Shown: positions 1 to 64,000 of the stretch, one piece after another | How positions within the stretch are numbered: position 1 is the stretch's first letter | Layout: every line of letters starts with the position of its first letter | Assembly: GCA_030619905.1 (NCBI GenBank) | Contig: JAUXAO010000002.1 | Location: forward strand, 65,193-129,192 | Reading direction: 5' to 3' | Source: a bacterium | GTDB lineage: Bacteria > Patescibacteriota > Minisyncoccia > Minisyncoccales > CG1-02-41-26 | Length of the DNA stretch: 64,000 nucleotides | Notes under the pieces: generated by a model | Told to the model about the DNA's origin: nothing | What the model saw: the letters and a program-made list of their open reading frames with translations, nothing else | The model's database searches: none | Translations under genes and position numbers: made by a program

Positions 1-1200
1 ATAAATTACCCAAGTTCTGTCAATTGTTTTTACTAATTTTTCCGAGCTAATTTTGTTTTTCATACCTCCTTTTTCTCTTCCGGCAACATCATAAATGTCA
101 GTAATAATCAATTTATCAACTGGAATCTCTCTAAAAACCCTTATGAAGTCTTTCAATAAATAAAATGTTCTCTGATACTGGTGAGGTTGAAAAACACACC
201 AGATTTTTCTATGCGGAAATTTTTCTCGAGTTGCTTTCAAAGTTGCTTTAATTTCTGTTGGATGATGAGCATAGTCAGATATAATTTCCAATTTTTGATT
301 TCCAATTTTAAATTTACACTTCTCAAAACGCCGCCAAGCACCTTTATATTCTGATAAAGTCTTAAAAGAAACTCTGTCAGGAATTTTTAAAATTCGAGCT
401 GTTTTTAAAGAAGCTAAAGCATTCAAAACATTATGTTCTCCTGGAATTTTTAATATTTCTTTCATTTTTTTTGCTTCTTTTTGTTTTAAGCTAAAACTTT
501 GACTATTGAAATGTAGTTTTAAGATTTGGGCTTTAAGTTTTGAAATATTTTTATCATCTTTATTTATAACCAGTATTCCGTTTTTCGGTAAATGTTTGAT
601 AAACTCTTTATAAGTTTTCAGAATATGTTTTAAATTTTTATAATAATCAAGATGTTCTTTTTCGATATTAGTTAAAACAATAATTTTCGGCCAATAATTT
701 AAAAAAGAAGCATTCCATTCATCTGCTTCAATTATCAAATATCTTCTTTTCCCCATTCGAAAGTTAGAGTTTCCGAATTCTTTAAGTTTTGTTCCTATAA
801 TCACTGTTGGGTCAAAGCCGGCTTTAATCAAAATTAAAGCAATCATGGCAGTTGTTGTACTTTTTCCATGAGTTCCAGAAACAGCAATCGTAAAATATTT
901 TTTAGTTAATTCTCCTAAGGCCTGAGGATAACTTTGAATTTTAATTCCTCTTTTTCTAGCTTCTAAAAGTTCTAGATTGTTTTTTTCCACTGCTGGACTG
1001 TAAATCACTTGTTTGATATCAGGTTTTAAACGATTTTTTTTATGGGAACCTATATAAATTTTAGCTCCTTTTCTCTTCAAAAGAATGGTAATTTCCGAGG
1101 AAACTAAATCAGAGCCACTAACTTGGTAGCCTTTTGATAGATAATATTGGGCTAAAGCTGAAACGCCAATTCCTCCAATGCCGATAAAGTGAATCTTCAT
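1..1200 (-). CDS. murC: UDP-N-acetylmuramate--L-alanine ligase MurC (C-terminal end lies beyond the window)
   Basis: Not in the ORF track because it is open at the window edge. My own translation from the ATG at 1200-1198 has no stop down to position 1: MKIHFIGIGGIGVSALAQYYLSKGY...AVSGTHGKSTTTAMIA...DYAHHPTEI. It shows a MurC-type N-terminus and the Mur-ligase P-loop. Confidence 0.85.
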   Translation of the reverse strand, partial: MKIHFIGIGGIGVSALAQYYLSKGYQVSGSDLVSSEITILLKRKGAKIYIGSHKKNRLKPDIKQVIYSPAVEKNNLELLEARKRGIKIQSYPQALGELTKKYFTIAVSGTHGKSTTTAMIALILIKAGFDPTVIIGTKLKEFGNSNFRMGKRRYLIIEADEWNASFLNYWPKIIVLTNIEKEHLDYYKNLKHILKTYKEFIKHLPKNGILVINKDDKNISKLKAQILKLHFNSQSFSLKQKEAKKMKEILKIPGEHNVLNALASLKTARILKIPDRVSFKTLSEYKGAWRRFEKCKFKIGNQKLEIISDYAHHPTEIKATLKATREKFPHRKIWCVFQPHQYQRTFYLLKDFIRVFREIPVDKLIITDIYDVAGREKGGMKNKISSEKLVKTIDRTWVIY

Positions 1201-1210
1201 ATATATATAA

Positions 1211-1783
1211 TTAAGTTTCAGGTCTTAAGTTACAAGTTTCTAAGATTGCATACTCTGCTCCGCTTCTCTTTAATTGGCTTTCCATAACTTCAACTGAATT
1301 AACTTCAAAATTCAAGGATATATCTTTTTCTATCTCTGGCCTTTCTTCAGGCTCAATTTTTTTCCATTGCCAGGTTCTAATTCTTCCCAGAGTAATATGA
1401 GGATGGAACTCTCTATTATTTGATTCAAAACGAATTCCAGCAGCGACCAAAGATTTTTCTAAATCCTGTTTTAAATCGGCTAATTCTTTTACTTTTTCTC
1501 CTTCTGCCCAAATCATCCGAGGGGGTATTTTTTTAGGGGGACCATAACAAATTTTGTTCAAATTTATAGAAAAAGATCTATATTGGGCAACAATTTCTTT
1601 CGTGGTTCTGCAGATTTCTCCGAGTTTTTCGTTCGGGGTATAGCCAATAAAAATTAAAGTAATATGTAGACTGTCTTTTTTTGTCCATCTAATCGGAAAG
1701 TCAGGCCATTTTGATTGGTAGTCTAAAAAGTCTTTTTTTATCTTTTCTGGCAAATTTATAGCAATAAAAATCCGATGAGGCAT
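1211..1783 (-). CDS. thpR: 2H phosphoesterase family protein (RNA 2',3'-cyclic phosphodiesterase / 2'-5' RNA ligase type)
   Basis: 190 aa with two HxTx motifs (SLHITLIF and HPHITLGR). Confidence 0.8.
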   Translation of the reverse strand: MPHRIFIAINLPEKIKKDFLDYQSKWPDFPIRWTKKDSLHITLIFIGYTPNEKLGEICRTTKEIVAQYRSFSINLNKICYGPPKKIPPRMIWAEGEKVKELADLKQDLEKSLVAAGIRFESNNREFHPHITLGRIRTWQWKKIEPEERPEIEKDISLNFEVNSVEVMESQLKRSGAEYAILETCNLRPET

Positions 1784-1896
1784 ATAAATTTATAATAGCA
1801 AAATGCTAAGAACTTTACAATTTTCTATAATAATGTTATATTTTAAGAAAATTTAAGACATTTGGTTTTTAATTTTAAAAAAAGGAGGTGAATCAA

Positions 1897-2739
1897 ATGT
1901 CAAAAGTTCTTTCACAAAAATCAGATTTAGGATTGAAGAACTATAATGATGTTCTTCCCTCTATTTCACCGCAAGAGCAGAAAAAGTTATTTCAGAAAAT
2001 GGAAAGATATCCCAAGAATAATCTGGAAATAAGAAATGAAATTGTAGAGAAAAACATGGGGTTAATTGATTTTTGGGCAAGGAAGATAAAAAGATCATAT
2101 CCAATTTCTAGTTTGGAGTTTAAAGATATTTATCAAGCAGGAGCTATAGGGTTAATGAGGGCAGTAGATAGATTTAAATGGAGAAAGGGGTACAGATTTT
2201 CCACTTTTGCTATCCACTGGATAAATCAGGCGATGACAAAGACTATTAATAACCAGTCAAATACTATCTCTATTCCTGTTCACAAGACAGAGATAATTAT
2301 TCAATATAAACGGACAAAGAAAGAACTTTGTCAGGAATTGGGACGTTCCCCTTCAATCCAAGAAATTGCGATAAGAATGGATGTTAATATAGCAAAGATT
2401 AATCACTTAGATGAAATCAGAAACCCGCTTTCTTTAGAAATACCGTTTCCTGGAGAAAATGAAAGCAATACTTTAATTGATGTTATAGAAGACAAAAAGA
2501 TAATCCATCCTTTAGTAAGATTAGAAAGAGAAGATTTAAGGAAAGAATTAACAAAAGCTTTATTTTACTTGGATTCAAGAGAGAGAAAAATTTTGATTCT
2601 GCGGTTTGGGTTAAAAAATGGGAAAAGATACACACTAGAAAAGGTGGGAAAAATTATAGGAGGCATTAGTGATGAGAGAGTTCGACAAATTGAGGTGGTA
2701 GCTCTTAGGAAGATCAGAAAAATTCTTGAATCTAAATAG
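1897..2739 (+). CDS. RNA polymerase sigma-70 family factor
   Basis: Region 2 is IYQAGAIGLMRAVDRFKW..FSTFAIHWINQAM. The region 4 HTH is YTLEKVGKIIGGISDERVRQIE. ATG 1897 lies 7 nt after AAGGAGG, whereas the track start 1888 is a GTG inside the SD. Confidence 0.85.
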   Translation: MSKVLSQKSDLGLKNYNDVLPSISPQEQKKLFQKMERYPKNNLEIRNEIVEKNMGLIDFWARKIKRSYPISSLEFKDIYQAGAIGLMRAVDRFKWRKGYRFSTFAIHWINQAMTKTINNQSNTISIPVHKTEIIIQYKRTKKELCQELGRSPSIQEIAIRMDVNIAKINHLDEIRNPLSLEIPFPGENESNTLIDVIEDKKIIHPLVRLEREDLRKELTKALFYLDSRERKILILRFGLKNGKRYTLEKVGKIIGGISDERVRQIEVVALRKIRKILESK

Positions 2740-2805
2740 GCACTTGTTATTCAATAAAGAATAAGAGTGCCTTCTTTTTTTTTCTGATGATGATAAAATG
2801 AAAGA

Positions 2806-3684
2806 ATGAAGGAGGTTTATCTTTATAAAAAACTATCCAATCATAAAGTTCAATGCCAAAATTGTGCTCATTACTGTATTATTGAACATGAAAAAAGAGG
2901 CAAATGTGGCGTGAAAGAAAACAAGAAAGGTAAACTATATTCTTTGGTTTACGGAAAGATTGTTGCTTTAAACATTGATCCCATTGAGAAAAAACCTTTT
3001 TATCATTTTTTACCAGGAACTAATTCTTTATCGCTTGCCACTGTAGGATGTAATTTTAAATGTCTTAATTGTCAGAATTATGGTATTTCCCAAATGCCTC
3101 AGGAAACAGGTCAAATTTTAGGGAAAGATTTAACTCCTGAAAAAATAGTAGAAGTTGCTCTTGAGAATAATTTGCCAAGCATTTCTTATACCTATACAGA
3201 ACCAGCCATTTTTTCTGAATATGCTTTGGATATAATGAAATTAGCCAGGAAAAAGGGATTAAAAAACATTTGGGTTAGCAATGGATTTTGGTCAAAAGAA
3301 CTTTTTGATTTAATTTTTCCTTATTTGGACGCGGTTAATATTGATTTAAAAAGCTCTGAGAATGGTTTCTATGTAAAATATTGCGGAGGAAAATTAAAAC
3401 CAGTTCTAGACACTTTGAAAAGATTAAAAGATAAAAAGATTTGGATTGAGGTTACTACTTTAATTATTCCGGGTTTAAATGATAAAGAAAAAATATTTAA
3501 GGGTATTGCTAATTTTATTAAGAATAAACTAGGTAAAGAAACTCCCTGGCATATCAGTAGATTTTCTGGAGCAATCTCTTGGAAATTTCAAGATTTTCCT
3601 GATACGCCTATTGGAACTTTAAAAAAAGCACAAGAAGTTGGTAAAAAAGCCGGTTTAAAATATATTTATATCGGCAATATCTAA
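2806..3684 (+). CDS. amrS: AmmeMemoRadiSam system radical SAM enzyme
   Basis: Radical-SAM motif CNFKCLNCQNY plus an N-terminal Cys cluster (CQNCAHYC..CGV). It is followed directly by Memo-like and AMMECR1 genes. Confidence 0.8.
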   Translation: MKEVYLYKKLSNHKVQCQNCAHYCIIEHEKRGKCGVKENKKGKLYSLVYGKIVALNIDPIEKKPFYHFLPGTNSLSLATVGCNFKCLNCQNYGISQMPQETGQILGKDLTPEKIVEVALENNLPSISYTYTEPAIFSEYALDIMKLARKKGLKNIWVSNGFWSKELFDLIFPYLDAVNIDLKSSENGFYVKYCGGKLKPVLDTLKRLKDKKIWIEVTTLIIPGLNDKEKIFKGIANFIKNKLGKETPWHISRFSGAISWKFQDFPDTPIGTLKKAQEVGKKAGLKYIYIGNI

Positions 3685-3687
3685 TTT

Positions 3688-4302
3688 ATGATTAAATTTG
3701 CCTCAATTTCTCCTCATCCTCCAATACTTCTTCCTTCTGTAGGTTCAGAACAAGACCGTTTGAAGTTAAAAAAAACAATCGAAAGTTTAGAGTATTTGGC
3801 TAAAAGTTTTAAAAAAGCAAACCCTGATTGTTTGATAATTTCTTCTCCACATCCTGATTGGGGTTTTAAGGTTCCTTTATATTTTATAGCCAATGATTTT
3901 AAAGGTGAAATTGAGTATTTTTTAACTGAGCTTGACCCACCGAAATTTTATTTTGATAAAGGCAAACAATTTTATCTAAATTTAGAAAAAAACAAATCTT
4001 ATGGCTTAATAGCTTCAGGGGATCTCTCTCACTGTTTGAAAGAAGACGGTCCTTATGGATTTTATCCTGATGGGCCAAAATTCGATAAATATTTAATCAA
4101 ATATTTAAAAGAAAAAGATATAGAGAATTTCTTAAAATTGGATAAAATGTTTCCTGAAGCTGGCGAGTGCGGTCTTCGTTCCTTTTCTTTTCTCTTAGGA
4201 ATATTAGAAGAATCAAAACTTGATTGGCAGCCGGAAATTCTTTCTTATCAAGGGCCATTTGGAGTTGGATATCTCGTTGCTTCAATTCAAATCAAAAACT
4301 AA
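3688..4302 (+). CDS. amrB: Memo/LigB-fold protein, AmmeMemoRadiSam system protein B-like (short, 204 aa)
   Basis: N-terminus ISPHPPILLPSVG is typical of class III extradiol dioxygenase/Memo-like proteins. The position between amrS and AMMECR1 supports the call. It is shorter than typical Memo proteins. Confidence 0.5.
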   Translation: MIKFASISPHPPILLPSVGSEQDRLKLKKTIESLEYLAKSFKKANPDCLIISSPHPDWGFKVPLYFIANDFKGEIEYFLTELDPPKFYFDKGKQFYLNLEKNKSYGLIASGDLSHCLKEDGPYGFYPDGPKFDKYLIKYLKEKDIENFLKLDKMFPEAGECGLRSFSFLLGILEESKLDWQPEILSYQGPFGVGYLVASIQIKN

Positions 4303-4835
4303 TGAAAAATTATACAAACCCGTATATTTCACTTGCAAAATCAGCAGTAGAAACTTATATTAATAAAAGGAAGGTTATTAAGGTACCAGATGGCTTACCA
4401 GAGAAAATTACAAGCAAAAAAGCAGGCACTTTTGTAACTATCAAGAAAAATGGAGATTTAAGAGGATGTATAGGCACTTATTTACCAACAAAAAAGAGTA
4501 TTGCTGAGGAGATAATTCAAAATGCTATTACTGCGGCCACTGAAGATTATCGTTTCGGACCGGTTCAAAAACAAGAACTCCCCTATCTCACTTATAGTGT
4601 TTATATCTTAGAAAAACCAGAATTAGTGAAAGATACAAAAGAATTAAACCCTAAGAAATACGGCATTATTATTAAAACTCTTAACCATCCTTTAAAATCC
4701 GCGCTTTTACTTCCTGACTTAGATGGGATAAACACGGTGGAACAGCAGATTTCAGTAACTTGCCAAAAAGGAGGAATTGACCCTTCAAAAGAAAAAACAG
4801 TTATTTATAAGTTTAAAGTAAAAGAACATAGTTGA
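4303..4835 (+). CDS. amrA: AMMECR1 domain protein (AmmeMemoRadiSam system protein A)
   Basis: Carries the LRGCIGT hallmark motif. ATG 4303 immediately follows the upstream stop. The track start 4224 overlaps the upstream gene in another frame. Confidence 0.8.
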
Positions 4836-4859
4836 TTAAACTCTTTAATTCTCAAATTA

Positions 4860-5534
4860 ATGCTTAATAAAAAAATTGTTAAAATATTATACGGGATAGA
4901 AGAATTATTAAAGATAAAAGGAGAAGGGATACCCTATAAACCAAAGGCATATTCTAAAGCGGCTTTGAGTTTGGAAAATTTAGAACAAGATGTTTCTTTT
5001 ATATATAAAAAAGACGGGCTGAAAGGCCTTGAAAAGATTTCTGGCGTGGGTAAAAGCATTGCTAAAAAAATTGAAGAGTATATAAAAAAAGGTAGAATTA
5101 ATTATTATGAAAAATTAAAAGAAGAAACTGCTATTCGTCAGATTGTGACCCATTATTTTAAAACTAAAGGATTAAATCTAGATCAGATAAAAAAAGATGC
5201 TAAAAAAAGAAAGATAATTTATTCAAGATTTACCAGACCAGCAAAACAACTTCTGGAATTGGCTGGTTCAGTTCAAGCAGCCAAAAAAGCCATTAATAAG
5301 GTAGCCGAATGGGCAAAATCAAGAAATCTGGATTACGCTATTGAAACAGTTTTTAAGAAATGGCTGGAACTTGATAGGTTAAAGCCTAAAGAAATCGTTA
5401 AAAAGCCCTTCTATGATGAAGAGCCGATGGTGTGGTCTCAAACCCGTAGAAAATGGTATGTAATTTCAAGAGATGGAGAGTGGCTGGAATTTGTAGGAGA
5501 GGAAAGAGAAATAAAATGGCGAATTATTAAATAA
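4860..5534 (+). CDS. helix-hairpin-helix protein with a Pol X-like N-terminal domain and an unknown C-terminal domain
   Basis: N-terminal ~90 aa (YKPKAYSKAALSLENL..ISGVGKSIAKKIEEYIKKGRINYYEKL) resembles the 8-kDa/HhH module of family X polymerases. No polymerase palm motifs follow. Confidence 0.4.
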   Translation: MLNKKIVKILYGIEELLKIKGEGIPYKPKAYSKAALSLENLEQDVSFIYKKDGLKGLEKISGVGKSIAKKIEEYIKKGRINYYEKLKEETAIRQIVTHYFKTKGLNLDQIKKDAKKRKIIYSRFTRPAKQLLELAGSVQAAKKAINKVAEWAKSRNLDYAIETVFKKWLELDRLKPKEIVKKPFYDEEPMVWSQTRRKWYVISRDGEWLEFVGEEREIKWRIIK

Positions 5535-5540
5535 CCTAAA

Positions 5541-5816
5541 TTATTTTGTAATTTTGATTGCTTTGCCCTCTATTAAGGCCTGGGCAATTTTTTTTCTGGC
5601 TGAAATCAATATTCGACCCAAAGTACTTTGAGAAATTTTCATTTTTTTAGCTGCTTTGGTCTGATCTAAATTTCTTAGATCACAAAGCCGAATAGCTTCT
5701 AATTCATCCACAGCCAAACCTACCTCTTCCAGTACTGAAAGAGGTATACCCCTCGGTTTAAAGTATGTAACATTTGGGTCAAAATAGACTCGCCTTGGTT
5801 TTATTGGTCGAACCAT
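5541..5816 (-). CDS. DUF134 (UPF0251) small DNA-binding protein
   Basis: MVRPIKPRRV..FKPRGIP...DELEAIRLCDL...MKISQSTLGRILISARKKIAQALIEGKAIKI matches the DUF134 pattern. Confidence 0.75.
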   Translation of the reverse strand: MVRPIKPRRVYFDPNVTYFKPRGIPLSVLEEVGLAVDELEAIRLCDLRNLDQTKAAKKMKISQSTLGRILISARKKIAQALIEGKAIKITK

Positions 5817-5827
5817 ATTTAGATATT

Positions 5828-6397
5828 TTAAAATCCTAATTCTTCTGAAATACTTTGCATTGCTAATAAAACGATTTTAATAAAATCTTCTAATTTTAAA
5901 TTTAAGAATTCCTCACATTTAATGATTATTTCCCGGTTGGCTCCTCGAGCAAAAGCCTTTTCTTTAAAACGATTTAGAATATTCTCAGTTTTTAAATCCC
6001 CTATTTTCTTTGATGGCAATACTAAAGTAGCTGCAACAATTAAACCAGTTAAAGGGTCAATACAATACAAAGCCTTTGCCATTAAACTTTGAGGTTTAAT
6101 ATTATGAGATTCATTATGAGTCAAGACAGCTTGGTAAATTTGTTCATCGAATCCTAAATCTTTCAGCATTTCGCTTCCAATCTTTGAGTGCAGATTTGGA
6201 TCCCCTTTTGTTTTCTCGTAGTCAATATCATGTAGAAGTCCGCAGATTCCCCACTCTTCATGGTCTTGTTTAAAATATTTAGCTAATTCCTTCATAGACA
6301 TCTCAACTGCTAAGCAATGTTTAACTAAATTCTGGTTTTTTAGGTTTTCTTTTAACAAATTTAATGCTTCTTCTCTTTTCATATTATTTTTATTCAA
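5828..6397 (-). CDS. HD/HDIG domain phosphohydrolase
   Basis: H..HD metal-binding pattern (VKHCLAVE..GLLHDIDYEK). Confidence 0.75.
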   Translation of the reverse strand: MNKNNMKREEALNLLKENLKNQNLVKHCLAVEMSMKELAKYFKQDHEEWGICGLLHDIDYEKTKGDPNLHSKIGSEMLKDLGFDEQIYQAVLTHNESHNIKPQSLMAKALYCIDPLTGLIVAATLVLPSKKIGDLKTENILNRFKEKAFARGANREIIIKCEEFLNLKLEDFIKIVLLAMQSISEELGF

Positions 6398-6990
6398 TAT
6401 TTGAATTTTTCTAAGATTTTAAAATCCTTTTTTAAAATCTCTTTCATATTTAGATTATAAGTTACTGTAGCCGGGTGGTAAAGAGGGATTAAGAATATTC
6501 CCGGCAAAACCGTTTTTGTTTTAAACACTTTTCCATGGATTTTGCCAATTGGCTCAATCTCATTTTCTAATCCGAATTTTTCCATTAAAAACTGCATAGA
6601 ATACCTTCCTAATGGACAAATAATTTCTGGCTTAATTATTTTAATCTGTCTTTCTAAATAAGAACAACAAGCCTCAATTTCTTCTTTCTGAGGATCACGA
6701 TTATTTGGTGGCTTACATTTGAGGATATTGGAAATATAAACGTTTTCTCTTTTTATATTAACCGATTTTAAAAGTTCATCCAGAATTTTCCCGGCCGCTC
6801 CACAAAAGGGGCGACCGGTTTTATCTTCCTGAGCTCCAGGTGCTTCTCCTATAAACATTATTTTAGTTTTATGATTCCCCTCTCCGATTACAGGATAATT
6901 TCTGCTTTTGTATAAAAGACATTTTTGACATTTCAGAACCTCTTCTTTAATTTCTTTGAGTTTGTCGTCTCTGTTTTTAAGTATTTCCAT
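6394..6990 (-). CDS. uracil-DNA glycosylase, family 4
   Basis: Motifs GEAPGAQED and GRPFCGAAG, plus an N-terminal CxxC. It overlaps the HD gene by 4 nt. Confidence 0.85.
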   Translation of the reverse strand: MEILKNRDDKLKEIKEEVLKCQKCLLYKSRNYPVIGEGNHKTKIMFIGEAPGAQEDKTGRPFCGAAGKILDELLKSVNIKRENVYISNILKCKPPNNRDPQKEEIEACCSYLERQIKIIKPEIICPLGRYSMQFLMEKFGLENEIEPIGKIHGKVFKTKTVLPGIFLIPLYHPATVTYNLNMKEILKKDFKILEKFKY

Positions 6991-7003
6991 ATTTCTGATA
7001 ATT

Positions 7004-7210
7004 TTATCTTTCTCGGGTCATAGAATTACCACATTTAGGACATTTAACTCCATAACAAGGCACTGCTCTCTTGTGAGGTACTTTTTCTCCACATTGAGGG
7101 CATACACAAAAACCTCCGGGCCCTAAACCAAAACCTCCTGGTTGACGACCTCTACCACGTCCTACTATTGGACCTTGACCGGTTGGACCGGTTCCATTTC
7201 TTCTTGGCAT
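7004..7210 (-). CDS. DUF5320-like protein with a C-terminal zinc ribbon
   Basis: The Gly/Arg-rich N-terminus MPRRNGTGPTGQGPIVGRGRG is typical of DUF5320. Two CxxC pairs follow (CPQCG, CPKCG). Confidence 0.6.
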   Translation of the reverse strand: MPRRNGTGPTGQGPIVGRGRGRQPGGFGLGPGGFCVCPQCGEKVPHKRAVPCYGVKCPKCGNSMTRER

Positions 7211-7261
7211 ATTATTTATTATATATTATTTTTTATAAACTATCGACTTTTCTGTTTTAAG

Positions 7262-7289
7262 TATATACCCATAACTATATGTCTGTCAA
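7262..7289 (-). promoter_or_regulatory. sigma-70-type promoter for the 7210-5541 operon
   Basis: Minus strand reads TTGACA (7289-7284), a 16-nt spacer, then TATATA (7267-7262). Confidence 0.45.
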
Positions 7290-7305
7290 CCCCTAAGTAA
7301 TATAA

Positions 7306-7338
7306 ACCAAAAGACCGAGAAAAATCTCGGCCTTTTTT
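7306..7338 (-). terminator. intrinsic terminator after the 7339 gene
   Basis: Minus strand reads GGCCGAGA-TTTT-TCTCGGTC followed by TTTTGGTTT. The plus strand also carries a T-run, so it may be bidirectional. Confidence 0.5.
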
Positions 7339-7596
7339 TTATAATTCTCCCGATAACTCCAACAAACGAATTTTTGTTTTATCTTCTCGTTCTATATATA
7401 TTTTTTGGCACCTATGCTCCTTATCTCCTTCAATGGCATACTTAATGTTCTCATCTTCCAATCTTTCGATAAATTTCATAATGGAACTAGTTGTCTCACC
7501 CCAGCGAAATAATTTAAGAAATATCGGTTTTTTAAGTTTTCCTATCTCAATTTCATTTTTGAATATTCCGCCTTTTTCTTCTCTAAAATTTTTCAT
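7339..7596 (-). CDS. hypothetical protein (85 aa)
   Basis: ORF track. Its start overlaps the upstream stop by 4 nt (ATGA). I recognise no family. Confidence 0.5.
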   Translation of the reverse strand: MKNFREEKGGIFKNEIEIGKLKKPIFLKLFRWGETTSSIMKFIERLEDENIKYAIEGDKEHRCQKIYIEREDKTKIRLLELSGEL

Positions 7597-7838
7597 ATCC
7601 CTTTTATCTTCTCCTCTCTGTAATATTCTCTATTGAGCAGCCATTCAAGAAGTTTTCCGCTTCCTTCCTTTATCTCTTTATTAAATAGCCATCTGAGAAC
7701 TTCTTCTTCCAAATTTTTTGGTATTACTGTTATTAAATCCGGGTCTTGCCGGATCATCAATTGTTTCTTTTTCTTATTGTATACCGCAGTTATTCCCTTA
7801 CCGAGGTCAAGGATTTCTTTCCACTTTTTCTTTTTCAT
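7593..7838 (-). CDS. hypothetical protein (81 aa, Lys-rich N-terminus)
   Basis: ORF track. SD AAAGGAG lies upstream of the ATG. I recognise no family. Confidence 0.5.
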   Translation of the reverse strand: MKKKKWKEILDLGKGITAVYNKKKKQLMIRQDPDLITVIPKNLEEEVLRWLFNKEIKEGSGKLLEWLLNREYYREEKIKGI

Positions 7839-7873
7839 TTTTTTCTCCTTTCTTAAAAATTATTAACTAAAAA

Positions 7874-7978
7874 CTATGTTGTACGCCACATAAAGAAAAC
7901 AGACAGGATAATTATAAAAAATAAAACAATATGTAAAACTTCTTCCGAGGACAACCAGTTCAATAAATTTCTCATCAT
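7874..7978 (-). CDS. possible 34-aa single-TM peptide
   Basis: Own translation: MMRNLLNWLSSEEVLHIVLFFIIILSVFFMWRTT. A G-rich SD (AAGGGGG) lies just upstream. It is the first ORF of the transcript from the 8036-8064 promoter. Confidence 0.3.
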   Translation of the reverse strand: MMRNLLNWLSSEEVLHIVLFFIIILSVFFMWRTT

Positions 7979-8035
7979 CCATTCCCCCTTTTTATTTTCC
8001 TCCTTTTTATTAACGAGCTAGTTAGAACATTCCAA

Positions 8036-8064
8036 ATTATAGCACATTAATTATTATTAGTCAA
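8036..8064 (-). promoter_or_regulatory. strong sigma-70-type promoter
   Basis: Minus strand reads TTGACT (8064-8059), a 17-nt spacer, then TATAAT (8041-8036) preceded by a TGc extended -10. Confidence 0.6.
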
Positions 8065-8084
8065 TATATTTTCAACTAGTATAT

Positions 8085-8116
8085 AAAAAAAAGACTCAGC
8101 ATCGCTGAGCCTTTTT
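8085..8116 (-). terminator. intrinsic terminator after the 8139 gene
   Basis: Minus strand reads GGCTCAGC-GAT-GCTGAGTC followed by a T-run. Confidence 0.55.
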
Positions 8117-8138
8117 AAATTATTAAGCTTGAGATAAA

Positions 8139-8645
8139 TCAAAAAAAGATAACAATCCTTTGTATGAAATTGTCGCCTAACCATAAATTTTGGAAAAGAC
8201 TAACAGTTTGTTCGTTTACTTGTTCGTCTACTGTAATGTCTAATTCCTTAATAGTGAATGCAAGTTCAAATTTTTTCTTATTGTTCCAGCACATAGTTAT
8301 TTTTAATATTTCGTTTTCGTTTTCGATTTCTATTTTTTCGAAGTTAGCATCCATTTGACTATAATATCTTATGTAAGACGCCTTCTTTCCTCTTAGTTTT
8401 TCTTTTTTCTTAATAATTAATCCTAACAATCCCATACAATTATCACTCTTAGCAGCCATTTCCTTATTTTTTACCCTTTCATCAATAATAACTTTCTCCA
8501 AACTGTTCATCTTAAGGCATTTCCAACAAGAATCTGTAGTTAAATAACGGCAAGTTTTTTTTCCTTGCTCCGCCTTGCAGATTTCCATTACATGTTTGTT
8601 TGTCGGAAACTCTGAAAAAACCTTAAAAGGTTCTACTTCTGCCAT
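8139..8645 (-). CDS. hypothetical Cys-containing protein
   Basis: ORF track 8139..8663. I prefer ATG 8645, which is preceded by GGGAG. It contains C..C..CxxC. I recognise no family. Confidence 0.5.
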   Translation of the reverse strand: MAEVEPFKVFSEFPTNKHVMEICKAEQGKKTCRYLTTDSCWKCLKMNSLEKVIIDERVKNKEMAAKSDNCMGLLGLIIKKKEKLRGKKASYIRYYSQMDANFEKIEIENENEILKITMCWNNKKKFELAFTIKELDITVDEQVNEQTVSLFQNLWLGDNFIQRIVIFF

Positions 8646-8850
8646 TTTTTTCTCCCTTCTCATTTCACTTTTTTTAAATTTCCATTAAAATACACAATAC
8701 CAAAAGCCATACTAAAGAAATTTTGACATTATTCTTTTTACCTCACTTTCTTTTTTTAAAGGTCTATAATGAAAAATCTTTAATTATAGGATATTTTTAT
8801 AGAATATTATATGATAAAATATATTTTCTCAATAATCAATCTCAAATTCT

Positions 8851-9249
8851 CTAAAATTTAATTAAAGATTTTACTTTCTCTACTATCGTTAAAAGTTCTT
8901 CAGGGCTAGCCTTTTTTGCTCTGTTTGGATCAAGGTCATTTACTTTATTAACTGGGACAAGATGGATATGAATATGAGGAATAACAAAACCTTCAATAGC
9001 CAGAGCAACTCGTTTTGCTCCCGTAGCCTTTTTCAAAGATTCTGATAATTTCTTAGCTGTTCTAAAAATCTCTGAATATAATGGTTCTTCCAAGTAAAAG
9101 ATATAATCTAAATGCTTCTTGGGAACAAGAATCGTATGGCCGGGATTAATCGGGTTAATATCCAAAAAGGCAAAGAAATTTTCATCTTCCCAAATCTTAT
9201 AACTCGGAATTTCCCCTTTTATTATTTTACAAAATAAACAATCTTCCAT
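8851..9249 (-). CDS. HIT (histidine triad) family protein
   Basis: Histidine-triad motif HIHIHLVP and an N-terminal CxxC. Confidence 0.85.
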   Translation of the reverse strand: MEDCLFCKIIKGEIPSYKIWEDENFFAFLDINPINPGHTILVPKKHLDYIFYLEEPLYSEIFRTAKKLSESLKKATGAKRVALAIEGFVIPHIHIHLVPVNKVNDLDPNRAKKASPEELLTIVEKVKSLIKF

Positions 9250-9367
9250 AATTACATCTTTATCTATTTTACTTTATTTTTTCTTAAAATAAAAACAAAA
9301 GAAAAAAGCGGGTATTGGTAAAAACCTTATTGGCAGAAAATCCCCGCTCTTTTTTAAAAAAAATCAT

Positions 9368-9625
9368 TCATTCAACAATGACTAATAATACCCTATTTGG
9401 AAACTTCCATGATTGCCCCGTTTTGATATCTTTCAGTAAAGTACCTCTTCTAAGGTATTCAAGCAAAAAACCTTTTCCCGACGATTCTTCTTGAAATGGA
9501 ATTTTGTCTTCGGTGTACGGGACAGAAACCCTTGAAATCCCATAGATTCCAGTCTCTTCCTTTACCTTATTAGGAAACACAAATTTGTTTCCTAATCCAA
9601 CCTTATTCAATCTTATCATCCTCAT
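9368..9625 (-). CDS. hypothetical protein (85 aa)
   Basis: ORF track. AGGAGG lies 9 nt before the ATG, and the gene has its own promoter at 9688-9716. Confidence 0.5.
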   Translation of the reverse strand: MRMIRLNKVGLGNKFVFPNKVKEETGIYGISRVSVPYTEDKIPFQEESSGKGFLLEYLRRGTLLKDIKTGQSWKFPNRVLLVIVE

Positions 9626-9687
9626 TTTTAAAGACCTCCTAATTTTTATTTCCTAATTTTTATCAATATCATTAGCATTATACCTGT

Positions 9688-9716
9688 ATTATATAATATT
9701 ATTTAAAATTTGTCAA
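9688..9716 (-). promoter_or_regulatory. sigma-70-type promoter
   Basis: Minus strand reads TTGACA (9716-9711), a 17-nt spacer, then TATAAT (9693-9688). Confidence 0.6.
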
Positions 9717-9816
9717 TCCCGAAATTGTACTACACTTAACTAATGTCAAATGAAAAACCGCTAAAAAGCGATTTTTAAAATCTTTAATAAGCTGATTTAT
9801 ATAACTTATTTTCCTA

Positions 9817-10269
9817 TTATTTCTTTTCTAAACTCATTTTTACTGCTTTAGATAGCCTGGTAAGGATAAAGATAGCAGAAACTTCCAGGGCGACAGTAGT
9901 AATCCTTCCCAAGGATTCTACAAACACACCTTCTGAAGAATAACTAAAATAACTTTTTGTCAAAAAGTTGATAATATATAAAATAACAACTAACGCAATC
10001 CAGACATAGACAAACCATTCCCCTTGCCTTTCTACTTCTTTCTTCTCCAACCATCTCAGTATTTCTTTATGAATAGAATAAAGGAACAAGACCCCGATGT
10101 AGAAAAAATTTATTCCAGAAGGAGGAAAAGTTCCCCGAGCAAAAAATTCTATTACCACCATAGTCATTACTATTAAAGTAATGACAGCACAAATAATAAA
10201 TAGATTTTTATTTATGGCAAGTTCTGCCTTTTTTAACCTTTTTAATTTTTCTTCAGATATTTTAGACAT
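9817..10269 (-). CDS. hypothetical membrane protein
   Basis: ORF track. Several long hydrophobic segments. Confidence 0.55.
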   Translation of the reverse strand: MSKISEEKLKRLKKAELAINKNLFIICAVITLIVMTMVVIEFFARGTFPPSGINFFYIGVLFLYSIHKEILRWLEKKEVERQGEWFVYVWIALVVILYIINFLTKSYFSYSSEGVFVESLGRITTVALEVSAIFILTRLSKAVKMSLEKK

Positions 10270-10355
10270 ATTTCTATTTTAATTTATCCTTTCTTTATTA
10301 TTCTATCACATTTTATTCATTAATCCAAGAAAAGAAATTTTAAAAACTAACCTTA

Positions 10356-10441
10356 ATTATCTACCAAAAAACCGTCTGAATAAAAAGACGATTTTATTTG
10401 CTGCGGATATGAGATAATGTTAGAACCTGTTTTGTGGAGAT
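10356..10441 (-). repeat. copy A of the dispersed 3' element, with terminator and -10-like box
   Basis: The minus strand directly after stop 10442 reads ..ACAGGTTCTAACATTATCTCATATCCGCAGCAAATAAAATCGTCT-TTTTATTC-AGACGGTTTTTTGGTAGATAAT. It is homologous to 14439-14536 and 15033-15130. Confidence 0.6.
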
Positions 10442-11266
10442 TTAGCTTGGTCTAAAAACTAAATCTAAAGAAAAATTATATTTATCGCATAAATTTATAA
10501 CTCTTTTCTTTATCTTTTCATAATACTCATTTGTAAGCCATTCTTGACGATAATTTAAAGCTAAATCTGAATAATATTTATCAAGTACTTTTTTAATTTC
10601 TGACCAATTACCACATTTGATGTTTAATCTATCTAAAAGAATTGTTTTAATCCCCACTTCTTTAAAGAGCCTGAATAACTTCTCTAAATCTTTATCGCTT
10701 ATTCCTGGAATAAAGGGCCCAAGGAAAACTAAAGTAGAAATTCCTGCTTTACTCATTTTTTCTAAAGCCAATAAACGACTCTTAACTGAAGAAGCCCTAG
10801 GTTCAAAATTTTTTGCATCTTTTTCATCTAGACAGATAATAGTAAAGCCAGGTTGAGCCCAACGATTAGAGGTATCAAATCTTTTAATAATATCAATATC
10901 TCTTGTTATTAACGGTGATTTAGTCAACAAAGCAATCTGAAAATTATTCTTTGCTAAAACTTCTAAACAACGACGAGTAATTCTATATTTTGCTTCAACT
11001 GGCTGATAAGCATCTGTTACCGAAGAAATCATTACTAAGCCAGGTTTTAAATACTTAACTTGTTTTTCTAAAACCTCAGGAGCATTTATTTTTACATCAA
11101 CAAATTCGCCCCATTTTTCTTTTCCTTTTCTATAACGACACATAAAACGAGCATAACAATAAACACACCCGTGAGAACAGCCTACATAAGGATTGAAATT
11201 ATAGTCAAACCCTTCTATTTTGCAAGGGTTTAAAACTTTTTTGCATTTAATTTCTTTAATTTTCAT
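10442..11266 (-). CDS. radical SAM protein (SPL / photolyase-like radical SAM family)
   Basis: CSHGCVYCYA CxxxCxxC motif near the N-terminus; 274 aa. Confidence 0.75.
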   Translation of the reverse strand: MKIKEIKCKKVLNPCKIEGFDYNFNPYVGCSHGCVYCYARFMCRYRKGKEKWGEFVDVKINAPEVLEKQVKYLKPGLVMISSVTDAYQPVEAKYRITRRCLEVLAKNNFQIALLTKSPLITRDIDIIKRFDTSNRWAQPGFTIICLDEKDAKNFEPRASSVKSRLLALEKMSKAGISTLVFLGPFIPGISDKDLEKLFRLFKEVGIKTILLDRLNIKCGNWSEIKKVLDKYYSDLALNYRQEWLTNEYYEKIKKRVINLCDKYNFSLDLVFRPS

Positions 11267-11273
11267 ATTCTCA

Positions 11274-11302
11274 ATTCTACCAAAAAACCGCCTTCTTGGC
11301 GA
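11274..11302 (-). promoter_or_regulatory. terminator plus extended -10 module (copy D)
   Basis: Minus strand reads TCGCC-AAGAA-GGCG GTTTTTT GG TAGAAT, 7 nt before ATG 11266. TCGCCA sits 17 nt upstream of TAGAAT. Confidence 0.5.
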
Positions 11303-11405
11303 TATAATATTTTTAAAAAACTAAAAAGATAATTTTAAAGATATAATTGTTTAATCTCTAAAAAAGATGAAATAAAATTGTATCTAATAAATTCTTTTAT
11401 AATAT

Positions 11406-11448
11406 TAGAAAATAAATAGGCCCCTGTTCTTTGAAAGAACAAGGGCCC
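11406..11448 (-). terminator. intrinsic terminator after the UPF0182 gene
   Basis: Minus strand reads GGCCCTTGTTCTT-TCAA-AGAACAGGGGCC followed by TATTTATTTT. Confidence 0.55.
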
Positions 11449-11460
11449 TCTTTTTTGTTT

Positions 11461-14241
11461 TTATAACGAATCGTTAATTCGTTTCAAGATATTTTCCAAT
11501 TCGTTAATCTTTTCAATTGCAGCTTTTATTAATTCTTCTGGAGTAATTTCAACACCTTCTTCTAGAAGATCAGAAGCTTTGATAATTTTTCCCGAATAGA
11601 GATTATTTAAAGCTTCCTCCAGTGTTTTTCCCCAAACAACAGATTGGCTGCCTAAAGCTACTATTACCCGTTTTATCTGAGGCATTTCTCCAGTTTCCGC
11701 TTTTAAATATACGGGCTCAACATAGAGAATGCTGTTCCCAATCGGAATAACTAGTAGATTTCCCCTGATAACGCTAGAGCCAACCTGTCCCCATAGGGTG
11801 AAGTTCTGAGACATCTCGGTGTCTTGATCAATCTTTGCCTCAATCTGATTAGGCCCGTAGATTAACATTTTTTTGGAAAACTTATAGAGAAGCAATTTTC
11901 CATAATTCTCTTCATCACAACGGGCACACATCCAAGCAATCATATTATTTTTTGCTTTAGGGGTGAAAGGCAACATCAAGACAAACTCTTCAAAATCTTG
12001 GCCAGGTAATTTTATTATCACATAGTATGGTTCAACCTGCTGAGAATATTCATAATACTTTTCCTCAGCAATCTCCCACGCATCCTCCTTGTTGTAAAAA
12101 ACTTTTGGGTCATGCATATGATAATCTTTGAGCATTCTTGCCTGGACAGTAAAATAGTCCTCCGGATACCGTATATGCTTTCTAATTGCATCAGGCATCT
12201 CTGACTTAGATTTAAATAACTCAGGAAATATACGTTGGTAAGTCCTGATGATAGGATCGTCTTCATCAAAGATGTAAAGAGAAACATCACCGTTGTAAGA
12301 ATCTATGACTACCTTTACTGAATTTCTCATGTAATTGATTCTATTGAAGTCTTTTAGTGCTTTATCATCGCTATATCTCTCCGAATAAGGAAACTTTTTA
12401 CTCGTAGTATAAGCATCTAAGAGCCAATAAATCTTTCCGTTTTCGATGACAATATAAGGATCTCTATCAAAGATAAGGAATGGTGCAATTCTTTTCACCC
12501 TTTCCATGATATTGCGATAAAGCATTATCCTGCTTTCTCTTGTTATGTACCCAGATAGTAAAAATGGAAAACCACCGCATCTAAGTGCAAAGGAGAATTT
12601 TCTTAGGTATGAACTTAGTTCTATACCTCCTTCTCCTTCATAAGTTGTGTACATGTTTCCATCTCCTTTTGGATAATCAAACTCCTTTTCCGTTGCTTTG
12701 ACAACAATATAATCATTAGACAATTCACTAAAGTAGGCCCTTGGTTGTTCAATTTCTACCTCCTGATATTCTGTTTTTGGAGGCATATCTTTTATTATCA
12801 GATTAGGAAGACCACCCTCAACAAATTCACTCACCGGTGTTGCCGTAACTCCAAACGCATGGGTATAAATAATCTTTTTATTTACAAATGTTTTAGATTT
12901 ACTGAGTAATTTTTCTTTGTTCAATTCGCGCAAAGAAAGCATAATCTGTTTGTATTCTCCACCAATATAGTATCTGTCGATATCAATATCGAAGAACTCA
13001 TAGTAAAGTCTTATAGCCTGAAGCTGATTTATGGTAAGTTTAAGAGCTCTCCAATCCCATAGACGAATATTCTTAATCGTCTTTGAATTTTCCTCCAATA
13101 ATTTCTCGTCGATTTCATCAACATAAGGAAACTCTTGATATTCAATTTCATGGAGATTAAAAGCTGTATTTGTGCCTTTAATATTCCTGACTATATACGG
13201 CTCCTCCAGCACTAGCTCATTAGGAGATACCTTAAAGAATTGAACCAACATAGAAGGTACATAGTTCAAAACCATAAGGACAATTATTAATGCGAGAAAT
13301 CCTAATCCAAGTTTTGTAAAACTTCTTTTTTGTGAAGCAATAAAAACAAGAATTCCCACAATGGCTCCAATCGCACAACAAATAATAATTGTATATATGG
13401 TCATTTGAATATGAACATCTGTATACCCTGCTCCAATAACAATACCTCTTTCAGAATAAACTAAGAAGTACTTACTTAAAATAGTTCGCCAAATACAAGT
13501 TACAGTGAGCCAAGCTATAAGCAGAATGCCTATGTGACGAGAACCAGTTTTCTCTACAGAACTACAGCTGTCTTTCTCTGCTGAAAAATTTCCCCCATAA
13601 ACTATAGAAGTATAAGCTATGGTGAAAGTTGCTATTAAGAATAATAGAGAATACATGATTATCTTAGAAATCAAGTTTTGAAAAGGAATAGAGAATAAGA
13701 AAAAACTAATATCCTTTCCAAAGAGTGGGTCAACTGTTCCAGCAGGGACTTGATTAATCCAAAGTAAGACGACTTGCCATAAATATCTACTGATGACTGC
13801 CAATGCCAGAGCGAAGAATACACCTACAAATTTAAGAATAGTATATGTAGTCTTCAATTCACGTTCCACATACTTATCGATATAAGCTTTTCCTTCTGCG
13901 TTGACCTTTGTAAATGGTTTCCTAGTAAACTTCTCAAACATTCTCAGATTAATCGAGAAAATCAACCAACTTAATATTAGTGTCCCGAAAAACAACATCC
14001 AGCGCCAATAAATTACCTTCCAGAATCTTGCTGAAAATCCGACACTCTGAAACCAAAGAGACTCTGTGAAAATTGAGTTGCCCCAAAGAAGAGAAATGAG
14101 CAGAAAAGAACCAAGAAAAGCAAGACTAAAGCTTATTTTCCAATCTTTCCTTGTCACTTCTGATTCGTTTAACAATCTAATTGACTTAACAATAAGCGGT
14201 ATAAAAAAACAAGCCAATACAATAAAAAGTAAAAATTTCAT
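11461..14241 (-). CDS. UPF0182 family large membrane protein
   Basis: About 925 aa, with N-terminal TM segments and the SLWFQSVGF..W.V...R motif typical of UPF0182. ATG 14241 lies 8 nt after AAGGAG; the track start 14250 is a GTG. Confidence 0.8.
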   Translation of the reverse strand: MKFLLFIVLACFFIPLIVKSIRLLNESEVTRKDWKISFSLAFLGSFLLISLLWGNSIFTESLWFQSVGFSARFWKVIYWRWMLFFGTLILSWLIFSINLRMFEKFTRKPFTKVNAEGKAYIDKYVERELKTTYTILKFVGVFFALALAVISRYLWQVVLLWINQVPAGTVDPLFGKDISFFLFSIPFQNLISKIIMYSLLFLIATFTIAYTSIVYGGNFSAEKDSCSSVEKTGSRHIGILLIAWLTVTCIWRTILSKYFLVYSERGIVIGAGYTDVHIQMTIYTIIICCAIGAIVGILVFIASQKRSFTKLGLGFLALIIVLMVLNYVPSMLVQFFKVSPNELVLEEPYIVRNIKGTNTAFNLHEIEYQEFPYVDEIDEKLLEENSKTIKNIRLWDWRALKLTINQLQAIRLYYEFFDIDIDRYYIGGEYKQIMLSLRELNKEKLLSKSKTFVNKKIIYTHAFGVTATPVSEFVEGGLPNLIIKDMPPKTEYQEVEIEQPRAYFSELSNDYIVVKATEKEFDYPKGDGNMYTTYEGEGGIELSSYLRKFSFALRCGGFPFLLSGYITRESRIMLYRNIMERVKRIAPFLIFDRDPYIVIENGKIYWLLDAYTTSKKFPYSERYSDDKALKDFNRINYMRNSVKVVIDSYNGDVSLYIFDEDDPIIRTYQRIFPELFKSKSEMPDAIRKHIRYPEDYFTVQARMLKDYHMHDPKVFYNKEDAWEIAEEKYYEYSQQVEPYYVIIKLPGQDFEEFVLMLPFTPKAKNNMIAWMCARCDEENYGKLLLYKFSKKMLIYGPNQIEAKIDQDTEMSQNFTLWGQVGSSVIRGNLLVIPIGNSILYVEPVYLKAETGEMPQIKRVIVALGSQSVVWGKTLEEALNNLYSGKIIKASDLLEEGVEITPEELIKAAIEKINELENILKRINDSL

Positions 14242-14383
14242 CACGATCACTCCTTTTTTCTTTCTTTATATTTTAATGAACATAAGTGAACCAAAAATAT
14301 TATCTATTTGTATATCACCTCCTTTTATATAAGACATACTGAATGATAATATTTACACCATTTATTTTAAATGACTATTGATT

Positions 14384-14411
14384 ATTATATCATCTATCTA
14401 TAAAAAGTCAA
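14384..14411 (-). promoter_or_regulatory. sigma-70-type promoter for the UPF0182 gene
   Basis: Minus strand reads TTGACT (14411-14406), a 16-nt spacer, then TATAAT (14389-14384). Confidence 0.5.
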
Positions 14412-14438
14412 GCAAGATTGGTTTGATTTAAATATAAT

Positions 14439-14536
14439 AAAAAACCGCCCGAATAAAAAGACGATTTTTATTTACTGGGCATCGTGGACAACGTTAGAAC
14501 CGTATTTCAGGAATTAGATGAGTATGTTTATATCCC
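14439..14536 (-). repeat. copy B of the dispersed 3' element with terminator
   Basis: Minus strand reads GGGATATAAACATACTCATCTAATTCCTGAAATACGGTTCTAACGTTGTCCACGATGCCCAGTAAATAAAAATCGTCT-TTTTATTC-GGGCGGTTTTTT. It starts 35 nt after stop 14571. Confidence 0.6.
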
Positions 14537-14570
14537 AGACTTAGCTGAATGATGCTAGAAGCTACTTAAG

Positions 14571-15017
14571 CTAAATCTCTTTTCCTTCACGTTCACTATA
14601 AATTATATTGTTTAGAAAAGAATCAATTGCTTGTTTTATATATGGTATTATATTTTGGGGCAAATTATCTAATTCAAACCAACTTAAATCGTCACATTTA
14701 TCGGTTTCCATAATTTTGGGTTTTCCTTGCCATTTTTTAGCTGTAAAGAAAAAGTCTATCCTTTCATCGTCTGGTATCCTTCTGTTCATCGTATGAATTA
14801 GCTCTAAATCTGTTGGGGCTACAACTACATCTATTTCTTCTTTTACTTCTCTTACCATGCCCTGTTTTAATGTTTCATCCTCATCAAGGTGTCCAGCGGG
14901 GAAACTATAGTTACCATCAAAATATCCCGTATTATACCTTCTGGAAAGAAGGATTTTATTGTCTTTTATTAGAACTAAATATACAGAAGCTATTACCTTA
15001 AATCTTTCTTTAGTCAT
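14571..15017 (-). CDS. NUDIX hydrolase
   Basis: NUDIX box GHLDEDETLKQGMVREVKEEIDV. Confidence 0.85.
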   Translation of the reverse strand: MTKERFKVIASVYLVLIKDNKILLSRRYNTGYFDGNYSFPAGHLDEDETLKQGMVREVKEEIDVVVAPTDLELIHTMNRRIPDDERIDFFFTAKKWQGKPKIMETDKCDDLSWFELDNLPQNIIPYIKQAIDSFLNNIIYSEREGKEI

Positions 15018-15032
15018 ATAATTTACTTTAGC

Positions 15033-15130
15033 AAAAAACCGTCTTCTTGGCGAGACGATTGAAATTTACTGCGGGTATGGGACGACGTTAGAACCAGGAC
15101 TGAGGGATCAGCTGAGTATATTTATATCCA
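15033..15130 (-). repeat. copy C of the dispersed 3' element with terminator
   Basis: Minus strand reads TGGATATAAATATACTCAGCTGATCCCTCAGTCCTGGTTCTAACGTCGTCCCATACCCGCAGTAAATTTCAATCGTCT-CGCCAAGA-AGACGGTTTTTT. It aligns without gaps to copy B. By hand count, 57 of 78 positions before the hairpin are identical. Confidence 0.6.
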
Positions 15131-15144
15131 AGATATAGCTCCTC

Positions 15145-15624
15145 CTATTGGACGCGCTTAGAACTGTGTATACGGAGCATTAGTTCTTTTAGTTTATGAA
15201 AATAATGATTTGGATCATCTGAAGCCCACTTTATTTTCTTTATCTCGGTATGACAATTCGTGCAACGTTCAAGTCTATCTGTCCAAGGAAATCTCCAGTC
15301 AAAACTTTTGCACTTATCACAATAAAAGGCTATGCAGCGATAGGGCTCACCACCTCTTTCGTTCCAAACACTTCCCCACGCTTCTTGCCAGAAACCACAA
15401 AACTTACACGCTCTATACTTACGCGTTATTTCTCCTGCGTTATTTACTGTGACTTTTGGACCATAAAATCCAACGGATCGACATTTGGGACACTGTAGCG
15501 AACAACCACTATGAAACCAGTTAGGATGTTGTCCACAAAACTTGTCCAAGCGCATTTCTTCTTCCCACTGCTTTTCAGTATATTCTGTCCCATTAGTTGC
15601 ATCTTCTTTTTTGTCGCTTGTCAT
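15145..15624 (-). CDS. hypothetical Cys-rich (multi zinc-ribbon-like) protein
   Basis: Several CxxC pairs (CPKC, CKFC, CDKC, CTNC). A hand-counted line is about 43% GC, well above the local background. Confidence 0.55.
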   Translation of the reverse strand: MTSDKKEDATNGTEYTEKQWEEEMRLDKFCGQHPNWFHSGCSLQCPKCRSVGFYGPKVTVNNAGEITRKYRACKFCGFWQEAWGSVWNERGGEPYRCIAFYCDKCKSFDWRFPWTDRLERCTNCHTEIKKIKWASDDPNHYFHKLKELMLRIHSSKRVQ

Positions 15625-15731
15625 AATTATATTTTACTTCTTACCTCTTAGTTACTGATTTAATTGATTTTTTTATTTATCTAAAAAAAGAATTGGGTTT
15701 ACTTTTTATATCGTTATTTATAGTTTAATTG

Positions 15732-15802
15732 CTGCGGGGCTTGGACTCGAACCAAGATCAGATCCTCCAAGGGGACCTGTCCTACCATTAGACGACCCCG
15801 CA
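15732..15802 (-). tRNA. tRNA-Gln (anticodon UUG)
   Basis: Hand-folded cloverleaf: TGCGGGG/CCCCGCA acceptor with U1:A72 and G73, D arm GTCT-AATGGTA-GGAC, anticodon arm GGTCC-CCTTGGA-GGATC, T arm CTTGG-TTCGAGT-CCAAG. Position 33 is an unusual C. Confidence 0.75.
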
Positions 15803-15813
15803 ATAGTATGTTC

Positions 15814-16920
15814 TTATTCTTTTTTACTGCAAATCTCTACAATAGATAGTTCCAAAGGTAATTGAACAATTGAAGAATATTTCATTTTATTTTCCGCCTC
15901 CATAAATTTCTCCAGAATTTCATGAATTTCTTCTGAAGAAAGTTTTTTAGCAAATCCTTTTATTTTTTCTTTCTCCTCGCTAGTCAAACTGGAGATTAAA
16001 GAATCCTCAAACTGAGAATCTATTTTCAAAAGCAGAATTTCTCTCAGATAATTATTCAATGCCTTGATAAATTGCTGAAGATTAATTCCTTTGTCAATGG
16101 ATTTGTTCAAAAAAGAAACAGTTTTTTTTACATCTTTTTCTGATAAATATTCCATAAACTGGATAATAAGTTCAGTTTCAATGTTTCCCAGCAGTTCTCC
16201 AACAACTTCTTTTTTAATTGACTTGCCTTTTCCTGAAAAACTTATTATCTTATCCAATAGACTCTCAGCGTCTCTAATTGAACCGGTTGCCTCTCTGGCA
16301 ATAAGGAATAAAGCTGGTTCTTCATATTCTATTTTCTCTTTTTTCAAAATCTTTTCTAATCGTTGAATAATCTCGGGAATCTTTAATTTTCGAAAATCAA
16401 ATGTCTGGCATCTGGAAATAATAGTTGGTATCATTTTATGTATTTCAGTTGTAGCTAAGACGAAAATCGCATGAGCAGGAGGTTCTTCCAGAGTTTTTAA
16501 AAGAGCGTTATTAGCCTCTTTAGTAAGCATATGACATTCGTCAATGATAAATACTTTGTATTTTGATTTAGTGGGTACAAAACGAATTCCCTCTTTTAAA
16601 TTTCTCATTTCATCAATACCTCTGTTAGAAGCAGCATCTATTTCTATAAGATCAATGGAATTTCCTTTGTTGATTTCCTGGCATGATTCGCATTTATTAC
16701 AAGGTTCATATTCCCCTTCTTTCCTGTTCTGACAGTTTAGTGCTTTAGCTAAAAGCCGGCCTAAAGTAGTTTTTCCAGTTCCCCTTGGGCCAGCAAATAA
16801 ATAAGCATGAGAAATCATTCCGGAAGAAATGGCATTGGTCAGGATTTTTACTATGTATTCCTGACCTACAATTTCAGCAAATGTCTTTGGTCTGTATTTT
16901 CTGTATAATACTAGGTTCAT
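15814..16920 (-). CDS. dnaX: DNA polymerase III subunit gamma/tau (short form)
   Basis: Walker A GPRGTGKTT, zinc module C..C..CxxC, DEVHM-like IDECHML and SRC motif ISRCQ. Confidence 0.85.
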   Translation of the reverse strand: MNLVLYRKYRPKTFAEIVGQEYIVKILTNAISSGMISHAYLFAGPRGTGKTTLGRLLAKALNCQNRKEGEYEPCNKCESCQEINKGNSIDLIEIDAASNRGIDEMRNLKEGIRFVPTKSKYKVFIIDECHMLTKEANNALLKTLEEPPAHAIFVLATTEIHKMIPTIISRCQTFDFRKLKIPEIIQRLEKILKKEKIEYEEPALFLIAREATGSIRDAESLLDKIISFSGKGKSIKKEVVGELLGNIETELIIQFMEYLSEKDVKKTVSFLNKSIDKGINLQQFIKALNNYLREILLLKIDSQFEDSLISSLTSEEKEKIKGFAKKLSSEEIHEILEKFMEAENKMKYSSIVQLPLELSIVEICSKKE

Positions 16921-16926
16921 ATAAAG

Positions 16927-17544
16927 TTATTTCTTGAAAACAATGAATTTATATCCTAAAAAGTTCCAGATAAAAGCACAAAGAACACCGATAAAGGCTC
17001 CTATATTTGCCCAGAGCGTCTCTGAGACACCGAATTGAGTACCAATTACATTAACAACAAGCGAAGCAACACCTACATTTAGTAAAAGACTAATTCCAGT
17101 TATTAAATAGAATTGAGAAAATTCTTTTGTTCCAACTTTTGTTTCTTTTTTCTTGAAAGTCCAGAATTTGTTCCAGAAATAGGAGTTTACTGCTGCACAG
17201 GAAAAAGAGATTATCTTGAAAAAAGAAAAGTACCAGCCAGAAGTTATCAAAAAAGCATTCATTAAAAAGTTTAATACAGCAAAATCAATAAAAGTGTTTA
17301 GAGAACCAGTCAGAGTGAATTTAAAGAGCTGAAAAATGGCAGAAAGTTTTTGTTTGAAAAAAGATCCAACAAAAATATAAACAAGAGCCAGAAATGGTAA
17401 AATCAGGGGCAGAAAACGCAGAAACGGATCAAGAATAGAAGGCAACTCAACTTCAATGGTCTTTAAGATAAAGAGTAGAAGCAAGGCATCAGCTTCAGCA
17501 ATAATAAGCGAAGCTATGATATCTGATTTTTTAAAGTTTTTCAT
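16927..17544 (-). CDS. GtrA family membrane protein
   Basis: TM-rich, with FKFTLTGSLNTFIDFAVLNFL and a C-terminal WNFLGYKFIVF, as in GtrA-like proteins. Confidence 0.7.
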   Translation of the reverse strand: MKNFKKSDIIASLIIAEADALLLLFILKTIEVELPSILDPFLRFLPLILPFLALVYIFVGSFFKQKLSAIFQLFKFTLTGSLNTFIDFAVLNFLMNAFLITSGWYFSFFKIISFSCAAVNSYFWNKFWTFKKKETKVGTKEFSQFYLITGISLLLNVGVASLVVNVIGTQFGVSETLWANIGAFIGVLCAFIWNFLGYKFIVFKK

Positions 17545-17633
17545 ATTTATATATTATTAATTATTCGACGTTCAATCATATTATCATAAAACAGAATTTT
17601 TGAAAAGAAGATAAATTATGCTAAAATAAATCT

Positions 17634-19025
17634 ATGCTTAAATTTTACAATACTCTTTCCCGAAAAAAGGAAGTTTTCAAACCTTTAAAGAATAAAAAAG
17701 TGGGACTCTATACATGCGGCCCAACTGTTTATTGGTTTGCCCATGTTGGCAATTTAAGAACATATATTTTTGAAGATATTTTAAAAAGAGTTTTAGAATA
17801 CAACAAATATAAAGTTAAGCATGTAATGAATATTACTGATGTGGGCCATTTAACTTCTGACGCTGATACTGGCGAGGATAAACTGGAAAAAGGAGCAAAA
17901 AGAGAAAACAAGACTGTCTGGCAGATTGCTGATTTCTACACCAAACATTTTAAAAAGGATTTGAAGAATTTAAATATAAAAGAACCAAGTGTCTGGATAA
18001 AAGCAACAGATACAATAAAAGAACAAATAGATTTAATTAAAATCCTGGAGAAAAAAGGATTTACTTACAAGATCAAGGACGGTGTTTATTTTGACAGTTC
18101 AAAACTCAAAAATTACGGACAGCTCTGGGGAAGTAAAAAAAGAGAAATAAAAGCCGGGGCAAGAGTTAAAATGGTAAAAGGAAAGAAACATCCCACTGAT
18201 TTTGCCTTGTGGAAATTCAGTCCCCAAGAAGTCAAAAGACAAATGGAATGGGATTCTCCTTTTGGAAAAGGATTTCCAGGCTGGCACACCGAATGTGTGG
18301 TAATGGGAGCAAAAGAGTTAGGAATCCCATTTGATATTCATTGCGGAGGCATAGATCATATTCAAATCCACCATACCAATGAAATTGCTCAATCTGAAGC
18401 AGGTTTTAATAAAACATTGGCTCGTTTCTGGCTTCATGGTGAGTTTTTAATCCTAAAAAAAGGAAGAATGGGCAAATCCAAAGGTAATATAGTTATTCTA
18501 GACGATTTAATTAAAAAAGGATTTAATCCCCTTTCCTATCGTTATTTGTGCCTCACAGCCCATTATCGTTCTCAATTAACCTTTTCCCTGGAAAACCTAA
18601 AAGCGGCTCAGAACGGCTTAAAAAAGCTCTCTCAAAGGGTAATAGACCTTAAACAGCAGTCTTCTAAGGTTAAATCTCGAGATATTGGACAAAAAGCAAG
18701 AACCTATAAGAAGAGATTCTTAAATCTTGTAAATGATGACTTAAACATGCCAAAAGCCCTGGCTTTATTCTGGAAAATGCTTGATAATAAAAATCTATTG
18801 GAAAAAGAAAAGTATTCTCTTGTTCTGGATTTTGACAAAGTTTTTGGTTTAAATCTGGATAAAAAGAAAGAAAAAATCCCAAAACAAATCCAGGAATTGG
18901 TTAAAAAAAGACAAGAATACCGAGAGAAAAAACAATGGCAGAGAGCTGATGAAATTAGAAAGAAAGTTGAAAAAATGGGTTATAAGATAAAAGACACCAA
19001 AAAAGGGGCAAAGGTAAGTAAATAA
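17634..19025 (+). CDS. cysS: cysteine--tRNA ligase
   Basis: Class I signature CGPTVY..HVGN, a KMSKS-like RMGKSKGN, and a typical CysRS length. Confidence 0.9.
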   Translation: MLKFYNTLSRKKEVFKPLKNKKVGLYTCGPTVYWFAHVGNLRTYIFEDILKRVLEYNKYKVKHVMNITDVGHLTSDADTGEDKLEKGAKRENKTVWQIADFYTKHFKKDLKNLNIKEPSVWIKATDTIKEQIDLIKILEKKGFTYKIKDGVYFDSSKLKNYGQLWGSKKREIKAGARVKMVKGKKHPTDFALWKFSPQEVKRQMEWDSPFGKGFPGWHTECVVMGAKELGIPFDIHCGGIDHIQIHHTNEIAQSEAGFNKTLARFWLHGEFLILKKGRMGKSKGNIVILDDLIKKGFNPLSYRYLCLTAHYRSQLTFSLENLKAAQNGLKKLSQRVIDLKQQSSKVKSRDIGQKARTYKKRFLNLVNDDLNMPKALALFWKMLDNKNLLEKEKYSLVLDFDKVFGLNLDKKKEKIPKQIQELVKKRQEYREKKQWQRADEIRKKVEKMGYKIKDTKKGAKVSK

Positions 19026-19068
19026 TTTGACATTGAGACGCAAAAGATTTAAAATAATATCGTAAATT

Positions 19069-20433
19069 ATGGCAGAACTAAATCCAAAAATATCAAAGGA
19101 GAAACTGCCGCCTCAGAATATAGAGGCAGAAAAATCTCTTTTAGGATGCTTGATGATCGATCCCGAATCTATTTTAAAGGTGGTCGATTTTTTAATGCCC
19201 AAGGATTTTTACAAAGATATTCATAAAAAAATCTATCAGACAATGGTTGAGATTTTTGAAAAAAGAGAACCCATTGACTCTTTAAGTGCTTCTTCGCGAT
19301 TAAAAGAGAAAAAGGAGCTGGAACAAATAGGCGGAGTGGCTTATCTGACCAGTTTGGTGAATTTCGTACCTACTGCTTCTCATGTTTTAAATTATGCCAA
19401 AATAGTCCAGCAAAAAAGAATCTTAAGAGACTTAATCGGAGCAAGTTATGAAATTGGAATGATGGGATATCAAGAAGCAGAAGACGTTGATGTCTTACTA
19501 GACGATGCTGAGAGGAGAATTTTCAGCATTGCCCAGAAATCCTTGACTCAGCGTTTTATCCCGGTCAAAGAAACATTGGAAGAAACCTTTAAAAGAATTG
19601 ATGAACTTTCAAAACATAAAGGAAGTTTACGGGGAATTCCTACTGGTTTCCGAAGCTTAGACAATATTTTAGCCGGTCTTCAAAAATCAGATTTAATTAT
19701 CTTGGCTGGAAGGCCTAGTTTAGGAAAATCTGCTATGGCTTTGGACATTGCTCGGCATGTCGCTTCTGATCATAAAATATCAGTTGGAATTTTTAGTTTA
19801 GAAATGTCTAAAGACCAGATTATTGATCGTTTAATTGCTGCTCAAGCTGATATTGATTTATGGCGGTTGAGAACAGGCCGGCTTTCTGATAAAGGAGAAG
19901 ATAATGATTTTGACAGGATACAAAAAGCAATGGCTACTTTATCCGAAGCCCCTATCTTTATTGATGACGCATCGAGTTCTAATGTTTTGCAAATGAGAGC
20001 TATGGCCAGAAGATTGCAAGCAGATCAGGGGTTAGGTCTTTTAATAATTGATTATCTACAATTAATGGAATCAAGGAATCCAAATGCCACTATGGTTCAG
20101 CAGGTTACTGAAAACTCAAGGGCCCTGAAAGGTTTGGCCAAAGAGCTTAATGTGCCTGTTTTAGTTCTCTCTCAATTATCAAGAGCAGTAGAAACAAGAA
20201 CTCCCCATATCCCAAGATTAGCTGATCTTCGTGAGTCAGGCGCGATAGAGCAGGATAGTGACGTAGTAATGTTTATTCATAGGGAGGACAGATATAAACC
20301 AAATACGGAAAGGAAAAATATTGCTGATATTATCATTGCCAAACACAGAAACGGGCCAGTTGGCAAAATAGAGCTTTATTTTGACGAACCAAGAGTAAGC
20401 TTTAGAGATATAGAAAAAGGATATCAGGATTAA
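19069..20433 (+). CDS. dnaB: replicative DNA helicase
   Basis: PQNIEAEKSLLGCLM N-terminus, Walker A GRPSLGKSA, and a RecA-like C-terminal domain. Confidence 0.9.
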   Translation: MAELNPKISKEKLPPQNIEAEKSLLGCLMIDPESILKVVDFLMPKDFYKDIHKKIYQTMVEIFEKREPIDSLSASSRLKEKKELEQIGGVAYLTSLVNFVPTASHVLNYAKIVQQKRILRDLIGASYEIGMMGYQEAEDVDVLLDDAERRIFSIAQKSLTQRFIPVKETLEETFKRIDELSKHKGSLRGIPTGFRSLDNILAGLQKSDLIILAGRPSLGKSAMALDIARHVASDHKISVGIFSLEMSKDQIIDRLIAAQADIDLWRLRTGRLSDKGEDNDFDRIQKAMATLSEAPIFIDDASSSNVLQMRAMARRLQADQGLGLLIIDYLQLMESRNPNATMVQQVTENSRALKGLAKELNVPVLVLSQLSRAVETRTPHIPRLADLRESGAIEQDSDVVMFIHREDRYKPNTERKNIADIIIAKHRNGPVGKIELYFDEPRVSFRDIEKGYQD

Positions 20434-20435
20434 TT

Positions 20436-21041
20436 ATGTATTCTAAAACTATTCAAAAACTTATTGATTTGTTTTCAAAGTTTCCAACTGTTGGACCCAG
20501 AACCGCTGCCCGGTTCGTTTTTTATTTGATAAAAACTCCAAAACAAGAGATTGAAAATTTAATAGAATCAGTCCAAGAATTAAAAGAGAAGATAAAACTT
20601 TGTTCGCTTTGTTTCCGTTCTTTTGAAGGCGAAAAAGAACTCTGTCCGATTTGTTCTGATTCTAAAAGAGATAAAGATATTATTTGCATTGTTGAAAAAG
20701 AAGTTGATTTAGAATCAATTGAAAAAACAAAGAAATACAATGGACTTTATTTTGTTTTAGGAGGAATTATTTCTGGTTTTAATAAAGATAAAAAGAAACA
20801 AGAGATTAAACAAAGAGTTGAGAAATTAATTGAGCGAATTAAACAAGAAAAGGAAATCAAGGAAATAATTTTGGCTTTAAATCCAACTGCCCAAGGAAAA
20901 ACTACATCTTTATTAATCCAGAGAAAACTGAAAGATTTAGGAATAAAAACCACCCATCTTGGCTGTGGTTTGCCAATGGGTGGAGAATTGGAATATGCTG
21001 ACGAAGAAACTCTTTCCTCGGCTTTAGAAGGCAGGAAATAA
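20436..21041 (+). CDS. recR: recombination protein RecR
   Basis: HhH N-terminus (FPTVGPRTAARF), a C4 zinc finger (CSLC...CPIC) and a Toprim domain. Confidence 0.9.
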   Translation: MYSKTIQKLIDLFSKFPTVGPRTAARFVFYLIKTPKQEIENLIESVQELKEKIKLCSLCFRSFEGEKELCPICSDSKRDKDIICIVEKEVDLESIEKTKKYNGLYFVLGGIISGFNKDKKKQEIKQRVEKLIERIKQEKEIKEIILALNPTAQGKTTSLLIQRKLKDLGIKTTHLGCGLPMGGELEYADEETLSSALEGRK

Positions 21042-21042
21042 T

Positions 21043-21351
21043 TTAACCTATCTTGATAATCTCTACTTCTGTAAAGGGCTGACGATGGCCCTTTTTTACT
21101 TTAGAACGCGTTTTTGGTTTGTATTTAAAAACAATTATTTTCTTTCCTTTCCCCTGCTTTAATATTTTCCCTACTACTTTTGCTCCTTTTACTTTTGGAT
21201 TTCCTATTTCTAATTTACTTCTTTTTTCCAATAACAAAACATCAGTGAAAGTTATTTTTTCCCCATCTTTTTTATCTAGTTTTTCAATTTTTATTTTATC
21301 ACCTGGAGAAACAAGATATTGTTTTCCTCCGGTTCTTATTACTGCAAACAT
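21043..21351 (-). CDS. rplU: 50S ribosomal protein L21
   Basis: MFAVIRTGGKQYLVSPGD... is a classic L21 N-terminus. Confidence 0.9.
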   Translation of the reverse strand: MFAVIRTGGKQYLVSPGDKIKIEKLDKKDGEKITFTDVLLLEKRSKLEIGNPKVKGAKVVGKILKQGKGKKIIVFKYKPKTRSKVKKGHRQPFTEVEIIKIG

Positions 21352-21356
21352 ATATA

Positions 21357-22292
21357 TTATTTTAATTTCTTTTTTTGATTTGGTTCTTCCAATTCCTCCA
21401 GTCTCTCAATCTTTCCCACTAATCTTCCAAATCTGTTCTGGGCCCTTTCTGAAGATGTTTTAGCATGATCAATATGGGAAGTCAATATTGAAAGCTCTCC
21501 TTCAAATTTTAATGCCTCCTGCTCGACTGCTTTCATTCCATTCAAAATCTTTCTTGCTCCTTTTTCAATTCTTGCTCCCTGAAGTCCAATCATAATGATT
21601 TTTAAAAAATAATAAAAAGAATTTGGTGAAATGAAATAGATTTTCTTTTGATAACCGTAATCCAGAATTTCAGGCTGATTTAGGCTAATTTCATAATAGA
21701 TTGGTTCAGAAGGTACATACATTAAGGCAAAGTCAACTGTTCCTTCACTTGGTAAAATGTACTTCTTGGCAATATCATCAATATGCTTTTTTATATCCCG
21801 GACAAAATTCTTTTTAGCCATTTCTTTTGTTTCAGAATCGTTTTTCATCATTATTCTGAAGTTTTCCATTGGAAACTTAGAATCAATTGGAATAATTCCC
21901 TGATTTGTTTTAACAATGGCATCAACAATCTGTCCTTCTTGAAATTGATATTGCAGAGAGAAATTTTCTTTAGGCAACATTTGTTCTAACAAATCTCTTA
22001 AAATCTGCTCTCCGATATTCCCTCTTAATTTTGGCGAGCGGAGGAATTCTTGAAATTCTTTCACTCCCCGGCCCACTTCTTGAACCTTGCCAAGCTCATG
22101 AGCCATTTGGGAATAACCATTTTCAAACTTTTTCCTCAGATTTTCAATATCTTGCTTAATCATTCCCAATGGCATTTCCTCTTTTTGAGATTTCCTTAAT
22201 CTTCCAGTTTCCCTTTTAATATAAAAAACAGAGATAATAATACCTGCTGCAGCAATGAAAAAAACAATTAAGATAAAAACAAAATCAGACAT
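21357..22292 (-). CDS. rmuC: DNA recombination protein RmuC
   Basis: N-terminal TM plus coiled coil, followed by an RmuC nuclease-like core (IPIDSKFP..ALMYVPSE). Confidence 0.8.
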   Translation of the reverse strand: MSDFVFILIVFFIAAAGIIISVFYIKRETGRLRKSQKEEMPLGMIKQDIENLRKKFENGYSQMAHELGKVQEVGRGVKEFQEFLRSPKLRGNIGEQILRDLLEQMLPKENFSLQYQFQEGQIVDAIVKTNQGIIPIDSKFPMENFRIMMKNDSETKEMAKKNFVRDIKKHIDDIAKKYILPSEGTVDFALMYVPSEPIYYEISLNQPEILDYGYQKKIYFISPNSFYYFLKIIMIGLQGARIEKGARKILNGMKAVEQEALKFEGELSILTSHIDHAKTSSERAQNRFGRLVGKIERLEELEEPNQKKKLK

Positions 22293-22313
22293 GTGTTTAT
22301 ATTAATAGATTTT

Positions 22314-23270
22314 TTACCTTATTACAAGTTGAAAAACCACAAAAAGAATATAGATTCCCAATAAAATAATGGCTTCTTTCCTGGTAATCTTCCTGCCTGT
22401 TCTGGAAAAAACACCGAATAATAAACAAGCAGCTATAGTAAATGAAATACCAACAATATATGGAGAAAATTTAACAATCTCTAATGGATGAATTAAAACT
22501 GTCGAGCCTAAAACTAAAGTAGAATTAGTTACTACTGATCCCATTAAAACTCCTAAGACCATATCTTTGCGTCCCATGGCTATTGCTTTTATGCCAAAGA
22601 CAATTTCTGGCAAATTGGTTCCTAAGGCCACAATTAATATTCCAATAACTGCCAAAGAAAGACCAAGAGAGGTTGCCAGAAAAGAAACGCTCCAGACTAT
22701 TCCTTCGGCACTGAGCAGCAGCAAAATTATTCCTCCAAAGAATATTCCTAAATCTTTTAAGAATAGCCTTAATTCAATCCAGTCTCTTTTAAATCCATTA
22801 GTAAAAACTTTACTAAATCTTTTTTGTTCATGGAAAAGATATTTAAAATAGAAAATCAAAATGAAAACCAGGAATAATCCATCTATTCTTGAAATCTCCC
22901 CGTCTAACATTAAAAGAATTGGAAAAAAAGCAATAATAGCGGTGTAGATTGAACTTCGCTGGATTAAAGCTGTTTCACATTTTAATCCTTTAGCCAGCAA
23001 AACCACAATTGCCACTACCAGAGTCAAATTAATAATATTTGAACCAATAATATTACCAAAAGAAAGCTCGGGCTTATAATGAAAAGCCGAGCTGATTCCT
23101 ACAAAGAATTCAGGTAGAGAAGTAACAAAAGCCATTAAGACAAAAGAGACAATAAATTCCTTCCATCCTAAAGATTTAGCAACCCGGGTTAAAGAACTTA
23201 CTACCCAGGTCCCCGACCTTACTAATAAAAGACAGGAAGCAATAAAGATTAAAACATAAAAATAAAACAT
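22314..23270 (-). CDS. Ca2+/Na+ antiporter (CaCA family)
   Basis: Two alpha-repeat motifs, GNIIGSNIINL and GSVVTNSTLVLG. Confidence 0.8.
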   Translation of the reverse strand: MFYFYVLIFIASCLLLVRSGTWVVSSLTRVAKSLGWKEFIVSFVLMAFVTSLPEFFVGISSAFHYKPELSFGNIIGSNIINLTLVVAIVVLLAKGLKCETALIQRSSIYTAIIAFFPILLMLDGEISRIDGLFLVFILIFYFKYLFHEQKRFSKVFTNGFKRDWIELRLFLKDLGIFFGGIILLLLSAEGIVWSVSFLATSLGLSLAVIGILIVALGTNLPEIVFGIKAIAMGRKDMVLGVLMGSVVTNSTLVLGSTVLIHPLEIVKFSPYIVGISFTIAACLLFGVFSRTGRKITRKEAIILLGIYILFVVFQLVIR

Positions 23271-23282
23271 AGATATTAAAGC

Positions 23283-25892
23283 TTAGATATTGGTTTCATG
23301 TCTGACAATAAAATAGTGTTTAGCTGCTTCAATTAATCCCAGTTCGCTTAATCCTAGTCCGAATAAAATTACCCAATCGTAAAATCCTAAAGCAACTGTT
23401 TTAAGCAATGTGTTTAAAATAGGTAAATATAATGTAGCAACAAGAGCAATAATTGACACTACCCAGGCTATTACTAAAAGTTTATTAGAAAAGATATTTA
23501 TATGCCAGATATTTCTTCGCAAACTTCTACAGGAAAAAACATAGAAAAGGGAATCTATACTCAGGGCGGCAAAGATCATTGTTCTGACATAAGTAATATC
23601 ATGGTTTTTATTCCAAAGCCAGAAAAACAATCCCAGAAGCATTAAATCAGTAATCAAGCCAATAATGAAAATGATTACTTTCATTTCCCGGGTTAATAAC
23701 GGAGCCTTATGCCCATAAGGTTTTTGATTCATCAAACCTTTTTCTTTGGGTTCAAAAGCCAAAGCAATGCTTGGAAAACCATCTTCAATCAGATTAACCC
23801 ATAAAATTTGAACAGCAGTAATAGGCAGAGGAAAGCCAGCCATAATGCTTACTCCAACCAAAATAATTTCAGTAAAGCTGTCAGACAATAAATAGGTAAT
23901 TACTTTCCTGATATTATTAAGAATAGACCTTCCCTCTTCAACAGCTGCTACAATTACTGAGAAGTTGTCATTAAGCAGAACAAGGTCTGATACTTCTTTG
24001 GCCACATCAGTTCCCGAACCAAAAGCTATTCCAACATCAGCCTTTTTCAGAGCCGGAGCATCATTAATACCATCACCAGTCATAGCCACAACCTCTTCTT
24101 TATGCTGCCAGCCATGAATAATCCGTAATTTATGCCGAGGTTCAACTCGAGCATAAACATAGATTTTGTTTATTCTTCTTTGGAATTCTCTATATGACAG
24201 CTTATCCAAATCCTTTCCTTGTATGATATTTTCCTCTTTTACCCCTAAACCTAGCTCTTTAGCAACTGCCAAGGCAGTAAGCATATGATCTCCAGTAACA
24301 ATAATCGGCTTCATCCCTGCTTTTATGCAGATTCCGATTGCTTTTTTTGTATCTTTTCTCAGAGGGTCTTTTAAACCAATAAAACCAACAAAGGTTAAAT
24401 TCAATATATCTTTCTTCTTAAGTTTTGTTTGTTTGGTTTTTCTATAAGCAACTGCAATTACTCTTAATCCATTGCCTGTTAATTCTTCTAATTCTTGCTT
24501 CAATCTTAAAGATGTTGTTTTGTTAATTATTTTTTCTTTATTCTTTTCTAGAATCTTTGAACTTAGATTAATGATTTTTTCTGGAGCTCCGGAAACAAAC
24601 AAAAGATTTTCTTTTTTATCCTGACGAAGAGTAGCAATAAATTTATTTTGAGAGTTAAAAGGAATTTCATCGATTTTAGGAAGTTTTTTCTCCAATTCCA
24701 ACTTATGCAAACCCATTTTTTCTCCAAATACAAGAAGGGCTTTATCAGTGGGCCTCCCTATTATTTTCCAAGACTTTTGAGGAGATTCAGGATTTTCAAT
24801 AAAGGCTTCGTTGCAAAGAACAGCGATTTTTGTACAAAAAGCTTTATTCTTGCTTTTTACCTGGCTGACTTCCATTTTTCCCTGAGTCAAAGTCAAGGTT
24901 TTATCCGTACAGATTATGGAAGTACTTCCCAATGTCTCAGCTGCAGATAATTTTCTGACCAGTCCTTTTTTCTTTAAAATTCTCTGCATTCCCAAAGCCA
25001 AGATAACAGTCATTGCCACGGGAAGTCCTTCAGGAATTGATGCTACGGCCACAGCTACTGCTGTGGTGAACATTTCAATAAATCCTGCCCCTTTTATTAA
25101 TCCTTCAAGAAAAATAAAGAAACAAATAAAGATAATAATAATTCCTACAATGCCTGAAAAATAGGATAGTTTCTTTTGATAAGGAGTTTTTTCTTCTCTT
25201 GTTTCTCTGATTAAAAGAGCCACTCTTCCGATTTCTGTATTAAGGCCAGTTCCGGTAATTATTGCTTTCGCTTTTCCTTGTTCAACAATTGTTCCCATGT
25301 AAACCATATTCTCACGATCAGCAATGGGAATTTCTTTTCGTAAGAAGCGAGAATGCTTTGCAGCTGTCAGCCACTCGCCAGTTAAAGCTGCTTCATTAAT
25401 CCTTAGATTTGAACTTTTAATAATCCTTCCATCAGCCGGCACTTTATCTCCAGCTTTTAAAATGATAATATCTCCAGGAACTAAATCTTTTTGGAAAACT
25501 TCTTTTTCTCTTCCGTCTCTGAAACAAATTGCTTTTACTTTTAAAACCTTCTTTAACTCTCTCAAAGCATTTGACGCTTTATTCTCCTGTATATATCCAA
25601 CAACAGTGCTCAGTATGACAGCAAAAAAAATGACCACCATATCGGTCCATTCTTTTAAAATTAATGTTATTATTCCAGAAATTATTAAGATGTAAATCAA
25701 AATACTTCTAAATTGCTCTAGGAATATCTTAATTTGAGATAATGGTTTTTTCTCAGGCAAACTATTGGGCCCAAATTTTCTCTTGCGAAGTATTACCTCC
25801 TTTTCAGAAAGACCCTTTTCTATATTTGTCTCTAAAACCTCAGCTGTTTTTTCAGCTGATAGATTATGCCAATTATAATTTTCAGATTCCAT
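23283..25892 (-). CDS. P2-type (Ca2+-type) cation-transporting P-type ATPase with atypical catalytic motifs
   Basis: Shows the Cation_ATPase_N-like N-terminus, PEGLP in TM4, TGDGINDAPALKKADVG, VTGDH and KDPLR. However, the phosphorylation motif reads DKTLT (not DKTGT) and the A-domain motif reads TGEW (not TGES). Confidence 0.85.
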   Translation of the reverse strand: MESENYNWHNLSAEKTAEVLETNIEKGLSEKEVILRKRKFGPNSLPEKKPLSQIKIFLEQFRSILIYILIISGIITLILKEWTDMVVIFFAVILSTVVGYIQENKASNALRELKKVLKVKAICFRDGREKEVFQKDLVPGDIIILKAGDKVPADGRIIKSSNLRINEAALTGEWLTAAKHSRFLRKEIPIADRENMVYMGTIVEQGKAKAIITGTGLNTEIGRVALLIRETREEKTPYQKKLSYFSGIVGIIIIFICFFIFLEGLIKGAGFIEMFTTAVAVAVASIPEGLPVAMTVILALGMQRILKKKGLVRKLSAAETLGSTSIICTDKTLTLTQGKMEVSQVKSKNKAFCTKIAVLCNEAFIENPESPQKSWKIIGRPTDKALLVFGEKMGLHKLELEKKLPKIDEIPFNSQNKFIATLRQDKKENLLFVSGAPEKIINLSSKILEKNKEKIINKTTSLRLKQELEELTGNGLRVIAVAYRKTKQTKLKKKDILNLTFVGFIGLKDPLRKDTKKAIGICIKAGMKPIIVTGDHMLTALAVAKELGLGVKEENIIQGKDLDKLSYREFQRRINKIYVYARVEPRHKLRIIHGWQHKEEVVAMTGDGINDAPALKKADVGIAFGSGTDVAKEVSDLVLLNDNFSVIVAAVEEGRSILNNIRKVITYLLSDSFTEIILVGVSIMAGFPLPITAVQILWVNLIEDGFPSIALAFEPKEKGLMNQKPYGHKAPLLTREMKVIIFIIGLITDLMLLGLFFWLWNKNHDITYVRTMIFAALSIDSLFYVFSCRSLRRNIWHINIFSNKLLVIAWVVSIIALVATLYLPILNTLLKTVALGFYDWVILFGLGLSELGLIEAAKHYFIVRHETNI

Positions 25893-25981
25893 ATTATTCT
25901 ATTTTAAACAAAAAAGAGCTTTTTACAAAGCCCTAAGAATAAATTCTTTATAATCTCAATTTTAGTAGTAAATTCTTTTTT

Positions 25982-26024
25982 AAAAAAACAGGGTCCCAAG
26001 GAAAACAAATTCCATAAGGGACCC
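25982..26024 (-). terminator. intrinsic terminator after the 26060 gene
   Basis: Minus strand reads GGGTCCC-(20 nt)-GGGACCC followed by TGTTTTTTT. Confidence 0.5.
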
Positions 26025-26059
26025 AGATATAAATGTTGAACTTAACTACTCTTTCCCAA

Positions 26060-26323
26060 CTAGTCTTTTCCAAACCATGTGGACCATGAAGCACGAGCAA
26101 GAATAAATGAACTGCATAAAAAACAAATTACTATCATGCTGAAAATCCATCCATTGGGATATAGAGCTGCCTCAATACCACAGGCAATTGCTGCCATCAT
26201 GCCGAGTTCACCGGTAAAGAATCTAAAAATTTTCGTCTCTCCAAGTTTAGTAGAACACAGATAAAGAAACATAAAGAATGCCACAGTTAGCAATGGAGTC
26301 ACAATTCTTATAGATCCTAACAT
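26060..26323 (-). CDS. hypothetical small membrane protein
   Basis: ORF track; three hydrophobic segments. GGTAGAAT -10 box at 26386-26393. Confidence 0.45.
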   Translation of the reverse strand: MLGSIRIVTPLLTVAFFMFLYLCSTKLGETKIFRFFTGELGMMAAIACGIEAALYPNGWIFSMIVICFLCSSFILARASWSTWFGKD

Positions 26324-26418
26324 TGTTCTGTTCTCCTTTCAGATTATTAAACAACTAAGACTCAACTTAATTATTTTATCCTGTTATTCTACCTTTTTTA
26401 CATCATCCAGAGCTTTTT

Positions 26419-26814
26419 TCATAAGTTTTCTTCTTTTTTCGATAAAACACTTTTTTTCTTGCCGTCAAGAATGTTGTTTGCCCTATCAAACATTGGCTCT
26501 GGTGTGCCCCGATTCTTCGTGTAAACATGATCCCACAGGATAAAGTGACCCTGAGAAATTTTTTCAATGTAGGTTTCGCACTGGCGTCCTTGAGCATAAT
26601 CCATTTCCACCACTATATATCCGCTATCTCTGTGGTCATATGACAAGTTGATGAAACTATTGGCTACCTTGTCAGTCATCTCTTGGTTATCACCGGGACT
26701 AGCGGGGCGTGCGAGTTCAAATGAAGCCTTAACAATGGCACGTAGTACTTCTTGTTCGGTCTCGTCCTTTCCTACATAAACATGAGTGATTCCTTCAAAC
26801 TCTTCATATCGCAT
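26419..26814 (-). CDS. hypothetical protein (131 aa)
   Basis: ORF track. AAGGAGG lies 7 nt before the ATG, and the gene has its own promoter. Hand-counted lines are 38-50% GC. Confidence 0.5.
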   Translation of the reverse strand: MRYEEFEGITHVYVGKDETEQEVLRAIVKASFELARPASPGDNQEMTDKVANSFINLSYDHRDSGYIVVEMDYAQGRQCETYIEKISQGHFILWDHVYTKNRGTPEPMFDRANNILDGKKKSVLSKKEENL

Positions 26815-26885
26815 AATAACTTCCTCCTTTCTTTTAATGTACTATTTTAAACTATTAAAAATAGTTTTATTCAAATTTCAACAAT

Positions 26886-26914
26886 ATTCTAGCGTATTAT
26901 GCCATAGAAGTCAA
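26886..26914 (-). promoter_or_regulatory. sigma-70-type promoter for the 26814 gene
   Basis: Minus strand reads TTGACT (26914-26909), a 17-nt spacer, then TAGAAT (26891-26886). Confidence 0.55.
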
Positions 26915-27011
26915 TGGTTGTCTAGCTTTTTAAAGTTTAAAAAGAAATCCCAATAAATTTTTATAAAGATTAAAATGAAAAAATTTTGTGATTTGACAGC
27001 AAATTTTTTGA

Positions 27012-27049
27012 TTAAAAATGACAAGGGCTTAACATAAACGTTAAGCCCT
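27012..27049 (-). terminator. intrinsic terminator after the 27070 gene
   Basis: Minus strand reads AGGGCTTAAC-GTTTAT-GTTAAGCCCT followed by TGTCATTTTT. Confidence 0.6.
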
Positions 27050-27069
27050 ATAAACAGAGGTGATTCCAA

Positions 27070-27381
27070 TTAGGCGAGCAGGGTTTCCGCTCGTTCTCGG
27101 ATACTTGTCTTTATCTTTGCAATTTTCCCCTTAAGGAATCTTGCAGCAAAGGGCAGATTAGCGGAAAATTCCACCTGTGATGAACATACAATAAGCCTTC
27201 CGGAGACTGAAAAACCCATTACTGTGAAAGAGAATATGTTAGTATTTTCGTTCCACTCTTCTCGAAGATTGCCGATCTTGTCGGCAAACTTATTCTCCAC
27301 TTCTCCGAGAAGTCCCTTGATACGTCTCAGCGCTTCATCTTGGGGAAGACAGTGGTAAATAACCATATTAAGCTTCGGCAT
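27070..27381 (-). CDS. hypothetical protein, possibly of the putative polyhydroxyalkanoic-acid-system protein family
   Basis: ATG 27381 lies 6 nt after AAGGAGG; the track start is 27417. The overall pattern (short N-terminal strand, helix, ..W..NT..FS....G..VSG.I......V.....LPF....FKGKI...I......LLA) recalls that family. This is from memory only. Confidence 0.35.
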   Translation of the reverse strand: MPKLNMVIYHCLPQDEALRRIKGLLGEVENKFADKIGNLREEWNENTNIFSFTVMGFSVSGRLIVCSSQVEFSANLPFAARFLKGKIAKIKTSIRERAETLLA

Positions 27382-27606
27382 CCTGTGCCTCCTTTCGTTT
27401 TGGAATGTTCTATTCACTACGAAATATCGTAGTAAGGATTATTAACCTATTGACCTTAACTAAAAAATTCTAACAAACTCCGCAAGAAAAATCAATAGTT
27501 CCAAGTAGTCCAATAAAAAAAACAGAAATTCCATTGGAACTTCTGTTCCAATATATAAAAATTTTTCTTTTCCCGAAATTAAAATGCAGCTCAAATTTAG
27601 TCACCC

Positions 27607-27660
27607 CCAAAAAACTTGACTCTTGAAGAGTCGTGGACTCCGTGAGATTTAGTTGGAACC
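27607..27660 (-). repeat. diverged copy J of the 3' element with terminator
   Basis: Minus strand reads GGTTCCAACTAAATCTCACGGAGTCCAC-GACTCTT-CA-AGAGTC-AAGTTTTTTGG, 39 nt after stop 27699. Confidence 0.4.
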
Positions 27661-27698
27661 AAATTATACAAGAATTGCTGGTTTGGCAAGAGTTGAAA

Positions 27699-28142
27699 TT
27701 AACTAATTTTACTTAAATCTCCGTTAAGAATAACAGGCCTTACTCCCAATATCTCTTCTTTATAAGATAGTTCTGGAATTTGATTTAAAAGATAAATTTT
27801 CTTTTTTAAGAAAAAGGCGAGACCCATCTCCATTAAAGTGTTACCGCCAATGTAACCCTTAACATCGTTTTTATCGTAATTGGCAACTAAAATAGCATCT
27901 GACCGAGCAACTTTCTCAAAATGCTCAAGAACAACTTCTGCTTTTCTATCCCAAACCCATTTTTCATTTTCGTCAGCTGTCCGTCTTATTTTGTAGTATT
28001 CTTTAGCCGAAATTAATTGTCCTTTTTCATCTCTTAATTTAAGACGCCATATCTCTACTTCGTGTCCCAATTTTTCTAATTTTTCTTTTACAGAAAGCAC
28101 TTCATCTTGAAATGCAATACTGCCACAGATTGTTATTTTCAT
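27699..28142 (-). CDS. hypothetical protein, possibly with a nucleoside 2-deoxyribosyltransferase-like fold
   Basis: MKITICGSIAF..(helix)..LGHEV start and a later GGNTLMEMG resemble Rossmann-like NDT/DNPH1-clan proteins. This is a weak, memory-based call. Confidence 0.35.
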   Translation of the reverse strand: MKITICGSIAFQDEVLSVKEKLEKLGHEVEIWRLKLRDEKGQLISAKEYYKIRRTADENEKWVWDRKAEVVLEHFEKVARSDAILVANYDKNDVKGYIGGNTLMEMGLAFFLKKKIYLLNQIPELSYKEEILGVRPVILNGDLSKIS

Positions 28143-28304
28143 AGTGAAACTAAAAAAGTTAGAGATTATCCTTCTTTATAACCTAGTTGCTTTAACATTT
28201 CAACTATTGTTTCTAATGGATTGCCTCCCAAAAGGTTGTAATAACTTCCTTCTATTTTCTTCACAAACAAAGCACTGTAATGTTTTGTTTGAGAAGATAA
28301 GGGA

Positions 28305-29573
28305 TTACTGGCAGCCAAGTAAATCTTTTATTTGCTCAAAGGTTCTGTATCCAATATATACTTTTTCATCAATAACAAATGTTGGAACTCCTGAAAATTC
28401 ATGCTGAATTGGCCCAATCGTAACATCAACCTGATTCACCTTTACTCCCAATTCTTCAATTCTCTCAATTGTTCCATCGTCTTTTACCTTTTGGCAAGAG
28501 CCACATCCTTCAGAATAATAAAAAACCATCTCTTTAAATTCACATTCCAACTCTTCCAATGGTATCTCTGTAGTTTCTTCTTCTGTCTGGGGCTCTGTTG
28601 TTCTTCTCTCCTGCATTTCTTCTTCTGACAAAGTAGGCGCGGCAGAAGTCGTTACTGTAGTAGTAAAAAGAACAAGAAAACACTCGTCTGGTGTTGTTAC
28701 TCCCGCTTCCCTGCATCTATTTCCAACCGATGAACATATCTCTGGCGTTCCTCCTACTTCCATACAGAAATCCTCAATCTGTTCAAACGATTGAAAACCC
28801 TGAAGAGGAATTTTCTCACAGATCTCTGGTGGTAGTCCTCCCTCCTCTGTACAGAAAAAAGCTTTAAGCGATTCAGAGCTCTGAAGATCATTCACAAGTG
28901 ATGCACATATCTCTGGTGGTGTTCCTTGTTCTATACAGAAAGCTCTAAACCATTCAAAGCGTTGAACCCTCATTTGAATTCTCTCTCTTACCTCTACTGG
29001 AACCTCTATTGGCAGAAGAACTTCTTCTGGAACTTCGCCCAAAGCATTTTGTGCTTTTAATGCCTCAACTGCTTTTTCGTGTCCCTTTACTGAAACCTTC
29101 ATTGCATTTTCAACGGCAGGTTTCGCCTCCTCGGGAACTTTCTCATAAACTTCAGCCAAAACCTCTAAATGAATATGTGTTGTCTTCCCGGCTTTAGCTA
29201 GGACTTCCATAACTTTTTCAGTATTCTCACCTTTAGCCATAGCTTTTTCTGCCCTGGCTATACTATTATTTAATTGCATTTCATATCTTTCCAGGGTTTT
29301 TTCTGCGAATTCTGGCTTTCCTTTATCTACCACAGCTTTTGCTTCAGCCAGTCTTTCAGCAGCTAAAGTAGCATATCTTTCAGCTTTTTTTAGATCGCCA
29401 AAAGTAAAGAAAGTGCCAATCTCTTCGGCAATTATCTCCAGAAAATAGAATAGACTGTCAGGAGTAAGTCCCGGACTTGGAAGTTCTATTCCCTGAGCTA
29501 AAACTCCTGATCCGAGAGAGAATAGAAATATTGAGGTTATTAGTATAGATATTACTTTCATAATTTGCTTCAT
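28305..29573 (-). CDS. secreted DUF5667-like protein with Cys-repeat linker and C-terminal glutaredoxin/thioredoxin-like domain
   Basis: Signal peptide, then PSPGLTPDSLFYFLE (DUF5667-type). Three C..(E/Q/V)GG(L/T)PPEIC repeats follow, then a C-terminal GCGSCQK...GVPTFVIDEKVYIGY. Confidence 0.6.
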   Translation of the reverse strand: MKQIMKVISILITSIFLFSLGSGVLAQGIELPSPGLTPDSLFYFLEIIAEEIGTFFTFGDLKKAERYATLAAERLAEAKAVVDKGKPEFAEKTLERYEMQLNNSIARAEKAMAKGENTEKVMEVLAKAGKTTHIHLEVLAEVYEKVPEEAKPAVENAMKVSVKGHEKAVEALKAQNALGEVPEEVLLPIEVPVEVRERIQMRVQRFEWFRAFCIEQGTPPEICASLVNDLQSSESLKAFFCTEEGGLPPEICEKIPLQGFQSFEQIEDFCMEVGGTPEICSSVGNRCREAGVTTPDECFLVLFTTTVTTSAAPTLSEEEMQERRTTEPQTEEETTEIPLEELECEFKEMVFYYSEGCGSCQKVKDDGTIERIEELGVKVNQVDVTIGPIQHEFSGVPTFVIDEKVYIGYRTFEQIKDLLGCQ

Positions 29574-29605
29574 TGCTTTTTATATTTTGCTGACCTTTTA
29601 TCTTT

Positions 29606-29635
29606 ATTCTATCAAAAAATCGCCTTCTTGGCGAG
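29606..29635 (-). promoter_or_regulatory. terminator plus extended -10 module (copy E)
   Basis: Minus strand reads CTCGCC-AAGAA-GGCGA TTTTTT GA TAGAAT. The hairpin sequence is the same as in copy D. Confidence 0.5.
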
Positions 29636-29721
29636 GGGAGGCGGATTGCGTATAACGTTTCGGGATAAAAGAAGTTGGGCGAAGCGTAGCGAAGCCGTAT
29701 AGCCCCCGTGTTAAATACAAT

Positions 29722-29733
29722 AAAATGCCCCAC
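29722..29733. repeat. left arm of the perfect 12-bp inverted repeat flanking the cupin gene
   Basis: The plus strand AAAATGCCCCAC is the exact reverse complement of 30213-30224. Confidence 0.7.
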
Positions 29734-30176
29734 TATCGAACTATATACTCATTTTCATCAGCTGATGTACTATTAGTCGATGCTAGAACTAATAATAATC
29801 CAGTATTATCTTTAGAAATAACTTTATGTGAGATTCCTGTACGAATATAAATTCCTTTATTATCATTTCCATTCATTGAAATAACTTCTTTTTCTTTTGT
29901 TAAAATATCTTCTAAAAAAAATTCAAAAGAACCTTGCAAAGGAATTAATATTTCTTCTTTTATTTTATGATAATGATTTCCAGACACATTATCCTTTTCA
30001 AGAAATTTTGAAAGATATGAATATTTTACTTGAAATTTAAAAGGAAATCTTTCATCATATATTGGCATAAATAATCTTCCTTTTTTGGAGGCTCTAAAGT
30101 TCAACCAATATATTGTAGACAAATTAGTATCTTCTTGTTTTATTGGTTTTGAATATTGATCTAATGAATTATCCAT
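29733..30176 (-). CDS. cupin-fold protein, WxcM/FdtA-like (sugar ketoisomerase-like)
   Basis: Pattern KGRLF...FPF....Y........GNHYHK..EEILIPLQGSF.....D.....GIYI..G..H.......LLVLAS is typical of WxcM-like cupins. Confidence 0.5.
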   Translation of the reverse strand: MDNSLDQYSKPIKQEDTNLSTIYWLNFRASKKGRLFMPIYDERFPFKFQVKYSYLSKFLEKDNVSGNHYHKIKEEILIPLQGSFEFFLEDILTKEKEVISMNGNDNKGIYIRTGISHKVISKDNTGLLLVLASTNSTSADENEYIVR

Positions 30177-30212
30177 AAATTAGAAGAAATCAAGGTACTA
30201 TTTAAAGTTAAC

Positions 30213-30224
30213 GTGGGGCATTTT
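30213..30224. repeat. right arm of the perfect 12-bp inverted repeat flanking the cupin gene
   Basis: Plus strand GTGGGGCATTTT, followed by more Ts. Confidence 0.7.
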
Positions 30225-30310
30225 TTTACTCTTCGGAATTTTTTGACTTTGTCAAAAACCGTCTTACAGACTATTCCTCGTCCGGGAGTGGAACTCGAAC
30301 CTATAACTTA

Positions 30311-30383
30311 TGGCCCCAACCGGAGTCGAACCGGTATTACCAGCTTGAGAAGCTGAGGTCCTGAACCATTAGACGATAGGGCC
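30311..30383 (-). tRNA. tRNA-Glu (anticodon CUC)
   Basis: Hand-folded cloverleaf: GGCCCTA/TGGGGCC acceptor, D arm GTCT-AATGGTTCA-GGAC, anticodon arm TCAGC-TTCTCAA-GCTGG, T arm ACCGG-TTCGACT-CCGGT, discriminator A. Confidence 0.85.
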
Positions 30384-30433
30384 AAGTTTTTTTATCTTAT
30401 CATAAACAAGAAATAATTAGTAGAGATATTTAA

Positions 30434-32107
30434 TTATTCGTAGTCAGGGGGTATTTGCCACAAATCAATAATGTATTTTGCCAATTTCCCGAATAATGGA
30501 GCAGCTGAATATCCTGAGGTTGTCACTTCTTTTGGATTATTTAATTTTACAAAAATCAAAACTCTGGGATTCATGGCAGGAAAAAAACCCAAAAAACCAT
30601 GTATGGTTTCATCCTCTAGATATCCTCCTTGTTTTGAAGGAACCTGAGATGTTCCTGTTTTTCCAGCAATAAAATATCCATTAACACCTGCTCTTTTCGC
30701 ATATCCATTATCAATTACACTTACCATCATCGAGGTAAGCTTGGCAGCTGTGGTTTCAGAGATAACTTCCCCTTGAACTTCTGGCTGGATTTTAATCTTT
30801 TCTCCATTATCTTTAATTATTTTCTCAACAACGTAAGGTTTCATTAATTTACCTCCATTGGCTATTGCTCCGAAGGCTCTGACCAATTGAATAGGAGTGA
30901 TCTCGACTCCCTGGCCAAAAGAAGCAGTGGCAAAATCTCTGGGATAACCGTTTTTTAAAGTTTCATTTGAAGAAAACTCTTCTCCTTGCAAATCAATTTT
31001 AGTTTTTTCAAAAAAGCCAAATCTTTCCAGATACTTTAAAAAAAGTTTTCCTCCAAGTTCTTGCCCCACGAATACTGCTCCCGTATTAATTGATTTCTCC
31101 AAAACATTTGTCATTGTCTGCTCTCCCCAAACTCTTTTTTCATAATTATAAATAATAGGCCCTCCCACACTTACATATCCCTTATCTTCATAAGTTGTTT
31201 CTGGAGTTATTAAATCTTCTTCTAAGGCTGCAGCCATTGTTATGGCTTTAAAAACTGAACCTGGTTCAAAAAGTCTTTGAACTACTCCATTGCGAAAGAT
31301 TTCAAGATCTGTTTCTTTTTGGTATTCGTTTGGATTAAAACTGGGAAAAGTTGCTAAGCTAATTATCTTCCCGGTTGCTGGCTCCATTACTATTATCTCT
31401 CCTGAATCAATATCCCATTTTTCTTTGGCTTCTTTTAGTATTTTCTCAGAAAAAAATTGGATATTGTAATCCAATGTTAAAACAAGACTGGAACCATGCT
31501 CTGGCGGATTAAGATCGTCTTCTTCAGAAAATGAAGTTAAATATCCTAAAGGAGATCTTTGTCCTTTTTCAAAACCTTGTTTTCCTTTTAATATGTCATC
31601 AAAATAACCTTCAATTCCATATTGGCCATCCCCTTCTTCATTAACAAAACCTATTAGAGAGGCAGCCAAAAAGTTCTCAGCATAGAATCTTTTTTGTATT
31701 TCATCTCCATATACTCCTCTAATATTTTGTTTTCTTAATTCTTCAAATTGTTGATCGCTAACTTCTTTTTTAAAAGTTTTATTCTCCTGCAGGTCAGCCA
31801 GAATTTCTTCTTTGGGCTGATTAAAGATTGTTTCTAAAATCTCAGCTGTTTCCTCTTTGTTCTCTATTTTTTCTGGAAAGACATATATTATATTTTTCTT
31901 GATATTTTGAGCTAAAATCTTTTTTCCGTCTTCCAAAAAAAAATTGCCTCTTTCCCCTATTGATTCTTTTAGAGACAACTGTTGTCCTTTAGCTATTACC
32001 TGCCAATAATCTCCATTTTTGATTTGAAGAAAAAACAATCGGTTCCCAATTATTAACGAGAAAAAACAGAATAAAAAAAATATAAAATAGACTCCTATTC
32101 TTTTCAT
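30434..32107 (-). CDS. ftsI: penicillin-binding protein 2/3-type peptidoglycan D,D-transpeptidase
   Basis: N-terminal TM, PBP dimerisation domain, SxxK (SVFK), SxN (SIN) and KTG (KTGTS) motifs, in dcw context. Confidence 0.85.
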   Translation of the reverse strand: MKRIGVYFIFFLFCFFSLIIGNRLFFLQIKNGDYWQVIAKGQQLSLKESIGERGNFFLEDGKKILAQNIKKNIIYVFPEKIENKEETAEILETIFNQPKEEILADLQENKTFKKEVSDQQFEELRKQNIRGVYGDEIQKRFYAENFLAASLIGFVNEEGDGQYGIEGYFDDILKGKQGFEKGQRSPLGYLTSFSEEDDLNPPEHGSSLVLTLDYNIQFFSEKILKEAKEKWDIDSGEIIVMEPATGKIISLATFPSFNPNEYQKETDLEIFRNGVVQRLFEPGSVFKAITMAAALEEDLITPETTYEDKGYVSVGGPIIYNYEKRVWGEQTMTNVLEKSINTGAVFVGQELGGKLFLKYLERFGFFEKTKIDLQGEEFSSNETLKNGYPRDFATASFGQGVEITPIQLVRAFGAIANGGKLMKPYVVEKIIKDNGEKIKIQPEVQGEVISETTAAKLTSMMVSVIDNGYAKRAGVNGYFIAGKTGTSQVPSKQGGYLEDETIHGFLGFFPAMNPRVLIFVKLNNPKEVTTSGYSAAPLFGKLAKYIIDLWQIPPDYE

Positions 32108-32109
32108 TT

Positions 32110-32451
32110 TTACTCTGTTTTCTTTACTAGATAATCCTGAGAAACAATGATATATCTTACCTCTTCAACTTTTACTAGATTGAGGTTTTCGATTCTCTTT
32201 TCTATATTTTCCAGAGAATTAAGACCAACAGCTTCTATCTCAAGAAAAGAATTATTTCTAGAAACGTCTGTAATCGTCTGCCCATACTTTTCTACCTGAT
32301 ATTCTTTGCTTATAATCGCCTGAACTTGAAAAACATAGAAGCTTAAGGAAAAAACTAACAAAACAATTCCTAGTAAGGCAATCTTTTTAAAATTCAAAGT
32401 TAATGAAGGACAAGTAGGAATTAAAGGAAAATGTAAGATTAAAGAATTCAT
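32110..32451 (-). CDS. ftsL: small bitopic membrane protein in the FtsL position
   Basis: One TM followed by a short extracytoplasmic domain, located between rsmH and ftsI. The call rests on position only. Confidence 0.4.
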   Translation of the reverse strand: MNSLILHFPLIPTCPSLTLNFKKIALLGIVLLVFSLSFYVFQVQAIISKEYQVEKYGQTITDVSRNNSFLEIEAVGLNSLENIEKRIENLNLVKVEEVRYIIVSQDYLVKKTE

Positions 32452-33338
32452 ATTCTAATGCCTGCTCTTAACTTCGCTGACCTCGACCTTTTATTAGTTT
32501 TAATCTCTTCAAAACAAGGCTTAATTGGTTTTTTTGTTTGTATCTTGATAAGTCCTTGTTTTGCTTTTTCTTTTAAAAAGTTTTTAACAATTCTGTCTTC
32601 TAAAGAATGAAAAGAAATAATTACCAATCTTCCCTCTTTTTCTAATATATCTAATGCTTTAGTCAAGCCTTGTTTAATTGTTTCTAATTCATCATTGACA
32701 GTAATCCTTAAGGCCTGAAAAGTTTTGGTGGCAGAATGGATTCTTTTCTTTTGATACCAAGAAGGAGTTGATCTTTTAATAATCTCTACTAGTTGAAAAG
32801 TACTTTTAATTGGATTTTTCTTTCTTGCTTGAATAATTTCTTGGGCAATCTTTCTTGAAAATCTTTCTTCTCCATATTCTTTTAAAATCTGCTCAATTTC
32901 TTTTTCTGGCCATTCATTGATAATATTTTCAGCTGTTAGATGTTTTTGATTTTTGTCGTACCGCATATCCAAGAGTTCGTCTTTTTGAAAACTGAATCCT
33001 CTGCCACTTTCTTCCAGATGTTGGCTAGATATTCCTAAGTCAAACAAGATTCCATTGATCGGTTTAAAATTATGTTCCTCAACAATATTTTTAAGGTTGG
33101 CATAAGAATCATTTACTAAAATCAATCTGTTTTTAAGCTCAATGTTTGATGTTCGAAGTTTGGCGTTTTCTATCTGTGCTGGATCAATATCTATGCCTAG
33201 AACTTTTCCCTTGGGTTTATTTTCTCTAAGGATCAAAGCCGTATGACCTCCCTGTCCAAAAGTAGCATCAATAAAGTTTTCATTCGGTTTAGGATCAAGA
33301 TACTGAATAACTTCCTTTTGGAGAACTGGAATGTGCAT
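32448..33338 (-). CDS. rsmH: 16S rRNA (cytosine1402-N4)-methyltransferase
   Basis: MHIPVLQKEV..DATFGQGGH..DLGISS motifs. Confidence 0.9.
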   Translation of the reverse strand: MHIPVLQKEVIQYLDPKPNENFIDATFGQGGHTALILRENKPKGKVLGIDIDPAQIENAKLRTSNIELKNRLILVNDSYANLKNIVEEHNFKPINGILFDLGISSQHLEESGRGFSFQKDELLDMRYDKNQKHLTAENIINEWPEKEIEQILKEYGEERFSRKIAQEIIQARKKNPIKSTFQLVEIIKRSTPSWYQKKRIHSATKTFQALRITVNDELETIKQGLTKALDILEKEGRLVIISFHSLEDRIVKNFLKEKAKQGLIKIQTKKPIKPCFEEIKTNKRSRSAKLRAGIRI

Positions 33339-33343
33339 ATTTT

Positions 33344-33775
33344 TTATATTCCTAGCTCTTTTAATCTTTCAGCTATATCCCCTGCTTCTTTTTCTGTTTT
33401 CTCCTTATATGTTTCCCATTTCTTCTCATCCCAAATTTCAATTCGATTATATAATCCAGCTACTACTGCTTTCTTACTCAAACAAGCATATTTCTTTAAA
33501 TAATCAGGAACTAAAATTCTACCCAATCTATCTAAATTCACTTCCATTGCTCCAGCCAGCATAATTCTGACAAATCCCCTGGCATCTGCCTGAGCTAAAG
33601 GCAATTGAGAAAGCTTTTTAGCCAGCTTTTCCCATTCCTTGGCAGGATATAAGAATAAACAATTATCAAGGCCGCGAGTAATCACTGCTTTTTTAGCTAG
33701 AGCCTGGCGAAACTTTGTTGGAATAGCTAATCGTTTCTTATTATCGATTGTGTATTTGTATTCTCCTAAGAACAT
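33344..33775 (-). CDS. mraZ: division/cell wall cluster transcriptional regulator MraZ
   Basis: MFLGEY..T.D.K.R..IP..FR plus a second SpoVT/AbrB-like repeat (LD.LGRILVP). Confidence 0.9.
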   Translation of the reverse strand: MFLGEYKYTIDNKKRLAIPTKFRQALAKKAVITRGLDNCLFLYPAKEWEKLAKKLSQLPLAQADARGFVRIMLAGAMEVNLDRLGRILVPDYLKKYACLSKKAVVAGLYNRIEIWDEKKWETYKEKTEKEAGDIAERLKELGI

Positions 33776-33789
33776 AATATTATCAGAAG

Positions 33790-33859
33790 TTATTCACAGG
33801 TTTATTGAGTTATCCCCACATTTATCCACAACTTTCCATCTGCCTCCATTTTCGCTCCA
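33790..33859 (-). promoter_or_regulatory. phased TGGNN / TGTGGATAA-type direct repeats over the mraZ promoter and 5' UTR
   Basis: On the minus strand, TGGAG (33859), TGGAG (33848), TGGAA (33838), TGGAT (33828) and TGGGG (33818) start 11, 10, 10 and 10 nt apart. The last two lie inside TGTGGATAA (33830-33822, a 9/9 DnaA box) and TGGGGATAA (33818-33810, 8/9). TGTGAATAA lies at 33798-33790 (8/9). Confidence 0.55.
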
Positions 33860-33876
33860 TTTCTTACCAAAGTCAA
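33848..33876 (-). promoter_or_regulatory. candidate mraZ (dcw) promoter
   Basis: Minus strand reads TTGACT (33876-33871), a 17-nt spacer, then GAAAAT (33853-33848). Confidence 0.4.
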
Positions 33877-33960
33877 CCCCTTTTAAACCACTTTTAAAAA
33901 CATTGATTTTCGTTGAAAACACTGGGAAAATAAGAAAAAACCTTTTATAAAAGGATATTA

Positions 33961-33980
33961 TTTTCCACAGGTTATCCACA
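33961..33980 (-). promoter_or_regulatory. distal pair of TGTGGATAA-type boxes
   Basis: Minus strand reads TGTGGATAA (33980-33972, 9/9) cc TGTGGAAAA (33969-33961, 8/9). They have the same orientation and an 11-nt period. Confidence 0.5.
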
Positions 33981-34053
33981 GTAGCTAATTAAAACTAAAA
34001 CTGCCTTTAAAAAGACAGTTTTAATCTCAAAAATCTTTTAGAGAATTTTACGC

Positions 34054-35616
34054 TTAAACTATTCCTTGAGTTTTAAGTTGAGTAATTTTTCTCTTTAATA
34101 ATTTGTTTGCTCTATATGCTTCTATTTGTTTTTTCCTCTTTTCTGACCATTCGTCAAATCCAATTAGTTCTGATCTAAAAACCCAAAGAATTGTCAGGGT
34201 TATAATTAATGGAAACAAGATAGAGTTTAAAATTCCATTACTTATACCTGTTGGAACATCAGTAACTCCAGCCACTGCTGTTCTTCTAACTATGACCTTA
34301 CAAGTATCGCTGTCAGAAGTTTCCGTATTATATGCCAGAGCAGTATTAATTAAATTAGTTGTTCCATAACTGAATTCACCTTTAGACTCTACTTTTGCTT
34401 CAAAAGTAATTGTTTTTGTCTGACCAGATGATAAATCTCCTATATTAATTGCCTGAGTGCTAATGTTTTTAGAAGAATAAACATTATTTATTCTCAGATT
34501 ACCCTCATAAGTAATATTATCTGGCAAAGTATCTTTTACCATTACGTCTCGAGCTTTTGTACCTCCTGTTGACTCAATCTCTATTTGAAAGAGTAATCTA
34601 TCAGATGGGTCAGCACTTCTATAAGAGTGATACCATTTAGTATCTCCCCTAGAAAGATTCTTAACTGATTTACTAACATTTAAAGAGACGTTAGAATCAT
34701 TTCTTTCTTTAACCAAAACTCTCATACTATCAGAGTCAGTGCGGCCTTCATTATCAGTAACCGTCAGATGACAAGTGTAATGTCTGTCATAACTCACTGA
34801 TGGAGCATTAAAAGTAGGTCGAGCAGTATATCTATTTGAAAGATTACCTCCACTACAAGACCAATAATAAGTTACTGAATATCCATCAGGATCATAACCT
34901 GAACCATTTAAGGTGACAGATTGATTTTCATAAACATTCTTGTCAGAGCCAGCATCTGCAACCGGAGGATCACCTGAATAAGTACTAACATTAATCATTA
35001 CATTATCGCTTACTGAACCACCAGGACCTGAACAAGTAATATTGTAGGTTTTTGAAGAAGTAAGACTCCCTGTTGATTCGGAACCAGAAGTAGATTTTGT
35101 TCCTGACCAGGCGTTGGAAGCATAACAAGAATCAACATTAGATGAAATCCAGATTAAATTGGCTGAAGTATTGTAAGGAATAGTAATCGGTCCGTCAGAA
35201 CCATTGACCTTAATATCAACACTGAGACCAAAAGTAGTAGTAAAAGTCTTATTCTCGCCATAAGAAGTATCGGCACTGTTTCTGGCTACTGCTCTGTAAT
35301 GATAGGTGGTAGAAGGAGATAATCCAGTGACAGTAATACAATAAAAACCTGTTTGTGTTAAAGTCTTTTCAATTGTTTTTTGTCCATACCCCATTGTTTG
35401 TCCATACTCAAACCAAACAGAAGTTGTCAAATCTCCACCCATATCAGTTAATTCTCCAACAAAGATTACTGTAGTTCCGCTCACAGTAGTATTGGCTGGA
35501 CAACTTTCGGCTAAAGCAAAATTAGCAGAAAACAAACTGGTTCCTATTCCAATAAAAATTCCTAAAAATAACAAAACTTTTAAGAATAAAGTTCTTTTAA
35601 TTTTTTTTCTAAACAT
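34054..35616 (-). CDS. large surface protein (FN3-like N-domain, Ig-like domain, PKD-like domain, DUF11-like repeat, C-terminal TM)
   Basis: Signal peptide. The VWFEYGQTMGYG..Y.YRAVARNSADTSYGENKTFTT domain is shared with the 35637 gene. It also has a PKD-like DPDG..YYWS segment and a DUF11-like VMVKDTLPDNITY segment. The C-terminal end reads VPTG + hydrophobic helix + RS, followed by a 40-aa basic tail. Confidence 0.6.
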   Translation of the reverse strand: MFRKKIKRTLFLKVLLFLGIFIGIGTSLFSANFALAESCPANTTVSGTTVIFVGELTDMGGDLTTSVWFEYGQTMGYGQKTIEKTLTQTGFYCITVTGLSPSTTYHYRAVARNSADTSYGENKTFTTTFGLSVDIKVNGSDGPITIPYNTSANLIWISSNVDSCYASNAWSGTKSTSGSESTGSLTSSKTYNITCSGPGGSVSDNVMINVSTYSGDPPVADAGSDKNVYENQSVTLNGSGYDPDGYSVTYYWSCSGGNLSNRYTARPTFNAPSVSYDRHYTCHLTVTDNEGRTDSDSMRVLVKERNDSNVSLNVSKSVKNLSRGDTKWYHSYRSADPSDRLLFQIEIESTGGTKARDVMVKDTLPDNITYEGNLRINNVYSSKNISTQAINIGDLSSGQTKTITFEAKVESKGEFSYGTTNLINTALAYNTETSDSDTCKVIVRRTAVAGVTDVPTGISNGILNSILFPLIITLTILWVFRSELIGFDEWSEKRKKQIEAYRANKLLKRKITQLKTQGIV

Positions 35617-35625
35617 AGTTTTTTT

Positions 35626-35930
35626 AAGATAATAAATTAATAAGTGACTATTGCCGGTTTAGTGACTACTACCGGTGGATTTGGCGTTACAATTACCGTG
35701 ACCGAATCGGTTCCTGTCTTGATTTCAGTCGCATCTTTACAGGTAAGAGTGAAAGTATATGTCTTTACAGTATTCATTTGAATTGTTTGGGAACCAGAAA
35801 TTGCTTTTGAACCTGACCAATCGCCAGAAGCCTGGCAAGAAACTGAATTTTCTGACGTCCAGGACAAAATGACATTATCCTTGTAAGAAACAGTAATTGG
35901 TCCATTTGAATTATTGGCTTTGATATCTAC
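35626..35930. repeat. 305-bp direct repeat, copy 1 (3' end of the surface-protein gene plus 11 nt of 3' flank)
   Basis: Aligns without gaps to 36378-36682 (offset 752). By hand count there are about 15 mismatches in 305 nt. Confidence 0.85.
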
Positions 35931-36314
35931 GATTATTGGCAGACATTTGGTAGTAAAGGTCTTATTCTCGCCATAAGAAGTGTCGGCACTGTTTTTGGCT
36001 ACTGCTCGGTAATTATAGGCAGTACAAGGATCTAAATTATAGACAGTGGCACAAAAAATACCTATTCCATATTTCGAAGAATGAGGACTTTCAAAACCAT
36101 AGCTCATAGTTTTCCCGTACTGAAACCAAACTTCTAAATTAGGATCTCCCCCGTCATCAATTACTTCACCAACTAAAGTAGCCTGTGTTTCTTCCACTAC
36201 GGTATTCGAAGGACAACTTCCTTGAGCTAATGCAAAATGAACCAATACCAAGCTCGCTGCTAAAAAGATGGTGAAAAATAATATGTTTTTTAATACTGCT
36301 TTTTTTATTACCAT
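35637..36314 (-). CDS. surface protein paralog (FN3-like N-domain plus Ig-like C-domain)
   Basis: Signal peptide. The N-domain is paralogous to 34054..35616 and the C-terminal ~100 aa are nearly identical to 36389..37123. It ends ..TKPAIVTY. Confidence 0.6.
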   Translation of the reverse strand: MVIKKAVLKNILFFTIFLAASLVLVHFALAQGSCPSNTVVEETQATLVGEVIDDGGDPNLEVWFQYGKTMSYGFESPHSSKYGIGIFCATVYNLDPCTAYNYRAVAKNSADTSYGENKTFTTKCLPIIVDIKANNSNGPITVSYKDNVILSWTSENSVSCQASGDWSGSKAISGSQTIQMNTVKTYTFTLTCKDATEIKTGTDSVTVIVTPNPPVVVTKPAIVTY

Positions 36315-36377
36315 AATTTTGTTTGTTTTATTTTTTTTCTCGACTTTATATTTGACTATTTTCTAATTTTTTCTTTA

Positions 36378-36682
36378 AAGATAATAAATTAATAAGTGAC
36401 TATTGCCGGTTTAGTGATTACTACCGGTGGATTTGGCGTTACAATTACCGTGACCGAATCGGTTCCTGTCTTGATTTCAGTCGCATCTTTACAGGTAAGA
36501 GTAAATGTATTTGTTTTTACTTCATTCATCTGAATTGTTTGGGAACCAGAAATTGCTTTTGTTCCTGACCAATCGCCAGAAGCCTGGCAAGAAACTGAAT
36601 TTTCTGACGTCCAGGACAAAATAATATTATCCTTGTAAGAAACAGTAATTGGTCCATTTGAATCATTGGCCTTGATATCTAC
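36378..36682. repeat. 305-bp direct repeat, copy 2
   Basis: See 35626-35930. Confidence 0.85.
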
Positions 36683-37123
36683 TGAAGGAGCTAAGTAGCC
36701 ACAATCCTCTGGGCAATTGAAACTGGTTTCTCCACAACTTGAATTACAAGTTCCATCTCCGCAGTAATAACACTGGCTGTCACAAGATTGCCAAGAAGAC
36801 CATTCATAGCAACAGTCAGAATCATAATTACTACAAGTTCTACCAGAAGTGCCTGAACACTCGTGTTGACCAACATAGGCGCATTCATCAGCACAAGTTG
36901 GAGGATTTGTATACCACTGAGACCATTCATAGCAGCAGTCAGAATCATAATCACCACAAACCCTATAAGAATCCCCTGATGTTTGTGTTTGACCTACATA
37001 AGCACATTCATCGGCACAAGTGCCAGTTACATCAATTAGTGCCAAAACAGAAAACGGCTGGACCAAAAGAAAACCAGCCAAAATAACAGGAAACAGTTTT
37101 TTATTTAATTTATTTAATTTCAC
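36389..37123 (-). CDS. surface protein paralog (two Cys-rich CADECAYVGQ...CCYEWS modules plus Ig-like C-domain)
   Basis: Signal peptide. The internal ~40-aa Cys-rich module occurs twice, and the C-terminal domain is shared with the 35637 gene. The track start is a GTG and there is no nearby ATG. Confidence 0.55.
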   Translation of the reverse strand: MKLNKLNKKLFPVILAGFLLVQPFSVLALIDVTGTCADECAYVGQTQTSGDSYRVCGDYDSDCCYEWSQWYTNPPTCADECAYVGQHECSGTSGRTCSNYDSDCCYEWSSWQSCDSQCYYCGDGTCNSSCGETSFNCPEDCGYLAPSVDIKANDSNGPITVSYKDNIILSWTSENSVSCQASGDWSGTKAISGSQTIQMNEVKTNTFTLTCKDATEIKTGTDSVTVIVTPNPPVVITKPAIVTY

Positions 37124-37156
37124 ACTAATTAAATTTATTTTATTTAGGATAGTTGT

Positions 37157-37185
37157 ATTATAGATTATCTATTCAAAAATGTCAA
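37157..37185 (-). promoter_or_regulatory. sigma-70-type promoter for the 37123 gene
   Basis: Minus strand reads TTGACA (37185-37180), a 17-nt spacer, then TATAAT (37162-37157). Confidence 0.55.
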
Positions 37186-37291
37186 GCTTTTTAGAATATT
37201 TTAATCTTAATCTTTTTTATTTCTTTGTCAATAGAAAAGGCATCATTCCTTATATTAAATATTAAAGAATAATGCCTTTATTTTTCTAGTG

Positions 37292-37804
37292 TTAATACAA
37301 TACTATTTCGGTTATCCTGTAGTCTGGCGACATTTTAATAGGCCCGCCATTGGTTACTTTGTAAAATTCAACCTTATTATTCCAATTATCCCAGACTGCT
37401 GTTATGTAAGTTTCCATCCCGTTTGAATATTTTACATATCCGAATGGAAGTAACCCACACCCTGGCTGTGCATGAAATGTGCTTATTATATCAACTGACA
37501 TAATATTGATATTATTAATTACTTTTTGTGTATCCTCCACACTAGTCAGTTGATAAACCTCCTTGGCCGGCCACCTAGGATAAGCGAACGGTGCAATATC
37601 CCTCATATGATTAATCATCCCCTTCGTTATCTCATTATATGGAGGCTGCCCTACAGGACAACAGGTTATCTCTGTTAATATTTGAGGTTTAAATTGTGGC
37701 TGGGGATAAGGAGGACAAGTAATACAGCAACAACCCCCTAAGAGCATATTAACAGTGACAACGATCATAACAAGTAATCCAAAATTCTTTAGATTCTTTC
37801 TCAT
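37292..37804 (-). CDS. hypothetical lipoprotein
   Basis: Signal peptide ending in the lipobox-like LLGGC, followed by CCITCPPYPQPQ. Confidence 0.5.
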   Translation of the reverse strand: MRKNLKNFGLLVMIVVTVNMLLGGCCCITCPPYPQPQFKPQILTEITCCPVGQPPYNEITKGMINHMRDIAPFAYPRWPAKEVYQLTSVEDTQKVINNINIMSVDIISTFHAQPGCGLLPFGYVKYSNGMETYITAVWDNWNNKVEFYKVTNGGPIKMSPDYRITEIVLY

Positions 37805-37839
37805 CTTTCTCTCCTTTCTTTTTTTATTTCAAACTTTCC

Positions 37840-38466
37840 TTATTCTATTTTTAATTTTAATGTTGACTCCACGGCAATTCTTCTGATATTTTTACCAGGG
37901 GGCCAACAACTAACTAATATTAACATATTATCAGAATTTGTCAAGATATTTTCAGGAATTTCCTCTCCTTTTTCTAAAAAAATCTTTCTTTCTACAGAAT
38001 AATTATATTTTTGATGATTAAAATAAATAAATATCTCATCTCCTTTCTCTAATTCATTAAGAAGGGTAAAAACATTGTCATATTTTATATCTGGCCAATT
38101 AGGAGGAGCACTGTGTCCTAGGATTATAGTTTGGCCTTTTTCTCCAGGTAAAACTGAATCTGGATAATGAACTACCCCAGTATCTAAAGTTTTATGCACT
38201 TTATCTACATCTTCAACAAAAACTAGAGGAGCTAAAACTTCAATCTTAGGAATTTCTAAACTATTTTCTTTTTCAGAATACTCAAATTCTATTGTTTCAG
38301 GTGCATCAGATTCAATAGGAGTATCTTTTTGAAAAAAATTAGATATAGATTCAGAAATCACCCTATAATTAAAAATCCAGGAAATATCATTCCAGTTTAT
38401 AATCAAAAAACTTATCAGAAATATAAAAATAAAAGCCCTATAAAGCCGCTTAATATCTTGTTTCAT
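37840..38466 (-). CDS. sortase family transpeptidase
   Basis: N-terminal TM, catalytic His (IILGHS), the Cys motif LILVSCWP (TLxTC-like) and a downstream Arg (NIRRIAV). Confidence 0.75.
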   Translation of the reverse strand: MKQDIKRLYRAFIFIFLISFLIINWNDISWIFNYRVISESISNFFQKDTPIESDAPETIEFEYSEKENSLEIPKIEVLAPLVFVEDVDKVHKTLDTGVVHYPDSVLPGEKGQTIILGHSAPPNWPDIKYDNVFTLLNELEKGDEIFIYFNHQKYNYSVERKIFLEKGEEIPENILTNSDNMLILVSCWPPGKNIRRIAVESTLKLKIE

Positions 38467-38473
38467 TAAATTT

Positions 38474-39490
38474 TTAATAAATGCCTAAGTTATGCGGAAT
38501 GAGTTGAATTATAAATTCTTTGTTTGCGAGGATGAATAGAATCAATATAGCTGTAAATAAAGCTGTTTTTAAAATTAAATCTTTATGTTGGATGTCAAAT
38601 CTAACAAAGATATTAATAATTAAAGAAATAGTGATTAAAAATAGAGAATAGAATGTGATTTTCTGAACAAGATTATTATAATCTAATACCATAAATTTCA
38701 GGAATTTAAATTTAAACCCATTTTCTTCCTCTGCTGTAAATGGTTCAAGATAAGTTTCTCCTAAAATCTCTCCCTCTAATTTATCTTTTTCAATTTCCTC
38801 TTTTGTCTTCTGAACTAGTTCAGTTGTTTCTTCTTCTTTCTCTTCTTCTTTCTCTTCTTCTACTTGCTCATCTTTAATTTCTTCTTCAGGTTCTTGTTCT
38901 GTTTTAACTGATTCTATCTCTCTTGGAGAACCAAAAAGCTGGACTACTACAATTGTTTCATTGCCTTTAAAATCTCCTTTTAAAACAGCTATACCAATAT
39001 CTTCATATTTTGGATTTACAAGATTAGCTTTATGAGAAGAAGAATCATCCCAGGCCTGATAGATTTCTTCTGAATCCAAAAATCCTATACCTAAATTTTC
39101 TCCAGCCATCTGATAATTATAGCCTACTTTCTGAAACCAATACCAAGGAGTAGTACCAGCTGGACTTTCATGGCTAAAATAACTATAAATTATCATGTCT
39201 TGGGCTTTCAAATAAGCAGCTTCGTTCAATAAACTATCTTCTTTTAAAGAACTGATGCCCAATGACTGTCTTTCTTTATTAGTAAGTTCAATTAAGACTG
39301 AATGTGAGATATCAGTAAAAAATATTGTTTGGGGAAAATAAACTAAAAAAAGAACAACAATTAGCTTTAAGGCAAGTAAAACTATAATATAGCGAAGTAA
39401 AACATTACTTTCTAAAAATTTAGGCCGATAGTTGTTCTCTTGGCAAGGAATAAATATTATTTGAAGTTTTGAAATAAGTCTCTTAAACAT
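38474..39490 (-). CDS. CAP/SCP (YkwD-like) domain protein with Glu/Lys-rich linker and C-terminal TM segments
   Basis: CAP-domain pattern NKERQ..G...L......L...A..KA.DM....YFSH.SP.G..P..W....GY....AGENLG. Confidence 0.7.
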   Translation of the reverse strand: MFKRLISKLQIIFIPCQENNYRPKFLESNVLLRYIIVLLALKLIVVLFLVYFPQTIFFTDISHSVLIELTNKERQSLGISSLKEDSLLNEAAYLKAQDMIIYSYFSHESPAGTTPWYWFQKVGYNYQMAGENLGIGFLDSEEIYQAWDDSSSHKANLVNPKYEDIGIAVLKGDFKGNETIVVVQLFGSPREIESVKTEQEPEEEIKDEQVEEEKEEEKEEETTELVQKTKEEIEKDKLEGEILGETYLEPFTAEEENGFKFKFLKFMVLDYNNLVQKITFYSLFLITISLIINIFVRFDIQHKDLILKTALFTAILILFILANKEFIIQLIPHNLGIY

Positions 39491-39512
39491 ATCTTTTCAT
39501 TTACCGTCTCTA

Positions 39513-39540
39513 ATTATAATGCTTTTTCCTGAAAAGTCAA
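39513..39540 (-). promoter_or_regulatory. sigma-70-type promoter for the CAP-sortase operon
   Basis: Minus strand reads TTGACT (39540-39535), a 16-nt spacer, then TATAAT (39518-39513). Confidence 0.55.
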
Positions 39541-39542
39541 GG

Positions 39543-39567
39543 AAAAAGGGCTACAAGAAGCCCTTTT
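39543..39567 (-). terminator. intrinsic terminator after the 39592 gene
   Basis: Minus strand reads AAGGGCT-TCTTGT-AGCCCTT followed by TTTCC. Confidence 0.55.
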
Positions 39568-39591
39568 CAATATTATCTGCAAATAGGATTA

Positions 39592-40581
39592 CTATTGGAT
39601 TAAATCCATGGATTGTCCTAATAATTCAGAAACTGGAAAAATTTCCTCAATTGATTTGACATTTTCAGGAATCTCAATGTTTATTTCCTGATCAAAATCA
39701 GACAAATTACAATTAACAGTTATTTTGGCTGTTTCTCCTTCAGTGGTAATTTCCTCTTCCATTTTAAATCTATAAAGTAAATAATCTTTTGTCCCAACCC
39801 ATAATTCAAAATCCATTTCCTTTATTTTTTCAGATGATTCTCTGAAATTTTCTATAAATTCTTCTTTATTAATTTCAGAGAAAGTTCCATACTCATCGTA
39901 TTTAGATAAAATGTCAAAAAGATCAGGAAGCAGGTCTTCTATAACTTCTACATTTAAAGAAACCAAAAAATGATAAACTTTTTTATCTCCTATCTTATCA
40001 TCAGGAAACTTCTCATTTATTTTTAGGAATTCTTTTTCCTCAAATAATTCTGCTATCTCTTCCAACATCTTTTCGCTCTCTGCTATTTTCTCTTCAGAAA
40101 GATCTGACATTTCTCCTACATCAAGTTCTATCCACTGGTTTTCCATTTTGCTGATATCTAAACCAAAGGCTCCTAAAAAAGCAGTAATCGGTGCAGGAAT
40201 AGTAACTATTTTATAATATGCCTTTTGTTTAGAACTTATTAATTCTGCTTTTAGAGACATATCCATTCCTTGAAGGCTTAATCTTATTTCTAAATCAGCT
40301 TTTGACTTTGGATTTTCAGCATCGCTATTATCAACATCCCCTACTATTCTTAAATTAATTCCTTCTAAACCTAAGCTATTTAATGAAGAGGACTCTACCT
40401 GTTCGAATTTTACTGCTAAATCATAATGCAATGTTTTTACTTCTCCCATTTTGGTAAACATTCTGGAAAGCACCTCTTGATCAGAAAGAGCAAAAGGATA
40501 CCAACCCTGGATATAAGAAAGAACACCTAATCCTGCTATTCCGATTAAAACAATGATAGATATCAATGCTATTTTCTTCAT
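39592..40581 (-). CDS. hypothetical exported protein (N-terminal TM/signal anchor)
   Basis: ORF track. It begins 8 nt after the AAA+ gene stop, so it is probably co-transcribed. Confidence 0.5.
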   Translation of the reverse strand: MKKIALISIIVLIGIAGLGVLSYIQGWYPFALSDQEVLSRMFTKMGEVKTLHYDLAVKFEQVESSSLNSLGLEGINLRIVGDVDNSDAENPKSKADLEIRLSLQGMDMSLKAELISSKQKAYYKIVTIPAPITAFLGAFGLDISKMENQWIELDVGEMSDLSEEKIAESEKMLEEIAELFEEKEFLKINEKFPDDKIGDKKVYHFLVSLNVEVIEDLLPDLFDILSKYDEYGTFSEINKEEFIENFRESSEKIKEMDFELWVGTKDYLLYRFKMEEEITTEGETAKITVNCNLSDFDQEINIEIPENVKSIEEIFPVSELLGQSMDLIQ

Positions 40582-40589
40582 AAGATAAA

Positions 40590-43304
40590 TTAACTGATTA
40601 TTAACTCAAAATTTTGGGGTTCGACTTTTACTTTATCTCCTTTTTTCAATTTATCGCTTAAAATGGCATTTGCCAAAACATTTTCAACATTATTCTGAAT
40701 TGCTCTTTTCATTTCCCGAGCTCCAAAGATCGGAGAATATCCCAGTTCTACAATTTTTTCTTTTAAATCTTCGGTAATTTCAAATTCTATTCCCTTGTCC
40801 AAGAGATTTTTGCTAAGTTTTTTCAACATAAGCTGGGAAATGTCTAAGAGGCTCTTTTTGGTTAAAGGTTTAAAAACAACAACAGCGTCAAATCGATTGA
40901 TAAATTCAGGTCGGAAAATAGCTTGCCTAAAAAGATAATCAAGAAGTTCAGTTTTTATAATATCTAATTTCTTGTTTTCTCTAATGTCCTGTCGGATAAC
41001 TTCTGCACCAGCGTTTGAGGTAGCAATAATTATGGCCTGTTTGAAATTAACCTTTCGTCCTAAACCATCTGTTAACATTCCTTCGTCCAAAACTTGTAGA
41101 AACAAATTTAAGATATTGGGATGCGCTTTTTCAATCTCATCGAGAAGAATCAAAGAAAATGGATCTTCTCGAACAGCAGTTGTTAAAAGACCATCTTGTT
41201 GAGCAGAACCAATCAACCGAGGAATATCATTAATGCTTTGGAATTCTGACATATCTATTCTTATCATTTTTTCCTCTTTACCAAAATATATCTCTGTCAA
41301 TGCTTTTGAAGTCTCTGTTTTTCCGACTCCAGTTGGTCCTAAAAACAGAAATGTTCCTATTGGTTTTGTTCTTGTTTGAACTCCGGCTCTGGCCCTTCTC
41401 AGGGCTGATGCTGTTTCTTTAACTGCTTCATCTTGATTGATAATCCTTTTATGAATTAAACTCTCTAAATTAAGTAAAACTTCTTTTTCTTTAAACTCTA
41501 TTTTTCCAATCGGTATTTCTATTTTTTCCGAGATTATATGATTTACATGCTCTGGTAAAACCAAAGAACTGGTTGTTGAATGACTAACATAAACCATAAC
41601 CTCATCTAAAACATTAATTGCTTTTTCAGGAAAGGGAGCATCCTGGATGTAAAGAGAGCTTAATCTGACAATTTCCCTTAAAGCAGGATAAGTAATGAAT
41701 TTTTTGTATTTCTCCTCAAAAGACCCTACATAATTTTCTAAAAACTGCAAAGTCTGCTCTGAGGAAATTTCAGATATTTCAACTTTTTCAAAAAGACTCA
41801 AAATACCGGGTTTTCTCTCAATAACTTTATGAAGTCCTTCAAAACTTGTAATAGCTATGACCTGAAAGGTTGATAAGTGCAGATAACGAGATAAAATTCC
41901 GGAAATATCAATTTTTCCTAAGCCTGAAGATTCTTGAAGGAAATTTGAGAATTCCTCAAGAATTAAAATTACATTCCCTGCTTTAACTGTTTCTTTAAAA
42001 CATTCGTCTAAAATAGCTTCGGTTTCCTCAAAAGAAGTTACTTGGGAAACAAGACTACTAAGATTAATTTTTAAAAATCTTTTGTAATTTACAGATGAAG
42101 AACTTTGTCCCAGAAAGGCTTTCTGAGCTACCCCCTCAATAACGCTCTTTCGACCACTCCCTGAATCACCTATTAAAAGGACATTGTTTAAAACTTCTCT
42201 TTCTAATACTCTTTCTACTCGTTCAATTTCCTTTTTATGTCCAACAACAAGTCTAAACCCGTTTTTGCTTATTTCCTTTCTTAGATCAAAAGAATATTGA
42301 TCAAGAGTTATGGTAAAACCTGAGGCCCAATCTCTACCTAAAAATCCTCGTTTTAGCAGGTTCTTATATTCCCAGAATTTTTTTGCTTCAGAGATTTCTT
42401 TTTCTAATCTTTCAAACCAAAAAACTAGATTTTTGATATCTTCTTTTTTAAGATCATTTTCTATTAAGATTTTCTGGAAATAAGTACTATTTTGGGCAAA
42501 ACTGATTAAAATGTCACCAGCATTAATAATTTCTTTCCCTTTTTCTCTAGCAATTTTCCCTGCTTCAGATATTATTTGCTTCGCGCTAAGATCACCTTCG
42601 TACTTATTTTCTTTAATCTCTCTTTTTAATGTTTTTTCAATTTCTTTAAAATTAAAATATCCCCTGTTAAAGATAAAAATTACTTGTTTGATTTTACTTT
42701 TCAAAAGGAAATGAAGAAGAATTTTTTCAGAGACGACAATTTTTCTTCTTTTAGCAAAATTCTCAGCTTTAGATAAAACCCTTCCTGTTTCATAATTTAA
42801 ATTATATTTCTGTTTAGTTTTTCTTTTTCTCTCTTTTGAAAAACCATTAATCACAAAGAATATAATTACTAAATTAAAGATCAAAATTATTGCACCTGAG
42901 CTATAATCAATAATCAAAAGTCTTAAACTCAGATAAAAAGATATGATTAGCAAGATTGGCAGAAAGATCCAAATTAAAAATGCAACTATCCCAGTAATAA
43001 AAATAAAGACCTCAAATATAAGGCCTACTAAAATTATGACTGTTCTTACTATTGCTCCCAAAATTCTGGAAGTTGAATTAAAAATAAACGCTTCCAGATA
43101 TCTTTTGAGATCAAACCCCCTTCCATAAGATTCTTTGTATCTCCGCCAGGGAGTAAAAAAGGTTTTAAGCAAAAAAGGAACTGAAAAGTAATTAAAATTA
43201 AAAAGCAAAAAGCCTTTAAAGATTCTCAATATATTCTTTGGTACTCCTATAAAATGCCAAACTAGCCATTGGGAAAGCATATTTTTGGTTAGAAAACTAG
43301 TCAT
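40590..43304 (-). CDS. membrane-anchored Clp/Hsp100-family AAA+ ATPase (two NBDs, with NBD1 atypical)
   Basis: The N-terminal ~170 aa carry several TM helices. NBD1 Walker A reads GDSGSGRKS (Arg at the canonical Lys position). NBD2 is canonical: GPTGVGKTE, LILLDEIEKAH, RPEFINRFD. Confidence 0.8.
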   Translation of the reverse strand: MTSFLTKNMLSQWLVWHFIGVPKNILRIFKGFLLFNFNYFSVPFLLKTFFTPWRRYKESYGRGFDLKRYLEAFIFNSTSRILGAIVRTVIILVGLIFEVFIFITGIVAFLIWIFLPILLIISFYLSLRLLIIDYSSGAIILIFNLVIIFFVINGFSKERKRKTKQKYNLNYETGRVLSKAENFAKRRKIVVSEKILLHFLLKSKIKQVIFIFNRGYFNFKEIEKTLKREIKENKYEGDLSAKQIISEAGKIAREKGKEIINAGDILISFAQNSTYFQKILIENDLKKEDIKNLVFWFERLEKEISEAKKFWEYKNLLKRGFLGRDWASGFTITLDQYSFDLRKEISKNGFRLVVGHKKEIERVERVLEREVLNNVLLIGDSGSGRKSVIEGVAQKAFLGQSSSSVNYKRFLKINLSSLVSQVTSFEETEAILDECFKETVKAGNVILILEEFSNFLQESSGLGKIDISGILSRYLHLSTFQVIAITSFEGLHKVIERKPGILSLFEKVEISEISSEQTLQFLENYVGSFEEKYKKFITYPALREIVRLSSLYIQDAPFPEKAINVLDEVMVYVSHSTTSSLVLPEHVNHIISEKIEIPIGKIEFKEKEVLLNLESLIHKRIINQDEAVKETASALRRARAGVQTRTKPIGTFLFLGPTGVGKTETSKALTEIYFGKEEKMIRIDMSEFQSINDIPRLIGSAQQDGLLTTAVREDPFSLILLDEIEKAHPNILNLFLQVLDEGMLTDGLGRKVNFKQAIIIATSNAGAEVIRQDIRENKKLDIIKTELLDYLFRQAIFRPEFINRFDAVVVFKPLTKKSLLDISQLMLKKLSKNLLDKGIEFEITEDLKEKIVELGYSPIFGAREMKRAIQNNVENVLANAILSDKLKKGDKVKVEPQNFELIIS

Positions 43305-43644
43305 TTATTTTTAATAATCTGATTCCAATAACTGCTAATTTTTCACCTCCCATAAACAAAATTATAGCAAAAATTGACCAACTCATTAAATTAAAGAGTT
43401 TAATCAGAAATTCAGGGGGGAACATTTCTTGAAACTGTTCTTTGATTATTTGCTGTATTTCTTCTTGCGTTTCTGTTTCAATACTCCCTCCTTCTTTTTT
43501 CAAAGAAACATCTTGAGTTGTTGAAAGTTTAAAAATCTCATAAACCGGTCTTTGGGCAGTAAAAATCTCAAAAGAAGTCCAAATTACCCAGATTATTATT
43601 AAAACCCCTATTACTAAGAGAACCCAGCCAAATATTTTTTTCAT
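43297..43644 (-). CDS. hypothetical two-TM membrane protein
   Basis: ORF track. It overlaps the AAA+ gene start by 8 nt. Confidence 0.5.
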   Translation of the reverse strand: MKKIFGWVLLVIGVLIIIWVIWTSFEIFTAQRPVYEIFKLSTTQDVSLKKEGGSIETETQEEIQQIIKEQFQEMFPPEFLIKLFNLMSWSIFAIILFMGGEKLAVIGIRLLKIND

Positions 43645-43720
43645 AATCCTATAAATTACGAATATTTACAGATTACACATAGTGTAAATTTAACCTTTAT
43701 TTAATTTTACCATTTTCAAC

Positions 43721-43968
43721 AAAAAAGGAAAAGGAGAGGAGGAGGAAATCTTTTGATTTCAGAATGAAACTAATAAGTTAGTTTCAAAACTGAAAAGATT
43801 TCTCCCGACTCTCCTTTAGGTCATATATGAAATATGACTTGTTAAACTTGTTAATGTGCTATTGATAATCCTTTTCCCAAAATTACCTGAGCCCCAGTTC
43901 CATTTAAGAGATTACTCTTTTAGGAACTGGGAAAGACTATCAGGAAAGATACCTCTCTTTATCCTTCC
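43721..43968 (-). ncRNA. candidate ~248-nt structured non-coding RNA or leader of unknown class
   Basis: It lies between a consensus promoter (43975-44003) and a U-tract (43721-43726). Hand-found helices are GGAAGGATA/TATCTTTCC, CCCAGTTCC/GGAACTGGG (with nested AAGAG/CTCTT), GTCATAT/ATATGAC, and a ~40-bp terminal hairpin AAGGAGAG..GGAG.AAATCTTTT / AAAAGATTT.CCTCC..CTCTCCTT. It has no ORF longer than 6 codons. Confidence 0.5.
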
Positions 43969-43974
43969 ATCTAT

Positions 43975-44003
43975 ATTATAACAAAGTAATTTGTCTCTGT
44001 CAA
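43975..44003 (-). promoter_or_regulatory. consensus sigma-70 promoter
   Basis: Minus strand reads TTGACA (44003-43998), a 17-nt spacer, then TATAAT (43980-43975). Confidence 0.65.
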
Positions 44004-44048
44004 GCCAAATAGGATTAGATTTGGATTAGAGAACCACAATAATATCTG

Positions 44049-44120
44049 TGGGCAATGCAGGATTTGAACCTGCGACCTTCCGCATGTGAAGCGGACACTC
44101 TACCACTGAGCTAATTGCCC
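44049..44120 (-). tRNA. tRNA-Val (anticodon CAC)
   Basis: Hand-folded cloverleaf: GGGCAAT/ATTGCCC acceptor, D arm GCTC-AGTGGTA-GAGT, anticodon arm TCCGC-TTCACAT-GCGGA, T arm GCAGG-TTCAAAT-CCTGC, discriminator A. Confidence 0.85.
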
Positions 44121-44186
44121 ATATTTTTATTTTATCATTTTTGTGCTTATAATAGAATAGATAATAGATAAAACGTTTAAGTAATT

Positions 44187-44999
44187 ATGCAAATTTTTGA
44201 ATTTCTTTTTAATCCTGATTCTCCTTATGTAGTTTATGATACTTTTTGTTTTGAACCAGAAAATGAAAAAGAGAAAAGGCTGGGAAATCTTTATATAGCT
44301 GGGGAAATAAAAAACTCCATACCTCAAAACCGACATCTTTTGTCTTCCCTGACTGATATTATAAAGAAAGAATACTACAGAAATTACGATACTTCTCCAG
44401 AAGAAAGCTTTAAAAAGAGTTTAGAAAAGGCAAATGAATTTTTATCATCCCAAATAAAAAACAATGAAGTAGATTGGTTGGGAAATCTTAATTTGGTTGT
44501 TCTTACCATTAATTATTCTTACTCATTAAATCTTACAAAAGTTGGTAATCTCAGAGTTTTTATTTTAAAAAATGGAGAAGTACTAAATATAGGACAAGAT
44601 GCAAATCTGCTACAGCAAGCTGGTACATCTAAAATCTTTCAAAATGTTATTACAGGAAGCTTAGATTCAGAAGATAAGATTTTGATAACAACAAAAGAAA
44701 TTGCTGATTTACTTGAAAAAGAAAAAATATTAGAATATTTGACAAAAGCTAAAGAAAAAGAAATCAAGAAAATTTTTAAAATAGAAAGAAAGTTATTTGA
44801 AAGTCTCTTTGGTTTTTGTCTGCTAATTAGTTTAAAATCTAAAAAAAGAAAGGTTTTAAGAATCTCTTTTTCTAAAATTCGTTTTCCTTTTCTCAAGAGA
44901 TTAATTCCCGAATTATCAAGAGAAAGATTCAAAAAAAGCTTAATCTCTATTCTAATTCTAGCAATCTTGCTTTTTCTGGGCTCGCTTCTTTTTAAGTGA
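44187..44999 (+). CDS. hypothetical membrane-anchored protein, possibly a degenerate PP2C/SpoIIE-like fold
   Basis: The pattern GNLYIAGEI...NLVVLTIN...LTKVGNLRVFILKNGEV recalls PPM-type phosphatases, but I do not see the catalytic Asp motifs. It has a C-terminal TM. Confidence 0.3.
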   Translation: MQIFEFLFNPDSPYVVYDTFCFEPENEKEKRLGNLYIAGEIKNSIPQNRHLLSSLTDIIKKEYYRNYDTSPEESFKKSLEKANEFLSSQIKNNEVDWLGNLNLVVLTINYSYSLNLTKVGNLRVFILKNGEVLNIGQDANLLQQAGTSKIFQNVITGSLDSEDKILITTKEIADLLEKEKILEYLTKAKEKEIKKIFKIERKLFESLFGFCLLISLKSKKRKVLRISFSKIRFPFLKRLIPELSRERFKKSLISILILAILLFLGSLLFK

Positions 45000-45063
45000 A
45001 AAACAAGCAGAATTAAAAACAGCGCTACAAAAATAGTACTGTTTTTAAAATTCTAAAACGTAT

Positions 45064-45555
45064 TCATTTTAATTCAACTTTTGCTCCAGCTGCCTCAAAT
45101 TTCTTTTTTATCTCCTCAGCCTCTTCTTTTTTAACATTCTCTTTAATCATTTGAGCTTCTTTTTCAGCTGCATCAACTAAATCTTTTGATTCTTTCAATC
45201 CTTTACCCATAACATCTCTTACAGCTTTTATTACATCTATTTTCTTTTCTCCCACCCCGGTTAATTCAATATTGAAAACTGATTTTTCTTCGGTTCCTGC
45301 CTCAGCTCCTTGAGCTGGTCCAGCCCCTGCTATTGCTTGAACAGCTACTGGAGCAGCAGCTGAAACACCAAATTTCTTTTCCAATATCTTAACCAATTCT
45401 GCCAGATCAACAACTTGCATTTTTTCAATCTCTTCAACAAGTTTCTTAAACTTCTCTGGCACCTTCACTTCTTTTGATTTTTCTTCTTTGCCAGTTGAAG
45501 TCTTAGTTGGGGTAGGTTTTTTTTCTTCCTTTTCGGAAGTTTTTTCTTCTGCCAT
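45064..45555 (-). CDS. rplL: 50S ribosomal protein L7/L12 with an N-terminal Lys/Glu-rich extension
   Basis: The core [29 protein letters not shown]...[31 protein letters not shown] is classic L12. About 35 extra residues lie at the N-terminus. Confidence 0.85.
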
Positions 45556-45587
45556 ATTTTTGTTAATTATTACTTTGATTATCTTTA

Positions 45588-46118
45588 TTATTTGACCTTT
45601 TCTTTTAGAATGAAAACAAAGTTTCTTAAATTTCCCTTCAAGGCACCTACAAAATTCGTTACAGGAGCATTCAGAGTGCCTATTAATCTTGCAAAAACTT
45701 CTTCTCTTGAAGGAAGCAAAGCTAAATCAATAACCTCTTGAACAGTCAAGAATTTGTATTCCTTATCTTTGACTATACCTCCTAAAATCTTGAGGTTTTC
45801 ATTTTCCTTTGAGAATTGATAAATAATCTTTGATGGTACAATTTCATCCTTAAGACCAAAAACCAATGCCAATTCCCCTTGCATATTATTCACTTCCTTT
45901 TTTAAAGAAGGTTCTTTCAAAGATTCAAAAACCAATTCTAATAATGTTTTTTTAGCTACTTTTAAAAAACAATCTGCTTGTTTAAGATTATTTCTTAATT
46001 CAGAAAGTGTTTTGGCACCTAAACCTTGAAAATCAACAAAAACTACTGCTTTTTGATTTATCAGGTTTTGTTTCAAATCTTCTATAATTTCTTTTTTTTG
46101 AAGTTTAGTTTTTGCCAT
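45588..46118 (-). CDS. rplJ: 50S ribosomal protein L10
   Basis: The pattern K.EIIEDLK......[11 protein letters not shown]....L.ELR is typical of L10, and the gene lies upstream of rplL. Confidence 0.85.
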
Positions 46119-46231
46119 ATTAATTAAAAAAACTGTGGTTTCCCACAGACAATAGTTTTGGTAACTAAATTAATCCTGAGTAGGATTTAACCCCGCATAT
46201 TTGCAGGAACCTACTGTCTATGGATATTGCA
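46119..46231 (-). promoter_or_regulatory. rplJ leader with terminator-type attenuator (L10-leader-like)
   Basis: 113-nt 5' UTR with an AGTAGG...CCTACT helix. A CTGTGG-GAAA-CCACAG hairpin plus T7 sits directly before the rplJ ATG. The position matches known L10 leaders. Confidence 0.45.
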
Positions 46232-46260
46232 ATCTTAATTTATTATTAAAGTCTTGTCAA
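46232..46260 (-). promoter_or_regulatory. sigma-70-type promoter for rplJL
   Basis: Minus strand reads TTGACA (46260-46255), a 17-nt spacer, then TAAGAT (46237-46232). Confidence 0.5.
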
Positions 46261-46264
46261 GGCT

Positions 46265-46852
46265 TTATTCTCCAAGAGCTCTGAGAATAGTTTCTCCAAA
46301 CTTCCTGGCTGCCTGAAAACCGTTTGCCGTTATAATATTTCCATCCTGAACAATCTGGCTATCTTCAAAAATTGCTCCCTCTTCTTTTAAAATCTTAACT
46401 GCTGATTTATCTAAAGGCGAAGACCAAACCGTTGCTTTTTTACCAGATAATATCCCTGCTCTGGCCAAAATAACAGGACCTATACAAATTGCCCCTAAAA
46501 CCTTGTTTTTTAGAACTGACTCTTTGGCTATTTTCCAGCAAGTTTCATCTTCTGTATATTTTAGAGCTCCTGAACCTCCTACAAAGATTATAATATCAAA
46601 ATCATCAACTTTGAGTTTATCTAAAGTTATGTCAATATTTACTTCGCCCCCATAAATCCCAATAGCCTTGCCTAATTCAGAACTTACCGTGGTTATTTTG
46701 CTTCCTCCACTTTTTAAAACCTGTTTGGGAATAAAGTATTCTTCATCCCGAAAATCTTTAAAAGCAATAATCATGGCTGCCCTTTTTTCCTTCATTTCTT
46801 TTTTAATTTCAAACTTAGTTTCTGGTTTTTGTTTTAATGCTTGATCAGTCAT
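46265..46852 (-). CDS. DJ-1/PfpI family protein
   Basis: Nucleophile-elbow motif AICIGPVILA and IIFVGG. Confidence 0.8.
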   Translation of the reverse strand: MTDQALKQKPETKFEIKKEMKEKRAAMIIAFKDFRDEEYFIPKQVLKSGGSKITTVSSELGKAIGIYGGEVNIDITLDKLKVDDFDIIIFVGGSGALKYTEDETCWKIAKESVLKNKVLGAICIGPVILARAGILSGKKATVWSSPLDKSAVKILKEEGAIFEDSQIVQDGNIITANGFQAARKFGETILRALGE

Positions 46853-46862
46853 AAGAAGAAAT

Positions 46863-47924
46863 TTATTTTAACAAATATAGAGATTTTGCTTGATTATGTT
46901 CTTCTAAGGTCTTACTAAATATTGTTTCCCCGTTTGTAGACGACAAATAATACCAAAACTCACTACTTTCAGGATATATGGCGGCTAAAATACTGTCAAG
47001 TCCGGGATTACAAATAGGGCCAAGCGGCAATCCTCTGTATTTGTAAGTATTATAAGGAGAATCAATCTCAAGATCTTGTTTGGGAATTTTTGTTGTATTT
47101 TTACCGGTTATGTAAGTTATTGTAGCGTCAACCTGCAAAGGAATGCTGTTTTCTATTCTTTTCCAAAGGATACCACAGACTAATTTCTTGTCTTCAATAC
47201 TTTTTACTTCTTTCTCAAGAAGAGAAGCCATTTTTATCACTTCAAAAATAGTTTTTTCCTGCTTGTTAATTTCTTGTCTCAAACTTAAACTCAATTTCTT
47301 ATCAAAATTTATTAGCATTCTCTCTATGATTTCTTCAATGCCCTCCCCTCTGTTTATTTCATAAGTATCAGGAAAAAGATAACCTTCCAATCCTAGATTT
47401 TTTGGTTTGTCTTTTAAAAAACTGAATTCATCTGAAAAATCTTTGGGCTTAGGTAAGTCTTTTGTTTTTGAATAATCAGCTTTTGGAAAACCAGTAATTT
47501 CAAAGATTTCTTCAGCTTGGAACATTCCTCTATTTTCAAAATACCAAGCAACGTCTCTCATGTCCCAGCCCTCAATTATAGTAATTTTTTCTTTGATGAC
47601 TTGTCCTTTAACAAATTTTCTCGTAATTTCAGGGATTGTTTGGCAAGAAGAAATTAAATACTCTCCAGCCTGAATTTTCTTTACATCTCCTGTTAAAAAA
47701 ATATATGAAATAAAGAATATATCATCTTTAATTAAATTCTGACTCTCCAGATTATGAGCAATCTCTCTTAGGCTTTCTCCTTTTTCAATTAAAAACATTT
47801 CTTCTTGTGCAGAACTGTTTTTTGGCAAATAAATTCCTTGCCAAATGTAAATCAAAAAACAAAACACAAAGAACAAAAAACAGAGAATAATCAATGTTGA
47901 CCAATTTGTTTTCTTAATATTCAT
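46863..47924 (-). CDS. mltG: endolytic murein transglycosylase MltG (YceG-like)
   Basis: N-terminal TM, YceG domain with ASLLEKE and the LQVDATI..Y / SPYNTYKYRGLPLGPI motifs. Confidence 0.85.
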   Translation of the reverse strand: MNIKKTNWSTLIILCFLFFVFCFLIYIWQGIYLPKNSSAQEEMFLIEKGESLREIAHNLESQNLIKDDIFFISYIFLTGDVKKIQAGEYLISSCQTIPEITRKFVKGQVIKEKITIIEGWDMRDVAWYFENRGMFQAEEIFEITGFPKADYSKTKDLPKPKDFSDEFSFLKDKPKNLGLEGYLFPDTYEINRGEGIEEIIERMLINFDKKLSLSLRQEINKQEKTIFEVIKMASLLEKEVKSIEDKKLVCGILWKRIENSIPLQVDATITYITGKNTTKIPKQDLEIDSPYNTYKYRGLPLGPICNPGLDSILAAIYPESSEFWYYLSSTNGETIFSKTLEEHNQAKSLYLLK

Positions 47925-47928
47925 ATAT

Positions 47929-48543
47929 CTATTTACTGACTAAAGGAACAAAAACAAAACCAGGATATTCTTTTTCTTCAAATTGCTCAGAAGATTTTTT
48001 AATAAAAAACCAGATTGACGAGCCAATCGGAGTTACTATCCTTCCTCCGATTTTCAACTGGCTTTTCCAGGCCTGAGGAACTTCTTTTGCCTCAGCTGAA
48101 CATAAAATCTTGTCAAAAGGGGCTTCTTTTTCATACCCTTTGGAGCCATCAGCGCAAATAAATTCAGCAATTCCTTTTTCTATAAAATTATACTTGGAAA
48201 TGTTTTTTCTTCCAAATTCTACTAACTCTGGGATTATTTCTATGGCTATTACTCTGCCTTTATCTCCAACAATCTCGGAAAGAAGAGCGCTGGTCCATCC
48301 AGAACCAGCACCAATATCTAAAACTTTTTCTCCTGGTTTGAGGTCTAAAAGCTCCAACATAAAAGCTACTACCAAAGGCTGAGAAATTGTCTGGCCATAA
48401 CCAATTGACAAAGCTTCATTAAGTTCTGCCAAATCCTTCATGTCTTCAGGCAAGAAATCTATTCTCTTTATTTTCCTAAAAGCCTCAATAATTCTTGGAG
48501 TTTTCAGCCATTCTTGTTTAATTAAAGAATCTACAAGAGCCAT
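47929..48543 (-). CDS. pcm: protein-L-isoaspartate O-methyltransferase
   Basis: QTISQP and SAM motif VLDIGAGSGW. Confidence 0.85.
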   Translation of the reverse strand: MALVDSLIKQEWLKTPRIIEAFRKIKRIDFLPEDMKDLAELNEALSIGYGQTISQPLVVAFMLELLDLKPGEKVLDIGAGSGWTSALLSEIVGDKGRVIAIEIIPELVEFGRKNISKYNFIEKGIAEFICADGSKGYEKEAPFDKILCSAEAKEVPQAWKSQLKIGGRIVTPIGSSIWFFIKKSSEQFEEKEYPGFVFVPLVSK

Positions 48544-48545
48544 AT

Positions 48546-49772
48546 TTATTCATAACTTCTCAATGCTTCAACAGGTTTTAATCTTGCTGCTCTTCTGGCC
48601 GGGAAAAACCCAGAAATAGAGCCAGTTAAAACTGAAAATGCTAAACCGAATAAAATTAAACCTGGCGATATAGAAATAGAAAAGTAAAACAAAGGATTAG
48701 CCTGGGTATATAATTCAACAATTTTTGCACAGATAATTCCTAATACTATACCTCCAGTACCTCCAACCAAACCGATAATTCCAGCTTCAATTAAGAAAAT
48801 TGTCAGAACAGCTGAATTCTTGGCTCCAATGGCCTTCATAATGCCTATTTCTCTTGTTCTTTCCCGAATAGAAGTAAACATTGTATTTGTTATACCAATT
48901 CCACCAACAAGAATAGCAATGCTGGCGAAAAGTATAATAGCAGTTTGAATAATGCCTAAAATATTGTTTGTTACTCCAATCATTTTTTCAGAAGTGATAA
49001 CTGCAAAATCAGCTGTATCTTCTCCAAACCTTCTTTTTCTTGTCTCTCGAAGACTCTCTTTTATATCTTCTGCTACTTTATCAGGAGATAATCCTTGTTC
49101 AATCTTCACCATAGCCATTCTGGCTGAACCCTTTTTTTCTCCAGTTAAGTCCTGATAAAGACCTATATCTAAATAAATATTACTATCATCCGACTTATTG
49201 CCCAGAGAATTCAATATCCCTACTACTTTGAATTTTCTTCCTTTCATAACTATTTCTTGATTTACTTTGATTTTTTCTTTAAATATATCAATGACCCATT
49301 GCTTGCCAACTGCAACTTCCCTTTTTCCAGGAACAGGCCATCGGCCCTCAAGTAAGTTCCAACCCTGATATCTTTCCAAAAGTTCTAAGCTTTCATCCCA
49401 GGGCAGTCCAGTTAAAAATACCATTTTGGCTTCTTCTTTATATCTGGCTACAATTCCTCGGTAAGACATAATTAAAACACTCTCAACTCCCTTTGTTTTC
49501 TCTATGGCAATAATATCTTGCTTTTCTAACACTTCTCCCCCTACCATCATTCCCATTATATTTTCTTCGCTCCCAGGCATAACCATAATCATGTCTCCAC
49601 CCATTGCCTCCATTTGCTCATTAATAGCTTTTTTAACTCCCTCGCTTAAAGAAAGTAAACTAATAATCAAGAAAATACCAATAACAATACCTAAAATAGT
49701 TAGCCAACTTCTTAAAGACCTGGTTCTCAGATTTCTTAAAGCTATTTTAAAATATTCGTTTATTTGCTCCAT
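48546..49772 (-). CDS. ABC transporter permease (MacB/FtsX type)
   Basis: MacB_PCD-like periplasmic domain and a C-terminal FtsX domain (REIGIMKAIGA). Confidence 0.85.
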   Translation of the reverse strand: MEQINEYFKIALRNLRTRSLRSWLTILGIVIGIFLIISLLSLSEGVKKAINEQMEAMGGDMIMVMPGSEENIMGMMVGGEVLEKQDIIAIEKTKGVESVLIMSYRGIVARYKEEAKMVFLTGLPWDESLELLERYQGWNLLEGRWPVPGKREVAVGKQWVIDIFKEKIKVNQEIVMKGRKFKVVGILNSLGNKSDDSNIYLDIGLYQDLTGEKKGSARMAMVKIEQGLSPDKVAEDIKESLRETRKRRFGEDTADFAVITSEKMIGVTNNILGIIQTAIILFASIAILVGGIGITNTMFTSIRERTREIGIMKAIGAKNSAVLTIFLIEAGIIGLVGGTGGIVLGIICAKIVELYTQANPLFYFSISISPGLILFGLAFSVLTGSISGFFPARRAARLKPVEALRSYE

Positions 49773-50476
49773 AGAACTTCGCCTCTTTGTTTATGATTAA
49801 CAATTATCTCACCATCCTTAATATTCACTATCTGTTCGCTGTAATCTGCAATATGAGGGTCATGAGTAACTACAACTATAGTTTTCCCTTCTTTTTTATG
49901 AAAATCTGTTAAAATCTCCATTATCTTTTTCCCGGTAGTTGAATCTAAATTCCCAGTAGGCTCATCAGCAATAACCAACTCCGGATCATTAGCAAAAGCT
50001 CTGGCAATAGCAACTCTTTGACGCTCTCCACCTGAAAGTTCAGCTGGTTGATGAGAAATTCTCTTTTCTAACCCAACTGATATTAAAAGGTCACGTGCTC
50101 TTTTTTTTCTTTCTTCAAGGAGTATTCCTTGAAAAATCATGGGCAGCATCACATTTTCTAAAGCATCAAGATTAGGTAAAAGATTAAACTCCTGAAATAT
50201 GAAACCAACGGTTTTACCTCTGAGTTGAGATAATTGGTCTTCGGAAAGTAAAGAAGTATCTTTTCCTTTCAAAACTACATTTCCCTGGCTAGGAGAATCC
50301 AGACAGCCTATCATATTTAAAAGAGTGGACTTCCCCGAACCGGAAGCACCCATAATAGTAACAAAATCATCTGGAGCAACCTCCAGACTTATTTCTTTAA
50401 GCGCAATTAGTTCAACTTTACCTAATTGATAAATCTTCCAGACATTTTTCAATTCTACTATTTTTTCTGTTTTCAT
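49760..50476 (-). CDS. ABC transporter ATP-binding protein (MacB/LolD type)
   Basis: Walker A GASGSGKST, signature LSGGERQR and Walker B VIADEPT. Confidence 0.9.
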   Translation of the reverse strand: MKTEKIVELKNVWKIYQLGKVELIALKEISLEVAPDDFVTIMGASGSGKSTLLNMIGCLDSPSQGNVVLKGKDTSLLSEDQLSQLRGKTVGFIFQEFNLLPNLDALENVMLPMIFQGILLEERKKRARDLLISVGLEKRISHQPAELSGGERQRVAIARAFANDPELVIADEPTGNLDSTTGKKIMEILTDFHKKEGKTIVVVTHDPHIADYSEQIVNIKDGEIIVNHKQRGEVLWSK

Positions 50477-52077
50477 TTTAAGATTACTTTTTCTCCTTCT
50501 AAAACACCGGAAATAACTTCTACCATATCATCACTTCCTTCTAAACCAACCTCTACTTCCTTCTCTTCAACAACATTATCTTTTAAAATCTCAACTATTG
50601 TTTTGTCGTCTTTTTCTTGGATTGCATCTTCAGGAATAATCAATACATTCTCTCTGAAAGCAGTTTTAATAATTAAATCAGCTGTCATTCCTGGTTTAAC
50701 CTCATCTGGTAACTCTTCAAGACTAATCTTTACTTGATAGTAAACTACTCCTTCAACTAGTTTTTCAGTCGGATCAATTGAAATTATCCTACCTTCAAAA
50801 ATCTTGTCTGGAAAAGCAACCAAGGAAATATCAACTGGATTATCTATACTTATCTTTATTATATCCTCTTCATAAATATCTACCTCTATTTGAAAGGGAT
50901 CTGCTGGTGAAAAAACAATTATTTCATTTACTGATGAAACCATCTCGCCCACTCTTTTCTTGATTTCAATTACCTGGCCATCAACTGGAGCATAAAGATA
51001 TGATTCCTTAATCTGATTTTCCAAATACTCAACTTGAGATTGAGCTTTTGTCACCTGAGCTTCGTATAAGTCTACATCTGCTTTCTGGGGAGAAGCAGTG
51101 GTCAGAGCTAATTCATCTTCAGCTGCGGTTAAAGATCCCTCAGCAGTAGAAACTGTAGTTTGAGCAGTATTAATATTTGATTCATTAGTTAACTTAGTAG
51201 AAGAAATGGTCTGCTGAGAATTAGCAATATTAGTTAAAGCAGTGTTAATATTTGTTCTTTGAGTATCCAGAGAAGTTTTGTTAGTTGAAGAAACTTCGCT
51301 GGAATAACTGGGTTCTTCACACATATCTCGAATAATAATCAAAGCACTAGAAACCTGGGAAAGTAATTCTTTAATTTCAGAAATAGCTAAATCAATATTT
51401 TCATGACTTGGATCTCCTTGAGCAGTATCCAGATAAGATTTTGATTCATCACTTGCTGTTTTTATTATTTCTTCATTCTCTCTTACCTTAATACTTTCTT
51501 GGTCATAATAATAAAAATATGTTTCTTGAACTGAATCTACGACTAAAAAAGCATTATAAATCTTTAAATAAGAACCATCTAAAACATTTAAAGCGTCTTC
51601 ATAAGCAGCGTTTAAGTCTTCCTCTGATTCAGCCCTTACATCTATTAAGTTCTGTTGAGTATTTCCAAGAGAAACTTGGGCATTAGAAACAGCGGTTTCA
51701 ACTTTTTGGATTTCTTCTGGGCTGGCACCTACTAATAATTTGTCTAATTTTGCCTGATATATTGCCAAATCAGATTTTGCTTGCTGAAGCTGGATTTCTA
51801 ATCCCTTTGTATCCATTTTCGCTAAAGTAGTCCACTTTTTTATTTCATCTCCGACATTAACATATATTTTTTCAATCCTACCTGAAGTTTTAAAAGCAAG
51901 GTTTATTTCTTCGCCCTTTTTTAACTGGCCAACTTCTGAAACTTCTTGATAAACATTTCCCCTGACTACTTCAAATAAATCAAAAACTTCACTCTCTTTT
52001 TTCACATTTAATTGATAAAAAATTACTATCAATAATAAAGTGAGACCAACGATTAATAAAATTATTTTTTTACTCAT
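50473..52077 (-). CDS. efflux membrane-fusion (HlyD/MacA-like) adaptor protein with a long coiled coil
   Basis: N-terminal TM, lipoyl-like/beta-barrel segments around a ~250-aa coiled coil, in an operon with the MacB-type ABC pair. Confidence 0.75.
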   Translation of the reverse strand: MSKKIILLIVGLTLLLIVIFYQLNVKKESEVFDLFEVVRGNVYQEVSEVGQLKKGEEINLAFKTSGRIEKIYVNVGDEIKKWTTLAKMDTKGLEIQLQQAKSDLAIYQAKLDKLLVGASPEEIQKVETAVSNAQVSLGNTQQNLIDVRAESEEDLNAAYEDALNVLDGSYLKIYNAFLVVDSVQETYFYYYDQESIKVRENEEIIKTASDESKSYLDTAQGDPSHENIDLAISEIKELLSQVSSALIIIRDMCEEPSYSSEVSSTNKTSLDTQRTNINTALTNIANSQQTISSTKLTNESNINTAQTTVSTAEGSLTAAEDELALTTASPQKADVDLYEAQVTKAQSQVEYLENQIKESYLYAPVDGQVIEIKKRVGEMVSSVNEIIVFSPADPFQIEVDIYEEDIIKISIDNPVDISLVAFPDKIFEGRIISIDPTEKLVEGVVYYQVKISLEELPDEVKPGMTADLIIKTAFRENVLIIPEDAIQEKDDKTIVEILKDNVVEEKEVEVGLEGSDDMVEVISGVLEGEKVILK

Positions 52078-52079
52078 AT

Positions 52080-52388
52080 TTATTTTTCTTCTTTTGGATA
52101 AAACGACGACTTTTTAATAATGATTTTATAAATGTTCTCAATAAAATCTCCGCCTGCATAACCAATAATAAAACTTAAAGCTGGGTTGAAACTCTCAGCA
52201 AAAGTGAAACCAATTTCTTTGATTGATGCCACTGCCAAGAGACCAATCATTCCTGAAAGGAAAGCCATACCAAAAAAATAAGGAAATTTAAAAGAAACAT
52301 TTTTATAAGCAAATTGATGCTTTATAAAACCTACTAATCCTCTTATTACTCCCCCACTGAATCCGGCAATTAAAATATAAAAATACAT
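52080..52388 (-). CDS. hypothetical small membrane protein
   Basis: ORF track; three hydrophobic segments. Confidence 0.45.
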   Translation of the reverse strand: MYFYILIAGFSGGVIRGLVGFIKHQFAYKNVSFKFPYFFGMAFLSGMIGLLAVASIKEIGFTFAESFNPALSFIIGYAGGDFIENIYKIIIKKSSFYPKEEK

Positions 52389-52494
52389 ATTTTTTAAATT
52401 ATTTAGTTATGTTGTAAGGGCTTCTACGACAAACCAAAGAGCAATCATAAAGAAAGTCGTTACAACTATGAAATCAATAATTTTTACTGAAGTA

Positions 52495-53538
52495 TTAGCC
52501 ATGTTTTATTTCAATAACATCACCATCTTGAAGAACATAGTCCTGGCCGACTTCTCTTAATATGCCTTTTTCATGACAGCCTTTCCAACTTCCAGTTTCA
52601 ACAAGCTCTTTCCAGTTCACGGCTAAGGCCATAATGAATTTCTCGGCAAAATCATTATGAATCATTCTTGCTCCCTCAATGATTTTTGTCCCTGATTTTA
52701 TAGGCCAAGCTCTTGTTTCTGTATCGCCTATTATAGTAAAAAAAGTTATTAAATTCAAGGTCTGATAACATTTTTCGATTAATTCTTTCATTTTAGAAGC
52801 GCCAAGTCCAAACTCTTTTCTTTCTTTTTCTTCAAGTTCGGAAATATCTAATTCTTCTCTGAGATTCATCAGAAAATAACTAATATTTTTCTTTTTAAAT
52901 TCTTCTTCAAGATCAGGCTCAATTTTCTCAGACGAAGAGTTTAAAAGATAAATCTGAGGTTTTGCTGTTAGTAAAAACAGATGAGAAGGAGGTAAAAAAG
53001 AAATGGCCATTTCGCCATTTTCTAAATTCTTCCTAAGATTTTCTAAATTTTCAATTTCTGTTTCTGCTTCTTTTTTTTGGTCTTTCTTCTCCTTTTCAAT
53101 TTTTTGGATTCTTTTTTTAACAGTTTCCAAATCTTTTGAAATTAACTCTTGATTAACTATCTCAATATCTCTTTTTGGATTAATGTCTTTTTCAATATGA
53201 CTGACATTTTCAGCTTCAAAACAACGAACCATATGTAAAATTACATCAACTTCTCTGATATGGGCTAAAAACTGGTTTCCTAATCCCTGACCTTCAGCCG
53301 CTCCTTTAACAAGACCAGCAATATCAACAAATTTAATTACTGCTGGAACAACCTTTTTAGCTTTTGAAACTTTAACTAATAACTTTAATCTTTCATCAGA
53401 AACTTCTACTATGCCAACATTTGGTTCAATTGTACAAAATGGGTAATTAGAAATATCAACTGGATTTTTGGTTAGAGCCCTAAACAAAGTTGATTTTCCC
53501 ACATTCGGCAAGCCAACAATGCCGATGGAAAGAGACAT
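52495..53538 (-). CDS. ychF: ribosome-binding ATPase YchF
   Basis: GIVGLPNVGKSTLF G1 motif and a TGS-like C-terminus. Confidence 0.9.
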   Translation of the reverse strand: MSLSIGIVGLPNVGKSTLFRALTKNPVDISNYPFCTIEPNVGIVEVSDERLKLLVKVSKAKKVVPAVIKFVDIAGLVKGAAEGQGLGNQFLAHIREVDVILHMVRCFEAENVSHIEKDINPKRDIEIVNQELISKDLETVKKRIQKIEKEKKDQKKEAETEIENLENLRKNLENGEMAISFLPPSHLFLLTAKPQIYLLNSSSEKIEPDLEEEFKKKNISYFLMNLREELDISELEEKERKEFGLGASKMKELIEKCYQTLNLITFFTIIGDTETRAWPIKSGTKIIEGARMIHNDFAEKFIMALAVNWKELVETGSWKGCHEKGILREVGQDYVLQDGDVIEIKHG

Positions 53539-53544
53539 AAAAAA

Positions 53545-54000
53545 TTATTTAATTTTAATTATCTTGTATTTAACTTTGCCTCCTGGTGTTTTAACTTCAA
53601 TTATATTGCCTTTACTTTTATTTAAAAGATTTTTTCCCAAAGGTGAATCATAAGAAATTCTTCCCTGAAGAGGGTCAGCTTCTTCTGGATCAACAATCTT
53701 AAAATCTATTTTACCTCCTGAGGATTCTACCAATACCGTGGAACCAACCTGAACATAATCAGTTTTCCGAGGCTTTTTAACAACTATTGCTTCTTCTATC
53801 TTTTTTTTCAATTCCAAAATCTTTCTTTCTAAAAGTTCTTTAGATTCCCTAGCTTGCTGATAAGCTGCATTCTCTGTAAGATCGCCAAAACTGGCAGCTT
53901 CTCCAAGCTGCTTTGCAATTTCTTTCCGTTTTACAGTTTCCAAATACTTTAACTCTTTCTTTAATTTTTCTAGAGTTTCTTGATTAAGATATTTTGGCAT
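53545..54000 (-). CDS. greA: transcription elongation factor GreA
   Basis: Coiled-coil N-domain with the acidic tip (FGDLTENAAY) and a C-terminal FKBP-like domain. Confidence 0.9.
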   Translation of the reverse strand: MPKYLNQETLEKLKKELKYLETVKRKEIAKQLGEAASFGDLTENAAYQQARESKELLERKILELKKKIEEAIVVKKPRKTDYVQVGSTVLVESSGGKIDFKIVDPEEADPLQGRISYDSPLGKNLLNKSKGNIIEVKTPGGKVKYKIIKIK

Positions 54001-54066
54001 ATATTACTGTCAATTAAGGAGATTTCTCAATTTTACTCTTTTTAATTAATCTGTAAAGCCCTTTCT

Positions 54067-54100
54067 AAAAAAAACAGGGTGTTCTCAAAAGAGTTCACCC
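54067..54100 (-). terminator. intrinsic terminator after the GDPD gene
   Basis: Minus strand reads GGGTGAACTC-TTTT-GAGAACACCC followed by TGTTTTTTTT. Confidence 0.6.
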
Positions 54101-54131
54101 GGAGAAATTATTTTTCATTTTAGATTTATCC

Positions 54132-54803
54132 TTATAGTCTATCTGGATAATCGGTTGTGATAGCATCCACTCCCATTCTCTTCATCTTTGCTATGTCTTT
54201 CTTTTCATTAACCTCCCAAGCATCAATAAATAAGCCACTCTTATGGACTTCTTTAACTAGTTTCTCAGTTATTATTGAGTGATGAGGACTAATAAAATCT
54301 GCTTTTGCATTTTTTGCTCCTCTTATAATTTTTTCTGCTTTTATTCTTTTTCTTATGCCTCCTAATTCTACTTTCAAATCAGGGCAAATATTTTTGACTT
54401 TCCTGGCAACTGAGAAAAAATCTGTTGTAATTATTACTCTTTTCTCTAGATGTCTTTGTTTTATAAATTTAATGACCTTTTCTTCTATCCCTTTTTCTTT
54501 AAGATGAATTTTATAAACGCAACTATGGTTTAAAATTTTTAGTGCATCTTTTAAGGTAAGAATATCTTCTCCGTCTTTTTGTTTTATCTTTCTTATTTGT
54601 CTCAAAGTCAAATCTTTTACCAAATCGCTGTTATTCGCCACCCTCTTTAAATCTTCATCATGAACCACTACTATTCTTTTATCTTTGGTAAGACGCACAT
54701 CAAATTCAACCCCTTCAGTATTCAATTTAAGAGCTTCCTTAAATGATTTTTTTGTATTTTCTAATATATGGCCGGAAGCACCACGGTGAGCAATCTTCAG
54801 CAT
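54132..54803 (-). CDS. glycerophosphodiester phosphodiesterase
   Basis: IAHRGASG..ENT...F..A......GVEFDVRLTKD...VV.HD motifs. Confidence 0.85.
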   Translation of the reverse strand: MLKIAHRGASGHILENTKKSFKEALKLNTEGVEFDVRLTKDKRIVVVHDEDLKRVANNSDLVKDLTLRQIRKIKQKDGEDILTLKDALKILNHSCVYKIHLKEKGIEEKVIKFIKQRHLEKRVIITTDFFSVARKVKNICPDLKVELGGIRKRIKAEKIIRGAKNAKADFISPHHSIITEKLVKEVHKSGLFIDAWEVNEKKDIAKMKRMGVDAITTDYPDRL

Positions 54804-54821
54804 GTATTTCTAGTCCTATTG

Positions 54822-54850
54822 AAAATAAAAACTCAAGAGGAGAACTCTCG
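54822..54850 (-). terminator. terminator-like hairpin inside the 5' UTR of the GDPD gene (possible attenuator)
   Basis: Minus strand reads CTCGAGAG-TTCTC-CTCTTGAG followed by TTTTTATTTT. It lies about 60 nt downstream of the 54909-54936 promoter and 20 nt before ATG 54803. Confidence 0.4.
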
Positions 54851-54908
54851 AAGTTAAATTTTCCATCTTAGTAAAAGAAACAGTGATGAATTTTTAATTT
54901 GTTATATT

Positions 54909-54936
54909 ATTATATTTCCTCTGAATAGCTTGTCAA
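54909..54936 (-). promoter_or_regulatory. sigma-70-type promoter for the GDPD gene
   Basis: Minus strand reads TTGACA (54936-54931), a 16-nt spacer, then TATAAT (54914-54909). Confidence 0.55.
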
Positions 54937-54972
54937 GTCCCTTTAGAAGAAATTCAACAAATAACTTCTCGA

Positions 54973-55773
54973 TTAACTAAAAACAAGATCATATGTTTTT
55001 GAACAAGGACTACAAATAAAAAAATCTCCTTTCAACCTTTTAGCTCCAAATCCTTCTATTGCTTTTAGTGCTTTATTGTAAGATGTAAATCCGGCAAACA
55101 CTGTTGGCCCACTGCCAGACATACCAAATTCATTAGATATGGAAGAAAAGTAAGAATAAAGTTTTCCAACATCCGAACAAATCTCTTTGGCTAGATCAAG
55201 AAAAGTTTTGCCTTTTTTATCAAATAACGAATACATTTCTGACGTGTTAATTCTTTTATATGGTACAGCTAAAATATAAAATTTAGAGTGTTTTTTCTTC
55301 TCTGGTTTTATTTTTTCTCCAATTCCTTCAACTAAAGCAGTTCCTATATTTGAAATAAAAAAAGGCACATCTGCTCCGACTTTAGTGCCTATTTTAATAA
55401 GTTCATTCAAACTCAGATTCAATCCATAAAGTTTATTTAAACCAATTAAAGTTGCTGCTGCATTACTGGACCCGCCTCCTAATCCTGCACTAATTGGAAT
55501 ATTTTTAGTTAAATGAATTTTACAAGGAAGGTCCTTTTTTGTAAAAGCCTCCAATGCCTTTTTGGCTCTGGTTACCAAATTTTCTTTAGTTGGACAAATT
55601 TCAGGACTGATTAAACAAAATTCTTTTTCTTCTCTAGAAATTGAAACTATGTCGTAAAGATCAATTGCTTGAAATACTGAACGGATTCTATGATAGCCAT
55701 TGCTTAGTTTACCTAAAATCTCAAAACTAAGATTAATCTTGGCGTAAGCTTTAATTTCCAATTTAGTTATCAT
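54973..55773 (-). CDS. ispE: GHMP kinase, 4-(cytidine 5'-diphospho)-2-C-methyl-D-erythritol kinase-like
   Basis: AYAKINLSFEILGK..NGYH.I.SVFQAIDLYD N-terminus and the GHMP motif PISAGLGGGSSNAAA. Confidence 0.7.
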   Translation of the reverse strand: MITKLEIKAYAKINLSFEILGKLSNGYHRIRSVFQAIDLYDIVSISREEKEFCLISPEICPTKENLVTRAKKALEAFTKKDLPCKIHLTKNIPISAGLGGGSSNAAATLIGLNKLYGLNLSLNELIKIGTKVGADVPFFISNIGTALVEGIGEKIKPEKKKHSKFYILAVPYKRINTSEMYSLFDKKGKTFLDLAKEICSDVGKLYSYFSSISNEFGMSGSGPTVFAGFTSYNKALKAIEGFGAKRLKGDFFICSPCSKTYDLVFS

Positions 55774-55778
55774 TTTAA

Positions 55779-56120
55779 CTAACAGGTTAAGTGTAGAAAA
55801 GCTACAACTTTTTTACCTTCTTTCTTGACTTGATTATAATTCTCTATTGCCTTGTCAGTTGATTCAATAATCATCTCAATACCTAAGCCTCCAAGAAAAT
55901 CTTCTAACTCCTCAGACAATTTAGCTATTCCTTGTTCTCCGGTTCCAAAGATTACTGTCTCTGGCTTCTTGTCTAGAAATGATTCGACGTCTTTCTTTTG
56001 AAAAAGATGGGATTTCTCACGCCACCAAGAACTTACTTTATCATCCAAATCAATAAAAACATCTTTCTCAAATTTTTGACCATTGATTTTAATCAGACCA
56101 AAATGATAATCTTCAATCAT
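55779..56120 (-). CDS. Mth938-like (DUF498) domain protein
   Basis: F.YG.I.INGQ.F..DV.I start and overall size match Mth938-domain proteins. Confidence 0.55.
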   Translation of the reverse strand: MIEDYHFGLIKINGQKFEKDVFIDLDDKVSSWWREKSHLFQKKDVESFLDKKPETVIFGTGEQGIAKLSEELEDFLGGLGIEMIIESTDKAIENYNQVKKEGKKVVAFLHLTC

Positions 56121-56139
56121 ATTTTTGAGGTTTTGATGT

Positions 56140-56538
56140 TTAACCCTGAAAAATTTTAATTATTACATCTCGAGTTCTTGGTCCATTTAATTCAACTAAA
56201 AATATCTTTTGCCAAGTTCCTCGAATTAGTCTTCCATTTTCAACAATCAAGGTTTTCCCTTGGCCAATTAAACCAGAAAGAATATGAGAGTCAGCGTTGT
56301 TGTCAATTTGATTATGAAGAAAATCAAAATCAGAAACTAATTTTTTTAAAACTTTTAACCAGTCCTCTTTTAAACCTGATTCATCTTCTGTTAAAACAAT
56401 GCCTGCTGTGGAATGAGGAATAAAAACTAGAATCAAGCCATTTTTGATATCGCTTTCTTGAACTATTTTTTCCACTCTTTCGGTAATATCTATCAATTCA
56501 TATCTTTCCTTAGTGGAAATATTAAATTCTTTAAGCAT
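56140..56538 (-). CDS. yjbQ: YjbQ/UPF0047 family protein (secondary thiamine-phosphate synthase type)
   Basis: HSTAGI.LTEDESGL, NADSHI and TWQ.IFLVE motifs. Confidence 0.8.
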   Translation of the reverse strand: MLKEFNISTKERYELIDITERVEKIVQESDIKNGLILVFIPHSTAGIVLTEDESGLKEDWLKVLKKLVSDFDFLHNQIDNNADSHILSGLIGQGKTLIVENGRLIRGTWQKIFLVELNGPRTRDVIIKIFQG

Positions 56539-56565
56539 TGAATGATGTTTCTTTCCTTAACACTT

Positions 56566-56751
56566 TTACTCAAGCTTTCTCCAAACTCTATCCCAAAATG
56601 TTTTCCAATAATAGTGTTTAAGAAAAAGATACAAGCCAAAGGCAACTAAAGCCATTGGCCAAATAACTCCCCAAACATCTCCGCTGATAATGCCTAGATT
56701 CCTGAGTAGGAAAACAACTCCAATAATAACAAAAAGAGAAGCAATAAACAT
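56566..56751 (-). CDS. small two-TM protein (DUF5668/LiaF-TM-like)
   Basis: FLLRNLGII...W..IWP..LV..GL pattern. Confidence 0.4.
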   Translation of the reverse strand: MFIASLFVIIGVVFLLRNLGIISGDVWGVIWPMALVAFGLYLFLKHYYWKTFWDRVWRKLE

Positions 56752-56829
56752 TTTATTATTTGTTAAAAGGTTTTAACTTTCAACAAGATTATCCGAATTC
56801 GACCTTTTCAATTATCTTTTTTTGATTTA

Positions 56830-57777
56830 CTAAAATAGATTAAACAGCTTGGCAATGAACAAAATGTAAATGAGTAAATACATTGCTCCTTCCCATTTAT
56901 AGATTTTTCGGGTAATACCGGAGATTACATATAAAAGTGTTGCCGCAATAAAGAAAGGAATACCAACTGATAAAATTATCGGGGTAACATCTAAGGTTTT
57001 AATCAAAGCAGGAATCCCAAGCACCACAAACCCGTTAAATAAATTAGAACCAAAAATATTTCCTAAAGCTAATGCATCATTTCCTTTCCTGGCAGCCGAA
57101 ATAGAAACAAAAATCTCTGGTAAAGATGTTCCAACAGCAACAGCGGTCAAAGCAATCACAGCCGTACCGATATTCAAGATTTCGGATATTTTAACAACTG
57201 ATTCAATTGCATAATTTGCTCCGTAATAAATAAAAATAGCTCCAAAAACAAGCCCCAGAATTATTTTCAAGTTCAGTTTTTCTTTTTTGGCTTTTTCTTT
57301 CTCTTTTTCTTTTCTTTCTTTATGTTTCAACGTATAGTGAAGATAAACAAAATAACCAGCTAAAGCTATAATACCCTCCCAAAACGTAACCTTGCCGTCC
57401 CACAAAAACATGAGCATCAATATTATTGATCCTCCAGCCAGCAAAGGTAAATCAAGATTTATAAGGTTTCTGGTAACTTGTAATCTTCCTTTTTTTGATA
57501 AAACAGCTGCCAGTCCTACTACTAATAAAATATTAGCGATATTAGAACCAACAACATTCCCAGCCACTATCTCTGTTGCTCCCTTTAAAACAGCAGAAAT
57601 AGAAGAAGCCAGTTCTGGCAAGGATGTTCCAATACTAACAATAGTTACTCCGATAATAAACGGAGATAATCCGAAAAAGCGCCCTACTTTTCCAGCAGAA
57701 TTAGTAAAACAGTCGGCTGCCTTAATCAAAACAGCTAAACTAATAAAGAAAGCACCTATCCAAAAAAGTAAAGACAT
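56830..57777 (-). CDS. Ca2+/Na+ antiporter (CaCA family), second copy
   Basis: Alpha repeats GNVVGSNIANILLVVG and GNIFGSNLFNGFVVLG. Confidence 0.8.
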   Translation of the reverse strand: MSLLFWIGAFFISLAVLIKAADCFTNSAGKVGRFFGLSPFIIGVTIVSIGTSLPELASSISAVLKGATEIVAGNVVGSNIANILLVVGLAAVLSKKGRLQVTRNLINLDLPLLAGGSIILMLMFLWDGKVTFWEGIIALAGYFVYLHYTLKHKERKEKEKEKAKKEKLNLKIILGLVFGAIFIYYGANYAIESVVKISEILNIGTAVIALTAVAVGTSLPEIFVSISAARKGNDALALGNIFGSNLFNGFVVLGIPALIKTLDVTPIILSVGIPFFIAATLLYVISGITRKIYKWEGAMYLLIYILFIAKLFNLF

Positions 57778-57845
57778 AAATTATATTTATTTAAAACAGT
57801 CCTCAATTAATTTTTTCTTAATCTAAGATTAAATTCAATTCTTTG

Positions 57846-58046
57846 TCATTTATGAGAATTCTGTTCTCTAATAAAATTCTCAATCGAGCGGTCATAAGTT
57901 TTTTCAGCTTCTTTTGAAAAAAGACAAGCTGGTAATTCCCCTCTCCCCCAGTGATATTTGATACAATCACAACAAAGTCCTTTTCTCGGACAATCAGACC
58001 AAGTGCAAGGACAATCTTTTAAGTTTTGTTCCTGTTTACATTCCAT
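57846..58046 (-). CDS. small Cys-rich protein (DUF6485-like)
   Basis: MECK....L.DCPCT...CPRKG.CC.C..YH...GELPAC.F pattern. Confidence 0.5.
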   Translation of the reverse strand: MECKQEQNLKDCPCTWSDCPRKGLCCDCIKYHWGRGELPACLFSKEAEKTYDRSIENFIREQNSHK

Positions 58047-58048
58047 AA

Positions 58049-58270
58049 TTATTCATTTCCTTGAACTAGATTTCTCGCCTTTTTCTTACTAAAGATAAAG
58101 ATATAAAGAATCTCTAAAATAGCCAAGGTGTTAATTACTAAAATGGCAATGAACCACCACTTACTGTTGTTCTTAGCTGCTTTCCATAAAGCCACTCCTT
58201 TCCAAGGTAAAGTCCATAAAAGAATCAACAAAATAATCCATTGATTTTCTAATAAAAATTCTTCCGTCAT
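58049..58270 (-). CDS. DUF5652-like small membrane protein
   Basis: LPWKGVALWKAAKNN.KWWFIAILVINTL.ILEILYIF pattern. Confidence 0.6.
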   Translation of the reverse strand: MTEEFLLENQWIILLILLWTLPWKGVALWKAAKNNSKWWFIAILVINTLAILEILYIFIFSKKKARNLVQGNE

Positions 58271-58422
58271 ATTTTTACTTTTTTATTACTTCTTTAATAC
58301 TTAACTGACCTTTTTAAAAATCTTCCAATTGTTTTATTATACCTAAAACAAGCAAAAAGAAAAATAGAGAAGCGCCTTTAAAGTTTAAAGACGCTTCTTT
58401 TATATCCGAGGGCCGTTGTTTT

Positions 58423-58764
58423 TTAAGACTGGGGAGACGGAGATTTCACTATAGCGAGAATCTGTTTTAAAGCCACAATCAATCCTGCTGCAGCAACAAA
58501 AGCAATAAAGTTATTTAAAATTGACACCACTACTGTTGTTAATTTTCCGAGCTGCATACCGGCAATTCCAATAACAAGTAAAGCAATTACCGCTACCAAG
58601 AAGGGAGTACTTTCCCTTTCTGCAATATTAAGAAAACCAACAATTAAACCAAGAATAAAAAGAAAAATCGGTAAAGATGGAACAGCAGCAAAGCCAGCAC
58701 CAGCCACGACAGCTAATACTATTCCAAGAATCAAGGCCCAACGTCCGATAACCATGGAATCCAT
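58423..58764 (-). CDS. hypothetical membrane protein
   Basis: ORF track. Four hydrophobic segments, and more GC-rich than its neighbours. Confidence 0.5.
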   Translation of the reverse strand: MDSMVIGRWALILGIVLAVVAGAGFAAVPSLPIFLFILGLIVGFLNIAERESTPFLVAVIALLVIGIAGMQLGKLTTVVVSILNNFIAFVAAAGLIVALKQILAIVKSPSPQS

Positions 58765-58960
58765 ACTTTTATTTCTTTTAATATATTATTTATTTGATTC
58801 GACTTTTAATAAGAAAGTGGTTCTATTTTGTTAGATCACCTTCTTGTTGTTATTATTACAATTATATCAGTAAAATTTTTTCTATCAAGTCAATAGCAAA
58901 TAAAATACTCTCTAAAAACTGATTCTCCCTATCGGCATTATATACAAAGGTAATATTTCT

Positions 58961-59983
58961 TCATTTTTCAAGAACCGTTTCTGAATATTTTTTCAAAGCT
59001 TCAAGCGCTAAAGCAGTTGTCAATTCTTCAGAGCCAAAATAAGGACCTGATTCTGTCAGATCTATTCCCCTGCAAAACGCTGCCTTTCTTTTCCAAGAAC
59101 CATCTTTTTGTTGATTTTCTAATAAATTGATAAGGCTTGATTCTATTTCATTCCCTGAATAGTTAAAATTTAAAAGTGTGGTTAAGCCAAAAGCTGTTTC
59201 TAATTCATTGCCAAAAGAGCCGTCTTTATTTTGATGGTTTAAAATATAATTAATAATTTCATCTTTGCTCTTGTCAAAGCAGGTAATATTATTTTCGAAT
59301 GCTCTCGAAACCATATAGAAAAATGATAATTTTCCCAGATAATATACAGAGCAGGACTCATCTGATTTAATTGCCTCATTAATATAAGAACATACAGAGG
59401 GATTATTTTCACCTAAATACAATAAAACATTAGCGTTGACAACGCAATCAACATCATTTCTCTCTTTACCTGAATATAACCAAGTAAAAAATAGATTGTC
59501 ATCATTTACATTTTCCTTTATCAACTGATAGTTATCGTCAATATCTATACCATTAGTCTTCAGAATAAAGGAAATAGTAGATATATCATCCAGGTCAGGT
59601 GATATTTTCTTATCATTTCTAGAAGACCAATATCTCCAAATTCCCCCTTCTTCCTGCTCGTTTAATAAAAAATCTAAAGCTTTTTCAGTCATAATCTCTA
59701 CTTTTTCACCTTCCATATTATTGAAAAAATACAAAACAAAAGTTGTAACAAAAGGAGAACTATCAAAAAGGCATTCTTCTAAATCTTTATCATCGCAAAT
59801 GTATGTTTTAAATTCACCATAATCTAATTGATTCTCATATAAAAAATCTATCCCTTTACTTATAGAATTATTTATTCTTTCTAAGGTTGGAACATTTTCT
59901 AAAGGATTAAAAATATAGATTTTTATTAGTAAAGCAACAATAACTAATAAAAATATTAATACAATTAATAATACTTTTTTCAT
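58961..59983 (-). CDS. exported prenyltransferase/terpene-cyclase-like (alpha-alpha toroid, QW-type repeats) protein
   Basis: N-terminal TM. Repeated Q...DG.F/W motifs (NQLDYGEF, EQEEGGIWRYW, HQNKDGSFG, NQQKDGSWK). Confidence 0.55.
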   Translation of the reverse strand: MKKVLLIVLIFLLVIVALLIKIYIFNPLENVPTLERINNSISKGIDFLYENQLDYGEFKTYICDDKDLEECLFDSSPFVTTFVLYFFNNMEGEKVEIMTEKALDFLLNEQEEGGIWRYWSSRNDKKISPDLDDISTISFILKTNGIDIDDNYQLIKENVNDDNLFFTWLYSGKERNDVDCVVNANVLLYLGENNPSVCSYINEAIKSDESCSVYYLGKLSFFYMVSRAFENNITCFDKSKDEIINYILNHQNKDGSFGNELETAFGLTTLLNFNYSGNEIESSLINLLENQQKDGSWKRKAAFCRGIDLTESGPYFGSEELTTALALEALKKYSETVLEK

Positions 59984-60028
59984 AGAATTGACTTAACAGA
60001 TTTTTATTAATTTTGTGTATATTTTTCT

Positions 60029-60050
60029 ATTCTATCAAAAAACCGCCTCT
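60029..60050 (-). promoter_or_regulatory. U-tract plus extended -10 module (copy F)
   Basis: Minus strand reads CAGAGGCGG TTTTTT GA TAGAAT. It ends the 60037-60279 transcript and precedes the 59983 gene. Confidence 0.45.
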
Positions 60051-60279
60051 GCTAAAAGAAAAAGAGAGAAGAATGTTAGTTTATACAAGCTATAAGAGGT
60101 TAAATAAAATGGAAGCTTGTGTATCCTTCTCTCTTTGAAGTACTGTGTAAGCTTTGCGCTTACAAAGGTTTGCTTATATAAGCAAAGAGGTTAGTTTTTG
60201 CTTATAAGCCGCTCCGCTCTCTTTACGGATAAACCTTGGCAGTTCCTGCCCAGCACGAGGTTTTTTACTTTTAATGTGC
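60037..60279 (-). ncRNA. candidate ~243-nt structured non-coding RNA of unknown class
   Basis: It has a promoter at 60286-60313 and a U-tract at 60037-60042. Hand-found helices are a closing stem CCTC..CTG/CAG.AGG, GGCAG-GAA-CTGCC, GCTTATAAGCAAA/TTTGCTTATA(TA)AGC, TGTAAGC-GCAAA-GCTTACA, and AAAGAGAGAAG.../...CTTCTCTCTTT with an inner ACAAGCT/AGCTTGT. Loops carry an AACCTC motif twice. Confidence 0.5.
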
Positions 60280-60285
60280 ATTTTA

Positions 60286-60313
60286 ATTCTACTAAATATT
60301 ATCTTTTTGTCAA
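60286..60313 (-). promoter_or_regulatory. sigma-70-type promoter
   Basis: Minus strand reads TTGACA (60313-60308), a 16-nt spacer, then TAGAAT (60291-60286). Confidence 0.6.
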
Positions 60314-60430
60314 GAGACTTCATTCAATTTTACTAAATTTCGGCAATTTCAAAGATTTTATTTCTTTCTCTAAATTCCTTAATCAATCTTATTTTTGACT
60401 CAGGAATTTTTAAAATTAGATTTTAAGATA

Positions 60431-60919
60431 TTAATATAAAATAGATTTGTCGTAAATCTGACTTGCCCAAAACATTTTTTTGTCTTTTAACCACTTTAGT
60501 AAAGCCTTTTGCAATACAATAGGTAAAATCTCTTCTTTGAAAAATCTATCAATATCCATGAATAAAAAATCAATATGGTCTTCTTCGCTTTTATCGCTTA
60601 CATTCTCAGCTTCTACGTTAAAAACCAAATCAAGTTCATGATGATGCTTACCATTCTGAATAAAAACATTCTCCACTGCTCCAATAAAAGAATATTTCTT
60701 AATTGATATATTTAACTCTTCTTTTAGTTCCCGAGAAAGTGCTTGTTTTGCGCTCTCACCAAACTCAATATGGCCTCCTGGGGTAAAATAATGATCATTA
60801 TCTTTTTCGTAACAAACCAAAATCTTGTCATTATTTTGAATTATGGCTCTTGCACAAATTTCAAAATTATTATTCTTATTTTTATCCATTTTTTTATTAT
60901 AACTATCTATTATCTCCAT
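60431..60919 (-). CDS. NUDIX hydrolase
   Basis: NUDIX box GGHIEFGESAKQALSRELKEELNI. Confidence 0.8.
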   Translation of the reverse strand: MEIIDSYNKKMDKNKNNNFEICARAIIQNNDKILVCYEKDNDHYFTPGGHIEFGESAKQALSRELKEELNISIKKYSFIGAVENVFIQNGKHHHELDLVFNVEAENVSDKSEEDHIDFLFMDIDRFFKEEILPIVLQKALLKWLKDKKMFWASQIYDKSILY

Positions 60920-61232
60920 CCCCGGAAAGCTTATTTCTTTCTTGGCGAGAACTTAATTTCTCAATGTTAAAACAAGCAATATCATCCAAGGATAAATCTA
61001 GCTCTGTTGCAATTTGAGAAAGATACCATAAAACATCACCAAGTTCCTTTTTTATTTCTTGTCTCTTCAAATCATCAATAATTCCGTTGTTGTTACTTAA
61101 AACTTTCTTAATCTTCTCGGCTACTTCCCCTGCTTCTCCGGTAAGACCTAGTGTTGGATAAATAAAATTATTATCCTTGTCAGGATAAATTGCAGTCTTT
61201 CTTGAAAGTTTTTGATATTCTTCAAAAGTCAT
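60903..61232 (-). CDS. MazG-like nucleoside triphosphate pyrophosphohydrolase (all-alpha NTP-PPase)
   Basis: LGLTGEAGEVAEKIKK and ELGDVLWYL metal-binding motifs (E..E...E..D). Confidence 0.8.
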   Translation of the reverse strand: MTFEEYQKLSRKTAIYPDKDNNFIYPTLGLTGEAGEVAEKIKKVLSNNNGIIDDLKRQEIKKELGDVLWYLSQIATELDLSLDDIACFNIEKLSSRQERNKLSGDGDNR

Positions 61233-61261
61233 ATGATTTTTTAATTTTTATCTACTGTTCT

Positions 61262-61303
61262 ATTCTACTAAAAAATCGCCTTTGTTGAAAGTCGAATTGG
61301 CGA
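61262..61303 (-). promoter_or_regulatory. terminator plus -10 module (copy G)
   Basis: Minus strand reads GTCGCC-(loop)-GGCGA TTTTTT AG TAGAAT, after the rarA stop and before the 61232 gene. Confidence 0.45.
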
Positions 61304-61322
61304 CAAGTTCTTGATGAATTGC

Positions 61323-62450
61323 TTATTTTAGATATTTCTTCCCTTTTAATTTATCTGGTAGTAAATCTTCTTTAGTATATTTCTCATATCCTTTTCCATA
61401 ATCTAATTTCTTCATAAGTTTTGTAGGTGCATTACGTAATAATAAAGGAATTGGCAAGTTTCCATATTTCTTTACATCTTCCATTGCTTTCATATAAGCC
61501 TCGTAAGCACTTCTGTCTTTTTTGCTTTTACATAAATAAACTACTCCATGAGCTAGATTAATACCACATTCTGGCAATCCAATGATTTCCACGGCCCTGA
61601 ATACATCATTTGCCACTACCAAAGCTGTGAGTTGGATTATTCCAATGTCTTCTGAGGCAAAAATAACCATTCTTCTTGCTATAAACTTAGGATCCTCTCC
61701 AGAATCAATCATTCTGGCCAGATAATATAAAGCAGCATCTGGTTGAGAAGCTCTCATGCTTTTAATAAAAGCGGAAATAGTATTATAATGTTCATCTCCT
61801 TGTTTATCATACCTTAGAAACTTTGATTGAAGAGTATTTTTTAAAGTTTCTACGGTAATTTTATTATAAAGCTTGGATGTGCTTTCTAACATGGCAATTG
61901 TTTGTCTTGCATCTCCATTTGCCATAGCAATCAACCAATCCTTTGCTTTTTTATCCATTTTAAATCCAGTTCGTTTGATAATGGCTAGCATTTCTTTTTC
62001 TGAAAGTTCATTTAAAACAAAAACTCTGCATCTTGAAAGCAGAGGCGAAATTACTTCAAAGCTTGGGTTCTCTGCAGTAGCTCCAATAAGAGTTATTTCT
62101 CCTCTCTCTACAATTGGAAGTAAGAAGTCTTGTTGAGCTTTATTAAAGCGATGAATTTCGTCTAAAAACAAGATTTTAGGTTGTTCTCCAGTATCTTCAG
62201 CTACTATCTTTTTAATATCTGTTTTTCCTGCTGAAACAGCAGATAATTCGTAAAAACGTGCTTTTAAACTATTAGCATATATCTTGGCTAAAGTAGTTTT
62301 TCCTGTTCCTGGAGGACCCCAGAGAATAAAAGAAAATAGATGCTTTTGTTTTATAGCAATATTTAAAGGCTTGCCTTCCCCTGCTAGATGTTCTTGTCCT
62401 ACAAATCCTTTTAATGTTTTTGGCCTTATCCTTGAAGCTAATGGTTCCAT
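61323..62450 (-). CDS. rarA: replication-associated recombination protein A (MgsA/RarA), without the N-terminal zinc finger
   Basis: LASRIRPKTL, Walker A GPPGTGKTT, FLDEIHRFNK and the C-terminal MgsA_C pattern (YDKQGDEHYN.ISA..KS.R.S.PDAALYY..RM). Confidence 0.9.
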   Translation of the reverse strand: MEPLASRIRPKTLKGFVGQEHLAGEGKPLNIAIKQKHLFSFILWGPPGTGKTTLAKIYANSLKARFYELSAVSAGKTDIKKIVAEDTGEQPKILFLDEIHRFNKAQQDFLLPIVERGEITLIGATAENPSFEVISPLLSRCRVFVLNELSEKEMLAIIKRTGFKMDKKAKDWLIAMANGDARQTIAMLESTSKLYNKITVETLKNTLQSKFLRYDKQGDEHYNTISAFIKSMRASQPDAALYYLARMIDSGEDPKFIARRMVIFASEDIGIIQLTALVVANDVFRAVEIIGLPECGINLAHGVVYLCKSKKDRSAYEAYMKAMEDVKKYGNLPIPLLLRNAPTKLMKKLDYGKGYEKYTKEDLLPDKLKGKKYLK

Positions 62451-62489
62451 TGGATTATTAATAGATAAGATTGATTTTATGCCTTTTTT

Positions 62490-62517
62490 ATTCTACCAAA
62501 AAACTGCCTATTTTTTG
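62490..62517 (-). promoter_or_regulatory. A/U hairpin plus extended -10 module (copy H)
   Basis: Minus strand reads CAAAAAA-TAGGCAG-TTTTTTG G TAGAAT, directly after stop 62518 and before rarA. Confidence 0.4.
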
Positions 62518-62883
62518 TTAATTAAATATAACTACCAATGCTAAAATTACAATATGTAAAACTTGATCAATTACAGTGAGTAACATTATCCAAGAAAATT
62601 CTGACGTGTTTTCCCTAGTCGTTCTCTTGAAATTCTCTAACAACCAAACTTCAAATTTTCGTCTATCAAGAATAACATGAGAGACAAACAGTAAAATTAA
62701 CCAAGCTAAATCAATTCCATATATCAAAAACACTGGAATAAAACCTACTGTATAAACTGTACAATGAAAAAATAAAGGCAACCATTTTTTAGATTTATTC
62801 GCCGCCTCCCACTTCCATTGAAATATCCAATCTACTACGAAGTGGGTAACCAGTAATGCTTCAAAAAGTGTTAATTCGTACAT
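62518..62883 (-). CDS. DUF3307-like membrane protein
   Basis: THFVVDWIFQ...A..K......FFHC..Y pattern with several TM helices. Confidence 0.55.
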   Translation of the reverse strand: MYELTLFEALLVTHFVVDWIFQWKWEAANKSKKWLPLFFHCTVYTVGFIPVFLIYGIDLAWLILLFVSHVILDRRKFEVWLLENFKRTTRENTSEFSWIMLLTVIDQVLHIVILALVVIFN

Positions 62884-62918
62884 ATTTTTTAATTTTCCTT
62901 AACTTCGGACTAAATTTA

Positions 62919-63284
62919 CTATAATTCGTCTCTTGGGGTATCTCCTATCTCTTTTTCAAATTTGGCTTCTTCTTTGGATATCTCTTTTATTTCTTTACTA
63001 TCAATCACTGTAAAATACCTTATCGGTTTATTCTCTTGTTTGGCAATCTTAATTTCAGCTAAAACACCATTGCTTATCTCTCCAAAAACCCATAACTCAT
63101 CTGCTTTTTCAACCAAATTGTTATTTGCCTCTCTAATTCTATCTTTATCAATAGCATCCAACATAAAATATTCAAAAAGCATAAAGGGATTCAAGGGAAT
63201 ACAATCTTTTTCTAAGACAAATTTAGAAATATGCATTCTGAAATAGAATAACTTTTTTGAAATCGCTGTATAAACTAATTTCAT
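62919..63284 (-). CDS. hypothetical protein (121 aa)
   Basis: ORF track. The ...ADELWVFGEISNGVLAEI.. segment may indicate a Rossmann-like nucleotide-processing fold, but I cannot name a family. Confidence 0.4.
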   Translation of the reverse strand: MKLVYTAISKKLFYFRMHISKFVLEKDCIPLNPFMLFEYFMLDAIDKDRIREANNNLVEKADELWVFGEISNGVLAEIKIAKQENKPIRYFTVIDSKEIKEISKEEAKFEKEIGDTPRDEL

Positions 63285-63288
63285 ATTT

Positions 63289-63594
63289 TTATATATCCTT
63301 TGTTCGAGTGACCACTCCGTTTATCTTTTGGTATTCTCTTTCTTTATTCTTTTCAATTTTTTTCAAAATTTCCTTCTCTAAATCAATTTTTAATATTTCT
63401 GAAAGTCCTAAAAGATAAATTGCGACATCTGCTAATTCTTCTCCTAGATCCGGTGACTTTTTGCGGTACGCATGAAAAGCTTCATTGATCTCTCCATAGA
63501 TTAGATTGAATTCAAGATTAACATCTTCTATATTAAAACCTTTGGCTTTTTTATTTTCGAATATTTCCTTTTGAAGCTTCTTTAAATCAATCAT
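63289..63594 (-). CDS. MazG-type nucleotide pyrophosphohydrolase domain protein
   Basis: YGEINEAFHAY and GEELADVAIYLL motifs (all-alpha NTP-PPase). Confidence 0.7.
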   Translation of the reverse strand: MIDLKKLQKEIFENKKAKGFNIEDVNLEFNLIYGEINEAFHAYRKKSPDLGEELADVAIYLLGLSEILKIDLEKEILKKIEKNKEREYQKINGVVTRTKDI

Positions 63595-63649
63595 AAATTT
63601 CTATTTTAAATTATTTCTCTTTTATTATACATCAAAACCCTAAAACTTA

Positions 63650-64000
63650 TTAAGTCAGAAGTAACTTTATAGCAAGGGCAATGGCAACAATAACAAACAA
63701 TATTTTTACAAACTTATTTCCCTTTTTAATTGCAATTGAAGAACCAACCCAGGCACCCATAGACTCACTTATAAAGAGAACTATTCCTATGGGCCAGTTA
63801 ATTATTCCATAAAATGCGTAGATAGAGATAGAGACCAATGCACCAATTAAATTAGGTATCCTCCGTGTTGCTGCGCTCTCTAAAAATGTTAATCCAAATA
63901 TAGAGATTAAAATATAGGTTTGAATAGTTCCACCTCCACCCCCTATAAATCCTCCATAAATAGCAACAATAAAAAATAGAAATGCCCCGATTATCCAATT
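63650..64000 (-). CDS. TauE/SafE (DUF81) family membrane transporter, N-terminal part beyond the window
   Basis: The frame stays open from 64000. Own translation: NWIIGAFLFFIVAIYGGFIGGGGGTIQTYILISIFGLTFLESAATRRIPNLIGALVSISIYAF.... The track start 63838 is an internal TTG. Confidence 0.7.
   Translation of the reverse strand, partial: NWIIGAFLFFIVAIYGGFIGGGGGTIQTYILISIFGLTFLESAATRRIPNLIGALVSISIYAFYGIINWPIGIVLFISESMGAWVGSSIAIKKGNKFVKILFVIVAIALAIKLLLT

Follow-up and report, generated by a model that had tools for sequence, protein, structure and literature searches.

A candidate small RNA gene built around a four-way junction in uncultured Paceibacteria-type Patescibacteria

The spacer in front of a 340-aa gene in an uncultured member of the Patescibacteria contains a stretch that folds well and is preceded by a promoter sequence. 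This raises the question whether the locus encodes a structured RNA or a small peptide, serves as a leader of the gene that follows, or is a spacer that folds by accident. It lies in a window of 64,000 nucleotides (the whole stretch of DNA that was analyzed), which is AT-rich with a GC content of 32.5%. An earlier note on this DNA had read the locus as a promoter-driven, multi-helix RNA of unknown class. With moderate confidence, we interpret it as a gene for a structured small non-coding RNA, independently transcribed and lineage-restricted, in an uncultured Paceibacteria-type member of the Patescibacteria, and as the representative of a new RNA family. Judged from the sequence, the RNA would be approximately 220–245 nt long, would be transcribed from its own promoter between two genes, and would behave as an orphan bacterial sRNA that founds a new, very narrow family.

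Genomic context and promoter of the RNA

The predicted transcript has a GC content of 0.40–0.43 versus 0.16–0.27 in the flanking spacers, and forms a peak within an AT-rich spacer. The genes upstream of the RNA include MazG and NUDIX; RarA, two genes upstream, shows at most 83% identity to Nealsonbacteria, Gribaldobacteria and Paceibacteria MAGs. On the promoter side of the RNA we identified the 3' remnant of a DUF167/YggU gene (60334..60420, reverse strand), based on the Pfam family DUF167 and on a blastn alignment of positions 1524–1817 of the homologous locus L215 with window positions 60420–60134. Downstream lies the 340-aa gene (58961..59983, reverse strand), which is membrane-anchored and terpene-cyclase/prenyltransferase-like according to weak matches to SQHop_cyclase_C and TIGR01787; it has no functional tie to the RNA.

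The sigma-70-type promoter proposed in the earlier note, TTGACA-16-TAGAAT (60286..60313, reverse strand, read from 60313 to 60286), matches the consensus at 11 of 12 positions and is one of two such sites within the 2.6 kb scanned. Its hexamers are conserved: they are common to the window copy of the RNA (W) and the homologues L296, L215 and L297 (with TAAAAT as the -10 hexamer in L297), L210 carries TTGATA, and the spacer between the hexamers is variable. Tandem -10-like elements (ATTTAGTARAAT) are present at 60282–60297 and 60323–60338 with a spacing of 41 nt, the upstream copy overlapping the old DUF167 stop codon.

Homologues and distribution

Four homologues of the RNA were found in ENA/JGI metagenomes (L296, L215, L210 and L297), which together with the window gives five copies. 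All four are matched by model R1, L210 with 64 bits in a copy cut by the contig end and L297 with 54 bits (E 2.5e-12). L215 and L210 were reached through relatives of the NUDIX gene at 86–95% identity. L296 and L297 were reached through an exhaustive search with a spurious 49-aa ORF, that returned two ORF calls over homologous DNA.

The five copies occur in three gene contexts. W and L296 share the order NUDIX, DUF167 remnant, RNA and 340-aa gene, and their DUF167 remnants carry different deletions. L215 and L210 have the order NUDIX, DUF167 and RNA, with an intact DUF167 gene between NUDIX and the RNA promoter (1386–1610 in L215, 1238–1462 in L210). In L297 the RNA is flanked by a radical-SAM-like gene on one side and by a 29-aa ORF and a LAGLIDADG-like ORF on the other, and this locus otherwise shares nothing with the window. 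Across these contexts the gene downstream of the RNA is the 340-aa gene, DUF5652, or the 29-aa ORF followed by the LAGLIDADG-like ORF. The RNA is independent of any one neighboring gene. The ORF located 3' of the RNA in L297 (1010–1576) is truncated at the contig end, carries a LAGLIDADG-like motif (LIGFICGDGHL) and gave no match in Pfam; a homing-endonuclease-like gene adjoins the remodelled RNA copy of this locus.

A clean 1.7-kb indel separates the window (58406–60134) from L215 (1812–1820) at the 3' edge of the first structural domain of the RNA (domain 1). L215 lacks the second domain, the 340-aa gene and a 113-aa gene, and its domain 1 is joined to the terminator that in the window follows the 113-aa gene (58319–58405). 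The interval from NUDIX/DUF167 to DUF6485 is a hot spot of gene content among relatives.

The RNA is rare: its five copies represent approximately four lineages, all metagenomic, and the ORF-call clusters are singletons. It is absent from the equally close relatives L211–L214, L209 and L298–L300, the last three of which have DUF167 at 85% identity, and is therefore dispensable. No second copy was detected in the 64-kb window or in about 180 related genome and metagenome loci searched. When synteny was followed via RarA, 80 genome loci (RarA at most 83% identical) revealed neither shared flanking genes nor the RNA, and exact look-ups of both flanking window proteins matched no record. Homologues of the 340-aa gene (57–65% identity) are preceded by gaps of approximately 35–205 nt in which nhmmer found no RNA, and none was found in 80 JGI loci with DUF167 relatives. 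BLAST searches of phages and plasmids with the RNA gave no matches. A scan of viral contigs for TAACCTCTT-N-TAACCTCTT returned more than 119 matches, all by chance, and the leader pattern had a single chance match in viral contigs, inside a coding region. Three matches were obtained in a motif scan with GGCAGGAACTGCCAAGG, none of them similar to the RNA, and a 25-mer search of a metagenome collection gave 0 matches.

Predicted structure of the RNA

Compared to dinucleotide shuffles, the window RNA folds with z-scores of -4.46 (60037–60283) and -5.25 (60043–60262). The opposite strand of the locus also folds (z -3.46), so that palindromic stems contribute on both strands. Folds of three homologues gave z-scores of -3.5 to -3.8, and the same closing helix was predicted independently in each. 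Long hairpin stems, as described in the earlier note, are present in the window RNA: a 13-bp stem (GCUUAUAAGCAAA) and a 14-bp stem (AAAGAGAGAAGGAU/AUUCUUCUCUCUUU). The overall layout that had been drawn around them has to be revised. The stem that was thought to pair the 5' and 3' ends of the transcript (CCUC..CUG with CAG.AGG) forms solely in the trimmed window sequence; in place of CCUC, L215 and L297 have CAUC and L210 has UAUU. Instead of a single closed (five-way) junction with multiple hairpins, the folds consist of a leader, a locally closed four-way junction with the helix GUGCUG/CAGYAC in all homologues, and a separate hairpin. All parts described below are on the reverse strand.

The A-rich 5' leader AUGCACAUUAAAAGUAAAAAACCUC (25 nt, 60257..60281) is single-stranded and contains the AUG of a non-conserved ORF; in the folds it is unpaired, or pairs solely with the 3' U-tract. 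There are no differences between W and L296 over 27 positions of this region (25/25 identical within the 25-nt leader), and the promoter and leader through hairpin P2 are 87% identical to L297 over 79 nt, despite the unrelated gene context.

Domain 1 (60140..60256), delineated by model R1 and the folds, is the four-way junction. Its closing helix (60251–60256/60140–60145) is 7 bp in L215 and 8 bp in L297. The other three arms are P2 (60238–60250), a hairpin of 5 bp with a GAR triloop, P3 (60165–60237), which carries P3a (60213–60229) and P3b (60172–60209), and the hairpin P4 (60146–60164). Almost no nucleotides are unpaired at the junction. In L297 the P3 arm has shrunk to a 4-bp hairpin and the loop of P4 is larger, with all four helices kept via double changes; P3a is broken in L215. 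The apical loop of P3b contains an ACCUC core (60187..60191), the single loop motif that is kept in all three copies having the arm (loop sequences CUAACCUCUU in W, UGCACCUCAUU in L296 and UACACCUUCUU in L215). Outside this core, the loops of W and L296 differ at 8 of 10 columns.

Domain 2 (60061..60136), identified from inverted repeats and folds, is formed by P5, a long polypurine/polypyrimidine hairpin comprising the 14-bp stem. The base stem of P5 (60123–60136/60061–60074) is kept in W, L296 and L297, where it is 97% paired and shows one A-U to G-C double change, which is not significant. On top of P5 sits P5a (60085–60120), with a loop that holds a second, non-conserved UAACCUCUU. This arm is missing from L297, which has nevertheless retained P5 and the tail, and is remodelled in L296.

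The earlier note pointed to AACCUC exposed in two loops. Both occurrences exist in the window, in which the two copies of TAACCTCTT on the reverse strand are those in the two loops, and the RNA of approximately 245 nt contains three copies of AACCUC versus 17 on the same strand across 64 kb. L296 has not retained the second loop, and L297 and L215 lack it. The two-loop motif is specific to the window; what persists is the ACCU(C/U) core of a single loop. Within the window, the complement of TAACCTCTT shows no enrichment.

Covariation and divergence

Covariation was counted in five related metagenome sequences (about four lineages), three of which were used to build the model, in an alignment fitted to the structure. 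In domain 1, 95.7% of the cells of the five copies are paired, and six pairs have changed on both sides (two each in P2, P3 and P4) versus 1.7 ± 1.1 in shuffles (0/500); slid-partner controls gave 0–1 such pairs. Covariation among the homologues therefore backs domain 1, whereas P5 does not reach significance. The promoter-driven, multi-helix RNA of the earlier note is upheld in that its helices are kept by compensatory changes.

Between W and L296 alone, two double changes and five wobble-compatible single changes were found. Divergence between these copies amounts to 7.5% in stems, 8% in the tail and 21% at other unpaired positions, and reaches 80% in the apical loop of P3b and 48% in that of P5a; third codon positions of the 340-aa gene differ by 13%. 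The RNA body diverges faster than the neighboring coding DNA (77–83% versus 93% identity). Stems are shielded from change; both apical loops evolve far more rapidly than the near-neutral proxy.

The 3' end and a recurrent promoter module

The sequence offers two candidate 3' ends (60037..60060, reverse strand): a U-rich stretch (UUCUUUU) after P5, and the tail AGCAGAGGCGG-U6. The U6 tract, which had been taken as the end of the transcript, does run into the -10 box of the next gene (TGATAGAAT). It does not represent a canonical terminator: the terminator scan called no hairpin before it, and the U6 belongs to a promoter module that recurs in the window. This module, AGGCGG-TTTTTT-GA-TAGAAT (60029..60048, reverse strand), drives the downstream 340-aa gene. 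The general form AGGCRR-T6-GR-TAGAAT has five copies in the window (11274–11293, 29606–29625, 60029–60048, 61262–61281 and 62490–62509), each upstream of a gene on the reverse strand. The recurrent module looks like a terminator combined with an extended -10 promoter, or like a promoter element that binds a factor and is characteristic of this genome; the GAGGCGG-U6 "terminator" mainly serves the next gene as its standard promoter module. An identical mini-hairpin (TCGCCAAGAAGGCG) precedes the T6 in two module copies (at 11.3 kb and 29.6 kb). The spacer at 29574–29732 has an unusually high GC content (0.43) and contains CCGCCTCCCCTCGCCAAGAAGGCG just before the promoter module; a further structured RNA or 3' UTR may lie here.

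The homologue of the RNA tail in L211 forms the 3' half of a perfect, canonical 10-bp terminator located after NUDIX (ACCGUCUCUA/UAGAGGCGGU-U6). In the RNA-bearing loci, the 5' half of this terminator has become the pyrimidine strand of P5, which leaves a 5-bp alternative helix (UCUCU/AGAGG). As a result, three outcomes are possible: transcription may end at the U-rich run after P5, may end inefficiently at U6, or may read through. In L215, domain 1 is directly followed by a strong canonical terminator. A 17-nt inverted repeat of 88% complementarity connects 59975–59991 with 60026–60042 (UUUUUUGAUAGAAUAGA/UCAAUUCUAUGAAAAAA), that is, the start-codon region of the 340-aa gene with the U6/-10 region. 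It may hide the AUG of this gene in read-through transcripts, or may have arisen by chance in AT-rich DNA.

Comparison with known RNA classes

The assignment to no known class, made in the earlier note, agrees with our Rfam scans, which gave no match at the gathering score and no credible match at E ≤ 10. Using Rfam 15, no family reached the gathering threshold at the locus, and three tRNAs elsewhere were the sole matches in the window. At E ≤ 10 the locus gave chance matches to a miRNA, RAGATH-12 and InvR, all far below threshold, and the homologous sites in L215, L296, L297 and L210 had no matches. SRP RNA and RNase P RNA, looked for through the Rfam scans, were not matched, nor did these scans reveal a CPR-specific regulatory RNA. 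ARAGORN predicted 0 tRNA or tmRNA genes between 59500 and 60800. A full-text literature search on sRNAs of Patescibacteria returned no relevant paper.

The RNA resembles 6S RNA in its length of approximately 200 nt, strong promoter and high degree of structure. 6S RNA is defined by one extended helix that is interrupted by a large bubble in its center and closed by pairing of the 5' and 3' ends. The four folds differ from this, the CCUC/GAGG pairing is not conserved, and the window RNA lacks the rod-like hairpin and central bubble, has no Rfam signal for 6S and is absent from close relatives. A riboswitch or cis-regulatory leader would be expected to keep to one downstream gene family; three different genes follow the RNA, and homologues of the 340-aa gene do not have it. 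We found no signs of a MITE or other mobile element: there is a single copy in the 64 kb searched, and terminal inverted repeats (TIR) and target-site duplications (TSD) are lacking at its ends. Judged on anatomy and context, retrons (no reverse transcriptase nearby), bridge and omega RNAs (no recombinase or TnpB/IscB nearby) and T-boxes were set aside.

RNAs of the RsaE/RoxS type are trans-acting sRNAs of Firmicutes with C-rich loops. Like these, the window RNA is a stand-alone gene with its own promoter, would end in a hairpin with a U-rich run, and presents in a loop a C-rich motif (ACCUC/ACCUU) complementary to purine-rich ribosome-binding sites. It differs from them in its roughly doubled length and its core of a four-way junction, and has no sequence or Rfam similarity to them. 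Moreover, it has only one conserved loop motif, in a host that rarely uses Shine-Dalgarno sequences, and no targets were found among the 72 start regions of the window. CopA and RNAI are antisense copy-control or incompatibility RNAs of plasmids. The window RNA shares with these the conserved stems and fast-diverging apical loops expected if the loops determine specificity, but the opposite strand offers no complementary target transcript, a replicon context is lacking, and the plasmid and phage collections contain no match. Finally, the combined terminator/promoter modules of compact genomes are similar to the 3' tail GAGGCGG-U6-GATAGAAT, the homologue of the L211 terminator plus -10 box. They account for the last ~25 nt only, and not for the promoter, leader, domain 1 or P5.

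Alternative explanations

The earlier note allowed for a 34-codon ORF, and this ORF exists (60177..60281, reverse strand). The transcript could then have a dual function, or be a leaderless mRNA that encodes a small basic peptide (MHIKSKKPRAG...), as the AUG lies 5–7 nt past the -10 box of the RNA promoter, several genes in the window look leaderless, Shine-Dalgarno use is rare, and the ORF is open in four of the five copies and was called by gene callers in two other metagenomes. The reading frame itself speaks against a peptide. In L215 it stops at codon 2 (ATG TAG), and the other complete ORFs have 34, 48 and 27 codons with unrelated C-termini. Over the 16 codons that can be aligned in five copies, the variable columns are distributed 6/6/5 over the three codon positions, without third-position bias, versus 12/6/34 in the adjacent 340-aa gene, and 12 variant codons are non-synonymous or stop versus 4 synonymous. 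The peptide has no match in Pfam or NCBIfam, and a search of 1.84 billion proteins turned up just two further ORF calls lying over homologous DNA, each of them a singleton. A peptide product is accordingly disfavored and, in our estimate, very improbable indeed, though leaderless starts seem common in this genome. Even less credence is due to the idea that a known family (6S, SRP, RNase P, tmRNA, Y-like or riboswitch) is represented here by a member too divergent for the Rfam models. RNAs of Patescibacteria are often divergent, and the size and strong promoter would suit a housekeeping RNA. Nevertheless, no family appears consistently at E ≤ 10 in the window or the four homologues, ARAGORN finds nothing, the architecture of leader, four-way junction and hairpin fits none of those named, and the lack of the RNA in close relatives is incompatible with an essential RNA.

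We consider it unlikely, though less far-fetched, that the locus is a non-functional, fast-evolving spacer in a rearrangement hot spot, derived from a decayed gene or terminator or from a mobile, hairpin-rich element, with hairpins that are DNA-level palindromes or historical accidents. This would be in line with the presence or absence of the RNA among close relatives and the variable gene content between NUDIX/DUF167 and DUF6485, the adjoining DUF167 pseudogene remnant, the clean 1.7-kb indel exactly at the 3' edge of domain 1, the folding of both strands with long near-perfect stems, and the faster divergence of the RNA body than of coding DNA. It would leave unexplained that compensatory and wobble-compatible changes keep the helices while loops change 5–10 times faster than stems, and that promoter hexamers and leader are kept across unrelated contexts; the lack of a second copy in the window and in the ~180 related loci searched, and of terminal inverted repeats or target-site duplications, also speaks against a mobile element. 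Clearly unlikely as well is a cis-acting 5' leader or attenuator, a long 5' UTR in which UCUCU joins either P5 or a terminator-like helix with AGAGG-CGG-U6 and so controls read-through. In its favor, W, L296 and L297 lack a strong terminator ahead of the next gene, a U-to-C change in the UCUCU of L296 is matched by A-to-G in both possible partners, and the 17-nt inverted repeat ties the U6/-10 region to the start codon of the 340-aa gene. Against attenuation, the downstream gene differs by context, domain 1 ends at a strong terminator in L215, homologues of the 340-aa gene elsewhere lack such a leader, the downstream gene has its own copy of the standard promoter module of the genome, and the alternative helix measures 5 bp versus 14 bp for P5.

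Proposed mode of action and translation signals in the window

For the favored reading as a small RNA gene, transcription would start at the TTGACA/TAGAAT promoter and produce the A-rich single-stranded leader of 25 nt first, then the compact four-way junction and then the long P5 hairpin. Its 3' end would fall within the U-rich run that follows P5, or at U6, and the GAGGCGG-U6 tail would at the same time be the standard promoter module for the downstream gene. The sRNA probably acts in trans, and we infer its mechanism only. As a trans-acting riboregulator, it would contact its targets through the conserved leader and/or the C-rich ACCU(C/U) loop of P3b, a loop with the potential to base-pair with purine-rich sequences of Shine-Dalgarno type. 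Stability and termination would come from the junction and P5, and the fast-changing apical loops would either tune specificity or lack constraint.

Pairing of the loops with Shine-Dalgarno sequences had been suggested in the earlier note. The core of the P3b loop that could take part is kept; target prediction in the window stays at background: the duplexes of leader and loops with 72 start regions are no better than those of shuffled controls. GGAG or GAGG occurs at -22 to -4 in 8 of the 72 mapped genes (background 6.8%), so an anti-Shine-Dalgarno mechanism could touch few genes, and we regard this idea as weak.

A more far-reaching, and highly unlikely, variant is a "programmable" scaffold, in which an invariant leader and a covarying frame of four-way junction and P5 present two apical loops that are swapped wholesale between close relatives. 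If this were true, the loops would be specificity determinants for changing nucleic-acid targets (phage, mobile element or host-cell RNA), and the RNA would constitute a guide-like or kissing-loop class of CPR bacteria; no known protein partner is encoded nearby. Only its hypervariable loops could raise the RNA above the rank of an orphan sRNA. Its narrow distribution and dispensability limit its impact; covariation-supported RNAs of CPR bacteria are scarce, however, and an RNA with its own promoter and a compact four-way junction backed by covariation would be a concrete candidate for the study of riboregulation in tiny, host-dependent genomes, in which Shine-Dalgarno sequences seem to be few and leaderless mRNAs numerous.

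In the window, the genes at 10442–11266, 14571–15017 and 17634–19025 have a -10 box only 6–7 nt before the ATG, and such genes are probably expressed from leaderless mRNAs. A Gly/Arg-rich ORF of 68 aa was observed at 7005–7211 (reverse strand), inside a 348-nt gap of the crude gene map. It contains two Cys-x2-Cys motifs (MPRRNGTGPTGQG...CPQCG...CPKCG) and probably encodes a real small zinc-ribbon protein.
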